Below, piece after piece: positions 1 through 48,821 of a DNA stretch of 48,821 nucleotides. Source of the stretch: an uncultured Alphaproteobacteria bacterium (GTDB taxonomy: Bacteria > Pseudomonadota > Alphaproteobacteria > Methylaequorales > Methylaequoraceae); NCBI GenBank assembly GCA_902542925.1, contig CACBWF010000002.1, positions 1 to 48,821 on the forward strand, written 5' to 3'. The notes under the pieces are model-generated. The model was given only the letters and a program-made list of their open reading frames with translations, was not told the DNA's origin and did no database searches. A program made the translations under genes and the position numbers. Every line of letters starts with the position of its first letter. The first letter of the stretch is position 1.

Positions 1-2
1 TT

Positions 3-386
3 GAAAAAAGACTTAAAATATTTAGTTGGGAAGATAAAATTTCAAAATATTATAATTCAGCCGATGTAGTAGTATGTTCATCAATTATTGAGCCACTTGG
101 AAATGTTATTCTAGAAGCATGGTCCCACAAAGTACCAATTATTGCTGCTAATGTTATGGGACCAGCAAATCTTATAAAACATAAGGTAAATGGACTCAAG
201 TTCCAAAGAGAAAACATTATAAAACTTGTCGATTGTGTGAAAATATTGGAGGCAAACAAAAAGTTAAAACAAAAAATAATACAAAATGGATTTGAAATGT
301 TTACAAAATATTATTCAGAAAAAAATGTTACTAAGAAATATATAAACTTTTTTTACAGAGTTAATAAAATATGTGCGGATTCTTAG
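3..386 (+). CDS. Glycosyltransferase (GT-B fold, family 1/4-like), C-terminal fragment; 5' end outside the window
   Basis: Frame 3 is open from the window edge to TAG 384-386. The translation ...SADVVVCSSIIEPLGNVILEAWSHKVPIIAANVMGPANLIKHKVNGLKF... matches the nucleotide-sugar-binding C-terminal region of GT1/GT4 enzymes. The track lists only the part from an internal Met (156). Confidence 0.75.
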   Translation, partial: EKRLKIFSWEDKISKYYNSADVVVCSSIIEPLGNVILEAWSHKVPIIAANVMGPANLIKHKVNGLKFQRENIIKLVDCVKILEANKKLKQKIIQNGFEMFTKYYSEKNVTKKYINFFYRVNKICADS

Positions 387-2113
387 GGTTGTTATCGAAA
401 GAGTTGGGTAATACAAAAGTTAAAAAAATTCTCAATGTTGAAAACCTGCTTCATCATAGGGGCCCTGACAATACTGGAACTTTTAAAAGTAAAAATCTAA
501 TTTTTGTTCATAAAAGATTATCAATAGTTGATATTGAAGGTGGTACTCAACCAATTATAAATGCTGGTTGCGTTTTGGTAGCTAATGGAGAAATTTATAA
601 TGATCTTGAATTGAGAATTTTGTTAAAAGATTTCAAGTACAAAACAAATTCAGATTGTGAAACTATAATTGCAGTATACAAAAAATATGGAATTAAGGGT
701 TTTGAAAAGTTAAGAGGTATGTTTTCGTTTGCAATCTATGATAAAACTAAAAAAGAACTCATCTTGTCAAGAGATTCATTTGGTATAAAACCATTATATT
801 TTTTTCAAGATAATAATAATTTTATTTTTTCATCAGAAATTAAACCACTAATTGAATCAAAATTAATCAAAAAGAAATTAGATAAAAGAAAAATACTTGA
901 ACTAGTACAGATACAATTTAATTCAGGAAGAAAAACAATTTTTAGAAATATTGCAAGAATAAGACCTGGAGAGACTTTAGTTATTAGAGATTTTAAGATA
1001 ATAAAAAGTAAAATTATAAAAATCGAAAATTCAAAAAAAAGTATTGTTGTTAGTCACAAAAAATTGAAAGATAAATTATTAGAATCAGTGTATTTACATC
1101 AAAGAAGTGATGTACCCTATGGAGTCTTTTTTTCAGGAGGAATTGATTCTACTTTAATATTATACCTTATGTCTTTGATTAATAATAAGCCAATAAAAGC
1201 ATTCAACATTTTTTTTAAAGGTAAGGAAAAAAAGAATGAAGAAATTGCATTACTTGCTAATAGATTTGGAGCTAATTTAAAATCTATTGAATTTAGTGAA
1301 AACGATTTTTGGAATATTTTACCTAAGTCTATTAGTTTTATGGATGATCCAGTATCAGATTATGCAATAATACCAACTTATAAACTAGCTTCAGAGGCAA
1401 AAAATTATGTAAAAGTTGTTTTAACAGGCGAGGGTGGTGATGAATTATTTGCTGGTTATGGAAGGTATAGAGATAATTTAAGAAAGTTATTCAGAAAAAG
1501 ATTTTTAAGTAGAGGTATACTGGATAAATTTCTTGCTGAAAAAAACAAAATGACGAAATGGGATTTTGACTTATCATTTGTTAAATCAAAAATATTTGAT
1601 TATGATTTTACAGCGCTTCAAAAGAATCAAATTTTTGATTATTATGAATGGTTACCAAATAATATTTTAATTAAGTTGGATAGATGCCTAATGGCTCATA
1701 GTATTGAGGGCAGGACTCCATTGGTAGATAAAGACTTATTTGAAAATTTTTTTTTTATGACCGATAAGAATAAAATTAAAAATAATTATGGTAAATACTG
1801 CCTAAGAAGTTTTTTAAATAATGAAATCCCTTTTTATAAAGCTTTCTCAAAAAAAGAGGGTTTTACTGTTCCTATATCAGAATGGATTCCAAAAAAATCT
1901 AAAATACTATCTGATTTACTTCCAAAAAGTAAAATACTCAATGAACTTCTTAAACCCTCTAAAATTAAAAGTTTATGTATGAATACTAAAAATAACAAAA
2001 AGAATTCAATAATAGTTTGGAGATTATTATTTTTTTCTATTTGGTTTCTCATTCATCACGAAAATATTAAGGAAAGTGGAAATTCTTTTGATATATTAGA
2101 AAATTATAATTAG
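371..2113 (+). CDS. asnB: Asparagine synthase (glutamine-hydrolysing) family amidotransferase, glycan-cluster type
   Basis: 580-aa ORF with N-terminal MCGFLG (Ntn-glutaminase Cys2), GEIYN and PP-loop FFSGGIDS. A 16-nt overlap with the upstream GT gene suggests a surface-polysaccharide amidotransferase rather than housekeeping AsnB. Confidence 0.88.
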   Translation: MCGFLGLLSKELGNTKVKKILNVENLLHHRGPDNTGTFKSKNLIFVHKRLSIVDIEGGTQPIINAGCVLVANGEIYNDLELRILLKDFKYKTNSDCETIIAVYKKYGIKGFEKLRGMFSFAIYDKTKKELILSRDSFGIKPLYFFQDNNNFIFSSEIKPLIESKLIKKKLDKRKILELVQIQFNSGRKTIFRNIARIRPGETLVIRDFKIIKSKIIKIENSKKSIVVSHKKLKDKLLESVYLHQRSDVPYGVFFSGGIDSTLILYLMSLINNKPIKAFNIFFKGKEKKNEEIALLANRFGANLKSIEFSENDFWNILPKSISFMDDPVSDYAIIPTYKLASEAKNYVKVVLTGEGGDELFAGYGRYRDNLRKLFRKRFLSRGILDKFLAEKNKMTKWDFDLSFVKSKIFDYDFTALQKNQIFDYYEWLPNNILIKLDRCLMAHSIEGRTPLVDKDLFENFFFMTDKNKIKNNYGKYCLRSFLNNEIPFYKAFSKKEGFTVPISEWIPKKSKILSDLLPKSKILNELLKPSKIKSLCMNTKNNKKNSIIVWRLLFFSIWFLIHHENIKESGNSFDILENYN

Positions 2114-2125
2114 TAAAAATTTAAA

Positions 2126-3457
2126 ATGGATTATTTTGACTATATCTTAAAAAATGGAAATGCTTTCATAGGGAATAGCATACAATCTGGAATTGATATT
2201 GGTATTAACAAAAATAAAATATCTCATATTGGGAATATTGATCGAAATAAGGGTAAAAAAGTATATGACATGAGTAACTTGACAATATTACCCGGATGCA
2301 TTGATTCACAGGTACATTTCAGAGAACCAGGACTTACTCACAAGGAGGATATTAATTCTGGTACTAGAGGAGCAGTACTTGGGGGAATTACTAGTATTTT
2401 TGAAATGCCTAATACCAACCCATCAACATCTACAGTGGAAGCACTTAACCAAAAGTTGAAAATAGCAAAAGAAAATAGTTTTTGTAATTATAGTTTCTAT
2501 ATTGGTGCTGTAAGAGAAAATATTGAAGAATTAAAATATCTTGAAAAAAGTGAAGGTTGTTCTGGAATTAAAATATTCATGGGTTCTTCAACAGGAAGTT
2601 TATTGATAGAAGATGATAAAAGTTTAGAAAAAATACTAGCTAACGGTAATAGACGAGTTGCAATACATTCTGAGGATGAATATAGATTAAGAAAAAGAAA
2701 AAAAATTGTTAATGATTCTGATGTAAATGTAAAATATCACCCAATATGGAGAGATCCAATTTCAGCAATTGAGAGTACAAAAAGATTAATTAAAATTTCA
2801 AAAAAAGTTTCTAGGAAAATTCATATTTTACATATATCAACAAAAGAAGAGATAGATTTAATAAAAAAAAACAAAAAATTAGTTACCTCTGAAGCTACAC
2901 CTCAGCATTTATATTTTCATTCACCTGATTGTTACCAAAAATTAGGTACACTAGCACAAATGAATCCTCCTATTAGAAGTAAGGATCACCAAGAAGGAAT
3001 ATGGTACGGAGTAAAAAATAAAATCATTGATGTTATTGGTTCAGATCATGCCCCCCATACTTTAAAAGAGAAAAATAAAAAATACCCAAATTCTCCTTCA
3101 GGTATGACTGGAGTTCAGACATTAGTTCCAATAATGCTTAATTTTGTTAATCAAAATAAAATTGGAATTCATGATTTTGTTAGACTCACTTCTTCAAACC
3201 CTTGCAAAATATTTAGTATCATTGGCAAAGGAAAGATCGAAGTTGGAAATGATGCAGATTTTACAATTGTAGATTTAAAAAAAAAAAGAAGAATCGAAAA
3301 TAATTGGATAGCTAGTAAATCTGGATGGACTCCATATGACGGAGAAATAGTTGTAGGATGGCCTGTTCATACAATTGTAAATGGAGACATTGTTATGTCT
3401 GAAGACCAAATATTAGGTAAGCCAAGAGGCCAAAAAGTAAAATTTAGGATTGAATAA
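2126..3457 (+). CDS. pyrC: Dihydroorotase (cyclic amidohydrolase superfamily)
   Basis: 443 aa with metal-ligand motif DSQVHFREPG (HxH) and GSDHAPH; length typical of type I DHOase. A related allantoinase/hydantoinase-type enzyme is not excluded. Confidence 0.82.
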   Translation: MDYFDYILKNGNAFIGNSIQSGIDIGINKNKISHIGNIDRNKGKKVYDMSNLTILPGCIDSQVHFREPGLTHKEDINSGTRGAVLGGITSIFEMPNTNPSTSTVEALNQKLKIAKENSFCNYSFYIGAVRENIEELKYLEKSEGCSGIKIFMGSSTGSLLIEDDKSLEKILANGNRRVAIHSEDEYRLRKRKKIVNDSDVNVKYHPIWRDPISAIESTKRLIKISKKVSRKIHILHISTKEEIDLIKKNKKLVTSEATPQHLYFHSPDCYQKLGTLAQMNPPIRSKDHQEGIWYGVKNKIIDVIGSDHAPHTLKEKNKKYPNSPSGMTGVQTLVPIMLNFVNQNKIGIHDFVRLTSSNPCKIFSIIGKGKIEVGNDADFTIVDLKKKRRIENNWIASKSGWTPYDGEIVVGWPVHTIVNGDIVMSEDQILGKPRGQKVKFRIE

Positions 3458-3617
3458 TTTTACAACTAAAAATTTCTATTTCGTGCTCTTTAACTCCATT
3501 CTTTTTTGCTATTTCAAATAAAGCAATGGATCTTGCTGTTTCTTTGTCTGTTGCGAGTACTGTCTCAGAATCCTTCCCAAAAATTGGAATTTCATAATCT
3601 ACGATAAACCATTTCAT
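3444..3617 (-). CDS. Small hypothetical protein (57 aa), not in the supplied ORF track
   Basis: ATG at 3617 and TAA at 3444-3446. SD AGGAGA lies 5-6 nt upstream, immediately after the TAG stop of the symporter gene (TAGAGGAGATTTAAATG). The peptide MKWFIVDYEIPIFGKDSETVLATDKETARSIALFEIAKKNGVKEHEIEIFSCKIIQS is non-repetitive. It overlaps the pyrC 3' end convergently by 14 nt. Confidence 0.45.
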   Translation of the reverse strand: MKWFIVDYEIPIFGKDSETVLATDKETARSIALFEIAKKNGVKEHEIEIFSCKIIQS

Positions 3618-3628
3618 TTAAATCTCCT

Positions 3629-4843
3629 CTATTTTTCAGTATGATTAATAAATAAACTTACTGCTATATCTCCCGAAACGTTTGTTGCAGTTCTCATCAT
3701 ATCTAAAATTCTATCAACACCAATAATTAAAGCTATTCCCTCAAGTGGTAGTCCAACTTGATTTAATACCATTCCAAGCATAATAAGGCCAACACCAGGA
3801 ACCCCAGCAGTTCCAATGGATGCTAAAGTAGCAGTTACTATAACAGACAGATAATCACTGGGCATTAAGCTCATACCATAGATATTGGCAATAAAAACTG
3901 TTGCAACACCTTGCATAATTGCTGTGCCATCCATATTAATTGTTGATCCTAATGGAACAGTAAAAGAGGCAATATTTTCTTTAATTTTTAGATTTTCTTT
4001 TGCAACCCTCAAGGTGATAGGTATTGTTGCACTGCTACTTGAAGTAGAGAAGGCAAAAAACATTGCATCTTTTATCTGTTTAAAAAAAAATATTAGTTTT
4101 ATTTTACTTAGAAATTTAATTAATGAGCCATAAACTAAAAACATATGGATGATTAGGCAAAAAACGACAGTAAAAAAATATTTTCCTAATTCATATATTA
4201 TTTCAATTCCTTGGGACGAAAAGGTCTTTGATATTAAACAAAAAATACCTAAAGGTGCAATTCTCATTATTATTTCTAAGCATTTAAGGTTGACAATATT
4301 AAAACTTTGAAAAAACTTCTCAAGTGGTTTTCCGTTTTCACCGCAAAGAGATATTCCAACACCTAACAGAATTGAAAAAACGATAACTTGTAACATATTT
4401 CCCTCTACTAATGCCTTAAAAGGATTTTGTGGAATTATATTTAATAGTACTTCTAAAACTGACGGTTTTTCCCCGATAGAAAAGTCTCCGGTTTGAAGTT
4501 TTATTTCAGTTCCAAACCCAGGTTGAATAAAATAAGATACCAACAAAGCTAAAGAAATAGCCAAAGATGTTGTAATAAGATATACAGTTATTGTTTTAAG
4601 GCTAATTCTCCCGAGACTAGAAAAATCTTTAAGACCAAAAAGACCACAAATAATTGATGCAAAGACAATTGGAACAACAAGCATTTTTAATACAGAGAGA
4701 AAAAAATTACCCCCAAAGTCAAAAACAGTTACAAAAAAATTGAATACCTCATTGTTTAAGTCTTGAAAAATATTTAGGGTAATTCCAAGTAAAAATCCAT
4801 ATACAAAAGAATATAAGATGTGTTTTGTTATATTTTTATTCAT
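3629..4843 (-). CDS. Dicarboxylate/amino acid:cation symporter (DAACS family, GltP/DctA-like)
   Basis: 404-aa polytopic membrane ORF with family signatures AFSTSSSSATIP, PLGSTINMDGTA and DRILDMMRTATNVSGD. Confidence 0.9.
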   Translation of the reverse strand: MNKNITKHILYSFVYGFLLGITLNIFQDLNNEVFNFFVTVFDFGGNFFLSVLKMLVVPIVFASIICGLFGLKDFSSLGRISLKTITVYLITTSLAISLALLVSYFIQPGFGTEIKLQTGDFSIGEKPSVLEVLLNIIPQNPFKALVEGNMLQVIVFSILLGVGISLCGENGKPLEKFFQSFNIVNLKCLEIIMRIAPLGIFCLISKTFSSQGIEIIYELGKYFFTVVFCLIIHMFLVYGSLIKFLSKIKLIFFFKQIKDAMFFAFSTSSSSATIPITLRVAKENLKIKENIASFTVPLGSTINMDGTAIMQGVATVFIANIYGMSLMPSDYLSVIVTATLASIGTAGVPGVGLIMLGMVLNQVGLPLEGIALIIGVDRILDMMRTATNVSGDIAVSLFINHTEK

Positions 4844-4848
4844 ATTTT

Positions 4849-4922
4849 TGGTGCTCTTACCCTGTACTGACCAGGAAACTCATTCTTACCAAGAATGTAT
4901 TATACCATTTAACTATAAGAGC
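4849..4922 (-). tRNA. tRNA-Thr (anticodon GGU) with non-canonical T-loop
   Basis: The reverse complement folds as a cloverleaf. Acceptor GCTCTTA/TAAGAGC, D stem GTTA/TAAT, and anticodon stem CATTC/GAATG with loop TTGGTAA. A 4-nt variable loop, T stem TCCTG/CAGGG, discriminator A and an encoded CCA. The T loop GTCAGTA deviates from the canonical TTCRANN. Confidence 0.7.
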
Positions 4923-4947
4923 AATATCTGAAATTTAAATGATAAAT

Positions 4948-5556
4948 TTAATTATCAGAAAATTTTTTGTTATTATTTAGTTTTGATTTTTTAAGTTCTG
5001 ATAGTCCAAACGTTTCATCCACTTTAAAAGTATCGATTTCCTTATATTTTTGTATTTCATGTTTGTTTAATAATCTTGCTATTCCTCTAGAGATCATTTC
5101 AATAATTAAATATTTTGGGATTTCTATTGTTTGCCCTGATAAATATAATGAAGAATTAATTTCAAAGTTATTCAAAACAACCATTTTTATTTTGTCATCA
5201 TTATCGTCTTTAAGCACAAAGTTTAAAATTGGATTACCGTTTAAATCCAAGTTCTTAATTGAGTGATGAATTAAAAATTTTTCTTCATTTGATTTTTTTA
5301 GATTATTTGTTACGTTCTCTTCTTTAGGATTATCTTGATTTTTCTCAGCTATTTTTTCTTTAACTTTACTTTCTTTACTTCTTAAAGTGTTTATTCGTGC
5401 TTTAATTTTACTAATTTTTAATGATTCATCATCAAGATCTCTAAATTTAGCATTTTCGAATTCATCATCAATAATATATTGTTGATCTAATTTTTTCGAA
5501 AAATACTTTCCCGCTTTATAAATTGAATTTTGATTATCTTCATCATTTTTTGTCAT
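4948..5556 (-). CDS. Hypothetical protein (202 aa), Lys/Glu/Asn-rich N-half
   Basis: Long ORF 13 nt downstream of the cNMP-domain gene on the same strand. The N-terminal half is charged and coiled-coil-like; the C-terminal half (FLIHHSIKNLDLNGNPILNF...IIEMISRGIARLL) has no motif I recognise. Confidence 0.6.
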   Translation of the reverse strand: MTKNDEDNQNSIYKAGKYFSKKLDQQYIIDDEFENAKFRDLDDESLKISKIKARINTLRSKESKVKEKIAEKNQDNPKEENVTNNLKKSNEEKFLIHHSIKNLDLNGNPILNFVLKDDNDDKIKMVVLNNFEINSSLYLSGQTIEIPKYLIIEMISRGIARLLNKHEIQKYKEIDTFKVDETFGLSELKKSKLNNNKKFSDN

Positions 5557-5569
5557 AATTTTTTTTATA

Positions 5570-5938
5570 TCAAGATAAGCTTGACTTCAAATCTTTTATT
5601 TTTTCATTTATAAGATTGGCACCATCTAATCTTAGATAAGTTGATCTTAGTATCGCTTTAATTATTAATGGGGTATCTTTCATGGCATCAAGTAAGACAT
5701 TCCTAGATACAACAATAGCAGAGGTATCAATGAAAGCGATCGCTTTAACAGATCTTTTTAAGCCTAAAATACAGGCTTTATCCCCAAAAATCTCATTTTC
5801 CTTTATAATTCCAACTTTAATCCCTTCTGAGGACTTAATTTCAACTTGCCCACTATTAATGATGAATGCAGCTTCAGGATTGTCTCCTATATCATAAATA
5901 ACATCACCTTTTTTCCAATATATAATGTCTTTATTCAT
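5570..5938 (-). CDS. Stand-alone cyclic-nucleotide-binding domain protein
   Basis: 122 aa forming a single CAP/Crp-type effector barrel (GDVIYDIGDNPEAAFIINSGQVEI ... NEIFGDKACILGLKRSVKAIA). No output domain. It starts 3 nt after the stop of the upstream gene. Confidence 0.75.
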   Translation of the reverse strand: MNKDIIYWKKGDVIYDIGDNPEAAFIINSGQVEIKSSEGIKVGIIKENEIFGDKACILGLKRSVKAIAFIDTSAIVVSRNVLLDAMKDTPLIIKAILRSTYLRLDGANLINEKIKDLKSSLS

Positions 5939-5941
5939 AAT

Positions 5942-7543
5942 TTACTTAAATTGAAAACTATTGTGACTTACTCTACTCCAATAACTTGCTAATCTCGGGT
6001 CAGCAGTTTTTTTACCTTTAATTAGTTCTCCTTTTTCAACTCTTGGATAAATCTGATCTGCTAGTTTAATTTCACTTTCAGATAATCTCCTAACCACATG
6101 CCTTCTATTTAGTTCGTGGGTATGTTGAACTCCAGCAGCTTCGAGAAATTCTTTCAAAACTGAAATTGTATTCTTGTGAAAATTTGCAGCTCTATTCGAT
6201 CTATCCTGTATGTCAATTGCACGATATCTCATCGGGTCCATTGTAGCAATCCCTGTTGGGCATTCTCCAGTGTGACATGATCTACATTGAATACAACCAA
6301 TTGAAAACATAAATGGCCTTGCCATATTTACCCAATCAGCTCCTAACGCACAAATATGTGCTATATCAAATGCAGATACTATTTTTCCTGAGGCACCAAC
6401 TTTAACACGGTCTCTTAAATTAGCACCAATTAAAGCATTTTCAACAAATACAACAGCATCTTTTAAAGGACAGCCTAAATGGTCAGTAAATTCTACTGGA
6501 GCTGCACCAGTCCCACCTTCTGCACCGTCCACAGTTATAAAGTCTATATATTTTTTAGTATTTACCATTGCCTTAATTATAGAAATCAACTCCCAAGGAT
6601 GCCCGACGCAAAGCTTTATCCCTACAGGTTTTCCATTTGACAGTTTTCTTAAGTCTTCAACAAAGTTCAAAAGTTGAATAGGATTTGTAAATTCTGAATG
6701 ACTTGAAGGCGATATACAATCTTTACCAACTTCTACACCTCTTGTTTCTGCTATTTCCTCTGTTACTTTTTCAGCAAGTAACATTCCACCATGACCGGGT
6801 TTAGCTCCTTGACTTAATTTTATTTCTATCATCTTAACTTGATCTAGTTTTGATTTCTTAGAAAACTGTTTTCTACAAAAATTTCCGTTCTTTGTGCGAC
6901 AACCGAAATAACCTGTTGAAATTTGCCAAATTAAGTCTCCTCCTCCTGCCTCATGATATTTGGACAATGAGCCTTCTCCAGTATTATGTGCAAAGCCTCC
7001 AATTTTTGCTGATTTATTTAGTGACTCTATTGCTGGAGGTGACATAGCACCAAAAGATGTTCCAGAAATATTTAGAACTGACATTGAATATGAATTCTTT
7101 CCTATTCCTACTTTTGTTTTAAAATCATCAACAATTATATTAGAAGGCTGAATGGAATGGTTTAACCAGACAAAATCATCATTATACATTTTTTCCAATG
7201 ATCCAAAAGGCCTTACTCCACCAACGTTTTTTGCCCTTTCATAAACCATAGTTCTTTGATTTCGAGAATAAGGTAATTCATCGTCATCAGATTCCCAATA
7301 ATATTGACGTAATTCGGGCCTTATACTTTCAAGAAAAAACCTGAATCTACCTAACAATGGAAAATTTGATAAGACTGATCTTTTTTTTTGAAGAAAATCA
7401 TAAATTGCTATAGAAAATAATATGAACGAAGGTAAGAAAAAAATAACAATAAATGGGTAGTATAATAGTAAGAGAAAAGTTACGGCGCTGAATATACCCG
7501 TATAAACTAATAGTGAATATCTTCCCCAAATTATTTCACTCAT
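5942..7543 (-). CDS. FMN-binding glutamate synthase family protein (GltB domain-2-like) with N-terminal TM helices
   Basis: 533 aa. Two hydrophobic helices at the N-terminus are followed by KLSQGAKPGHGGML, DGAEGGTGAAP and CHTGECPTGIAT motifs typical of the glutamate-synthase FMN domain family. Confidence 0.85.
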   Translation of the reverse strand: MSEIIWGRYSLLVYTGIFSAVTFLLLLYYPFIVIFFLPSFILFSIAIYDFLQKKRSVLSNFPLLGRFRFFLESIRPELRQYYWESDDDELPYSRNQRTMVYERAKNVGGVRPFGSLEKMYNDDFVWLNHSIQPSNIIVDDFKTKVGIGKNSYSMSVLNISGTSFGAMSPPAIESLNKSAKIGGFAHNTGEGSLSKYHEAGGGDLIWQISTGYFGCRTKNGNFCRKQFSKKSKLDQVKMIEIKLSQGAKPGHGGMLLAEKVTEEIAETRGVEVGKDCISPSSHSEFTNPIQLLNFVEDLRKLSNGKPVGIKLCVGHPWELISIIKAMVNTKKYIDFITVDGAEGGTGAAPVEFTDHLGCPLKDAVVFVENALIGANLRDRVKVGASGKIVSAFDIAHICALGADWVNMARPFMFSIGCIQCRSCHTGECPTGIATMDPMRYRAIDIQDRSNRAANFHKNTISVLKEFLEAAGVQHTHELNRRHVVRRLSESEIKLADQIYPRVEKGELIKGKKTADPRLASYWSRVSHNSFQFK

Positions 7544-7637
7544 AAAAAAATAATACCCTAAAATATGATATAATATACTAATTTTACAAAAATAAAAAAA
7601 AAATGCAAAATATCTAAGTTTAAGAAATGAGTTAACA

Positions 7638-7982
7638 ATGGATTGTAAAAAATTAAAACTTCTTCTACGGCAGTTTTCAAATGATAGAAAATGGAATAAA
7701 TTCCATACATTAAAAAACCTCGCATGTTCGATTAGTATTGAGTCAAGTGAATTGTTAGAATTATTTCAATGGGAGGATTTATCCAGTTTAGATAATAGAC
7801 AAAAAAAACTTAAAGAAAAAGTCTCTGATGAAGTTGCAGATATTATGCTATATTTGTTGAGATTTTCTGATTTGGCAGAAATAGATTTAGAAAAGGCTTG
7901 TTTTAAAAAAATTGAAAAGAATGAAAAAAAATATCCTGTAAATCTATCTAAAGGAAATTCCAAAAAATATACTGATCTGTGA
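7638..7982 (+). CDS. MazG-like nucleotide pyrophosphohydrolase (dCTP pyrophosphatase-like)
   Basis: 114-aa all-alpha protein with ESSELLELFQW ... EVADIMLYLL, characteristic of MazG/DCTPP1-type NTP-PPases. Confidence 0.78.
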   Translation: MDCKKLKLLLRQFSNDRKWNKFHTLKNLACSISIESSELLELFQWEDLSSLDNRQKKLKEKVSDEVADIMLYLLRFSDLAEIDLEKACFKKIEKNEKKYPVNLSKGNSKKYTDL

Positions 7983-8004
7983 TAATTTTTTTTGTGTTAA
8001 GGAT

Positions 8005-8094
8005 ATGAATAGAAAAATTACACAAAAACAAAAAGATGAGAAAAGGGCACAAGCTCTAAGAGAAAATCTTAAAAAACGAAAGAGAAAGAATTAA
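8005..8094 (+). CDS. Possible 29-aa basic micro-protein ([29 protein letters not shown])
   Basis: Not in the track. ATG at 8005 and TAA at 8092-8094; it fills the mazG-dcd spacer exactly, with dcd ATG at 8097. It resembles short ...ALRxNLxRRK... peptides I recall from alphaproteobacteria (memory only). The AAGGA is only 1 nt from the ATG, so the SD spacing is poor. Confidence 0.3.
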
Positions 8095-8096
8095 TT

Positions 8097-8651
8097 ATGG
8101 CGATAATGAACGATAAATGGATAAAAAAACAAGCTTTAGGAAAAAAAATGATTCAACCTTTTGAAGATAAGTTAATTAAAAAAAATGTTTTGTCATATGG
8201 TTTGTCATCCTACGGTTATGATGCAAGGGTTTCAAATAGTTTTAAAATTTTTACCAATGTGGATTCAGCAACTGTTGATCCAAAAAAATTTCAGAAATCA
8301 AGTTTTGTAGATAGAGAGTCAGATTACTGTATGATTCCTCCAAATAGTTTTGTACTTGCAAGGACAGTAGAATATTTTCGTATTCCAAGAGAAGTTTTGG
8401 TTATTTGTGTTGGTAAATCCACATATGCAAGATGTGGTATCATAGTTAATGTTACACCATTAGAACCTGAATGGGAAGGGCATGTAACACTAGAATTTTC
8501 AAATACAACTCCTCTTCCAGCAAAAATTTATGCCAATGAAGGCGCTGCACAATTTCTTTTTTTTAAAGGTGAGGAGACATGTGAAAAATCATATGCAGAT
8601 AGAAAAGGAAAATATATGAAGCAATTAGGTGTAACTCTTCCAAAACTTTAA
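8097..8651 (+). CDS. dcd: dCTP deaminase
   Basis: 184 aa with [19 protein letters not shown] and [14 protein letters not shown] (catalytic Glu region); canonical size. Confidence 0.92.
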
Positions 8652-8655
8652 ATTT

Positions 8656-9918
8656 ATGGAAAAAATAATAATTTCTGGTGGGAAAACACTGAGTGGTGTA
8701 ATAAGAATCAGTGGATCAAAAAATTCTGCGTTACCAATTGTGGCAGCTACATTATTATCAAAAAACAAAATAATACTTAAAAATATTCCTAATCTTTCAG
8801 ATTTGCAATCTATGCTAAAACTATTGGAAAGTCTGAACTCAACTATTGTTCAGACTAAAGAATTTGTTAAAATTAAATCTGGGGAACCTCAAAATTGTTT
8901 TGCTTCATATGATTTAGTCAGAAAAATGAGGGCATCATTTCTAGTTTTAGGACCACTACTTGCGAGATATTCATATGCTAAAGTTTCTTTACCAGGCGGA
9001 TGTGCAATAGGAGCCCGACCAATAAATATTCATTTAGAATGTCTTGAGAAGATGGGTGTAAACTTTAATATCAAGGACGGTTATGTAATCGGTAAAGTTG
9101 AAGGGTTGCTAAAAGGTGCTGAAATTCAGCTACCTTTTAGTTCTGTGGGGGCAACTGAAAACATCCTAATGGCAGCAACCCTCGCAAAAGGTATAACTGT
9201 TATTAAAAATGCAGCAACTGAACCAGAAATTTCTGATTTAGCAAACTTTCTAAATGTACTTGGAGCAGAAATTTATGGTATTGGTACTCGCACATTAAAA
9301 ATAATTGGTAAAAAAAAATTAATCGGTGGAAAGTTTTCTATTATGCCTGACAGAATAGAAGCTGGAACATTCATACTTGCTGTGCTTGGTTGTAAGGGAA
9401 AAATAAAGTTAACTAATTTAAACAAAGATGTAATTGAACATTTGATAAGTATTTTTTCCTCAATCAAAGAATTGTATTTAAAAATTTCTAAAGATAAAAC
9501 AATGCTGGAAGTTTCGTGTGTGTCAAAAGTAAAAAAGAATTTAAAAATTAAAACAGATATTTATCCTGGATTTCCAACTGACTTACAGGCTCAATTAATT
9601 GCAGCAATGTGTATTTCAGATTGCGAAACACAAATAGAAGAAACAATTTTTGAAAATAGGTTTATGCACGTTCAAGAACTAATTAGGATGGGAGCAGACA
9701 TAAAGTTAAAAGGTTCTAATGCTACTATAGTTGGTAAAAAAAACATCAATGGAGCAGAAGTAATGGCAACAGATTTAAGAGCTTCTTCATCTTTAATTAT
9801 TGCTGGCTTGATGGCTGATGGCTTAACAACAATCAATAGAATATATCATCTTGATAGAGGTTATGAAAATCTTGTTGAAAAACTATCATCTTGTTGTGCT
9901 GAGATAAAAAGAATATAG
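8656..9918 (+). CDS. murA: UDP-N-acetylglucosamine 1-carboxyvinyltransferase
   Basis: 420 aa with ISGSKNSALPI and the catalytic-Cys loop LPGGCAIGARPI. Confidence 0.95.
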   Translation: MEKIIISGGKTLSGVIRISGSKNSALPIVAATLLSKNKIILKNIPNLSDLQSMLKLLESLNSTIVQTKEFVKIKSGEPQNCFASYDLVRKMRASFLVLGPLLARYSYAKVSLPGGCAIGARPINIHLECLEKMGVNFNIKDGYVIGKVEGLLKGAEIQLPFSSVGATENILMAATLAKGITVIKNAATEPEISDLANFLNVLGAEIYGIGTRTLKIIGKKKLIGGKFSIMPDRIEAGTFILAVLGCKGKIKLTNLNKDVIEHLISIFSSIKELYLKISKDKTMLEVSCVSKVKKNLKIKTDIYPGFPTDLQAQLIAAMCISDCETQIEETIFENRFMHVQELIRMGADIKLKGSNATIVGKKNINGAEVMATDLRASSSLIIAGLMADGLTTINRIYHLDRGYENLVEKLSSCCAEIKRI

Positions 9919-9927
9919 TTTTAATTT

Positions 9928-10575
9928 ATGAACAAGATAATATTTGCAGTACCAAAAGGGAGAATACTCGATGATCTCTTACCTTTAATGAAAGAAATAG
10001 GCATAGTACCCGAAAAAGAATTTTTCAACACTAGTTCAAGAAAATTAATATTTAAAACAAGTTTACCGAATTTTGAAATTATAAGAGTAAGAGCGTTTGA
10101 TGTTGCTACTTTTGTTGCATTTGGTGCTGCACAAATTGGGGTTGCAGGAGATGATGTTTTAAAAGAGTTTAACTATGAAGAAATCTATTCAATATTAGAC
10201 TTAGAGATTGGTAAATGTAAACTATCACTAGCCAAACAAAAAAACAATTTGGATTTTGAAGAAAAAAAACTTGGTAATATTACAGTTGCTACAAAATATA
10301 AAAATACTGTGATAAATTATTTTGCATCTAAAGGTGTAAGAGCTGAATGTATAAAACTAAATGGTGCTATTGAATTGGCACCAAAACTTGGTATTTGTGA
10401 CTATATTGTTGATTTAGTATCAACTGGTAGAACTTTGAGCGAAAATGATTTAGTTGAGCAAGAAGTATTAATGAATATTACTGCAAAACTTATAATCAAT
10501 AAGATTGCTTTTAAATTAATGAATAAAGAATTACAGAAAATTGTTAAAAAATTTGAGGTTGCCAAAATTGAGTAA
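9928..10575 (+). CDS. hisG: ATP phosphoribosyltransferase, short form
   Basis: 215 aa with FAVPKGRIL and DLVSTGRTL motifs. The short form normally works with HisZ, which is not in the window. Confidence 0.9.
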   Translation: MNKIIFAVPKGRILDDLLPLMKEIGIVPEKEFFNTSSRKLIFKTSLPNFEIIRVRAFDVATFVAFGAAQIGVAGDDVLKEFNYEEIYSILDLEIGKCKLSLAKQKNNLDFEEKKLGNITVATKYKNTVINYFASKGVRAECIKLNGAIELAPKLGICDYIVDLVSTGRTLSENDLVEQEVLMNITAKLIINKIAFKLMNKELQKIVKKFEVAKIE

Positions 10576-11866
10576 AATAATATTCCAAAATAGTAAAAGC
10601 TTTCAAAATAATTTTTTGAAGATTTTAAAAAAAAGAGAACTTTCCGATAAAGCAATTGATAATACTGTTGAAAAAATAATTGACAGAGTAAGAAAAGGTT
10701 CCGAGAAGTCGTTGCTTGAATTAACAAGAAAATATGACAAAAACCCAGTTACGAAATTTAAAGATCTAGTTGTAAGTAAAAATGAAATAAATAGAGCAAA
10801 GTCATTAATTTCCCATAATGTAATAAAAGCACTTACTAAAGCAGCTTCTAGGATTAAGAATTATCATGAAAAACAATTACCTAAAGATTTTTTTTACACT
10901 GATAATCAGGGTGTTAAACTTGGAAGTAAATGGTCATCTATTGATTCAGTCGGTCTATATGTTCCAGGAGGCAGTGCATCATACCCTTCCTCAGTTATTA
11001 TGAATGCTATTCCTGCTATTGTAGCTGGTGTTGAGAGAATTGTAATGGTTTGCCCAGCAATGGGCGGAAAAATTAATCCTGTTGTACTTGCCGTTGCAGA
11101 AATACTCAAAATTAAAGAAATATACAAAATTGGAGGTGCTCAAGCAATTGCAGCATTGGCTTTTGGTACTGAAAATATAAAGAAGGTGAACAAAATTTTT
11201 GGGCCCGGTAATGCCTATGTAGCATCGGCTAAGAAAAAAGTATTTGGCGATGTAGGTATTGATATGATTGCTGGACCTTCAGAAATTTTAGTTGTTGCTG
11301 ACAAAACTAATGATCCAAGTCACATTGCAATTGATCTCTTATCTCAAGCAGAACATGACGAAAATGCACAAGCTATATTAATTACAGATTCTGAAAATTT
11401 TGCCAGAAAAGTATTAAGTTATGTGCAAACAGAATTGAAAACACTATCAAGAAAGAGCATAGCGGAGAAAAGTTGGAAAAACTTTGGTTGTATTATTGTT
11501 ATGAAAAATATTGATGACTCTCACACTTTGGTAAATGAGATAGCTCCAGAACACTTAGAAATTTCAGTTCAAAAACCTAGTAAACTTCTTAAAAAAATAA
11601 AAAATGCGGGAGCAATTTTTCTAGGAAAATTTTCGCCAGAAGCAATAGGTGACTATATTGCTGGACCAAATCATGTTCTTCCAACTGATAGGACAGCAAA
11701 ATTTTCATCTGGTTTAAATGTTCTTGATTTTATGAAGAGAACTTCTTTTGTAGAATGTAGCAAAGAAAGTATCAATAAAATTGGTCCAGATGCTATTACT
11801 TTAGCGAATGAGGAGGGCCTTGGAGCACATGCAAGATCTATTTATAAAAGGTTAAATAAAAATTGA
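10541..11866 (+). CDS. hisD: Histidinol dehydrogenase
   Basis: GPGNAYVASAKK, SQAEHDENA and APEHLE motifs. The track start is TTG 10541. A more likely start is TTG 10568, with GAGG 9 nt upstream, overlapping the hisG stop. Confidence 0.92.
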   Translation: MLKNLRLPKLSKIIFQNSKSFQNNFLKILKKRELSDKAIDNTVEKIIDRVRKGSEKSLLELTRKYDKNPVTKFKDLVVSKNEINRAKSLISHNVIKALTKAASRIKNYHEKQLPKDFFYTDNQGVKLGSKWSSIDSVGLYVPGGSASYPSSVIMNAIPAIVAGVERIVMVCPAMGGKINPVVLAVAEILKIKEIYKIGGAQAIAALAFGTENIKKVNKIFGPGNAYVASAKKKVFGDVGIDMIAGPSEILVVADKTNDPSHIAIDLLSQAEHDENAQAILITDSENFARKVLSYVQTELKTLSRKSIAEKSWKNFGCIIVMKNIDDSHTLVNEIAPEHLEISVQKPSKLLKKIKNAGAIFLGKFSPEAIGDYIAGPNHVLPTDRTAKFSSGLNVLDFMKRTSFVECSKESINKIGPDAITLANEEGLGAHARSIYKRLNKN

Positions 11867-11917
11867 TTGTATGACCTTTATTTGTTAGAAATTAAAATCT
11901 AAAGGGAGAATGTATAT

Positions 11918-12136
11918 ATGGCAAAAGAAGAAGTAATGGAATTTAACGGTGTTGTTAAAGAATTACTACCTAATGCAATGTTTAGAGTCCTTTTGGATAA
12001 TAATCACGAAATCATTGCCCACACTGCAGGTAAAATGAGAAAATTCCGAATAAGGGTACTAGCTGGCGATAGAGTAACGGTTGAAATGACCCCTTATGAT
12101 CTTACAAAGGGTAGAATAACATTCAGATTTAAATGA
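11918..12136 (+). CDS. infA: Translation initiation factor IF-1
   Basis: 72 aa with [24 protein letters not shown]...GRITFRFK; AAGGGAGA SD upstream. Confidence 0.96.
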
Positions 12137-12143
12137 ATTTTAG

Positions 12144-12728
12144 TTGGTTATTGAATCAAAAATAATTCTCGCCTCCTCGTCTCCTAGAAGACTAGACCTT
12201 TTAAAACAAATTATGATTGAGCCACACAAAATAATACCGCATAATATCAATGAGAAGAATTATCTAAATCTACCTCCAACAAAAATGGTTAAGAAATTAT
12301 CATACGAAAAAGCTATGAATATTAAAAAAAAGGTTCAAAATAATAAATTCGTAATATCTGCTGATACTGCTGTAGCTAGGGGAAATAAAATATTTGAAAA
12401 GACTAATGATAAAAATTTAGTAAAGGAGTATTTAAATCAATTGTCTGGAAAAAAACATATAGTCTATGGAGGAATTTGTGTTATAGCTCCAGATGGTTCT
12501 TTATCTACAAAAGTAGTAAAAACCGAAGTTTTTTTCAGAAGACTCTTTAAAAATGATTTTAATGATAAAGATCTAATTAATGAAGGAATTGGAAAAGCAG
12601 GGGGATATGCTATTCAAGGTTATGGTGCTAGTCTGGTTTCAAAAATAAAAGGGTCATATTTCAATGTTGTTGGTTTGTCTATTTTTGATGTATTATTGAT
12701 GTTGAAAGGGCTGGGATGGACAAGATGA
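12144..12728 (+). CDS. maf: Maf-like nucleoside triphosphate pyrophosphatase
   Basis: 194 aa, TTG start; ILASSSPRR..LL and GKAGGYAIQG motifs. Confidence 0.85.
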   Translation: MVIESKIILASSSPRRLDLLKQIMIEPHKIIPHNINEKNYLNLPPTKMVKKLSYEKAMNIKKKVQNNKFVISADTAVARGNKIFEKTNDKNLVKEYLNQLSGKKHIVYGGICVIAPDGSLSTKVVKTEVFFRRLFKNDFNDKDLINEGIGKAGGYAIQGYGASLVSKIKGSYFNVVGLSIFDVLLMLKGLGWTR

Positions 12729-12784
12729 TAATTTTATGTTTTTTTTTTCTAATAGTAGTATATATTTCTATATTATTCTTCTTA

Positions 12785-12857
12785 GCCCAGGTAGCTCAGT
12801 TGGTAGAGCAAGCGACTGAAAATCGCTGTGTCGGTGGTTCAATTCCTCCCCTGGGCA
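12785..12857 (+). tRNA. tRNA-Phe (anticodon GAA)
   Basis: GCCCAGGTAGCTCAGTTGGTAGAGCAAGCGACTGAAAATCGCT... forms a canonical cloverleaf. Anticodon loop CTGAAAA, T loop TTCAATT, acceptor GCCCAGG/CCTGGGC and discriminator A. CCA is not fully encoded (CCT). Confidence 0.95.
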
Positions 12858-12861
12858 CCTC

Positions 12862-13563
12862 ATGAAAAACCAATTCATACAAATTTATATCTTATTATTA
12901 TTGATAATAGGCTGCAAATCAGATTATACTTATTTTCCTCATGAACAAGGTTTGCATTGGAATTATAAGATAGTCTTTAAATCAGACTATACTGGTATTG
13001 AAGAAAAAAAGAGATTATCAATTACAAATGCATCATTATTTATTGATAAAAAAGGAGTTGCTTTTTCAAAACTTTATTCAAATGGAAATATAGTTTCTTT
13101 TCTTAAAGAAAAAAAAAATAGCTCTCTCGTAAGAACAAGTGCTATATTTAAATCTTCAGATGGATTAGATGAACCCGTAAAAAAAATAATTTATCCATCA
13201 ATGATGTTCGATAAAAATAATTGGAAAGCAGTTAGTCAACTTTTTATTACGCGAGGATTTCAACCTCCACTTAGAGGATTTATTCCATCTGCTGTTTTTG
13301 ATATTAATTATTTAATAGAAAGAAGAGATATTACAGTTGAAGTCCAAGGAAATAAATTTAATAACTGTATTTTTATTACTGGAACAGGAAAGTCGGAATT
13401 TATTGCAGATACAAGATCAGGCCCAATCCCGATTGAAATTAAAACAAAGGAATGGCTATGTCCAGGGGTTGGCCTTGTAAAAGAAGAAAGACTTGAGTCT
13501 ACAAATGCTTCAGCTTTCGGAAATATGTTTTATAGTGCAGAATTAATAGATTTTAAAAATTAG
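12862..13563 (+). CDS. Putative lipoprotein (233 aa)
   Basis: N-terminal signal with lipobox LLIIGC|KSD. The ATG lies 5 nt after the tRNA-Phe 3' end. No catalytic motif recognised. Confidence 0.65.
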   Translation: MKNQFIQIYILLLLIIGCKSDYTYFPHEQGLHWNYKIVFKSDYTGIEEKKRLSITNASLFIDKKGVAFSKLYSNGNIVSFLKEKKNSSLVRTSAIFKSSDGLDEPVKKIIYPSMMFDKNNWKAVSQLFITRGFQPPLRGFIPSAVFDINYLIERRDITVEVQGNKFNNCIFITGTGKSEFIADTRSGPIPIEIKTKEWLCPGVGLVKEERLESTNASAFGNMFYSAELIDFKN

Positions 13564-14457
13564 ATGTCATCGGTTTCATTTATAATTCCAGTATTTAATA
13601 AATCAAATTTTCTAAGATATGTTCTAAAATCATTAGAAAAACAAAAGGGTAATTTTAAAAAAGAGTATATTTTTATTAATGATGGATCAACAGATAAATC
13701 ACTCAATATTTTGAAAACATATACCAAAAACTGGAAGAATTGCTCTATAATAGACCAAAATAATAAGGGCTCAGCAAATGCAACAAATGTAGGAATTAAA
13801 AAAGCGCAAAATAAATATATTAAATTTTTAGATGCCGATGATGTTTTATTACAAAATTCTACATTAACGCTTTTAAAAATCCTAGAGAAAAATAGAGATG
13901 CCGTTTTAGTTTACGGATTACAACGGAAAATTAAAGATATTTCAAAAGTAAAATTAGAGGGTAAGATAAGTTCAAGCTACAAGATTATAAATAAACCAAT
14001 AGATTTTGCAATGAGAAACTCAATGTTTAATCCCTCACAGTTTCTTGTAAGAACTGATATATGTAAGAAAGTTGGTGGATGTGATGAAAGAATTAAATAT
14101 AGCCAGGAATATTCTTTGACATTAAGATTATCTCTTAAAGGTAAGTTTCTTAAATTAGATGACTTTGTAACAGTTTTGCCGTTTGTCGCTCCTGGTCAAA
14201 TATCTGAAAATAAAACTGAGCAAATTTATAGAGTTTCAAAAGCCTTAGAACTTTTCATAAAAGATAACAAATTATCCAATATTACATTGCTAAAAGCTCA
14301 GAGAAGATTAACTGGAAGAGCCTGGAGATTTGCAAGAAGAAAACTTGGCCTTTCTTATTTTTCAAAATGGTTTTATTATTACCTTAGAGGTTTAGTGGGA
14401 ATAAATAGTGATATTATTAAAACATGTGAGGAAGCTAATAAAATTTATAAACAATAA
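13564..14457 (+). CDS. Glycosyltransferase family 2
   Basis: SFIIPVFNKSNFL, NDGSTD and LDADD (DxD) motifs; starts immediately after the lipoprotein stop. Confidence 0.85.
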   Translation: MSSVSFIIPVFNKSNFLRYVLKSLEKQKGNFKKEYIFINDGSTDKSLNILKTYTKNWKNCSIIDQNNKGSANATNVGIKKAQNKYIKFLDADDVLLQNSTLTLLKILEKNRDAVLVYGLQRKIKDISKVKLEGKISSSYKIINKPIDFAMRNSMFNPSQFLVRTDICKKVGGCDERIKYSQEYSLTLRLSLKGKFLKLDDFVTVLPFVAPGQISENKTEQIYRVSKALELFIKDNKLSNITLLKAQRRLTGRAWRFARRKLGLSYFSKWFYYYLRGLVGINSDIIKTCEEANKIYKQ

Positions 14458-14460
14458 ATT

Positions 14461-15861
14461 TTAAAATAATTTTTTTGGGTTTAATATATTTTTAGGGTCA
14501 AATATTTTTTTTATTTTTCTCATTTGTTCAACTTCAAAACTGGTTTTGTATCTCTTCAATTCTTCTATTCTTAATTGTCCCACACCATGTTCGGCGCTGA
14601 AAGTCCCACCATGATCATTTACATTTTCAAAAATAATTTTGTTAAGAGTCGATTGCTTTTGCTTTAATTTTTTATTTTTTTTTTTATCGGCTGAAAATAT
14701 ATTGTAATGAAGATTATTATCTCCGATATGACCAAAATTAATTATTCTAAAACATTCATCAATTAATGAAACTTCCTTTTCTGTTTTTCTTATAAAACTA
14801 CCAATTTTATCTAATGGTATTGAAATATCATGATTAATGCAAAATTCTACTTTCGTTTCTGCAATTGGAATTAATTCTCTATAATCCCATAGTTGCTTAT
14901 TTTCTTCATAAGATTTTGAAAAGATGAAATCTTCAGTATTCTTTATACTTTTAAAAAAGAAATCTTCAATTTGTCCAAAAAAATCGACATTATATGTAAA
15001 ATTAGAAAGTTCAATCAAACAATAAAAATTACTTTTTTTTAATATCCTTTTTTTATTATTTTTTTCAATCACCAGTTCCATTGCTTCACTGTTTATTAGC
15101 TCAAAACTGGTTAATAAGTCATGATAATTAACTCTGATTTTAGAATAAAAATTTAATAAGTCTTCTATATTAGAAAATGTACCAAAAACTACTCTTGTTT
15201 CTAAAGGTTTAGGAAATACTCGAATATTAGCCGCTGTAATTAAACCAAGCGTACCTTCAGACCCAATAAGTAGTTGTTTTAAGTCGTAACCAGTATTATC
15301 TTTTCTTACATTCTTCATACTTGAAAAAAAACTGCCATCAGCCATTACAGCTTCAAGGCCTAAAATATTCGAACGTAAAGTTCCATATTTTATTACATTT
15401 GTTCCACCTGCATGTGAAGCAATATTTCCTCCAATTTGACAATTTCCTCTTGAACCAATTGATAACGGGAAACAAAAATTTTTTTTTGAAAGAAAATTTT
15501 GAATATCTTCAAGTACGCATCCTGATTCAATTTGAATGCTAAAACTATTAGGGTCAAAATTTATGATTTTATTTAACTTTTTAAAATTAATAATTGCCTG
15601 AAATTTTTTTGAATTTTCAAGTGGTACTGAACCACCCACTAAACTAGTGTTTCCACCTTGAGGAATAACTGATATTTTTTTTTCGTTACATTTTTTTATT
15701 ACATTAACCAACTTTTCAACTGATTTTGGAAATATTACAATAGAAGCATTACCTTTAAAGTTTTTTCTCCAATCAATAGAATGGTTAGAGACCACTTCTG
15801 GTTCATAAGAGTATTCGTTATGATCAAGACTTTGTATTAGATAGGTTAACTGCTCACTCAT
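14461..15861 (-). CDS. FAD-linked oxidase (GlcD / D-lactate dehydrogenase family)
   Basis: 466 aa with a PCMH-type FAD-binding segment (PQGGNTSLVGGSVP) and a C-terminal FAD-oxidase domain (SAEHGVG). ATGA overlap with the upstream tsaC stop. Confidence 0.85.
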   Translation of the reverse strand: MSEQLTYLIQSLDHNEYSYEPEVVSNHSIDWRKNFKGNASIVIFPKSVEKLVNVIKKCNEKKISVIPQGGNTSLVGGSVPLENSKKFQAIINFKKLNKIINFDPNSFSIQIESGCVLEDIQNFLSKKNFCFPLSIGSRGNCQIGGNIASHAGGTNVIKYGTLRSNILGLEAVMADGSFFSSMKNVRKDNTGYDLKQLLIGSEGTLGLITAANIRVFPKPLETRVVFGTFSNIEDLLNFYSKIRVNYHDLLTSFELINSEAMELVIEKNNKKRILKKSNFYCLIELSNFTYNVDFFGQIEDFFFKSIKNTEDFIFSKSYEENKQLWDYRELIPIAETKVEFCINHDISIPLDKIGSFIRKTEKEVSLIDECFRIINFGHIGDNNLHYNIFSADKKKNKKLKQKQSTLNKIIFENVNDHGGTFSAEHGVGQLRIEELKRYKTSFEVEQMRKIKKIFDPKNILNPKKLF

Positions 15862-16805
15862 TTTTTAGATGCTCTTTTAAGTTTATCATTAATTACCTTT
15901 CCTAAACCTATATCAGGAATTGGTGAAATTGCTATCTTTCTCATATTTAACTTGTCCAATTTAATTAAATAATCAAACAAATTATATGCTGCTTCATTTA
16001 AGTTTGAATCTTTAGACAAATTTAGGTTTATTTTTTCTTCATTTTGTTTACTACCAAAACCTAAAAAAGCCTCTCCTTTAAGTTTTTTTTTAGCATTCAT
16101 TCTAATTGGTGTATTTGTTGAATAATGTTTTAATAATTGTCCCGGTGAAGAGATTTTGCCCTTTTGTTTAGTTTTTTCAATTATATCTTTTCCTAATAAA
16201 TCTTTAATTATTTTTTTTTCAATAATTCCCAATCTAAGAATTTGGTATGGATAAGTTGTAAGATTAATTACAGTCGATTCAATTCCATACCTCGATTGTC
16301 CAGAGTCTATTATTAAGTCTATTCTATTTTTAAAATACTTCTTGACGTGTGAGGATTTTGTTGAAGAAACAAAACCGCTTATATTTGCAGAAGGTGCAGC
16401 AATAGGTTTATTAATTTTTGAAATAATTTTAGAGAATATTTTCGAATCTGCAAATCTAATTGCAATAGTTTCCAAATTTGCAGTGACAGTAGAACAAATA
16501 TTTGATTTTTTTTTTTTAAGGATTAATGTGAGCGGACCAGGCCAGAGACTATTTGACAGTTTTTCAGCATCTTTTGTGAAACAAGCAATTCTTTTTGCCA
16601 TTTTTATTGAATTTACGTGAACTATCAAAGGATTAAAGCTTGGTCTTTTTTTTAATTCATATATTGCTTTTATAGCTCTAGGATCTTCAGCATTTCCTAG
16701 TAAGCCATATACAGTTTCTGTCATGGCACATATGACCTTTCCTTCTAATAATATTTTCGCAGCTCTATCAAGAACTTTCTCTGATTCCATAAAAACACAC
16801 ATCAT
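15858..16805 (-). CDS. tsaC: L-threonylcarbamoyladenylate synthase (YrdC domain plus C-terminal Sua5 domain)
   Basis: TETVYGLLGNA, LIVHV and APSANISG motifs; 315 aa. The true start may be the internal Met (MESEKVL). Confidence 0.88.
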   Translation of the reverse strand: MMCVFMESEKVLDRAAKILLEGKVICAMTETVYGLLGNAEDPRAIKAIYELKKRPSFNPLIVHVNSIKMAKRIACFTKDAEKLSNSLWPGPLTLILKKKKSNICSTVTANLETIAIRFADSKIFSKIISKINKPIAAPSANISGFVSSTKSSHVKKYFKNRIDLIIDSGQSRYGIESTVINLTTYPYQILRLGIIEKKIIKDLLGKDIIEKTKQKGKISSPGQLLKHYSTNTPIRMNAKKKLKGEAFLGFGSKQNEEKINLNLSKDSNLNEAAYNLFDYLIKLDKLNMRKIAISPIPDIGLGKVINDKLKRASKK

Positions 16806-16925
16806 AAATTTTTTTCTAATAAATTATTTTCGATTATAAATATAATAATTTTCTTATTATTAATAAACTTGGACCTTTAATAATTATAATAATTTACTCA
16901 ATTTAATAAATCTATAATATAAAAC

Positions 16926-17063
16926 TATGAAAAATACATATCATAAATATCTGTATTTAATAGGCTTTTTGGCTATAGTAATCGCATTCATAACCATTTT
17001 TGCGGTTTTGAGCGAAATTAACAATTTTTTTACTGAAAAAATAAAAATTTAAAAGAAATCTAA
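16926..17063 (+). CDS. Possible 45-aa single-TM micro-protein
   Basis: Not in the track. The ATG 16926 ORF encodes MKNTYHKYLYLIGFLAIVIAFITIFAVLSEINNFFTEKNKNLKEI, with one clear hydrophobic helix. No convincing SD. Its last 15 nt overlap the convergent gph end. Confidence 0.25.
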
Positions 17064-17702
17064 TAATTGTTTGAATTTTTTAATTTTATAAGTGGGTGTT
17101 GAATTAGAAAAATCACCGTAACCATATTCAACAAAGACTGAGGTTAGCCCAAGTTCATTTGATGGAATTATATCATTCTCACTGTCACCAACCATCATAA
17201 TTTCATCAACATTTAAACTTAGTTTATTTATTAGAAAACGTAACATTGAAGAATCAGGCTTTAATTTTGTTTTGTCAGTTGAACCTAATATTATTGAGAA
17301 AAAATTATTCACGCCAAGATCTAAAAGGATCTTTTCAGCTAGATATTGTTTTTTATTTGTACATATACACATTTTAATTCCTTTTAATTTTAATTCTTCT
17401 AGTGTTGATTCAACAGCATCATATAGAGTAGTTTTTTTTGAACAATTAATCGAATAAAAGTCAAGAAATTGAGAAACTAAGAGATCGATTTCTTTTTTAT
17501 TGATTTCCTTATTAAAGTGTTTGTATGCTTTTTTTAACATGTTTGAAGCCCCACCACCTACAAGATTACCAATTACACCTTTGGGTATTTCTGGCATTTT
17601 ATTCTTTAGAAGAACATAGTTAAGAGAATCTAGTAGGTCTGGCCCACTTTCGATTAATGTACCGTCCAAGTCAAAAAAAATACAATCAATTTTTTTTTTC
17701 AT
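17049..17702 (-). CDS. gph: HAD-superfamily phosphatase (phosphoglycolate phosphatase-like)
   Basis: FFDLDGTLIES (motif I), CTNK and GDSENDI (motif III). Confidence 0.8.
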   Translation of the reverse strand: MKKKIDCIFFDLDGTLIESGPDLLDSLNYVLLKNKMPEIPKGVIGNLVGGGASNMLKKAYKHFNKEINKKEIDLLVSQFLDFYSINCSKKTTLYDAVESTLEELKLKGIKMCICTNKKQYLAEKILLDLGVNNFFSIILGSTDKTKLKPDSSMLRFLINKLSLNVDEIMMVGDSENDIIPSNELGLTSVFVEYGYGDFSNSTPTYKIKKFKQLLDFF

Positions 17703-17777
17703 AAATATTTTAGAACAAAAATTAATCTTATAGTATAAGATGTAATATCAATAATGAAAATTTTATAAAAAAATTAG

Positions 17778-19082
17778 ATGTCACTAGCAGTAGTTATTTT
17801 AGCAGCAGGAAAAGGGACGAGATTAAACTCAGAAAAATATAAAGTTTTTCATGAAATAGGAAATTTTCCAATGCTTTATCATATTATAAATACTGCAAAG
17901 CAACTTAATCCAAAAAGAATAATAATTGTAATTTCAGAGGGAATGAAAGGTCTTGAGAAGGAGATTAAAAAAAAATTTCCAAAATTGAAATTTTGCATTC
18001 AAAAAAGACAACTTGGTACGGCGGATGCCCTTCATTCTGCGAAAAAGTACTACAAAAATGAAGTTAATAAGGTATTGGTGTTATATGGTGACACTCCTCT
18101 AATAAAATTGGTTACATTAAAGAAACTAGAAAAAAAATTAAAGAATAAATCTGATATGTGTGTTCTTACCATGAAACCAAAGGAACCAAAGGAATATGGC
18201 AGGGTAATTTTAAATGTAAATAAGAAAGTTGAAAAAATAATAGAATTCACTGAAGCGAGTAAGGATGAAAAAAAAAATAATTTATGTAACTCAGGTATAA
18301 TGATTTTTAAATCGTTTGAATTATTAAAATACATAAATCAAATTTCAAATAATAATAGTAAAAAAGAATATTATTTAACTGATATTGTTGAAATTTTTAA
18401 AAAAAACAAAAAAGTCATAGATTATTTAATTTGTGAATATGAAGAGACACTTGGGGTAAATGACAGAGACGATCTATTGAAAGTTGAAACTAACTTTCAA
18501 AAAGTCAGGGTAAAAGAATTTCTCAGCAGAGGCATAACAATATTAGATAAAAAATCGGTTTATTTTAGTTACGACACAAAGATAGGAAAAGATTCTATTA
18601 TATATCCTAATGTTTATTTTGGTAAAGAAGTTGAAGTTGGTATAAACGTAAAAATAAAAAGCTTTTCTCACCTTGAAGGTGCAATAATTAAAAATAATTG
18701 TGAAATCGGCCCATTTGCTAGAATAAGACCTGATTCAACAATATACGATTCAGTACGAATTGGAAACTTTGTTGAAATCAAGAAATCTGAGATTAAAAAT
18801 AATGCTAAAATACCACATTTATCCTATATAGGAGATTCAACTGTTGGATCTGAAACAAATATAGGAGCAGGAACAATTACATGTAATTATGATGGTATAA
18901 GAAAAAATAAAACCAAAATTGGGAAACATTGTTTTATAGGATCGAACACATCGCTTATAGCACCCCTGTCAATTGGTGATAATGCGATTATTGGAGCTGG
19001 TAGTGTAATTAAAAAAAATGTATCAAATTCTGTTATTATTTATGGTAAACCAAAAATAGTAAGAAAAAATAAAAAAAATTAG
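17778..19082 (+). CDS. glmU: Bifunctional UDP-GlcNAc pyrophosphorylase / GlcN-1-P acetyltransferase
   Basis: LAAGKGTRL N-terminal motif and C-terminal left-handed beta-helix hexapeptide repeats. Confidence 0.92.
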   Translation: MSLAVVILAAGKGTRLNSEKYKVFHEIGNFPMLYHIINTAKQLNPKRIIIVISEGMKGLEKEIKKKFPKLKFCIQKRQLGTADALHSAKKYYKNEVNKVLVLYGDTPLIKLVTLKKLEKKLKNKSDMCVLTMKPKEPKEYGRVILNVNKKVEKIIEFTEASKDEKKNNLCNSGIMIFKSFELLKYINQISNNNSKKEYYLTDIVEIFKKNKKVIDYLICEYEETLGVNDRDDLLKVETNFQKVRVKEFLSRGITILDKKSVYFSYDTKIGKDSIIYPNVYFGKEVEVGINVKIKSFSHLEGAIIKNNCEIGPFARIRPDSTIYDSVRIGNFVEIKKSEIKNNAKIPHLSYIGDSTVGSETNIGAGTITCNYDGIRKNKTKIGKHCFIGSNTSLIAPLSIGDNAIIGAGSVIKKNVSNSVIIYGKPKIVRKNKKN

Positions 19083-19083
19083 T

Positions 19084-20910
19084 ATGTGCGGTATTTTTGG
19101 TATTGTAGGAGAAGATTCGATTGTAGAAAAGATCTTGGGTTCTTTGACTCGCTTGGAATACAGAGGCTATGATTCATCAGGAATTGCAATAAGTGATAGT
19201 GAAAAAAAGAAAATATTGTGTTTTCGAGCAGAAGGTAAACTTGAAAAACTTAAAAAGATTCTTAAAAATAAAAAAATTAATGGTCAAATAGGTATAGGTC
19301 ATACCCGTTGGGCTACTCATGGAGTTCCATCAGAAAAAAATGCTCACCCGCACTATACTGATTCAGTTGCAATTGTTCATAATGGTATTATTGAAAATTA
19401 TATTAAGCTTAAAAAAGAATTATCAGATAAAGGTTGCAAATTTAAATCTCAAACAGATAGTGAAGTTATTGCCCATTTACTTACACAATTTTTGAATAAA
19501 GGTTTAAATCCCCATGAGGCAATTAAGGAAACACTTCCAAAGTTAGAAGGTGCATTTGCATTGGCAATTTTATTTAGAGACCACAAAAAGCTTATAGGAG
19601 CAAGAAAAGGCAGCCCTCTGGCACTTGGAATATCTAAAAAAACTTTTTTTTTAGGATCAGACTCTATAGCAATTGCTCCTCACACCCAAAATATTTGTTA
19701 TCTTGATGAGGGTGATTGGGTTGAAATTAATAAAAGTAGTTTTAAGATTTATGATTCAAGTAATAATGAAGTTGACAGAGAAATTCAACTTACCTCTTAT
19801 AATAATAAGAATTCAGGGAAAGGTAATTTCAACCACTTTATGCAAAAAGAAATTTTTGAACAACCATCAGTTCTTGGAGATTCTTTATCACGATTTATAA
19901 ATCCAACACAAAAAACAATACAAATTCCTAATCTAAAACTTAATTGGAATAAGATAAAATCTATAAAATTTGTTGCATGTGGGACATCTTATTATGCATG
20001 TTTAGTAGCAACATATTGGTTTCAAAAATATTCAAAAATCCCTGCAGAAGCTGAGCTTGCATCTGAGTTCAGATATAAATCACAAATTAAACTTACAAGC
20101 CAACTTTGTGTTTTTATTTCCCAATCTGGTGAAACAGCAGACACTCTTGCTGCCCTAAGGCACGCCAAAAACCATAAAATGAAAATTTTAAGTATTGTCA
20201 ATGTAGTAGAAAGTAGTATCGCACGAGAATCAAATTTTGTACTTCCAACTGCTGCAGGCCCTGAAATAGGTGTTGCTTCAACAAAAGCATTAACTGCTCA
20301 GTTATGTGTTTTGTCGTGTCTATGTATTTTTATTTCCAAAAAAAAAAAAATTATTAGTAAATCAAATGAAGAAAAATTGACAAAAAGTATTATTGAGATT
20401 CCGTCAAAAATTTCTGAAGTATTAAAAAAAAATAAAAAAATAGAAAAAGTTTCAAAAGATATCTCAGTTGCTAAAAGTTGCTTATTTATAGGAAGAGGGG
20501 TGTGTTATCCAATTGCTCTAGAAGGAGCACTAAAATTAAAAGAAATTTCATATATACATGCTGAAGGTTATGCATCTGGTGAGATGAAACATGGCCCAAT
20601 TGCATTAATTGATAAAAAGATGCCTGTAGTTGCAATATGTCCCAAAAATTTTATCTTTGAGAAAAACCTTTCAAATATACAAGAAATTTTAGCAAGAGGG
20701 GGTAAAGTTTATGTGATCACTGATAAGAAAGGAGAAACCTACTTCAAAGATTTAAAGATAAAGAAACTAGTAATTCCTGATGTTGAGGAATTCGTCTCAC
20801 CAATCTTGTATTGTGTTCCAGTACAATTGTTGGCTTATTATGCTGCAGTTTTAAAAGGTACTGATGTAGATCAACCAAGAAATTTAGCAAAATCAGTAAC
20901 CGTGGAATGA
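19084..20910 (+). CDS. glmS: Glutamine--fructose-6-phosphate aminotransferase
   Basis: MCGIFG N-terminus, two SIS domains (SQSGETADT) and the universal C-terminus ...NLAKSVTVE*. Contains an A13 tract at 20338-20350. Confidence 0.97.
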   Translation: MCGIFGIVGEDSIVEKILGSLTRLEYRGYDSSGIAISDSEKKKILCFRAEGKLEKLKKILKNKKINGQIGIGHTRWATHGVPSEKNAHPHYTDSVAIVHNGIIENYIKLKKELSDKGCKFKSQTDSEVIAHLLTQFLNKGLNPHEAIKETLPKLEGAFALAILFRDHKKLIGARKGSPLALGISKKTFFLGSDSIAIAPHTQNICYLDEGDWVEINKSSFKIYDSSNNEVDREIQLTSYNNKNSGKGNFNHFMQKEIFEQPSVLGDSLSRFINPTQKTIQIPNLKLNWNKIKSIKFVACGTSYYACLVATYWFQKYSKIPAEAELASEFRYKSQIKLTSQLCVFISQSGETADTLAALRHAKNHKMKILSIVNVVESSIARESNFVLPTAAGPEIGVASTKALTAQLCVLSCLCIFISKKKKIISKSNEEKLTKSIIEIPSKISEVLKKNKKIEKVSKDISVAKSCLFIGRGVCYPIALEGALKLKEISYIHAEGYASGEMKHGPIALIDKKMPVVAICPKNFIFEKNLSNIQEILARGGKVYVITDKKGETYFKDLKIKKLVIPDVEEFVSPILYCVPVQLLAYYAAVLKGTDVDQPRNLAKSVTVE

Positions 20911-20913
20911 TTT
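20891..20913. repeat. Direct repeat copy 1 (authentic glmS 3' terminus)
   Basis: AATCAGTAACCGTGGAATGATTT. It matches 23245-23268 at 14/16 in the core, and GATTT follows after a 1-nt indel. Confidence 0.6.
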
Positions 20914-21233
20914 CGTTTTGTATGTATAGTTTTAGAGATTATACAAACATAACCCTCAGAATTCACTATAAGATATCAAAAATAAGACTGAATTCTTATC
21001 CATACTCTCCATATCAAAAAATGTTGATCGATAAGATTATTTTTTTCAGAGAATGTGGTCATACTTATAAAATGATAAGTCAATATTTTAATCAAATTAA
21101 TCTATTGAGTTATAGAGGAAAAAATTTTTCTCCAAGTTTAGTGTTTGAGTTAATAAAGAAATATAATAGACATTTAGAAAAGAATAAAAGTAAGTTAGGT
21201 GAAATAATAAGGAGTGAGTTGGTTTATGAGTAG
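20907..21233 (+). CDS. Small DNA-binding-like protein (108 aa) with a serine-recombinase 'Recombinase'-domain-type HTH
   Basis: Its ATG overlaps the glmS TGA (ATGA). The segment IIFFRECGHTYKMISQYFNQINLLSYRGKNFSPSLVFELIKKY resembles the G-x-S/T...IA..LN..GI.T.RGK.WS...V..IL pattern of recombinase DNA-binding modules. Confidence 0.5.
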   Translation: MISFCMYSFRDYTNITLRIHYKISKIRLNSYPYSPYQKMLIDKIIFFRECGHTYKMISQYFNQINLLSYRGKNFSPSLVFELIKKYNRHLEKNKSKLGEIIRSELVYE

Positions 21234-21303
21234 TTTTACAAAAGTTATTTTAATCGATATTCTTATATTTGGAACATTGTGGATTTATTTTTGAGATTAG
21301 AAA

Positions 21304-22263
21304 ATGGAACCTGAGAAAGTTTTAGATTTAGGAAGTAAATATTCCAAAAAGGATCTATCAAGTCTGTTAGATCAACCAAACCTTTCTTTTGTTCGGGAAG
21401 GAATTTTTAATTGTAAAAATTCTAGTTCATCACTTTTCTTTGTTGACCTTGAAAAAAAAGATAAAGAAAAGAAATTTCATTTTAATGATTTTTTTGAAGG
21501 AGATTTTTTTCATTGGGACTCTCAAACAACACAAAATATCGATAGTCCTAAAATACAAGAAATTGTGAGTGGAAATGTTACACCACATTTATTTGTAAGA
21601 GTTAATCCAAAAATTAAAAATGTAACTCTACCTTTTGTTTATTGTGGGAAGTTGATTTATCATTCTCATGAAGAAAAAACATCCAATCCTGTCCACATAA
21701 TATTTCAAAGTGTTGACTATGATGATTTTACTGAAAACGATGACCTAATTGATATTTACCTATGGAACCCATTAAAAATAGGAATGAAAACCAGTTCAAA
21801 AATATCAATGAAAGGGATTATTTCAGATAAAAGAAAAAAAGAATATAAAAAACCTGATAAGACTGAAAGAAAAGGAATGGTTACTTCAAGAGTTGGTCAA
21901 GGTTATTATAGACAACAAATAATAGACAAATGGAATGGAATGTGTCCAATTACAGGAATAGATATTAAATCCATTTTAATTTCATCTCATATTGTCCGTT
22001 GGTCAGAATCAACAGATAAAGAGAGATTAGATCCTGAGAATGGAATATTATTATCACCGATTTTTGACTCCCTTTTTGATAGATATTTAATTTCTTTTAA
22101 AGATAATGGTGAACTTTTGATTTCAAAAAAATTAAACCAAAAAAATGTGATAAAGTTAGGTCTAAGAAAAGATATAAAAATAAATGTTTCAAAAGGAATG
22201 ATTAAATATTTAATAAGACATAGAAAAAAATTTAATGAAAAAAATGAAATTAAAAATAATTGA
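21304..22263 (+). CDS. DUF3427-like N-terminal domain fused to an HNH_2-type endonuclease (candidate restriction/defence nuclease)
   Basis: 319 aa. The C-terminus SRVGQGYYRQQIIDKWNGMCPITG...SSHIVRWSES...DPENGILLSPIFDSLFDRYLISF matches the HNH_2 (PF13391-type) pattern R.GQ..FR...CaitG...AaHI.P...NGl.L....H.lFD. The N-terminus (LFFVDLEK...FHFNDFF.GDFFHWDSQTTQ...HLFVRV...PFVYCGKL) resembles DUF3427 as I recall it. Confidence 0.8.
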   Translation: MEPEKVLDLGSKYSKKDLSSLLDQPNLSFVREGIFNCKNSSSSLFFVDLEKKDKEKKFHFNDFFEGDFFHWDSQTTQNIDSPKIQEIVSGNVTPHLFVRVNPKIKNVTLPFVYCGKLIYHSHEEKTSNPVHIIFQSVDYDDFTENDDLIDIYLWNPLKIGMKTSSKISMKGIISDKRKKEYKKPDKTERKGMVTSRVGQGYYRQQIIDKWNGMCPITGIDIKSILISSHIVRWSESTDKERLDPENGILLSPIFDSLFDRYLISFKDNGELLISKKLNQKNVIKLGLRKDIKINVSKGMIKYLIRHRKKFNEKNEIKNN

Positions 22264-22583
22264 AAAGTATAATGTGGGTATTTCTAAATAATTCTTTTTT
22301 ATCAATAGTTGAAAATAGAAATAATAAAGATGAGTTATTAGTTCGTTCAAGAATAAAAGGGGATATAGAAAAAGTTTTCCCAGACTCTGATGTGTTTGAA
22401 ATGGAAAATTCAGATTATAAGTATCGGTCTTATATAAAAAAAACTAATGTATCCAATAAACTTAAAAATATTGTAGAAGGTATTACTTATGATAATTTTA
22501 AAAATTCTATTCCCTCTGATCAATCAGAAAGACATCACTCGTACTTGAATGTTTGGACTGAATTAAGAAAGTTACAAAAATGA
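22260..22583 (+). CDS. Hypothetical protein (103-107 aa)
   Basis: TTG 22260 overlaps the nuclease TGA (TTGA); an alternative ATG is at 22272. The sequence ...FLSIVENRNNKDELLVRSRIKGDIEKVFPDSDVFE...DYKYRSYI...ITYDNFKNS... looks globular. No motif I can name. Confidence 0.55.
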   Translation: MKSIMWVFLNNSFLSIVENRNNKDELLVRSRIKGDIEKVFPDSDVFEMENSDYKYRSYIKKTNVSNKLKNIVEGITYDNFKNSIPSDQSERHHSYLNVWTELRKLQK

Positions 22584-22660
22584 AAAAATTTGATCAACCT
22601 ACAAACTTTGTAAACTTTTTGACTGTCGAGTAGATTTGAAAAGTGAAAAGACTATGATTC

Positions 22661-22999
22661 TTATTCTTTTTCTTTATCAAAGTCTAAAAAATAACAATAC
22701 ATATTTTCTATAAACTCATGATTACTTAAGATTTCAGTCTTATTTTTTTTAGTTTTAACTACTAATTCATATATTTTATTTTTATGAGAAAAAAAAATTA
22801 CTTTTTCATTCTCTATGTAAACTTTGTCACGATTATCTGTACTTAAATAACTATGAATAATTTTTCCGTTATTAAAGTATTCTGAACATTTTTTCATTGA
22901 TATTTCTTTACCAGAATAATATTTCGTCTGAAATTCTTCTTCAGAATTCACTTCAAAAAATATAAATATACAAACCAGTATGATTAATAATTTTTTCAT
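22661..22999 (-). CDS. Exported small protein (112 aa), paralogue of 26207-26638
   Basis: Signal peptide MKKLLIILVCIFIFFEVNS and SD GAGGGA 7 nt upstream. It shares K-x-C-x2-YF-x2-GK-x-I-x2-Y, FS...K.Y.L and C...DFDK blocks with the 26207 ORF. Confidence 0.6.
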   Translation of the reverse strand: MKKLLIILVCIFIFFEVNSEEEFQTKYYSGKEISMKKCSEYFNNGKIIHSYLSTDNRDKVYIENEKVIFFSHKNKIYELVVKTKKNKTEILSNHEFIENMYCYFLDFDKEKE

Positions 23000-23244
23000 T
23001 AGAAATCCCTCAATCTCATCTTACCAATCCATTTCATTTCGTAAAATTTATTTCTATAATTTTGTCTTTCAATCCTTTATATCTTTTTAATAAGAATGAA
23101 CTTTTGAATTAGTCCAAGTTGTATTTCTTTTTGTTTTTATTTTTTTGGAATTGAGATAAATCTTTTGTTAGGCTATTATATCTCCTAGAAATACTGAATT
23201 TTAAGTAAAGTTTAGAAACTTGGAGTTTTTCACCTTTCAAATAT

Positions 23245-23268
23245 AATCGGTCACCGTGGAGAAGATTT
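23245..23268. repeat. Direct repeat copy 2 (orphan, degenerate glmS 3' terminus)
   Basis: AATCGGTCACCGTGGAGAAGATTT. In the glmS-equivalent frame it reads TCG GTC ACC GTG GAG = SVTVE, with every difference at a third codon position. It is preceded by an in-frame TAA and is not part of any ORF. Confidence 0.6.
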
Positions 23269-23326
23269 AAAAGAAAGTTTATAACTTAAAAAGCGTCAAA
23301 TTGTTTAATAGATAAATTTAATGGCC

Positions 23327-23476
23327 CTAACAACAGTTATCTGAGTCACTACAACATCCGTCACTGCAACAAGTGCTACTGCATTTTCCAGTTTTACATC
23401 CTTCACTACAACAACCATCTACACAACAAGTATACTTACAACAATTTTCTTCAATATTTGTTTTTTTATCAACCAT
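23327..23476 (-). CDS. Cysteine-rich 49-aa peptide (metallothionein-like), not in the supplied ORF track
   Basis: Hand translation base by base: ATG at 23476 and TAG at 23327-23329. The peptide is MVDKKTNIEENCCKYTCCVDGCCSEGCKTGKCSSTCCSDGCCSDSDNCC, with 14 Cys out of 49, six CC doublets, no His/Trp/Phe and one Tyr. No clear SD. Confidence 0.55.
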   Translation of the reverse strand: MVDKKTNIEENCCKYTCCVDGCCSEGCKTGKCSSTCCSDGCCSDSDNCC

Positions 23477-23654
23477 AACTAGTATTCATATTTAGTAATA
23501 CATTTAAATTAACATGTAAATATTATATTTAAAAATAAAATCCTAAATTTTAAATCATGAATTAGACATTTTGATAACATTACATCCATTTCTTTTTTGA
23601 AATGAATTTAAAACTCTTGAATTTATTTTAACAAATTTATAACTATTAATTCAA

Positions 23655-23894
23655 ATGATCAAAAAATGTAAATATCTCTTAGTTTCATTTATATTTATTT
23701 TTTTATTTTTAAAAGATAAAGAATCTCTTAGTAAAAAAGTTGTTAATGTTTACGATAAAGTTTTTGAATGCAAGTTTCCAAAAAATTCATTTGAAAGAAT
23801 GAGAGGTGTAAGAACACGTATTTGTATTTTAGATGAAGAGGATAATAAAATAATTAATAAAATAAGAAAAAAGAAAAAAAATTTGAAAAGATAG
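23655..23894 (+). CDS. Small exported/membrane-anchored hypothetical protein (79 aa)
   Basis: N-terminal hydrophobic segment KYLLVSFIFIFLFL, two Cys and a Lys-rich tail. No motif recognised. Confidence 0.4.
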   Translation: MIKKCKYLLVSFIFIFLFLKDKESLSKKVVNVYDKVFECKFPKNSFERMRGVRTRICILDEEDNKIINKIRKKKKNLKR

Positions 23895-23952
23895 AATTTT
23901 TACTATTGTAAAAAAAATCATAGTTTTTAATAGTTATATTCTAGCTTAATGA

Positions 23953-24027
23953 AGGGGGGAGAAAATTTATCGTTTCTTTTTTAAGTATATTTCTATTAGA
24001 TGTAAATATAAATTAAGACTCCCCCCT
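23953..24027. repeat. Long imperfect inverted repeat / hairpin with a G6-C6 stem
   Basis: AGGGGGGAG (23953-23961) pairs perfectly with CTCCCCCCT (24019-24027). An inner 7-bp helix pairs AATTTAT (23964-23970) with ATAAATT (24008-24014). It lies between convergent ORFs and has no flanking T-run. Confidence 0.6.
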
Positions 24028-24097
24028 AATTATACTAAAAATAATTAATATAAAATTCAATCAGAAAATAATAAAAAATAAAAATAAATTTGTATTT

Positions 24098-24223
24098 CTA
24101 CTTTTTACTTTTGTTTTGAGATTTCTTTTTAAACAATTCTAATTTTTTTAAATAATCTTCTTCAGTAAGATCATGCCAACCAATACATTTACCAGTTGGA
24201 CTCCGACCACAACCACAATCCAT
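24098..24223 (-). CDS. 41-aa Cys-containing mini-protein (MDCGCGRSPTGKCIGWHDLTEEDYLKKLELFKKKSQNKSKK), not in the track
   Basis: ATG at 24223 and TAG at 24098-24100. SD-like AAAGGG lies ~8 nt upstream. The N-terminal C-x-C-x8-C knot is followed by an amphipathic Lys-rich helix. Confidence 0.45.
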   Translation of the reverse strand: MDCGCGRSPTGKCIGWHDLTEEDYLKKLELFKKKSQNKSKK

Positions 24224-24376
24224 AATTAACCCTTTCTAATAATCATCATAAGAAGTATAATACATAAGACGTGATTTGGAAAAGTAAATATATTATTAAG
24301 TCTTAAAAATTTTAAAATTTGGTTTTAAAATTATTCTTATTTACCTCTCACAAATATAAATTTAATTTAAATATCA

Positions 24377-24562
24377 ATGCCACTGAGAATAAGAAATAAA
24401 AAATGTTTTGAGTGTAAAAAAGTTTTAAAAATACTTTTTCGATGTAAGTATAAAAACCTAGAAAAATGGGTTTTTGTTTGTGAAGAATGTTTAAAAATAA
24501 TAAAAAATAGTTATCTGCAGACATACAAGTATGGAGGAACTTGGAAAAGTGAAAAAAATTAG
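24377..24562 (+). CDS. Zinc-ribbon mini-protein (61 aa)
   Basis: Two CxxC pairs (CFEC ... CEEC) and a C-terminal YKYGGTWK. It ends 7 nt before the SRAP ATG. Confidence 0.55.
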   Translation: MPLRIRNKKCFECKKVLKILFRCKYKNLEKWVFVCEECLKIIKNSYLQTYKYGGTWKSEKN

Positions 24563-24569
24563 AGATCTT

Positions 24570-25130
24570 ATGTGTGGAAGGTTTACATTGTATGATTTTT
24601 CAAAGTCAAAACTAAACATAAAAAGAAAAGTTATTCCTAATTATAACATTGTGCCTAACTCAAATGTTTTAGTTATAGATAGAAATAATAGAATTACTCA
24701 AGTTAAATGGGGTATTAGTGTAAGCTGGTCAAAAAAAATAAACATTATAAATGCAAGATCAGAGACATTAGATGAGAAAAAAATTTTTTCAAAAACACAA
24801 AGATGTATATTTTTAGCTAATGGTTATTTTGAATGGAAAAGAGATAAAGTAAAGACTCCTTATTATCACACATTTAGAAATAACATGTTGTACTTTGCCG
24901 GAATTAAAAATGGTGATGAAGCATGCATTGTTACCAGACAGAGTTATTCAAACACTAATATTATTCATGAAAGGCAACCAGTAATTTTAGATTATTTAGA
25001 TTTTGACAAATGGTTTTTAAAAAATCATAATTTTGAATGTTTGAATACTAAAAACTTATTAATTTTTAGAGTATCAACCGAAGTAAACAATCCAAGGAAT
25101 AACACTATTAATAATATCTTAAAGAAATAG
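24570..25130 (+). CDS. SOS-response-associated peptidase (SRAP / YedK-HMCES family)
   Basis: Start set at MCGRF (catalytic Cys2 requires Met1-Cys2); the track ORF extends upstream to 24531. Motifs NARSET, ANGYFEW and HERQPVIL. Confidence 0.88.
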   Translation: MCGRFTLYDFSKSKLNIKRKVIPNYNIVPNSNVLVIDRNNRITQVKWGISVSWSKKINIINARSETLDEKKIFSKTQRCIFLANGYFEWKRDKVKTPYYHTFRNNMLYFAGIKNGDEACIVTRQSYSNTNIIHERQPVILDYLDFDKWFLKNHNFECLNTKNLLIFRVSTEVNNPRNNTINNILKK

Positions 25131-25153
25131 CTATCCAAAAAAGTTATTGCTAA

Positions 25154-25924
25154 CTAACCTTTTCTTTTGCAAGGAAACGGATATGTTATTGTACCTTCCT
25201 TAAAAGTTTTATTTTTTTCAAAACATGAAATTTGGTTTGGCCCATTTGACCAGTAATCATGGGGGTTAAGAGAACTGTAGTAATCTTTAATAAAATATTT
25301 GCACCCCCAATTATCTTTTTCACTTTTTTCACAATATCTTTGACCAATTTGAAGATGCAGATGACGCACTCTAGCCATACATCTATATTTCACATTTTTT
25401 GGAAGTTTTGCTATTAAATCTCCCCTTTTAACTTGTTGATTTTCTTCAACCAAAAATTCTCCAACATGTCCATAAATTACAATTAAATTCTTACCGTCAA
25501 AAGATTTACCATGATCGATTATAACTGTGGCTCCCCAGCAATCTTCAACTGTTGTTTCAAGAACTACACCATCAGCAATAGCAATGATTTTTTGATTCTC
25601 AGAGCCAATTATGTCTATGCCTTGATGAATAGTGTCACGAGGTCTGGTATTAACCCCATTCATACTTCCAAAATCTGAAAGTATAGGATTAGCTTCAAAT
25701 CCTTGCGGACTTACATCCTTTGCATAAGTCTTACAATATTCATAAACCCTTACATATTCACCTTTATATGTAGGATGGCGCTCGTACCATTCGAGAGCAT
25801 TTTTACATTGAAGTGGAATATTGTTAAGATTTTTCATATTGTTTTTCTCTAAGTCTTTTGATGATAAATCAAAGGTAATTAATATCAGTGATATGTGAAA
25901 CAATAATGAATAAAAAGAGTACAT
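25154..25924 (-). CDS. Exported M23/LytM-family metallopeptidase
   Basis: Signal-like N-terminus; HQGIDI (HxxxD), GHVGEF and HLHLQI (HxH). Eight Cys suggest periplasmic disulfides. Confidence 0.88.
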   Translation of the reverse strand: MYSFYSLLFHISLILITFDLSSKDLEKNNMKNLNNIPLQCKNALEWYERHPTYKGEYVRVYEYCKTYAKDVSPQGFEANPILSDFGSMNGVNTRPRDTIHQGIDIIGSENQKIIAIADGVVLETTVEDCWGATVIIDHGKSFDGKNLIVIYGHVGEFLVEENQQVKRGDLIAKLPKNVKYRCMARVRHLHLQIGQRYCEKSEKDNWGCKYFIKDYYSSLNPHDYWSNGPNQISCFEKNKTFKEGTITYPFPCKRKG

Positions 25925-26070
25925 TGGATTTATTTTTTATTAATATAATATATATGCTTCTATTTTTCAAAGAAAAGCATTTTATTGTCATTATTGCGAT
26001 AATTTTTTTTTTATGTGATACAAAGATATTATTATGATTTTTAATATAATCTTAATGGAGAAATAATATT

Positions 26071-26250
26071 ATGATGAAAGTAAATATTGGTTTATTTGGA
26101 ATTATTCTTATTATATTTTTTAATCTATATCTTTTTTTTGACTTGAAATCAAAAAACCAACAAATAAACGAACAACTCCTCATTATTAAAAGTATTTTAG
26201 AGGATATTGATGATGATATTCACGAAATTGAAAAAAAAATTGAAAAATAA
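26071..26250 (+). CDS. Possible 59-aa single-TM protein with an acidic amphipathic tail
   Basis: Not in the track. GGAG lies 8-10 nt upstream of ATG 26071. The peptide is MMKVNIGLFGIILIIFFNLYLFFDLKSKNQQINEQLLIIKSILEDIDDDIHEIEKKIEK. It overlaps the annotated start of the next ORF in another frame. Confidence 0.35.
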   Translation: MMKVNIGLFGIILIIFFNLYLFFDLKSKNQQINEQLLIIKSILEDIDDDIHEIEKKIEK

Positions 26251-26638
26251 AAGTTTACAATTTAAGGATTTTAAATTTTTTTTCTCAAAAAAACTATGTA
26301 TTATTTTTGTAAATATCCTATGGGTTTTAACACCTAATTTATTACTTTCTGGTTATAATGAAATTGAGGAAAATGTTTTAGTTAAAGATTGTTTAAGATA
26401 TTTCGAGAAAGGTAAATTAATTAATAATTATTCAAATAGATATTCAATCGGAAAAGGTCTAGAGCGATCAGATGAATATTACGAATTTTCATATCTTGGT
26501 AAATATTATAACCTGTTTTTTGGATACAAAATTTTTGACAAAAATTTTAAGTATATTGAGAGCTCTGAATGTATCACAATAGATTTTGACAAAAACAATA
26601 AAAATATTAATGATAGAGATAGAGATAAAAAATTTTGA
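26207..26638 (+). CDS. Exported small protein, paralogue of 22661-22999
   Basis: Signal-like KKLCIIFVNILWVLTPNLLLSG. It shares the KDCLRYFEKGKLINNY, FSYLGKYYNLFF and ECITIDFDKNNK blocks with the other copy. The true start is probably downstream of 26207 (in-frame TTG codons at 26225 and 26240). Confidence 0.55.
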   Translation: MMMIFTKLKKKLKNKSLQFKDFKFFFSKKLCIIFVNILWVLTPNLLLSGYNEIEENVLVKDCLRYFEKGKLINNYSNRYSIGKGLERSDEYYEFSYLGKYYNLFFGYKIFDKNFKYIESSECITIDFDKNNKNINDRDRDKKF

Positions 26639-26674
26639 TATTAAATTTCTACAATTTAAATTAAAGGAGATAAA

Positions 26675-27121
26675 ATGCTAAATGTTTACTTATCTGGTGA
26701 AATTCATACAGATTGGAGAAATCAAATAATAAAACTTTGTAAAGATGAAAAATTGGATATTAAATTTTCATCACCAATTACTAATCATGATTTTTCTGAT
26801 AATTGTGGTGTTGAAATTCTTGGGGATGAAGAAAGAAGATTTTGGAAAGATAATAAAGGTGCAAAAATAAATTCAATAAAAACAAAAAAGTCAATAAAAG
26901 ATTCGGATGTTGTCATAGTAAAATTTGGAGAAAAGTATAAACAATGGAATGCTGCCTTTGATGCTGGTTATGCCTCTGCGTTAAATAAATCAATTATAGT
27001 TATTCATAGTGACGAACATCAACACGCCCTGAAAGAAGTAGATGCTTTTGCGTCCGCTGTTGCAAAAGATCAAGAACAGGTTGTTAGAATTTTGAAATAT
27101 GTTATACATGGTTCTTTGTAA
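26675..27121 (+). CDS. YtoQ-family protein (nucleoside 2-deoxyribosyltransferase-like fold)
   Basis: 148 aa. The N-terminal VYLSGEIHTDWRNQI and overall length match the YtoQ family as I recall it. AAGGAGA SD upstream. Confidence 0.75.
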   Translation: MLNVYLSGEIHTDWRNQIIKLCKDEKLDIKFSSPITNHDFSDNCGVEILGDEERRFWKDNKGAKINSIKTKKSIKDSDVVIVKFGEKYKQWNAAFDAGYASALNKSIIVIHSDEHQHALKEVDAFASAVAKDQEQVVRILKYVIHGSL

Positions 27122-27175
27122 ATAGATTTTGAATATTATTTTCAATTAAGATATTAAAATTTTCATTTAAAAGAT

Positions 27176-27472
27176 GTGATCAAAAATTTTATTTATATTT
27201 TTATTATTCTTTTCTCAGTTTCAAGTAAATGTTTGCCTAATTGTGTAGTACCGTCTGCTCCAAACAAAAAACCAATTAAACCTAAAATACCTAATTGTAT
27301 AAATCAATCATTAGGAACGCATTCTTGCGGTGAAAAAGAAATTCAGAATTATTATGATAAAATTGATGATTTTAACTTAAGTATTGAAAATTATGCTAAT
27401 AAACTAGAAACATATTTAGAAAAAGCTAATAAATACGTTAATTGTGAAATAAAAAAACTCAATTCCGAATAA
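27176..27472 (+). CDS. Exported Cys-containing hypothetical protein (98 aa)
   Basis: GTG start, signal-like IYIFIILFSVSS, a Pro/Lys-rich linker, 5 Cys and a C-terminal helical region. Confidence 0.5.
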   Translation: MIKNFIYIFIILFSVSSKCLPNCVVPSAPNKKPIKPKIPNCINQSLGTHSCGEKEIQNYYDKIDDFNLSIENYANKLETYLEKANKYVNCEIKKLNSE

Positions 27473-27481
27473 ACATAGGAA

Positions 27482-27664
27482 CTACTTGAAATCCCCTTTT
27501 ATAAATTTGAGATATAATTTTAACCATTCTTTTTCTGTCATCCCATCAAGTTTAGTGTTACCATCTTCTATTGATTCCCAGTCTTCTAAAACAAAATCAG
27601 TAAAGTCCATATTCATTTTAGAAAGAATGTCACAAAATTTATCTAAACTTATACGATCGGTCAT
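27482..27664 (-). CDS. Small acidic hypothetical protein (60 aa)
   Basis: MTDRISLDKFCDILSKMNMDFTDFVLEDWESIEDG... looks protein-like. The overlapping plus-strand ORF (27486-27680) is Ser-rich and low-complexity, so it is judged antisense noise. Confidence 0.4.
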   Translation of the reverse strand: MTDRISLDKFCDILSKMNMDFTDFVLEDWESIEDGNTKLDGMTEKEWLKLYLKFIKGDFK

Positions 27665-27739
27665 TTCAGCAAAATTCTAAGGATATAAAATTGTATTTCT
27701 GGGTAAGCAATTTAATATATTAAAGTAAATTCAATAAAA

Positions 27740-28015
27740 CTATTTTTCTACAATAAAGTCTCTTTCCCCTGCATAAACTTCAACTTTAATATTACTTTGT
27801 TTTTTAACTTTATCAATATATACAGAACCACCTTTTTCTGCTAGTTCTTTTGAGTGCCACTTTGTAATAGCAACAGATTGAAGATCGCTTATTTTAATCA
27901 CTTCTATAGATATTATCCCTTCCAATTTATGTATCATTTCGTATTTTGCTAATGCTGTCATGGCATCAGCATCAATTTTAGAAGAATATTTTAATATAAT
28001 TACTCTTACGTACAT
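27740..28015 (-). CDS. Small alpha+beta protein, possibly ABM/Dabb (ferredoxin-like) fold
   Basis: 91 aa. The pattern V.VIILKY...D......LEGIISIEVIK.SD....AITKWHSKELAE resembles antibiotic-biosynthesis-monooxygenase-like domains. Weak. Confidence 0.45.
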   Translation of the reverse strand: MYVRVIILKYSSKIDADAMTALAKYEMIHKLEGIISIEVIKISDLQSVAITKWHSKELAEKGGSVYIDKVKKQSNIKVEVYAGERDFIVEK

Positions 28016-28103
28016 AGAAAATTAAGTATTTTAGGTTTTCAAAAAAATGTTAATCTTACTACTTTTATTGATTATAGTAAAAAATATTTTATGTTTTATA
28101 TAA

Positions 28104-28403
28104 ATGTTGTTAAGAAAAATATTTGGAATTTTATTAATATTCTTAGGGTTAACATTTTTTAGCTTTAATTTTATATTAATCTCAAGCCTTCTCACAGAAG
28201 AAATAAAAACTATATCTGATATTTGCCTTAATGATTTAAAAGATAACTATTCAGAAAATGAAGGTTTTAATAAATGCTTGAATGACGGACAAAGAGTAAA
28301 TAAATCTGTGCAGTCTATATCTTTAATTCTAAATCTGGTAAGTTTTATATCTGGAATATTTTTTATATACAAAGGATACAAATTTTTGAGTTTTAGAAAA
28401 TAA
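28104..28403 (+). CDS. Two-TM membrane protein (99 aa)
   Basis: Hydrophobic helices at both ends (IFGILLIFLGLTFFSFNFILISSLL and ISLILNLVSFISGIFFIY). Confidence 0.55.
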   Translation: MLLRKIFGILLIFLGLTFFSFNFILISSLLTEEIKTISDICLNDLKDNYSENEGFNKCLNDGQRVNKSVQSISLILNLVSFISGIFFIYKGYKFLSFRK

Positions 28404-28407
28404 AAAT

Positions 28408-28614
28408 ATGAAAAATTTTGAATATAAAGTGTTTGATTATAAAAATATAGAACACCATAATAATGAAGTTGTTGAATCATACTTAAATAAAAATTATGGA
28501 GAATTAGGTTTTGAATTAGTGTGTGTTTTAGATATGGGTGAAAACAACTCTAATAAAGATGGAATAAGTTCTAGATTCAGATATATTTTTAAAAGAAAAG
28601 TAAATAAGAAATGA
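28408..28614 (+). CDS. DUF4177-like small protein (68 aa)
   Basis: FEYKVFDYK...LNKNYGELGFELVCVL...FRYIFKRK matches the YEYKV...LN..G.eGWELV...FKR pattern of DUF4177. Confidence 0.6.
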   Translation: MKNFEYKVFDYKNIEHHNNEVVESYLNKNYGELGFELVCVLDMGENNSNKDGISSRFRYIFKRKVNKK

Positions 28615-28868
28615 TTATTATTAATGAAATTGATAATGATAAATTTTTAGTTTATATAAAATCTGATGAAGAATCAAAACACACAGTAATTTTTGAAGAT
28701 AAGTATTATTTGAGATTTAATAAAAATAAAAGTAAGCAAGAAATTATAAAAGAATCATTTGAATTTCTTTTAAAAAGAGAACCTAATACTCAAATTCTGA
28801 AAAGTTTTAATTTAAATATTATAAATAATTATTTTCCAGAATATGAAGACGAGTTTAGTTTGAAATGA
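28611..28868 (+). CDS. Conserved-looking hypothetical protein (85 aa)
   Basis: ATGA overlap with the previous ORF. The block ESFEFLLKREPNTQILKSFNLNIINNYFPEYEDE resembles a widespread uncharacterised family that I cannot name. Confidence 0.55.
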   Translation: MIIINEIDNDKFLVYIKSDEESKHTVIFEDKYYLRFNKNKSKQEIIKESFEFLLKREPNTQILKSFNLNIINNYFPEYEDEFSLK

Positions 28869-28875
28869 TGAAAAA

Positions 28876-29061
28876 ATGAAAAAAAAGAAATTCTATATCA
28901 GTGATCTAAACCAAAAAAAATTTCTCATTAAAGATCTTAAAAAATTTAAGCAACATATAAATCTTTATCATAGTAGAGGATCCACAATTCACGAAGAAGA
29001 TGGATTTATATTCAAAGTTGATGATAATTTTAGAAAAAAAATAAATTCATATGAAGAATGA
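28876..29061 (+). CDS. Hypothetical protein (61 aa)
   Basis: Lys-rich ORF whose last 11 nt overlap the cysS start. No motif. Confidence 0.4.
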   Translation: MKKKKFYISDLNQKKFLIKDLKKFKQHINLYHSRGSTIHEEDGFIFKVDDNFRKKINSYEE

Positions 29062-30445
29062 ATTAAAAATATTTGATTCCTTGAGTAATAAAAAAACTAA
29101 TTTTATACCTTTTGATACACAAAATGTAAGGGTATATGCTTGTGGTCCTACAGTTTATGATTTTGCACATATTGGTAATGCAAGAATGGCTGTAGCATGC
29201 GATGTTCTAGTAAGAGTTTTAAGGAATATCTATCCTAAGGTTACTTATGTTTCAAATATTACAGATATTGACGACAAAATCATAAAAAAATCCATCGAAA
29301 CAACTACACCATTTAGAAAAATTACCCAAAAATTCCACAAAATTTATAATGAAGATATGAAGAAGATTGGGGTCGAACACCCCAATGTTCAACCTAAAGC
29401 AACAAGTTATATAAAAGAAATGATTAATGCAATTACAAAATTGATTGACACTAATAATGCATATTGTGTTGACGGTCATGTTTTGTTTCATGTTCCTTCT
29501 TATAAATATTATGGAAGTCTTTCTAAAAGAAGTATTGATGAACAAATTGCTGGGAATAGAATTGATGTAGCTCCATTTAAGAAAAGTAACGCAGATTTTG
29601 TACTTTGGAAACCAAGTAGATCTAACGAACCCTCTTGGGATTCTCCATGGGGTAAGGGTAGACCAGGTTGGCATATAGAATGTTCTGTTATGTCAGAAAA
29701 AACACTTTCTTTGCCATTTGATATTCACTGCGGAGGCGCAGATCTTAGATTTCCTCATCATGATAATGAAATCGCTCAGAGTTGTTGCTTAATTGGTAAG
29801 AATATGAGACCAGAAAATTTCTGCAGATATTGGTTTCATAATGGTTTTGTCCAGGTAAGTGGAGAAAAAATGTCAAAAAGTATTGGAAATATAAAATTAA
29901 TTAATACTTTATTAAAAAATAAATCCGGACAATGCATCAGATTGGCTTTACTATCTAGTCACTACAGACAACCTCTAAATTGGACAGATAATGTTTTAGA
30001 ACAAGCAGAGAAAAATTTGGAAAGATTAAATAGAATAGCAAAAGAAACTGCAAATGTAAAAATTACAGATGAAGAAAAAAATACACTTTGTTACGAAATT
30101 AAAGATGCTTTAATGGATGATTTAAATACTCCAAATGTGTTAGGAATATTATTTAAAATGACCAAACAACTCTCCGAAAAAAAAAAATTGGACCAGAAAA
30201 AAATAAAATCTAATCTTCAATTTATTAAAAATAATTTAGGGTTATTATTTAATAAAAATAGTGAAAACAAGTTTTTTATAAAATCTGAAGAAAAAAAAGT
30301 AATTGAGGATTTAATTAAAGAAAGAAATAATGCAAGGATAGATAAAGATTTTGAAAAAGCAGATAAATTGAGGAAAAAACTCGAGATATTAGGAGTCGAA
30401 ATAAGTGATACAAAAAATGATACAAATTGGAAAAAAACTAAATAG
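29051..30445 (+). CDS. cysS: Cysteine--tRNA ligase
   Basis: HIGNAR (HIGH) and KMSKS motifs; 464 aa. Confidence 0.95.
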   Translation: MKNELKIFDSLSNKKTNFIPFDTQNVRVYACGPTVYDFAHIGNARMAVACDVLVRVLRNIYPKVTYVSNITDIDDKIIKKSIETTTPFRKITQKFHKIYNEDMKKIGVEHPNVQPKATSYIKEMINAITKLIDTNNAYCVDGHVLFHVPSYKYYGSLSKRSIDEQIAGNRIDVAPFKKSNADFVLWKPSRSNEPSWDSPWGKGRPGWHIECSVMSEKTLSLPFDIHCGGADLRFPHHDNEIAQSCCLIGKNMRPENFCRYWFHNGFVQVSGEKMSKSIGNIKLINTLLKNKSGQCIRLALLSSHYRQPLNWTDNVLEQAEKNLERLNRIAKETANVKITDEEKNTLCYEIKDALMDDLNTPNVLGILFKMTKQLSEKKKLDQKKIKSNLQFIKNNLGLLFNKNSENKFFIKSEEKKVIEDLIKERNNARIDKDFEKADKLRKKLEILGVEISDTKNDTNWKKTK

Positions 30446-30680
30446 GAATGTAAGGAATATTTTAATTTATTTGGTAAAAATATACCAATATATTATTTCT
30501 CCTTTTTTTCCTAATAATTGTAGATACTTCCCATCGTGTTCAGAATACTCGATCAATGCATTAAAAAAATTTGGCATTTTTAAAGGATCATATTTAACTA
30601 TAATAAGGATTTTAAAATGTAACCCTATATTTGATTCTAAGTTTGACCCAATACCAGACAAAAGAAATAAAAAAAATTAG
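30405..30680 (+). CDS. yidD: Membrane protein insertion efficiency factor YidD
   Basis: YQYIISPFFPNNCRYFPSCSEYS...RILKCNP...DPIP signature. The start (30405 or 30417) overlaps the cysS end. Confidence 0.85.
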   Translation: MIQKMIQIGKKLNRNVRNILIYLVKIYQYIISPFFPNNCRYFPSCSEYSINALKKFGIFKGSYLTIIRILKCNPIFDSKFDPIPDKRNKKN

Positions 30681-31113
30681 TTCTGTAAAAGATATTACTG
30701 CACTAAGAACTATGCGAAAAAATATATTGTATAAAAGTTTACCAGATTTTTATGCAAAATATGATGAGGACTTCGATAAGGAAACAAAACATTTCATTAT
30801 TACTTACAACAAAAAAATCGTAACGGGTGCGTCCCTAATAAAAAAAAATTATTCTTTAAAAAATAATCTTAAAAGTTATCAAATTAGAGGTATGTTCACC
30901 CAAAGTCTTTTTAGGAAATTAGGGTTAGGTTCTTACTTAATAAAATATCTTTTATGTTTTGCAAAGAAAGATGACAACATAGACATTTTATGGTGTAATT
31001 CAAGAAGGAATGTAGCTGATTTTTATATCAACAATGGATTTATAAAATCTTCTGGATTTTTTTTAATAAAAAAGATTGGTATTCATATTCAATTATTTTT
31101 AGATTGTAGATAA
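30631..31113 (+). CDS. GNAT-family N-acetyltransferase (start uncertain)
   Basis: About 150-aa acetyltransferase-like layout with the loop FRKLGLGSYLI. The TTG 30631 start overlaps yidD; the first ATG is at 30712. Confidence 0.65.
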   Translation: MILSLTQYQTKEIKKISSVKDITALRTMRKNILYKSLPDFYAKYDEDFDKETKHFIITYNKKIVTGASLIKKNYSLKNNLKSYQIRGMFTQSLFRKLGLGSYLIKYLLCFAKKDDNIDILWCNSRRNVADFYINNGFIKSSGFFLIKKIGIHIQLFLDCR

Positions 31114-31490
31114 TGGTAACGTTATTAAAATATAATATTTTCGGTCAACCACTTGAACTCTGCTCTTTAGACCCAGTAACAGGGTACTATAGAGATGGTT
31201 GTTGTACATCAAGTGATGTAGATACTGGCATGCATATGGTTTGTGCTGAAATGACGATAGATTTTTTAAATTTTTCTTTAAAAAAAGGTAATGATCTCAT
31301 AAGTGCCAAACCTGCTTTCAATTTTAAAGGACTTAAACCTGGAGATAGGTGGTGTTTATGCACGGATAGATGGTTAGAGGCATTAAAAGCAAGAGTTGCT
31401 CCTAAAATATTTTTAAATGCTACAAACAAAGAAGTATTAAGAAAAATAAATATTGAAATTTTAAAAGAATATGCATTAGATATAAATTAA
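31113..31490 (+). CDS. DUF2237-family protein
   Basis: PLELCSLDPVTGYYRDGCC...GMHMVCAEMT..FL.FS...GNDL...GLKPGDRWCLC..RW matches the DUF2237 signature. TAATG overlap with the GNAT stop. Confidence 0.8.
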   Translation: MVTLLKYNIFGQPLELCSLDPVTGYYRDGCCTSSDVDTGMHMVCAEMTIDFLNFSLKKGNDLISAKPAFNFKGLKPGDRWCLCTDRWLEALKARVAPKIFLNATNKEVLRKINIEILKEYALDIN

Positions 31491-31491
31491 A

Positions 31492-32016
31492 ATGAAGAAT
31501 TTATTAATCATATCCTCAACTAAAAACACAAATCTTGATTTATCTTATGAAATAAAAAAATATTTGGATAATTATGGTAATGGGGAGATTTCTATCTTAT
31601 CTCTTGAAGAGTATGATTTACCTTTATATACACCAACTCTAGAAGAAAAGTTTAAACAAAATAACTCTTTTCCAGATACAATAGAACATGTAAAAAAAAT
31701 TCTCATAAATTCAAGAGCGATTATATGGTGTAGTCCAGAATATAACGGTGGTATTTCTCCAATTGTTACTAATACTATAGCTTGGATTAGTAGAGCTACA
31801 GAGGATTGGAGAGAAGCATTTAAAGATAAGAAAATATTAATTTGCTCATCATCTGGTGGAAATGGAAAAAACTTTATTAAAGGATTTAGAATGCAACTTG
31901 ATTACCTAGGTTCAAATGTCAGTGAAGATTATATAATTAGAACGAAAAAAAATGGAGGTGATAAAGATAACTTTGAACAAACCTTAACGAAGTTTTACAA
32001 ACAATTGAATAATTAA
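31492..32016 (+). CDS. NAD(P)H-dependent FMN reductase / flavodoxin-like fold protein
   Basis: 174 aa; LIISSTKN...IIWCSPEYNGGISPIVTNTIAWISR matches the FMN_red family. Confidence 0.72.
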   Translation: MKNLLIISSTKNTNLDLSYEIKKYLDNYGNGEISILSLEEYDLPLYTPTLEEKFKQNNSFPDTIEHVKKILINSRAIIWCSPEYNGGISPIVTNTIAWISRATEDWREAFKDKKILICSSSGGNGKNFIKGFRMQLDYLGSNVSEDYIIRTKKNGGDKDNFEQTLTKFYKQLNN

Positions 32017-32070
32017 AATTTTTTTTTAAGTGTCGTTTATATATATGCAAGCTTGCTTTCCATTAACTAC

Positions 32071-32101
32071 AAAAGGGGTGTATTTATACACCCCTTTTTT
32101 T
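32071..32101 (+). terminator. Rho-independent terminator (potentially bidirectional)
   Basis: The 8-bp stem GGGGTGTA/TACACCCC (32075-32082 / 32087-32094) has a 4-nt loop. It is followed by T7 and preceded by A4. Confidence 0.8.
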
Positions 32102-32153
32102 GTATGCATTATAAAATATACAATTACTCTAGGGATAACAAAATTCGGGATCA

Positions 32154-33491
32154 ATGATGTATTTTGATTTATTTGTTATTGGTGGGGGGTCAGGAGGTGT
32201 AAGAGCAGCTAGAATCGCATCAAGTTTGGGGTTAAAAGTCGGACTAGCTGAGGGAAAGGATTTAGGTGGTACCTGCGTTAACAGGGGATGTATTCCAAAA
32301 AAACTTTATTCATATGCAGCACATTTTCAAGATGATGTGGAAATAATGAAAAGTTTTGGTTGGAAAACAGAAAAGAAAAGTTTTAATTGGTCAAAATTAG
32401 TTTTGGCAAAAAAAAAGGAACTGCAAAGACTTAATGGAATTTATAGAAATTTATTAATTAATTCTGGAGTAAAAATTTTTAATAGTTGGGGTTCTTTTGG
32501 TGACAATAATAAAATTCTTTTAAATAAGAAAAAAATTATAAATTCTAAATATATTTTAATTGCTGCTGGAGGTAAACCTAAGTTGCTTGAATGTGAAGGT
32601 GCAGAATATTGCATTGATTCAGATTCAGCATTTGATTTAAAGGTATTGCCAAAAAAAATTTTAATTGTTGGCGCTGGATACATTGCTCTTGAATTCGCAA
32701 GTATTTTTAATGGTTTGGGAGTTGATACAACTGTTTGTCTAAGAAGTAATGTAATTTTAAGAGGTTTTGATTCAGAAATTTCTGAATTTCTTTATAAATC
32801 CATGGAGGAAAAAGGAATTAAATTTCTATTTAATGAGATCCCAAAAAGAATATCTAAAACAAAAAATAAGTTTTTAGTTGAATTTAAAAACCAAAAACAA
32901 GAATTTGGGCTTGTAATGAGCGCCATAGGCAGAGCTCCTTTTATTGATAATTTAAATATTAAAAATACAAAAGTAAAAATTACCAAAAGTGGTGATATTA
33001 TCGTAAATGACTATTATGAAACACACCATAAAAATATTTTTGCCATAGGAGATGTGATCAATCGTGTTCAACTTACACCAGTTGCAATTGCAGAAGCAAT
33101 GAATTTAGTTAACAATTTAAAAAAAAGGAAAAAAAAAAAGTTAAATTACAATAATATACCTACAGCAGTTTTTTCTAATCCAAATGTTGCAACCGTTGGA
33201 CTTTCAGAAAATGAAGCGAGATTAAAGTTTAAAAAAATAAAAATATTTAAAAGTACTTTTAAACCTCTAAAACTATCGTTGGGAAATTTCAAAGAAAAGG
33301 TATTTATTAAAATGATTGTCGATTCTAAAACTGACAAAGTAATAGGATTACATTATATAGGTGAAGATGCAGCTGAAATAATACAAGGGTTTTCAGTTGC
33401 AGTTTTAAAAGGCTTGAAAAAATCAGATTTTGACCAAACTATAGGAATTCATCCTTCAAGTGCAGAAGAAATTGTTACACTTAAGCAGTAA
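32154..33491 (+). CDS. gor: Glutathione-disulfide reductase (pyridine nucleotide-disulfide oxidoreductase class I)
   Basis: GGGSGG FAD motif, redox-active GGTCVNRGCIPKK and C-terminal HPSSAEE; 445 aa. Confidence 0.82.
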   Translation: MMYFDLFVIGGGSGGVRAARIASSLGLKVGLAEGKDLGGTCVNRGCIPKKLYSYAAHFQDDVEIMKSFGWKTEKKSFNWSKLVLAKKKELQRLNGIYRNLLINSGVKIFNSWGSFGDNNKILLNKKKIINSKYILIAAGGKPKLLECEGAEYCIDSDSAFDLKVLPKKILIVGAGYIALEFASIFNGLGVDTTVCLRSNVILRGFDSEISEFLYKSMEEKGIKFLFNEIPKRISKTKNKFLVEFKNQKQEFGLVMSAIGRAPFIDNLNIKNTKVKITKSGDIIVNDYYETHHKNIFAIGDVINRVQLTPVAIAEAMNLVNNLKKRKKKKLNYNNIPTAVFSNPNVATVGLSENEARLKFKKIKIFKSTFKPLKLSLGNFKEKVFIKMIVDSKTDKVIGLHYIGEDAAEIIQGFSVAVLKGLKKSDFDQTIGIHPSSAEEIVTLKQ

Positions 33492-33556
33492 GTTATGAAA
33501 TAATCAAATTGCTATTTTATAATTAATTATATAAATTTTATAAAAAACTAAATGAT

Positions 33557-34900
33557 ATGAAAAAATGGAATCCTAAATCATGGCAAAACAAAATTGCTCT
33601 TCATCAGCCGGTTTATAAGGATACATCTGAACTGAATAAAACTATTGGAAAGATGTCTAACTTCCCACCTTTAGTCTTCGCAGGTGAAGTGAGAAATTTA
33701 AAGGAAGAACTTGCTAAATGCGTAAATGGTGATGGTTTTCTACTACAGGCAGGTGATTGTGCTGAGAGTTTTGCAGAATTTCATCCAAACAATATAAGGG
33801 ATACTTTTAGAGTTATTATGCAAATGTCGGTCATTTTAACATTTGCTGCGGGTGTCCCAGTCACAAAGGTGGGAAGATTAGCTGGACAATTTGCTAAACC
33901 AAGGTCATCACCAACGGAAAAAAAAAATGGTCAGGAGTTGGATAGTTATTTAGGTGATATGATAAATGCAATAGAATTTACAAAAGAAGGTAGAACACCC
34001 GACCCAAAAAGAATGATTGATGCATATTTTCAATCAGCGTCTACACAAAATCTTCTCAGAGCTTTCGCTAATGGAGGTTATGCAGATTTATCATATGTAC
34101 AAAATTGGAATTTAGATTTCGTTAAAAATTCATCACAAGGATCAGCATACAAAAAAATTGCAAATAGGATAACTGAAAGTTTGAATTTTATGAATGCTTT
34201 TGGCATCAATAGCACCAATTCTAAACAGATATATGAAACAGACTTTTATATATCTCATGAAGCTTTACTACTTCCCTATGAAACTTGTTTTGCAAGGATA
34301 GATAGTACTACAGGTGATTGGTATGATGTTTCCGCTCATATGCTTTGGATAGGTGACAGAACAAGGCAATTAGATGGAGCACACGTTGAATTTTGCAAGG
34401 GTATAAGCAACCCGATTGGAATAAAGATAGGGCCAAAAACTAATTTAGATGAACTACCTAAATTAATTGAAGTGATTAATCCACAAAATGTACCAGGAAA
34501 AATTGTTTTGATAGTAAGAATGGGACAAGAAAATATAAAAAAAATTTTTCCTCCAATATTAAAAACAGTTACAAAAAATGGGTTTAACGTGGTTTGGTCA
34601 TCTGACCCTATGCATGGAAACACCGAAAAAAGTAATAGTGGTTACAAAACAAGAAATTTTTTAAATGTTATTAATGAAGTGAAACATTTTTTTGAAATTC
34701 ATAAATCTGAAGGAACTAAAGCTGGTGGAATTCATATTGAGATGACTGGCCAAAATGTGACAGAATGTCTTGGTGGTATGCAAAAAATTTCTGATGAGGA
34801 TCTTGGAAATAGATATCATACCCACTGTGATCCAAGATTGAATGCATCACAATCAATAGAACTTGCTTTTTTACTTGCATCGTCACTTAAAGATTTTTAA
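33557..34900 (+). CDS. 3-deoxy-7-phosphoheptulonate (DAHP) synthase, class II
   Basis: 447 aa; RLAGQFAKPRSS, HMLWIGDRTRQ and DPMHGNT motifs. Confidence 0.92.
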   Translation: MKKWNPKSWQNKIALHQPVYKDTSELNKTIGKMSNFPPLVFAGEVRNLKEELAKCVNGDGFLLQAGDCAESFAEFHPNNIRDTFRVIMQMSVILTFAAGVPVTKVGRLAGQFAKPRSSPTEKKNGQELDSYLGDMINAIEFTKEGRTPDPKRMIDAYFQSASTQNLLRAFANGGYADLSYVQNWNLDFVKNSSQGSAYKKIANRITESLNFMNAFGINSTNSKQIYETDFYISHEALLLPYETCFARIDSTTGDWYDVSAHMLWIGDRTRQLDGAHVEFCKGISNPIGIKIGPKTNLDELPKLIEVINPQNVPGKIVLIVRMGQENIKKIFPPILKTVTKNGFNVVWSSDPMHGNTEKSNSGYKTRNFLNVINEVKHFFEIHKSEGTKAGGIHIEMTGQNVTECLGGMQKISDEDLGNRYHTHCDPRLNASQSIELAFLLASSLKDF

Positions 34901-34919
34901 TTTATAAGGAATTATAGTC

Positions 34920-36557
34920 TTGGAGATTAATTTTTTAGTTGCACAACTTGAATCAAGTGTTGGTAATATTGAACAAAATTATCAAAAAATAAAAAAAGTA
35001 TTTTTAGAAGCTGAAAAAAAAAATTTTGATTTTTTAATATCTACTGAACTTGCTTTATCTGGTTATCCCCCAAAAGATTTATTATTAAGAGAAGATTTTA
35101 TTAATTCCACTAAGTTTTACCTTAATAAACTTAAAGACTTGACAAACAAAAAACAATGCAATCTTTGTTTAGGTAGTCCATACCTAAAAAATAAGGAATT
35201 ATATAATTCATTATTAATTTTTAATGGTGGAAAAATTAAGCAAGTAATAAACAAAACTATTTTACCAAATTATGGGGTATTTGATGAAAAACGTTATTTT
35301 AATCCAGGAGAAATAGGTTCTAATATTTTTCATTACAAAAATAAAAGAATATGTTTTTTAATTTGTGAAGATTTCTGGAATATTAAATTTGTAAAATATC
35401 AGCTTATCCATAAGCCAGATATAATAATAGTCATTAATGCTTCGCCATTTGAAAAAAAAAAATATCAAGAAAGGATAAAGACCGCACAGGATATAGTAAA
35501 AAAATCAGGATGTACGATAATTTACTCTAATTTAACTAATGCACAAGACGATCTAGTATTTGATGGTGGTTCATTTTGTATGTCAAAAAATCAAACAGTT
35601 ATTTATCAGGCTCCGTTTTTTGAAGAGAATAATTTAGAAGTAACTTTTCCTTTGAAAAAAAATAAATTAAGTAAAGCTTATGATGTTAAAGAGTATATGA
35701 TAACTTACAAAGCACTTGTATATAGCTTGAGGAAATATCTTGACAAATCAGGATTTAAAAAAGTTTTAATTGGTATTTCGGGTGGTATTGATTCAGCATT
35801 ATGTGCAACTATTGCATGTGATGCAATTGGAAGTTCAAATGTATCAGGTTATTTATTACCTTCAAAATATACATCAAAAGAGAGTATTAGAGATGCACAA
35901 AAGCTTTCAAAAAACCTAAACATAAATTTAAAAAATATAGATATTGAAAAGATTTTAGATTCTTATAATAAACAACTAAGCCCGTACTTTAGAGGCTTTT
36001 CAAAAGATATTACTGAGGAAAATCTTCAATCTAGAATAAGGGGAAGTTTATTAATGTCCTTATCCAATAAGTTTAAACACCTATTAATTACTACTGGAAA
36101 TAAATCAGAACTAGCTGTAGGTTACTCAACTTTATATGGCGACATGTGTGGAGGTTTTTCAATATTAAAAGATGTCTACAAAACTGAGGTTTTTGAACTA
36201 GCCAAATGGAGAAATCAAAGTACTAATAAATACTTTTTATTGAAAAAAAAAAAATTAATTCCTAATAACATAATTTTAAAAGAACCAACCGCTGAATTAA
36301 AAGAGAACCAAAAGGATTCTGATTCATTACCACCATACGATATTCTAGACAAAATCTTATATTTTCTAATTGATGAAGGTGTTTCAAAGGATGTTATAAT
36401 AAAAAAAGGTTTTGAAGAGAGGTTGGTTAATGAAATTTGGAACATGCTTAAGAATTCTGAATTTAAAAGATATCAATCTGCAATAGGACCCAAAGTGTCA
36501 AGGATGAATTTTGATAATGATAGAAGATTCCCAATTGTTAACGATTATAAAATCTAA
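34920..36557 (+). CDS. nadE: Glutamine-dependent NAD+ synthetase
   Basis: TTG start with AAGGA 9 nt upstream. N-terminal nitrilase-type domain (ICEDFW) plus PP-loop SGGIDSAL; 545 aa. Contains an A12 tract at 36243-36254. Confidence 0.9.
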   Translation: MEINFLVAQLESSVGNIEQNYQKIKKVFLEAEKKNFDFLISTELALSGYPPKDLLLREDFINSTKFYLNKLKDLTNKKQCNLCLGSPYLKNKELYNSLLIFNGGKIKQVINKTILPNYGVFDEKRYFNPGEIGSNIFHYKNKRICFLICEDFWNIKFVKYQLIHKPDIIIVINASPFEKKKYQERIKTAQDIVKKSGCTIIYSNLTNAQDDLVFDGGSFCMSKNQTVIYQAPFFEENNLEVTFPLKKNKLSKAYDVKEYMITYKALVYSLRKYLDKSGFKKVLIGISGGIDSALCATIACDAIGSSNVSGYLLPSKYTSKESIRDAQKLSKNLNINLKNIDIEKILDSYNKQLSPYFRGFSKDITEENLQSRIRGSLLMSLSNKFKHLLITTGNKSELAVGYSTLYGDMCGGFSILKDVYKTEVFELAKWRNQSTNKYFLLKKKKLIPNNIILKEPTAELKENQKDSDSLPPYDILDKILYFLIDEGVSKDVIIKKGFEERLVNEIWNMLKNSEFKRYQSAIGPKVSRMNFDNDRRFPIVNDYKI

Positions 36558-36563
36558 AGTACT

Positions 36564-37874
36564 ATGCTGAGATTTGCACCAAGTCCAACCGGTTATTTGC
36601 ATGTTGGGAATGCAAGAATTGCTATTTTAAATTATCTCTTTGCAAAAAAAAATAACCTAGAATATTTTTTACGATTTGATGATACTGATACTGTAAGATC
36701 GAAGAAAATATATGAAGAGCAAATAAAGATAGATTTAGATTGGCTAGGTGTAAGATTTAAATCTAGTTTCAATCAACTTGATAGATTAGATACCTATAGA
36801 GGTATTGCTGATGATCTAAAGAAAAAAGGTTTTATTTATCCATGCTATGAAAAACCAGAAGAATTAGAAATAAAAAGAAAACTTCAATTGAAATCTGGGA
36901 AACCACCTTTGTACGATAGATCTTCACTTAAATTGACATCAAAAGAGATAAACGAATATGTTAAACAAGGAATAAAACCACATTGGAGATTTAAATTAAA
37001 TAGCAATCCTATAAAATGGAAAGACCTTCTTCACGGAAATATTTCGTTTGAAAATTTACCAATATCGGACCCGGTTGTTATAAGGTCCGATGGAACTCCT
37101 TTGTTTACCTTAACATCAGTTATTGATGATTTAGATTTTAAAATTTCACATGTAATTAGAGGTGATGATCATATAACAAATACAGCTGCGCAAATACAAT
37201 TATTTCACACGATTGGTGATAAGGCACCAAAGTTTGCTCACGTTCCTTTGATGAAATCAATATCAGGTGAACAACTATCAAAAAGGGATAAATCTTTTTC
37301 TTTAAGTGATATTAAAAAAAATGGAATACAGTCTGAGGTTCTTTTTAACATGTTATCAAAACTCGGGTCAAAACACAGTTACGATAAAATTGATAGTTTA
37401 TTAACTTTACAAGAAAATTTTGAAATAAATAATTTTTCAAAAAATACAATAAATTTCAATTTTTCAGATTTAGAAAAAATGAATTCTAAATTTTTATGTA
37501 ATTTATCCATTAATGAAATTAAAAATATTACACACCTTGATATATCTAATAATCAATGGTCAGTCATAAAACCAAATATAAAAACTTTTGAAGATATAGG
37601 TGTTTGGTTTGATATCATTAATAAAAGTTTTAAAAAAATTGAAGATAATTCAAATTCAGAATTATTTAAAGTAGCTGCAGAATGTTTACCAGATAACATT
37701 TCGGAAGAAACATGGAAATTATGGTGTTTAGAAATTAATAAAAAAACTGGTATAAGTGGAAAAAAATTATTTCTTCCTCTAAGATTAAAATTAACAGGAA
37801 GAGAGAGTGGACCAGAAATGAAAAAAATTATTAATATTCTTGGGAAAAATGAAATTATAAGAAGACTTATTTAG
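36564..37874 (+). CDS. gltX: Glutamate--tRNA ligase
   Basis: RFAPSPTGYLHVGNAR (HIGH), a QLSKRD (KMSKS-like) motif and a typical C-terminal LRLKLTGRESGPE. Confidence 0.9.
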   Translation: MLRFAPSPTGYLHVGNARIAILNYLFAKKNNLEYFLRFDDTDTVRSKKIYEEQIKIDLDWLGVRFKSSFNQLDRLDTYRGIADDLKKKGFIYPCYEKPEELEIKRKLQLKSGKPPLYDRSSLKLTSKEINEYVKQGIKPHWRFKLNSNPIKWKDLLHGNISFENLPISDPVVIRSDGTPLFTLTSVIDDLDFKISHVIRGDDHITNTAAQIQLFHTIGDKAPKFAHVPLMKSISGEQLSKRDKSFSLSDIKKNGIQSEVLFNMLSKLGSKHSYDKIDSLLTLQENFEINNFSKNTINFNFSDLEKMNSKFLCNLSINEIKNITHLDISNNQWSVIKPNIKTFEDIGVWFDIINKSFKKIEDNSNSELFKVAAECLPDNISEETWKLWCLEINKKTGISGKKLFLPLRLKLTGRESGPEMKKIINILGKNEIIRRLI

Positions 37875-37875
37875 A

Positions 37876-39459
37876 ATGAAAAAAGTTAAAAAAAATTTAA
37901 CAATTTATGATAGTACTTTAAGAGATGGGGCTCAAACTAGGGGTTTAGCATTTGGATTAAATGATAAAATTAGAATAGCTGAAATTCTCGATAATCTCAA
38001 AGTAGATTATATTGAAGCTGGTTGGCCTGGTGCAAACCCAACAGATGATGAATTTTTTAAAAAAGTACCCAAAATGTCAAATTCAAAGATCGTAGCGTTT
38101 GGTATGACAAGAAAAAATGGTAAAAGTTGTCAGAATGATCCTGGGTTGAACGCAGTTCTTAATAGCGGGGTTTCAACAGCATGTATTGTTGGTAAAGCAT
38201 GGGATTTTCATGTAAAAAAGGCCCTTGGTGTAAGTAATAAAGTTAACTTAGACATGATAGGGGACTCAATTTACTTTTCATCTAAAAGGATGGACGAAAT
38301 AATATTTGATGCAGAACATTTTTTTGATGGATACAAATCTAATCCTAAATATTCTTTAAAAGCAATCCAGATAGCCTTCCAAGCTGGAGCCAAATATATA
38401 GTATTGTGTGATACAAATGGTGGAACCCTTCCTTTTGAGTTAAAAAAAATAATTAGTGATGTCCAAAATATTGTACCATCCGAAAATATAGGAGTTCATT
38501 TCCATAATGATTCTGATTTAGCAACTGCAAATTCTTTAGAAGCCATAAGATTAGGGGTTGGTCAGGTTCAGGGTACATTTAACGGACTTGGTGAAAGATG
38601 TGGAAATGTAAATTTAGTAAATGTCATTGCCAATGTTTGTTTAAAGATGGGAATAAAAATAGAAATTAGAAAAAATCTGAAACAACTAACAAACAGCAGT
38701 AAAATGATAGATGAAATTTTAAATAGAACACCAAGTAGAAATTTACCTTTTGTAGGCTCTGCTGCTTTTGCCCACAAGGGAGGATTACATATCTCAGCTG
38801 TGGAAAAAGATCCAAAAAGCTACGAACATATAGATCCAAAGTTAGTGGGAAATGAAAGAACACTCGTTGTTTCAAACCAATCAGGTAAATCTAATATTAT
38901 ATCTCAATTGAAAAGTTTAAAAATCAAATTTAATAAAGATAGCAAGGATCTTACAAATTTTGTAAAACTCGCTAAACATCAGGAATATTTAGGATTTGCT
39001 TACGATGGTGCTGAAGCAAGTTTCGAGCTTTTAGCACTAAGAAAATTTAAAAAATTAAAAGAATTTTATACTCTTAACAGTTTCAAGGTTTCTGATGAAA
39101 AAAGAATATCAACAAATGGAGTATATTTAACCTTATCTGAAGCAAGAATAAAACTTACAGTAAAAAATAAAAAATTTTATAGCGCTGCTGAAGGAAATGG
39201 GCCTATACATGCACTTGATAATGCCTTAAGGCAAGCATTAATTAAGTCATATCCAAAAATAAAAAAACTTAATCTTTTAGATTATAAAGTAAGAATTTTA
39301 ACTCCACGTGAGGGTACAGACGCTCAGGTAAGAGTGAGAATAGAATCCACAAATGGTAAATTCAAATGGTCAACTATAGGGGTTTCAAAAAATGTTATTG
39401 ATGCATCATTCTTGGCTTTAAATGACAGTTTTACTTACCACTTGTTAAAGATGTCTTGA
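37876..39459 (+). CDS. cimA: (R)-citramalate synthase (LeuA/CimA family)
   Basis: LRDGAQ, HFHNDSDLATANSL and a C-terminal LeuA-dimer-type regulatory domain; 527 aa. Confidence 0.82.
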   Translation: MKKVKKNLTIYDSTLRDGAQTRGLAFGLNDKIRIAEILDNLKVDYIEAGWPGANPTDDEFFKKVPKMSNSKIVAFGMTRKNGKSCQNDPGLNAVLNSGVSTACIVGKAWDFHVKKALGVSNKVNLDMIGDSIYFSSKRMDEIIFDAEHFFDGYKSNPKYSLKAIQIAFQAGAKYIVLCDTNGGTLPFELKKIISDVQNIVPSENIGVHFHNDSDLATANSLEAIRLGVGQVQGTFNGLGERCGNVNLVNVIANVCLKMGIKIEIRKNLKQLTNSSKMIDEILNRTPSRNLPFVGSAAFAHKGGLHISAVEKDPKSYEHIDPKLVGNERTLVVSNQSGKSNIISQLKSLKIKFNKDSKDLTNFVKLAKHQEYLGFAYDGAEASFELLALRKFKKLKEFYTLNSFKVSDEKRISTNGVYLTLSEARIKLTVKNKKFYSAAEGNGPIHALDNALRQALIKSYPKIKKLNLLDYKVRILTPREGTDAQVRVRIESTNGKFKWSTIGVSKNVIDASFLALNDSFTYHLLKMS

Positions 39460-39468
39460 GTTAAAAGT

Positions 39469-40200
39469 GTGGATAATTTTAAAAATTTAGAAATAATACT
39501 AGTTAATACGCAAATACCAGAAAATCTTGGCTTTGTAGCAAGAGCGATGTTAAATTGTGGTTTAAAAAAATTAAGACTAGTTTCTCCAGAATTTGACATC
39601 AACAATGAAAAAATTCTCCCAATAGCAGCAGGTGCTGATGAAGTAATAAAAAAAATGCGTGTTTTTAATTGTTATTCAGAGGCGATCAGAGATTTTAATT
39701 TTCTTATTGCAAGTACAGCCAGAAATAGAAGTTTAAAGAAACCAAATTTGACACCAGAAAAAGCAGCTCATGAAGCAATTGAAAAAGTTAATGCTAAAAA
39801 TAAAGTTGGTTTTGTTTTTGGACCCGAGAAATCTGGACTAACTAACGAAAATCTATCAGTTATTGATAAAACTGTAACAATTAAAACAAATCCTTCTTTT
39901 TCCTCTATCAATTTATCTCATGCAGTAATGATCATATGTTATGAACTAATAAAATTAAATAAGTTAATAAAATTTTCAAATAATAAAGGAAAATTAATTA
40001 AAAAAGAGAAATTGATCTTTTTCTATAACCATATCGAAAAATTACTTAATAAATCTGGTTTTATAAAAACAGATGAAAGAAAAGATATGATAATTCTTAA
40101 GATTAAAAATATATTTTCAAAAAGTAATCTTGAAGAAAATGAAATCGACATTTTGTTTGGAATATTTACAAGCTTATATAAAGCAAAAAATAACAAATGA
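39469..40200 (+). CDS. SpoU/TrmH-family RNA 2'-O-methyltransferase (TrmJ/LasT-like)
   Basis: GTG start; LGFVARAMLNCGL and FGPEKSGL motifs. Confidence 0.75.
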   Translation: MDNFKNLEIILVNTQIPENLGFVARAMLNCGLKKLRLVSPEFDINNEKILPIAAGADEVIKKMRVFNCYSEAIRDFNFLIASTARNRSLKKPNLTPEKAAHEAIEKVNAKNKVGFVFGPEKSGLTNENLSVIDKTVTIKTNPSFSSINLSHAVMIICYELIKLNKLIKFSNNKGKLIKKEKLIFFYNHIEKLLNKSGFIKTDERKDMIILKIKNIFSKSNLEENEIDILFGIFTSLYKAKNNK

Positions 40201-40236
40201 AATTGACTTAAAAAAATTAAAAAGTATATTCTCAAT

Positions 40237-40854
40237 ATGACTAGAATTTTAAAATCCAAGTATAAAATCGATAGAAGACTTCGTTGTAATCTCTGGGGGA
40301 GACCCAAAAGTCCATTCAATAAAAGAGAGTATCCACCAGGACTAAATGGGCAAAATAAAAGAAGAAAGCCATCAGATTATGGTATCCAATTAATGGCTAA
40401 ACAAAGACTAAAAGGTCACTATGGATATATTACTGAAAAGCAGTTTCATAATTTATACGTTAAAGCTTCAAAGCTTAAAGGAGATACTAGTCAAAATCTA
40501 GTACAGCTACTTGAAAGAAGGCTTGATGCTGTTGTTTATAGAATGAAATTTGTGTCTACAATTTTTGCAGCAAGACAGTTCGTTAGTCACGGACATATAT
40601 TAGTTAACGGAAATAAAGTTACAATAGCTTCTTACAGCGTTAAAGATGAAGATATAATTGAACTCAAAACTAAAAGTAAAGAGATACCAATAGTATTAGA
40701 GTCGATCAGTTCTAACGAAAGAGATGTACCAGAATATTTGTCAGTTGATTATGATAAAATGAAAGGTAAATTTATTAAAGGTCCCAAACTTGACGATATT
40801 CCTTATCCTGTTGTTATGGAGCCTAATCTTGTAATAGAATATTATTCAAGATAA
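40237..40854 (+). CDS. rpsD: 30S ribosomal protein S4
   Basis: 205 aa with an S4 RNA-binding domain ([11 protein letters not shown]...); stand-alone location as in alphaproteobacteria. Confidence 0.95.
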
Positions 40855-40866
40855 TTTTTATATTGG

Positions 40867-41625
40867 ATGCAGATTTCAGCATTAGTTATTGCCAGAAATG
40901 AAGAAAGAAATATAAGTAAATGTCTTGAATCGTTAAAATTTGCTGATGAAACCGTTGTTATTCTCGATCGATCAAGTGATAGAACAGAAGAATTTTCAAA
41001 AATTTATACAAAAAAAATTTTTTCAGGTAACTGGATATTTGAAGGTGATCGGAGAAACTTTGGTATCAGTAAATGTAGTTATGAATGGATTTTAGAAATT
41101 GATGCTGATGAGATTATTAGTAAAGAACTTGCTAAAGAGATAAAGGTAAAAATTAATCAAAAAAAATATGATTATTTTTATATTAATTTAATAAATTACG
41201 TATATAACAAAAAAATTGTGGGTGGTTGGATGGCTTGTTTAGCACCAGACGGAAAATTTTGTTTATTTAGGAGAAAAAATAAAATATGGAGTAACAAAAA
41301 AGTACACCCTGATTATCGTATTTTTGGAAAAAAAGGTAAGGAACTCAAAAATAGTATAGACCATATGATGTCAAAAAATTTATCTGAATTAATTTGCAGA
41401 TTTAATAGAAATACGTCTTTACACGCGGAAGATTTATTTGATCAAGAAGCAAACTTAAAGAAGAGCTTTTCAATAAGAAAAATTTTTTCAAGATTTATAA
41501 AATGTTTTTTTATAAGAAAAGGATATAAAAATGGTGGTATAGGTTTATTAGTTTCAATTCTATGTTCTTTTTATCCTTATGTAGCAGCTTTGAAAGCAAA
41601 GTGGTTAGAGAATATCAAACATTAA
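40867..41625 (+). CDS. Glycosyltransferase family 2 (LPS-core type)
   Basis: ALVIARNEERNISKCL and EIDADE (DxD) motifs. An 11-nt convergent overlap with the grxD end. Confidence 0.8.
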   Translation: MQISALVIARNEERNISKCLESLKFADETVVILDRSSDRTEEFSKIYTKKIFSGNWIFEGDRRNFGISKCSYEWILEIDADEIISKELAKEIKVKINQKKYDYFYINLINYVYNKKIVGGWMACLAPDGKFCLFRRKNKIWSNKKVHPDYRIFGKKGKELKNSIDHMMSKNLSELICRFNRNTSLHAEDLFDQEANLKKSFSIRKIFSRFIKCFFIRKGYKNGGIGLLVSILCSFYPYVAALKAKWLENIKH

Positions 41626-41947
41626 AAGATATTTCTTTTTCCTTCAATATTGATTCAATTTCTCCACTTGAGACTAATTCATTTAATATATCACATCCTC
41701 CGATAAACTCATCTTTTATATAAATCTGTGGAATAGTTGGCCAACTTGAATAATCCTTAATACCTTGTCTTAATAAATCGTCTTGAAGAACGTCATAACT
41801 TGTATATTGGATATTCAAATTATCTAATAATCCAACAACATTAGCCGAAAAACCACATTGAGGAAAATCAGGGGTACCCTTCATAAAAAGCACTACATCG
41901 TTTGATTTAATCATTTTTTCTATTTTATCTTTGGTTTCGTTCTTCAT
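41615..41947 (-). CDS. grxD: Monothiol glutaredoxin (Grx4 family)
   Basis: CGFS active site (PQCGFS) and WPTIPQIYI. Confidence 0.92.
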   Translation of the reverse strand: MKNETKDKIEKMIKSNDVVLFMKGTPDFPQCGFSANVVGLLDNLNIQYTSYDVLQDDLLRQGIKDYSSWPTIPQIYIKDEFIGGCDILNELVSSGEIESILKEKEISFNV

Positions 41948-41948
41948 T

Positions 41949-42185
41949 TCAATCCTTTCTATTTATTGTTGTTAATTTTAAAGCATGAAGTGTAGTACCC
42001 ATATGTGAACCAAGAGCTTTATAGACTAATTGGTGTTGCTGAATTTTACTTAGACCGTTAAATAGAGAAGATTGAATAGTGGCATGATAATGATTTTGAT
42101 CTCCACGCAAATCTTCGATATCTATGATAGCATCTGGCATAGATTTTTTTATTAATTCGACAATATTTTTCTCAGACATAGGCAT
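41949..42185 (-). CDS. bolA: BolA-family protein
   Basis: 78 aa; HYHATIQSSLFNGLSKIQQHQLVYKAL...LHALKL; adjacent to grxD as usual. Confidence 0.85.
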   Translation of the reverse strand: MPMSEKNIVELIKKSMPDAIIDIEDLRGDQNHYHATIQSSLFNGLSKIQQHQLVYKALGSHMGTTLHALKLTTINRKD

Positions 42186-44366
42186 TTAACTAAAACAATC
42201 CATAAAAAACTTCCTATTCATATTAATAAGTTCTTTATTTGAAATTTCAAAGAGTTTTTCTATTTTTAGTCCTTTTCCTTTTACTGACCCTATACTTTCT
42301 ATAAAAACACCAGCATCTTTTGCTACTTTTTCAATGCAATTTTTTTCTCTCACTACCACAACATATCTTGATTGGTCTTCACCAAAAAGCCATTTTTTTT
42401 TGTTTTTTTTGGGGGGGACTTTAATGTTAACACCAAGATTACATTTAATTACCATTTCAGCAAGGCTAATAATAATACCGCCTTCTGATATATCGTGAAC
42501 ACCAATTAATTCTTTATTATATTTATCAATATAATTTCTAATGAAATTCCCATTTTTTTTTTCTTGTATTAAATCAAGGTTTGGTGGTTGGCCAGTTTCT
42601 TCGTTAAAAACAATTTTTTTGTACATTGAGAGATCAAGATGACCGTATGTTTTACCAATTACAAAGATTTTACCATTCTCTTCAAGACTTATTGTAGCTT
42701 TTTTTCTATAGTTTTTGATTAATCCAACTCCACCTATTACTGGCGTAGGATATATAGATTTACCATTTGTTTCATTGTAAAGCGAAACATTACCAGATAC
42801 TACTGGAAAATTTAATGAAGAACATGCTACCCCAATACCTCTTATAGACTCTTTGATTTCATACATGATTTCATCTTTTTCTGGGTTTCCAAAATTAAGA
42901 TTGTCAGTAATTGCCATCGGCTTTGCTCCAACTGCACACAGATTTCTCCAACATTCCGCAACAGCAATCATTGCTCCATAAAATGGGTCAGCTTTACAGT
43001 AAATGGGATTACAGTCGCTTGTTAGAGCTATGGCTTTATTAGTATTGTGAATTCTAATTACTGCTGAATCACTCTCTTGAGGGCCTAATATAGTGTCTGC
43101 CATAACTTGAAAATCATATTGTGAAAAAAGTGGTCTTTTATTTGAAAAATTCTCATTAGAAATAATTTTTTTAAAACTTTCTTTTATTGAAATATCCTTT
43201 TTTTTTGATGAATATTTTACTGATATACTCTTTTTTTTTGAGTTTCTGTCATATTCAGGTGAATTTTTCACTAAATCATTAATTGGAAGGTTGCATTGAA
43301 TTTTATTCTTACTAAAAATTTTCATCTGCTGTGTATCGTTTAACCTGCCAACTTCAACAGACTCCAAACCCCATTTATTAAATATTTCTGATGTTATTTT
43401 TTTATATTCTGGGTTAATTACCATTAACATCCGTTCTTGTGTTTCAGAAAGCATTATTTCATAGGGAGTCATACCTTTTTCCCTAAGTGGTATTTTATCT
43501 ATATTTAGATCTATACCTTTATTACCTTTGGATGCCATTTCAAAAGAGGATGAGGTTAGACCTGCAGCGCCCATATCTTGGATCGAAACTATTGCTTTTG
43601 TATTCATAAGTTCTAAACATGCTTCTAATAGTAGCTTCTCAGTGAAAGGATCTCCAACCTGAACTTGAGGACGGTTCTCAGAGGAGTCATCATCAAATTC
43701 AGCAGATGCCATTGTTGCTCCATGAATTCCATCTCTACCTGTTTTTGCGCCCACATAAATAATTGGAAAGGATTTCCCTCTAGCAGCAGAATAAAATATT
43801 TTATTTTTTTTAACTAATCCTACACTCATTGCATTTACTAAGATGTTATTATTGTAACATTCATGAAAAAAACATTCTCCACCAACGGTTGGTATACCAA
43901 CACAATTCCCGTAATCTCCGATACCTGAGACAACTCCATTAATCAGATAGTTTGTTCTGGAATTTTTAGGTTCACCAAAACGCAAAGAATTTAAATTTGC
44001 AATAGGACGAGCCCCCATTGTGAATACGTCTCTCATAATGCCACCCACACCAGTTGCTGCACCTTGATAAGGTTCAATAAAAGAGGGGTGATTGTGACTC
44101 TCCATTTTAAAAACCAAAGCATCATTATCACCTATATCAATAACTCCTGCATTTTCACCTGGACCACATATGACCCATGGAGCTTTAGTAGGTAGGGTTT
44201 TTAACCATTTTTTAGTGGATTTATATGAACAATGTTCACTCCACATAACTGAAAATATTCCTAATTCTAATAAATTTGGTTTCCTATTTAATATAACTAA
44301 TATTTTTTGGTACTCTTCCTCAGTTAAATTATGTTGTGATAATAATTTTTTTGTAATTTTTGTCAT
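42186..44366 (-). CDS. purL: Phosphoribosylformylglycinamidine synthase subunit PurL
   Basis: 726 aa with duplicated AIR-synthase-like domains (ESHNHPS, DMGAAGL). Contains a T9/T8/G7 tract at 42393-42417. Confidence 0.95.
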
Positions 44367-45040
44367 AAATACATTTTTAAGCTTTTGAAAAATAAAATCC
44401 CATCGTCTTGTATTGTTAAATCAATCGCCCTTTCAGGGTGAGGCATTAACCCTAAAACATTCTTGCTTGAATTAATGATTCCAGCAATATTATTCATGGA
44501 TCCATTCGGATTAAAATTGCTATTAATTTCACCCTTTGCACTACAATATCTAAATATTACTTGATTGTTGTCTTCCAGTGAATTCAAAACTTTTTTATCT
44601 GCGAAGTAATTTCCTTGCGAATGTGCAATTGGTAATTTGATAATTTGGTTATTTTTAAACGAGCTTGTAAAAATAGAATTATTATCAACTTTCAAATTTA
44701 CACTTTTACATAAAAATTTTGGATTTCTATTTTTTATCAAAATACCTGGTAACAAATTACACTCAGTAAGTATCTGAAATCCATTACAAATACCAATTAT
44801 TGGGACTCCTTTTTTTGAGAGTCTTTCAACTTCTCTCATTGCAGGGGATTTTGTAGCTAAAATTCCGGCTCTCAAATGATCTCCAAATGAGAAACCTCCT
44901 GGTATAAAAATCATATCAGATTTCTTAATATTTGCAGTTTTATGCCAAACCATATCGACTTTTTTTTTTAAGGTTTTTTCAATTGCGACTTTTAAATCTC
45001 TATCACAATTTGATCCTGGAAAAACCACTATTGAAATCAT
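44363..45040 (-). CDS. purQ: Phosphoribosylformylglycinamidine synthase subunit PurQ (glutaminase)
   Basis: GICNGFQ nucleophile elbow and MPHPER; ATGA overlap with purL. Confidence 0.93.
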
Positions 45041-45041
45041 T

Positions 45042-45278
45042 TTAATTATCTATCTTCTTTATCTCAAAATTTTCAATAATAGGATTAGATAAAATTTTTT
45101 CGCTTAAGGAGGAGATTTCATCTTTACTATTTTTACCAGACGTATCAATGTCAAAAAATTTACCTTTTTTTAAGGATTTTATTTTTTTAAATCCACTGGT
45201 ATGAAGAGTTTTTTTTATTGCTTCTGCCTCAGGGTCAAGAATTCCATTTTTAAAAAAAACATAGACTCTATATTTCAT
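45042..45278 (-). CDS. purS: Phosphoribosylformylglycinamidine synthase subunit PurS
   Basis: 78 aa; KNGILDPEAEAIKKTL pattern. Confidence 0.85.
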   Translation of the reverse strand: MKYRVYVFFKNGILDPEAEAIKKTLHTSGFKKIKSLKKGKFFDIDTSGKNSKDEISSLSEKILSNPIIENFEIKKIDN

Positions 45279-46023
45279 TTTTTAAAACCTTTTTAAATTC
45301 TTTTTCAGATAGAACACCTAATCTAAAAGCTATTTCTTTGTAACCAACATCCTCATCACCGAGATTATGTCGAAATCTATCTTTATCAAGTTTTTTATTA
45401 GTGTTGATATCCCATAGCCTACAGTTATCAGGACTAATTTCATCTGCTAACATAATTATTAATTCATCGTTTTTCCACATTCGACCAAATTCAAGCTTAA
45501 AATCGATGAGCCTTACATTTATTGACATAAAATATCCAGATAAAAAATCGTTAATTCTCAATGATAGTGAAATAATTTCTTCTAATTCATGTTCAGTCGC
45601 CCACCCAAAGTTTAATATGTGTTCATCTGAAATTAAAGGGTCATTTAACTCATCTTTCTTATAAAAAAACTCCACAAGAGGTTTTGAAAGGACTTTACCT
45701 TCTTCTATGCCAAGTCTTTTTACAATTGATCCTGATGAAACATTTCTTATTACAACCTCAATAGGTATTATATCTAGTTTATAAATTACTTGCTCTCGCA
45801 TATTTATACGTTTAATAAAATGATTTGGTATGTTTAATTGAGATAATTTCGTCATTATTAATTCGGAAATAAAGTTATTTATTATTCCTTTACCTGGTAT
45901 AATAGATTTTTTTTTGTTATTGAAAGCTGTTGCATCATCTTTGAAGTGCTGAATTAATTCGTTAGGTTTAGCTGAACTAAAAATTTTCTTGGCTTTACCT
46001 TCATAAATAATCTCTTTTTTCAT
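45268..46023 (-). CDS. purC: SAICAR synthase
   Basis: 251 aa; YEGKAK N-terminus and LADEISPDNCRLWD. Confidence 0.93.
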   Translation of the reverse strand: MKKEIIYEGKAKKIFSSAKPNELIQHFKDDATAFNNKKKSIIPGKGIINNFISELIMTKLSQLNIPNHFIKRINMREQVIYKLDIIPIEVVIRNVSSGSIVKRLGIEEGKVLSKPLVEFFYKKDELNDPLISDEHILNFGWATEHELEEIISLSLRINDFLSGYFMSINVRLIDFKLEFGRMWKNDELIIMLADEISPDNCRLWDINTNKKLDKDRFRHNLGDEDVGYKEIAFRLGVLSEKEFKKVLKNEI

Positions 46024-46026
46024 AAC

Positions 46027-47319
46027 TTATTTTAATACTTTCTTGAATATTGAATTAAGGTTTTTGTAATGATAGTTAATATCAAATATTTCTTCTATTT
46101 CAGATTTACCTAAAAAACTATTTATATCATTGTCACTTAATAATAAATCTTTGAAACTTTTTTCAGTTTTCCAAGATCTCATTGCTATTTTTTGAACTTT
46201 TTTATAAGAATCTTCACGCGAAAGACCTTTTTTTACTAGCTCAAGCATTACTCGTTGTGAGTTATATAGATATTTTGTATTGTTTAGATTTTCATTCATT
46301 TTTCTTTTATCAACCACAAGTTTGTCTATAATATTTTTGATTCTACATATTGCAAAGTCAGTTAAAATTAAAATATCTGGACATAGAACTCTCTCAACAG
46401 ATGAATGGGAAATATCTCTTTCATGCCATAATGTAATATTTTCGACAAAAGGAATAACTGAATTTCTTATCATTCTAGATATCCCAGTTAAGTTTTCACT
46501 TAATACTGGGTTTCTTTTATGTGGCATTGCAGAGGAACCTTTTTGATTTTGGTCAAAGTATTCTTCAACTTCTCTAACTTCACTTCTTTGCAAGTGCCTA
46601 ATTTCTGTTGAAAGATTTTCAATGGATCCAGCCAATACAGCTAATACAGAAAATAAATAAGCATGTCTGTCCCGAGGAATGATTTGAGTTGAAACTAATT
46701 CAGATTTAAGTCCTAGCTTTTTTGCAACATATTTTTCAACAAATGGGTCTACATTTGCAAAAGTACCCACTGCACCAGAAATAGCACAAATAGAAATTTC
46801 ATTTTCTGCTTGTAATAACCTATCGTAACTTCTTTTGAATTCGCAATATTTTCCTAATAATTTTAAACCGAACGTAGTGGGCTCTGCAAATATTCCATGA
46901 CTTCTACCAATACAATTGTAATTTTTATATTTTTTTGCTTGTTTTTTTAAAATTGATAAGAAACTCTTTAGTTCTTTTTTTATAATCCCTATAGACTGTT
47001 TAATTTGGACTGATAAGCATGTATCTAAAATATCAGATGATGTTATTCCAAGGTGAATATATCTTGAATCTTCTCCTATATTCTCTGAGAGATTTGTCAA
47101 AAAAGCAATAACATCATGTTTTACTACTTTTTCAATTTCATCAATTCTTTTTATATCAAAAGATGAATATTTTTTTATATTGTCAAGTGATTTTTTTGGT
47201 ATATTTCCTAATTTCTGTTGTGCTTCGCAAATAAGTAGTTCTATTTGTAGCCAAATAGAAAACTTATTATGGGGATCCCAAATTTCTTTTAACTTATTTC
47301 TCGAATATCTAGGAATCAT
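46027..47319 (-). CDS. purB: Adenylosuccinate lyase
   Basis: 430 aa with fumarate-lyase signature GSSAMPHKRNP. Confidence 0.93.
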   Translation of the reverse strand: MIPRYSRNKLKEIWDPHNKFSIWLQIELLICEAQQKLGNIPKKSLDNIKKYSSFDIKRIDEIEKVVKHDVIAFLTNLSENIGEDSRYIHLGITSSDILDTCLSVQIKQSIGIIKKELKSFLSILKKQAKKYKNYNCIGRSHGIFAEPTTFGLKLLGKYCEFKRSYDRLLQAENEISICAISGAVGTFANVDPFVEKYVAKKLGLKSELVSTQIIPRDRHAYLFSVLAVLAGSIENLSTEIRHLQRSEVREVEEYFDQNQKGSSAMPHKRNPVLSENLTGISRMIRNSVIPFVENITLWHERDISHSSVERVLCPDILILTDFAICRIKNIIDKLVVDKRKMNENLNNTKYLYNSQRVMLELVKKGLSREDSYKKVQKIAMRSWKTEKSFKDLLLSDNDINSFLGKSEIEEIFDINYHYKNLNSIFKKVLK

Positions 47320-48113
47320 TGGTGATATGGTGGAAAGTAAAATTTCTTTTTTGACAAGGTAAATATCTCGGGCCCACTATTTTTGATTCCAATTGAATGT
47401 TCAAATTGGGCTGATAATTTTTTGTCAGATGTAACTGCAGTCCAACCATCACTCAGAACTTTTACTTTAAAGCTCCCTATATTTATCATAGGTTCAACAG
47501 TAAAAAACATTCCCTCTTTCAATAATTCTCCATCTCCCTCATTTCCAAAATGAAGAATACTAGGATTGTCATGAAACACCTCTCCCAAACCATGCCCACA
47601 AAAATCTCTAACCACAGAATAATTTTTCGATTCAGCAAATTTTTGTATTGCATTTCCAATGTCACCAGTTGTATTTCCAGGTTTAGCCATTTCAATTCCC
47701 CTCATCATAGCCTCATAGGTTGTTTCAATTAGTTTTTGAGCTTTTAGGCTTACTTTCCCAACATGAAACATTCTACTTGTATCTCCATGCCATCCATTCA
47801 ATATCGGTGTTACATCAATATTTATTATATCACCATTTTTTAAAATTTTTTTTCCTGGTATACCATGACAGACTACGTGATTTACAGAAGTGCAAACTGA
47901 TTTTGGAAAACCTTTATAGTTTAACGGAGCAGGAGTTGCTCCTCTTTTTACTTGAAAATTATGACATAAGTCATTTATCTTTTCAGTGGAAACACCAGGT
48001 TCAATGAAATCCGTTATATAATCAAGGCAATCAGCTGCAAGTTTTCCAGCTTCACGCATTTTTCCAAATGATTTTTCATCATGTATTTTAATTTTATTTA
48101 ATTCTTGTACCAT
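47316..48113 (-). CDS. map: Type I methionine aminopeptidase
   Basis: 265 aa with metal ligands in the DIINIDV, GHGLG and FTVEP motifs; ATGA overlap with purB. Confidence 0.95.
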   Translation of the reverse strand: MVQELNKIKIHDEKSFGKMREAGKLAADCLDYITDFIEPGVSTEKINDLCHNFQVKRGATPAPLNYKGFPKSVCTSVNHVVCHGIPGKKILKNGDIINIDVTPILNGWHGDTSRMFHVGKVSLKAQKLIETTYEAMMRGIEMAKPGNTTGDIGNAIQKFAESKNYSVVRDFCGHGLGEVFHDNPSILHFGNEGDGELLKEGMFFTVEPMINIGSFKVKVLSDGWTAVTSDKKLSAQFEHSIGIKNSGPEIFTLSKKKFYFPPYHQ

Positions 48114-48179
48114 ATAGAAATCTATCTTCAGAAATGAAGATATATAATAATTTAATTTTATGAATTAGTAAAAATATAA

Positions 48180-48821
48180 ATGAATTCAAAGAGAAAAAAG
48201 TCTGGTATTATAATTATTGGTGATGAAATCCTTTCTGGTCGAACTAAAGATACTAACTCAAACTTTATTATAACTAATTTATCAACTAGGGGCGTTGATG
48301 TTGAAGAGGTATCAATTATTAAAGATGAAGAATTTGAAATTATAAAAAAAGTAAAAGAATTTTCTTCAAAATTTGATTTTGTTTTTACAACCGGTGGTAT
48401 AGGACCAACTCACGACGATATTACAGCATTGAGTATTTCAAAAGCATTTAACCTGGAATATGAAATAAATATTACTGCAAAAAAACAATTAAAAAAACAC
48501 TACAATAAGCCTGGCGAACTTACAGAGGCAAGATTGAAAATGGCATATATGCCCAAAGGAGCCAATTTAATAGATAATCCAGTAAGTTTTGCACCTGGTT
48601 TCAATATTAAAAATATTTTTGTTTTTCCTGGTGTTCCTCAAATCATGGAGTCCATGTTCTTAGAATTTGTAGATACTATTACAGAAAATAGATCAATACC
48701 ACAGGTAAGTATAAGCACAATTCTATCTGAGGGTGTTATTGCTGATTTTATTGGAAAAATTCAAAAAGAAAACATTAATGTCAAAATAGGGAGTTATCCG
48801 TATTTTAAAGATGGAGATTTT
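48180..48821 (+). CDS. CinA-like / molybdopterin-binding (MoCF_biosynth) domain protein, 3' end outside the window
   Basis: ATG at 48180, open to the window edge (214 codons). IIIGDEILSGRTKDTNS and TTGGIGPTHDDIT motifs. Absent from the track because no stop is reached. Confidence 0.8.
   Translation, partial: MNSKRKKSGIIIIGDEILSGRTKDTNSNFIITNLSTRGVDVEEVSIIKDEEFEIIKKVKEFSSKFDFVFTTGGIGPTHDDITALSISKAFNLEYEINITAKKQLKKHYNKPGELTEARLKMAYMPKGANLIDNPVSFAPGFNIKNIFVFPGVPQIMESMFLEFVDTITENRSIPQVSISTILSEGVIADFIGKIQKENINVKIGSYPYFKDGDF

Follow-up and report, generated by a model that had tools for sequence, protein, structure and literature searches.

The gene analysed here is located in the window, i.e. the entire stretch of 48,821 nucleotides under study, as a single open reading frame on the plus strand which in the ORF listing begins with ATG and codes for a protein of 319 amino acids (Table 1). 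It is the cargo of a three-gene cassette of about 1.7 kb that sits in the last codons of glmS and comprises ORF108, the nuclease gene and ORF107. With respect to the domain content of the protein, Pfam reports only DUF3427 and HNH_2, and both matches pass the gathering threshold: DUF3427 (PF11907) at the N-terminus with an E value of 4.4e-16 and 59.4 bits (cut-off 27.7), and HNH_2 (PF13391) at the C-terminus with an E value of 7.6e-12 and 45.4 bits (cut-off 21). Both assignments had been claimed in an earlier note on this DNA and are borne out by these scores. In addition, HNH models from PADLOC match the protein at E = 1e-26, and the motifs quoted in that note are all present, namely FVDL (residues 46-49), FHWDSQ (69-74), LFVRV (96-100) and FVYCG (111-115), as well as GQGYYRQQ (198-205), CPITG (214-218), SSHIVRW (227-233) and ENGILLSPIFDSLFD (245-259).

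Table 1. Features of the nuclease gene and of the cassette at glmS, with nucleotide positions in the window
Feature	Position	Strand	Evidence
DUF3427-HNH nuclease gene	21304..22263	+	ORF, domain matches, AF2 model, fold search, dN/dS
SRA-like reader domain (predicted), residues 1 to ~160	21304..21783	+	fold search, profile match to SauUSI
Pfam DUF3427 match, residues 6-125	21319-21678	+	Pfam
Pocket residue D62 (predicted)	21487-21489	+	alignment to SauUSI D858
Pocket residue W71 (predicted)	21514-21516	+	alignment to SauUSI W868
HNH nuclease domain, C-terminal, residues 184-308	21853..22227	+	phmmer match to VcaM4I
Pfam HNH_2 match, residues 214-266	21943-22101	+	Pfam
Catalytic H229 (predicted)	21988-21990	+	alignment to VcaM4I H224
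Left attachment site, last 45 nt of glmS (VDQPRNLAKSVTVE*)	20866..20910	+	identity jump; downstream copies
ORF108, first cassette gene	20907..21233	+	inside 99-100% identical block
ORF107, last cassette gene	22260..22583	+	inside 99-100% identical block
Right attachment site/cassette end, decayed glmS 3' end	22589..22633	+	28/45 matches; L012 identity collapse
Second, shorter glmS 3' remnant (AATCGGTCACCGTGGAGAAGATTT)	23245..23268	+	direct reading; pattern count

The C-terminal domain of the protein matches the HNH domain of VcaM4I (PDB 6yex) with an E value of 9e-24 in a phmmer search and of 7e-38 when a profile is used. In this alignment H229, N246, D255 and D259 correspond to H224, N241, D250 and D254 of VcaM4I, which have been mutationally tested and are catalytic (PMC7897488), and in a set of 29 homologues each of the four is either invariant or conserved to at least 90%. 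As the HNH domain of VcaM4I dimerises, the phmmer match suggests that the protein encoded in the window may likewise dimerise via its HNH domains.

The N-terminal domain was approached via its predicted structure. For the AF2 model of the monomer (pLDDT 87.9, pTM 0.80), the fold search yielded four matches with E ≤ 0.001, belonging to VcaM4I, TagI and SauUSI; the E value was 3e-4 for SauUSI (7clg), and that of the SRA domain of SUVH6 with methylated DNA was 1e-3. The subsequent matches are nearly all SRA domains, from plants and animals, or 5hmC-specific enzymes (SUVH6, AbaSI, KRYPTONITE, UHRF1/2, PvuRts1I). The comparison with SRA-type readers of modified bases that had been proposed as a check thus turned out positive, with SauUSI, SUVH6, UHRF1/2, AbaSI and PvuRts1I all matched by the N-terminal domain. 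At the level of sequence, a search of the PDB with the single protein or with a full-length profile found VcaM4I alone and no match to SauUSI, nor did it reveal a match to the N-terminal domains of VcaM4I/TagI-type enzymes. A broader profile of the N-terminal domain alone (A4, built from 33 sequences) was needed to reach SauUSI, whose recognition domain (7clg residues 802-912) it matches with an E value of 7e-9.

By this profile alignment G33, F46, V47, D62 and W71 are mapped to G830, F841, I842, D858 and W868 of SauUSI, and G33, D62 and W71 are invariant in all 33 N-terminal domains. The roles of the residues lining the flipped-base pocket of SauUSI have been defined (PMC7913695), and of the six residues involved with the flipped cytosine (M829, Y831, F841, I842, D858 and W868) four are kept here, as F46, V47, D62 and W71. 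The other two are replaced: Y831, which in SauUSI contacts the methyl group, by I34, and M829, which fills the gap in the duplex, by E32 (PMC7913695). The HWDSQ motif, with an invariant S73, is conserved in the nuclease's own clade. Because of the I34 and E32 substitutions and of this motif, the base that is read may differ from 5mC and 5hmC.

The Pfam match to DUF3427 aligns with profile positions 126-248 of 280 and hence is restricted to the C-terminal half of the model. The matched stretch should be the SRA-fold part of DUF3427, given that the N-domain profile is aligned to residues 802-912 of SauUSI, whose SRA-fold domain spans residues 806-953 (PMC7913695). The earlier statement that DUF3427 has no assigned activity needs to be corrected, as SauUSI uses it for 5mC/5hmC target recognition, and the portion found here adopts an SRA fold (PMC3141236, PMC7913695).

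In its overall organisation the protein resembles the sensor-HNH type IV enzymes of the TagI/VcaM4I class, having an SRA/PUA-like N-terminal fold, an intact HNH domain and no adjacent methyltransferase. The EVE-HNH enzymes VcaM4I and TspA15I and the SRA-HNH enzymes TagI and ScoA3IV likewise have a flipped-base reader at the N-terminus, which a helical linker joins to an HNH domain at the C-terminus; members of this class are the top matches of the fold search (PDB 6yex and 6ghs), and a cognate methyltransferase is absent in all of them. In line with the earlier remark that none is encoded nearby, a scan of ORFs between 10.5 and 34.9 kb of the window revealed no methyltransferase, and there is no helicase among the scanned ORFs near the nuclease gene. 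The difference lies in the reader, which is an EVE or a canonical SAD/SRA domain in VcaM4I, TagI and their relatives but SRA-like of the DUF3427/SauUSI type here.

The closest relatives without an HNH domain have N-terminal domains that are 38-46% identical and fused to a NOV_C/DUF3883 nuclease of the PD-(D/E)XK type; NOV_C occurs in relatives such as P0177 and P0186, whereas the nuclease's own C-terminus is HNH_2. Of enzymes with this DUF3427-DUF3883/NOV_C architecture, McaZI, BwiMMI and EfaL9I bind DNA containing 5mC or 5hmC and restrict phage T4gt (Lutz et al. 2019, PMC6765204), despite very little or no cleavage in vitro by the DUF3427-PD-(D/E)XK enzymes tested (PMC6765204). The McaZI group shares with the protein described here the type of reader, the size of approximately 300-340 amino acids and the single polypeptide without a helicase; it differs by its PD-(D/E)XK nuclease in place of a beta-beta-alpha-Me HNH domain, and by being often located near methyltransferases or a DUF2075 NTPase, neither of which is near the gene in the window. 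SauUSI from S. aureus (PDB 7CLG), in turn, has the recognition domain in common with it, and homologues of both are linked to MutT/NUDIX genes. However, SauUSI, a type IV enzyme that depends on ATP, has 953 amino acids, with a PLD nuclease, an SF2 helicase/translocase and a helical coupler. As all three are absent from the protein of 319 amino acids, it should cut without ATP or DNA translocation.

The claim that this is a single-polypeptide, type IV-like fusion of a modified-base reader and an HNH nuclease is therefore backed by the fold search, the profile match to SauUSI and the catalytic tetrad. That the fusion is uncharacterised holds insofar as no biochemical or genetic test of any DUF3427-HNH protein was found in the literature; the co-occurrence of both domains, however, had been pointed out in silico as early as 2017, together with a predicted role in restriction (PMC5714182), and a screen published in 2019 had DUF3427-HNH proteins within its scope but tested DUF3427-PD-(D/E)XK enzymes only (PMC6765204). 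It is a known enzyme class that gains a predicted member here, and the type of system itself is not new.

The limits of the cassette became apparent by comparison with a second genome and a subsequent scan with the glmS end; a generic repeat search between 19 and 30 kb returned AT-rich low-complexity pairs only. At the glmS stop codon, sequence identity to locus L012 increases from 55-81% to 99-100%, and it collapses at the decayed copy of the last 45 nt of glmS that follows ORF107. The islet is thus bounded by repeats, as had been suspected, though for this right-end copy in the window the support is its position and not the match count, as the best match to shuffled sequence is at least as good as its 28 of 45 identical positions. 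L012 has an equivalent glmS-end copy at position 7272, and in L009 a copy with 31 of 45 matches (null maximum 24) follows straight after the nuclease gene; altogether, glmS-end copies flank the nuclease gene in L009, L011, L012 and L045. The crossover can be placed within roughly the final 15-20 nt of glmS. The pattern GTNACCGTGGA occurs in the window at 20896 and 23250 only (0.41 occurrences expected), and an older cassette with a minus-strand ORF at 22661-22999 probably ended at the remnant around 23250. Contigs whose glmS genes are only 67-71% identical to that of the window carry the cassette with 98-99.7% identity, which shows that it has recently been transferred between diverged genomes.

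Of the two small genes accompanying the nuclease gene, ORF108 has an ATG that overlaps the glmS stop codon, and it codes for a small, helical, HTH-like protein (AF2 model with three helices, pLDDT 74) whose fold search gave no match with an E value below 0.9. It has weak matches to PF07508, the 'Recombinase' domain of serine recombinases (E = 0.12), and to CcrB (E = 0.002); a recognisable recombinase gene is absent from the cassette. ORF108 relatives adjoin glmS and/or the nuclease gene in five loci (L009, L019, L020, L001 and L031), and L011 has two ORF108 copies, each of them behind a glmS-end copy. ORF107, with a probable ATG at 22272 that results in 103 amino acids, belongs to a family of 243 members without a Pfam domain. 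It was considered as a dedicated partner or immunity protein of the nuclease and rejected as such, because family members also occur without the nuclease (L098, L100 and L102); it is a small island-borne protein. A scan for promoters and terminators found such sites to be no commoner than in shuffled sequence, and Logan contigs of four marine runs, searched for excision or empty-site junctions, yielded pieces too short to interpret. Of note, there is a 21 nt inverted repeat at 20978-20998 and 22727-22747 (95% complementary) which is not common to other loci.

Two mechanisms might have brought the nuclease gene to this site. HNH enzymes are common among homing nucleases, and a selfish nuclease of this kind would cut the empty site at the glmS 3' end, with repair copying the cassette in. 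In 13 loci, which come from several phyla, a nuclease homologue is situated just downstream of glmS; this and the absence of a recognisable recombinase from the cassette are in line with the homing scenario, which is nevertheless very improbable. The copy of about 45 nt of the glmS end at the far junction speaks for conservative site-specific recombination and not for break repair. Moreover, the second cassette in L011 comprises ORF108 and its own glmS-end copy but no nuclease, so insertion is independent of the latter. Many homologues have other locations, beside tyrosine integrases or in contexts of a different kind, and the N-terminal domain is predicted to be a flipped-base reader with the pocket of SauUSI and not a module binding a long DNA site. 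Neither the lack of a target duplication nor the nuclease-dependent mobility that go with a free-standing homing endonuclease is thus observed.

In the alternative scenario, which is preferred here, the cassette would enter the last glmS codons by site-specific recombination and bring along a replacement glmS end, with the recombinase probably acting in trans and the nuclease gene being the cargo and not the engine. Cassettes that recombinases move to the 3' ends of conserved genes, for instance SCC elements with their Ccr serine recombinases, offer a parallel to such a site-specific insertion, in which the gene end is regenerated, the old end persists as a decayed repeat and cassettes are stacked in tandem. 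Tn7 also inserts downstream of glmS, generates a 5 bp duplication and carries tns genes, but neither the duplication nor tns genes are seen at the cassette, which in contrast to both SCC and Tn7 measures only about 1.7 kb and has no recombinase gene of its own.

Homologues of the nuclease, which number roughly 870, are distributed over Alphaproteobacteria, Methylophilaceae, Flavobacteriaceae and other Bacteroidota, Dehalococcoidia, Gammaproteobacteria and Rhodothermales, and in hosts of higher G + C content that of the gene lies 10-16 points below its flanks. Besides glmS, their neighbours include integrases, resolvases, ResIII, DpdF-like and Schlafen-type helicases and PDC-M60A, so that the expected context of defence and mobility genes was indeed encountered in a survey of 26 neighbourhoods, for which there was no matched background. 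Among the 25 commonest neighbour families (20 loci) there are no methyltransferases. On one metagenomic contig, an N6/N4 methyltransferase is encoded in a neighbouring cassette. A phage origin was considered and rejected, as no full-length homologue was found in 2.9 million viral contigs and PHROGs match the HNH part only, and weakly. The notion that SAR11 genomes are nearly devoid of defence systems does not agree with a survey from 2026, in which about one third of the cultured strains were found to have such systems (PMC13712998).

A NUDIX gene adjoins the nuclease gene in L001 and likewise in 9 of 20 other genome loci. The eight NUDIX genes inspected overlap the stop codon of the nuclease gene, are MutT/NudG-like and match the PADLOC defence candidate PDC-S07 with E values between 1e-31 and 1e-48. 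For SauUSI genes, too, linkage to a MutT/NUDIX gene has been reported, from at least 60 genomes (PMC3141236). The frequent NUDIX and HIT partners belong to the 'house-cleaning' enzymes of the nucleotide pool, which have a role in avoiding damage as well, and a protein recognising abasic sites (SRAP) is encoded 2.3 kb from the nuclease gene. Together with the finding that the HNH domain of VcaM4I by itself is a toxic, non-specific nuclease (PMC7897488), this might point to a post-segregational or addiction-type toxin or to a DNA-damage or repair nuclease reading a damaged or otherwise unusual base in the host's own DNA, which would serve to stabilise the cassette or to process lesions instead of restricting phages. 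However, all close relatives, by structure or sequence, whose function is known are either restriction enzymes or readers of 5mC, and the nuclease gene is patchily distributed, horizontally moved and often broken, unlike a repair gene. In addition, ORF107 as the sole candidate antitoxin in the cassette is not confined to loci with the nuclease, and the SRAP gene lies outside the cassette. A role as toxin or in repair is accordingly unlikely.

The gene might also be a decaying passenger, i.e. an intact-looking reading frame without a present function in its host. In other genomes, about eight of the homologues have been split or truncated or contain stop codons, the C-terminus of the L012 copy is shortened by a deletion of 14 nt, and no RNA runs containing the nuclease sequence were found. 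Yet the copy in the window is of full length and has all catalytic and pocket residues. The dN/dS values of 0.06-0.17 (0.064 in comparison with the 95%-identical copy in L011) indicate purifying selection, 38 blocks of the contig index contain exactly this protein, and at least 11 studies have marine metagenome runs in which its DNA was found. Taken together, such an inactive state is quite improbable.

The gene most likely encodes a one-protein restriction enzyme predicted to cut foreign DNA with modified cytosines, an assignment that rests on homology and to which we give a probability of roughly 0.75. In this restriction model, the SRA-like N-terminal domain would act on incoming DNA, flipping a modified cytosine from the duplex into a pocket where D62 would provide hydrogen bonds to the base, W71 would stack on it and F46 and V47 would form a hydrophobic wall. 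This base would most likely be 5-hydroxymethylcytosine, 5-methylcytosine or a derivative thereof. The HNH domains would then pair up in the manner of VcaM4I and TagI and cut both strands close to the modified site, with H229 as general base and D255 and D259 holding the metal. The host genome would be spared if it is without such a mark, so that a methyltransferase partner would be unneeded. This presumed compatibility with the host's own DNA finds support in the report that SAR11 methylomes show m6A at GAWTC (PMC8919816), provided that the host belongs to SAR11.

A more far-reaching and rather doubtful hypothesis assumes that the glmS 3' end is an integron-like capture platform, at which a trans-acting recombinase would shuffle small defence cassettes among diverged streamlined lineages of ocean bacteria. 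In view of I34, E32 and the HWDSQ motif, the reader might then sense a hypermodified cytosine characteristic of marine phages instead of plain 5mC or 5hmC, and in many genomes the NudG-like NUDIX protein might clear the matching modified dNTP from the pool.

If confirmed, the protein would to our knowledge be the first DUF3427-HNH enzyme with an assigned function, and it would join SauUSI, the McaZI group and VcaM4I/TagI, between which reader and nuclease modules seem to be exchanged without restraint. An enzyme that is compact, needs no ATP and depends on modified cytosines could also be of use in epigenetic mapping. As the NUDIX partner follows the DUF3427 reader through two nuclease architectures, the link between restriction and the cleaning of the nucleotide pool becomes testable. 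Finally, very abundant, streamlined and AT-rich marine bacteria carry and exchange this predicted restriction gene on a cassette of 1.7 kb at glmS, of which nearly identical copies are shared by lineages with housekeeping genes of only 60-75% identity. This would imply that the phages of these bacteria use modified DNA and that defence genes move even in minimal genomes.

The nuclease gene is a single ORF whose translation contains every motif quoted in the earlier note, and the two domains proposed there, DUF3427 and HNH_2, both match far above the curated Pfam cut-offs. The DUF3427 match (PF11907; E = 4.4e-16, 59.4 bits against a cut-off of 27.7) covers residues 6-125, equivalent to profile positions 126-248 of 280, and the HNH_2 match (PF13391; E = 7.6e-12) residues 214-266. 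PADLOC HNH models match the protein as well (best E = 1.4e-26), and in NCBIfam restriction-enzyme models match the HNH part, all below threshold. Residues 184-308 match VcaM4I, a type IV enzyme of EVE-HNH architecture, with E = 9.4e-24 for the single sequence and 7e-38 for a profile, and H229, N246, D255 and D259, the counterparts of the VcaM4I residues H224, N241, D250 and D254 tested by mutation (PMC7897488), are in each case either invariant in the family or conserved to 90% or more. Judged by these alignments, the C-terminal part is a predicted intact HNH nuclease domain.

With respect to the N-terminal part, the supposition that DUF3427 has no assigned activity was wrong, since in 2011 it was put forward as the domain by which SauUSI, an ATP-dependent type IV enzyme of S. 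aureus, presumably recognises 5mC/5hmC (PMC3141236). In the 2021 crystal structure SauUSI residues 806-953 adopt an SRA fold, with a flipped 5-methylcytosine modelled among Y831, F841, I842 and W868, D858 reading the base and M829 plugging the gap in the duplex (PMC7913695). The AlphaFold2 model of the nuclease, with 29 homologues as input, is confident by its scores (pLDDT 87.9, pTM 0.80), and a Foldseek comparison with the PDB gave four matches at E ≤ 0.001 representing three enzymes, namely VcaM4I (1e-10), the SRA-HNH type IV enzyme TagI (8e-7) and SauUSI (3e-4). Almost every match ranked after these is a 5hmC-specific enzyme or an SRA domain (SUVH6 with methylated DNA, AbaSI, KRYPTONITE, UHRF1/2, PvuRts1I), in line with the modified-base reader fold suspected for the N-terminus; the predicted fold of the N-domain is thus the SRA fold of SauUSI. 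A direct sequence search of the PDB with the nuclease did not reach SauUSI; a profile of 33 N-domains, distant ones included, matched its residues 802-912 (E = 7e-9). In the alignment of this profile with SauUSI, conservation being counted in the 33 N-domains, G33, D62 and W71 (SauUSI G830, D858 and W868) are invariant and F46 and V47 (F841 and I842) at least 90% conserved, whereas I34 and E32 differ from SauUSI Y831 and M829. The HWDSQ motif is peculiar to the clade of the nuclease, and S73 within it is invariant.

The protein is most likely (probability about 0.75) a type IV restriction endonuclease that works without ATP and spares unmodified host DNA. The SRA-like domain would flip a modified cytosine into a pocket of D62, W71, F46 and V47, the HNH domains would form a dimer, like those of VcaM4I and TagI, and cleave close by, and host DNA lacking the mark would escape cutting. 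By analogy with SauUSI and with the McaZI group, which combines DUF3427 with a PD-(D/E)XK nuclease, the mark read would most likely be 5hmC or 5mC, another modification being conceivable because of the replacements at I34 and E32. The sole, indirect support for a putative compatibility of the enzyme with host DNA is the m6A at GAWTC reported for SAR11 methylomes (PMC8919816).

A word-seeded search returned 869 homologues, the best 120 of which are 312-333 aa long, 61-100% identical and contain both domains. When 1.84 billion cluster representatives were searched exhaustively, about 80 clusters matched at E ≤ 1e-30, and either half of the nuclease was also found in other fusions: relatives with 38-46% identical N-domains are fused to NOV_C/DUF3883, a PD-(D/E)XK nuclease, and the HNH half is elsewhere placed after GIY-YIG, Myb/GcrA-like or unassigned N-termini. 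The DUF3427-DUF3883 architecture is also that of McaZI, BwiMMI and EfaL9I, which bind 5mC/5hmC DNA, restrict phage T4gt and are poor cutters in vitro (Lutz et al., PMC6765204). With such N-domain relatives and an HNH domain of the VcaM4I type, the window protein can therefore be regarded as related to the McaZI group by a swap of the nuclease, and to VcaM4I and TagI by a swap of the reader. The fusion had been thought uncharacterised, and no tested DUF3427-HNH member was found in the consulted papers mentioning DUF3427; the co-occurrence of the two domains was already seen in 2017 and a restriction role predicted (Jablonska et al., PMC5714182). Architecture and predicted role are hence in the literature (2017, 2019), both modules are structurally known in other enzymes, and the nuclease would be a further member of a known enzyme class with a predicted function.

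Scanning one genome per species revealed 55 homologue loci. Full-length or near-full-length copies (49-100% identity) are found in marine alphaproteobacterial single-cell genomes, Methylophilaceae, Rhodospirillaceae, Flavobacteriaceae, Marinilabilia, Aquimarina, Chitinophaga, Pedobacter, Mucilaginibacter, Dehalococcoidia, Gammaproteobacteria and Rhodothermales. Among 2.9 million viral contigs no full-length copy was found; in higher-GC hosts the G + C content of the gene lies 10-16 points under that of its flanks. About eight copies are split, truncated or interrupted by stop codons, which points to frequent loss of function in the family. That the window copy is itself a decaying passenger gene is nevertheless very unlikely, the gene being under purifying selection (dN/dS 0.064 in comparison with a copy of 95% identity, and 0.09-0.17 with copies of about 70% protein identity).

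A small NUDIX gene is the neighbour seen most often (nine of 20 surveyed loci, plus L001), and it overlaps the nuclease stop codon in the eight copies inspected. Its product is MutT/NudG-like, with 'pyrimidine (deoxy)nucleoside triphosphate diphosphatase' and MutT as best NCBIfam models, both below cut-offs, and matches the PADLOC phage-defence candidate PDC-S07 (E = 1e-31 to 1e-48). Other neighbours encode HIT proteins, ResIII, DpdF-like and Schlafen-type helicases, PDC-M60A, integrases and resolvases; HIT-family genes occupy a similar place in L001 and L014. An addiction toxin or a damage-processing nuclease is an unlikely reading of the protein. For SauUSI-like genes, too, linkage with a MutT/NUDIX gene was noted, in 60 or more genomes (Xu et al., PMC3141236), and this shared partner beside a DUF3427 reader in two nuclease architectures argues that the reader serves one purpose in either of them. 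In the cassette of the window there is no NUDIX gene, its position being occupied by ORF107.

In the window the nuclease gene lies within a stretch of 22-27% G + C that begins after glmS and is rich in mini-ORFs. Among the ORFs scanned with Pfam from 10.5 to 34.9 kb no DNA methyltransferase was found, in agreement with the earlier note; those with Pfam matches outside the islet are housekeeping genes (e.g., HisD, Maf, Sua5, GlmU, GlmS, CysS, DAHP synthase), and several small ORFs are without Pfam match. Compared with L012, a locus from a marine alphaproteobacterial single-cell genome (protein identity of GlmS 61%, GlmU 50%), nucleotide identity is 55-81% over glmS, rises to 99-100% from the stop codon (20910) to about 22640, and then collapses, the block comprising ORF108, the nuclease gene and ORF107. 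At the right edge lies a stretch with 28/45 matches to the glmS end, no better than the best shuffled match, which is taken as a decayed copy because of its position and of equivalent copies in L012 (at 7272 and 8721), L011 (at 7705 and 8760; 35/45 and 34/45), L045 (at 6961 and 7370) and the unrelated, 54%-GC genome L009 (directly after the nuclease gene; 31/45 against a null maximum of 24). A second, shorter remnant near 23250 probably is the end of an older cassette, GTNACCGTGGA occurring in the window only at 20896 and 23250 (0.41 expected).

Ten metagenomic contigs encode the exact protein; their cassette is 97.3-99.7% identical to that of the window, in contrast to their glmS, which, where present, is only 67-71% identical over long alignments. 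The sharp identity block, the glmS-end copies and the diverged glmS together show that the repeat-bounded islet of the earlier note is a cassette of about 1.7 kb integrated at a specific site, which rebuilds the glmS end and has recently moved between diverged lineages.

Table. Coordinates of features in the window and in other loci (L numbers)
Feature	Position	Remark
Nuclease ORF	window 21304-22263 (+)	319 aa, ATG start
glmS end, last 45 nt	window 20866-20910	GTAGATCAACCAAGAAATTTAGCAAAATCAGTAACCGTGGAATGA
Decayed glmS-end copy, right cassette edge	window 22589-22633	TTTGATCAACCTACAAACTTTGTAAACTTTTTGACTGTCGAGTAG
ORF108 and family	window 20907-21233; L011:5604-5927 and 7746-8069; L009:6563-6913; L019:3824-4204; L020:5626-5940	window ATG overlaps glmS stop codon
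ORF107	window 22260-22583	ATG probably 22272
ORF107 family	window 22272-22583; L098:5001-5312; L100:5001-5312; L102:5001-5306
Inverted repeat	window 20978-20998 / 22727-22747	AAAAATAAGACTGAATTCTTA / TAAGATTTCAGTCTTATTTTT
Tandem cassettes	L011:5607-8804; L012:5607-8765
Methyltransferase gene and neighbour after identical cassette	L088:2033-3506	Tara contig
M23 peptidase and YtoQ-type genes	window 25142-27121; L011:9265-10621	75-80% nucleotide identity
~80 aa family	window 23655-23894; L011:8801-9043; L012:8762-8914	motif Y.CKSPKNSFERTRGVRNRI
NUDIX partner	L015:6914-7276; L020:6911-7285; L022:6861-7256; L023:6917-7339; L027:6920-7297; L028:6889-7302; L029:6923-7315; L001:10932-11315
Broken homologues	L026:6001-6958; L028:6001-6943; L034:6043-6930; L035:6001-6736; L037:6001-6303; L045:6001-6923; L030:6001-6750

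Several side observations concern the islet. A 21 nt inverted repeat (95% complementary), with one arm inside ORF108 and the other past the right cassette end, is of about chance length by a rough base-composition estimate and was not seen in the other loci. The genes for an M23 peptidase and a YtoQ-type nucleoside deoxyribosyltransferase are the first sequence conserved with the other genomes on the far side, follow the islet also in L098 and L099, and appear to mark its right-hand core boundary. Members of a family of about 80 aa overlap with their start the last glmS-end copy in L011 and L012; no such copy directly precedes the member in the window.

No recognisable recombinase is encoded in the cassette, and L011 carries two ORF108 cassettes, the second without nuclease; the nuclease is therefore read as cargo of a cassette on which a recombinase probably acts in trans. 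That it spreads the cassette itself as a homing-type nuclease has hardly any likelihood, considering this nuclease-free cassette, the duplication of the glmS end at the junction, and the many homologues in non-glmS contexts. In 13 loci from several phyla (one-per-species and earlier loci) glmS lies just upstream. In all cases ORF108 comes first after a glmS-end copy, and its relatives adjoin glmS, the nuclease gene or both in L009, L019, L020, L001 and L031. Its resemblance to the 'Recombinase' domain of serine recombinases is faint (PF07508, E = 0.12; CcrB, E = 0.002), and its model, a three-helix bundle (pLDDT 74), gave no significant structural match in a fold search. In L001 the gene after the ORF108-like one is a resolvase, and in L004 and L006 the nuclease gene is flanked by tyrosine integrases.

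The ORF108 family comprises small helical proteins with the motif G.xYxKIS..LN....T.RGK.F, their start overlapping the stop codon. In L011 and L012 two glmS-end copies each downstream of glmS delimit tandem cassettes with differing cargo (including an exported 88 aa mini-protein in L011; an unknown 257 aa ORF and a 118 aa ORF in L012), which resemble an array of captured cassettes. ORF107 belongs to a family of 243 members of about 103 aa without Pfam domain and was rejected as a dedicated nuclease partner, since members also occur without nuclease in several island contexts, e.g., in a glmS islet beside a MwoI_N-domain gene, or in an island that also contains SLFN_AlbA_2, AlpA, HATPase_c_3 and SNF2 genes. 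In L088 an N6_N4 methyltransferase gene and an opposite-strand 239 aa neighbour come after the identical cassette; the two may be a type II restriction-modification pair in the next slot.

The host is a low-GC marine alphaproteobacterium, housekeeping proteins of the window being 50-75% identical to those of SAR11-size genomes sharing the cassette. The view that SAR11 is nearly devoid of defence systems is dated, as a 2026 survey, in which no HNH or type IV enzyme is mentioned, found them in about one third of cultured strains (PMC13712998). What places the finding somewhat above routine is that the glmS cassette has sharp boundaries, was exchanged recently and is present in marine metagenome runs of many studies, together with the NUDIX link shared with SauUSI and the altered pocket of the predicted reader.
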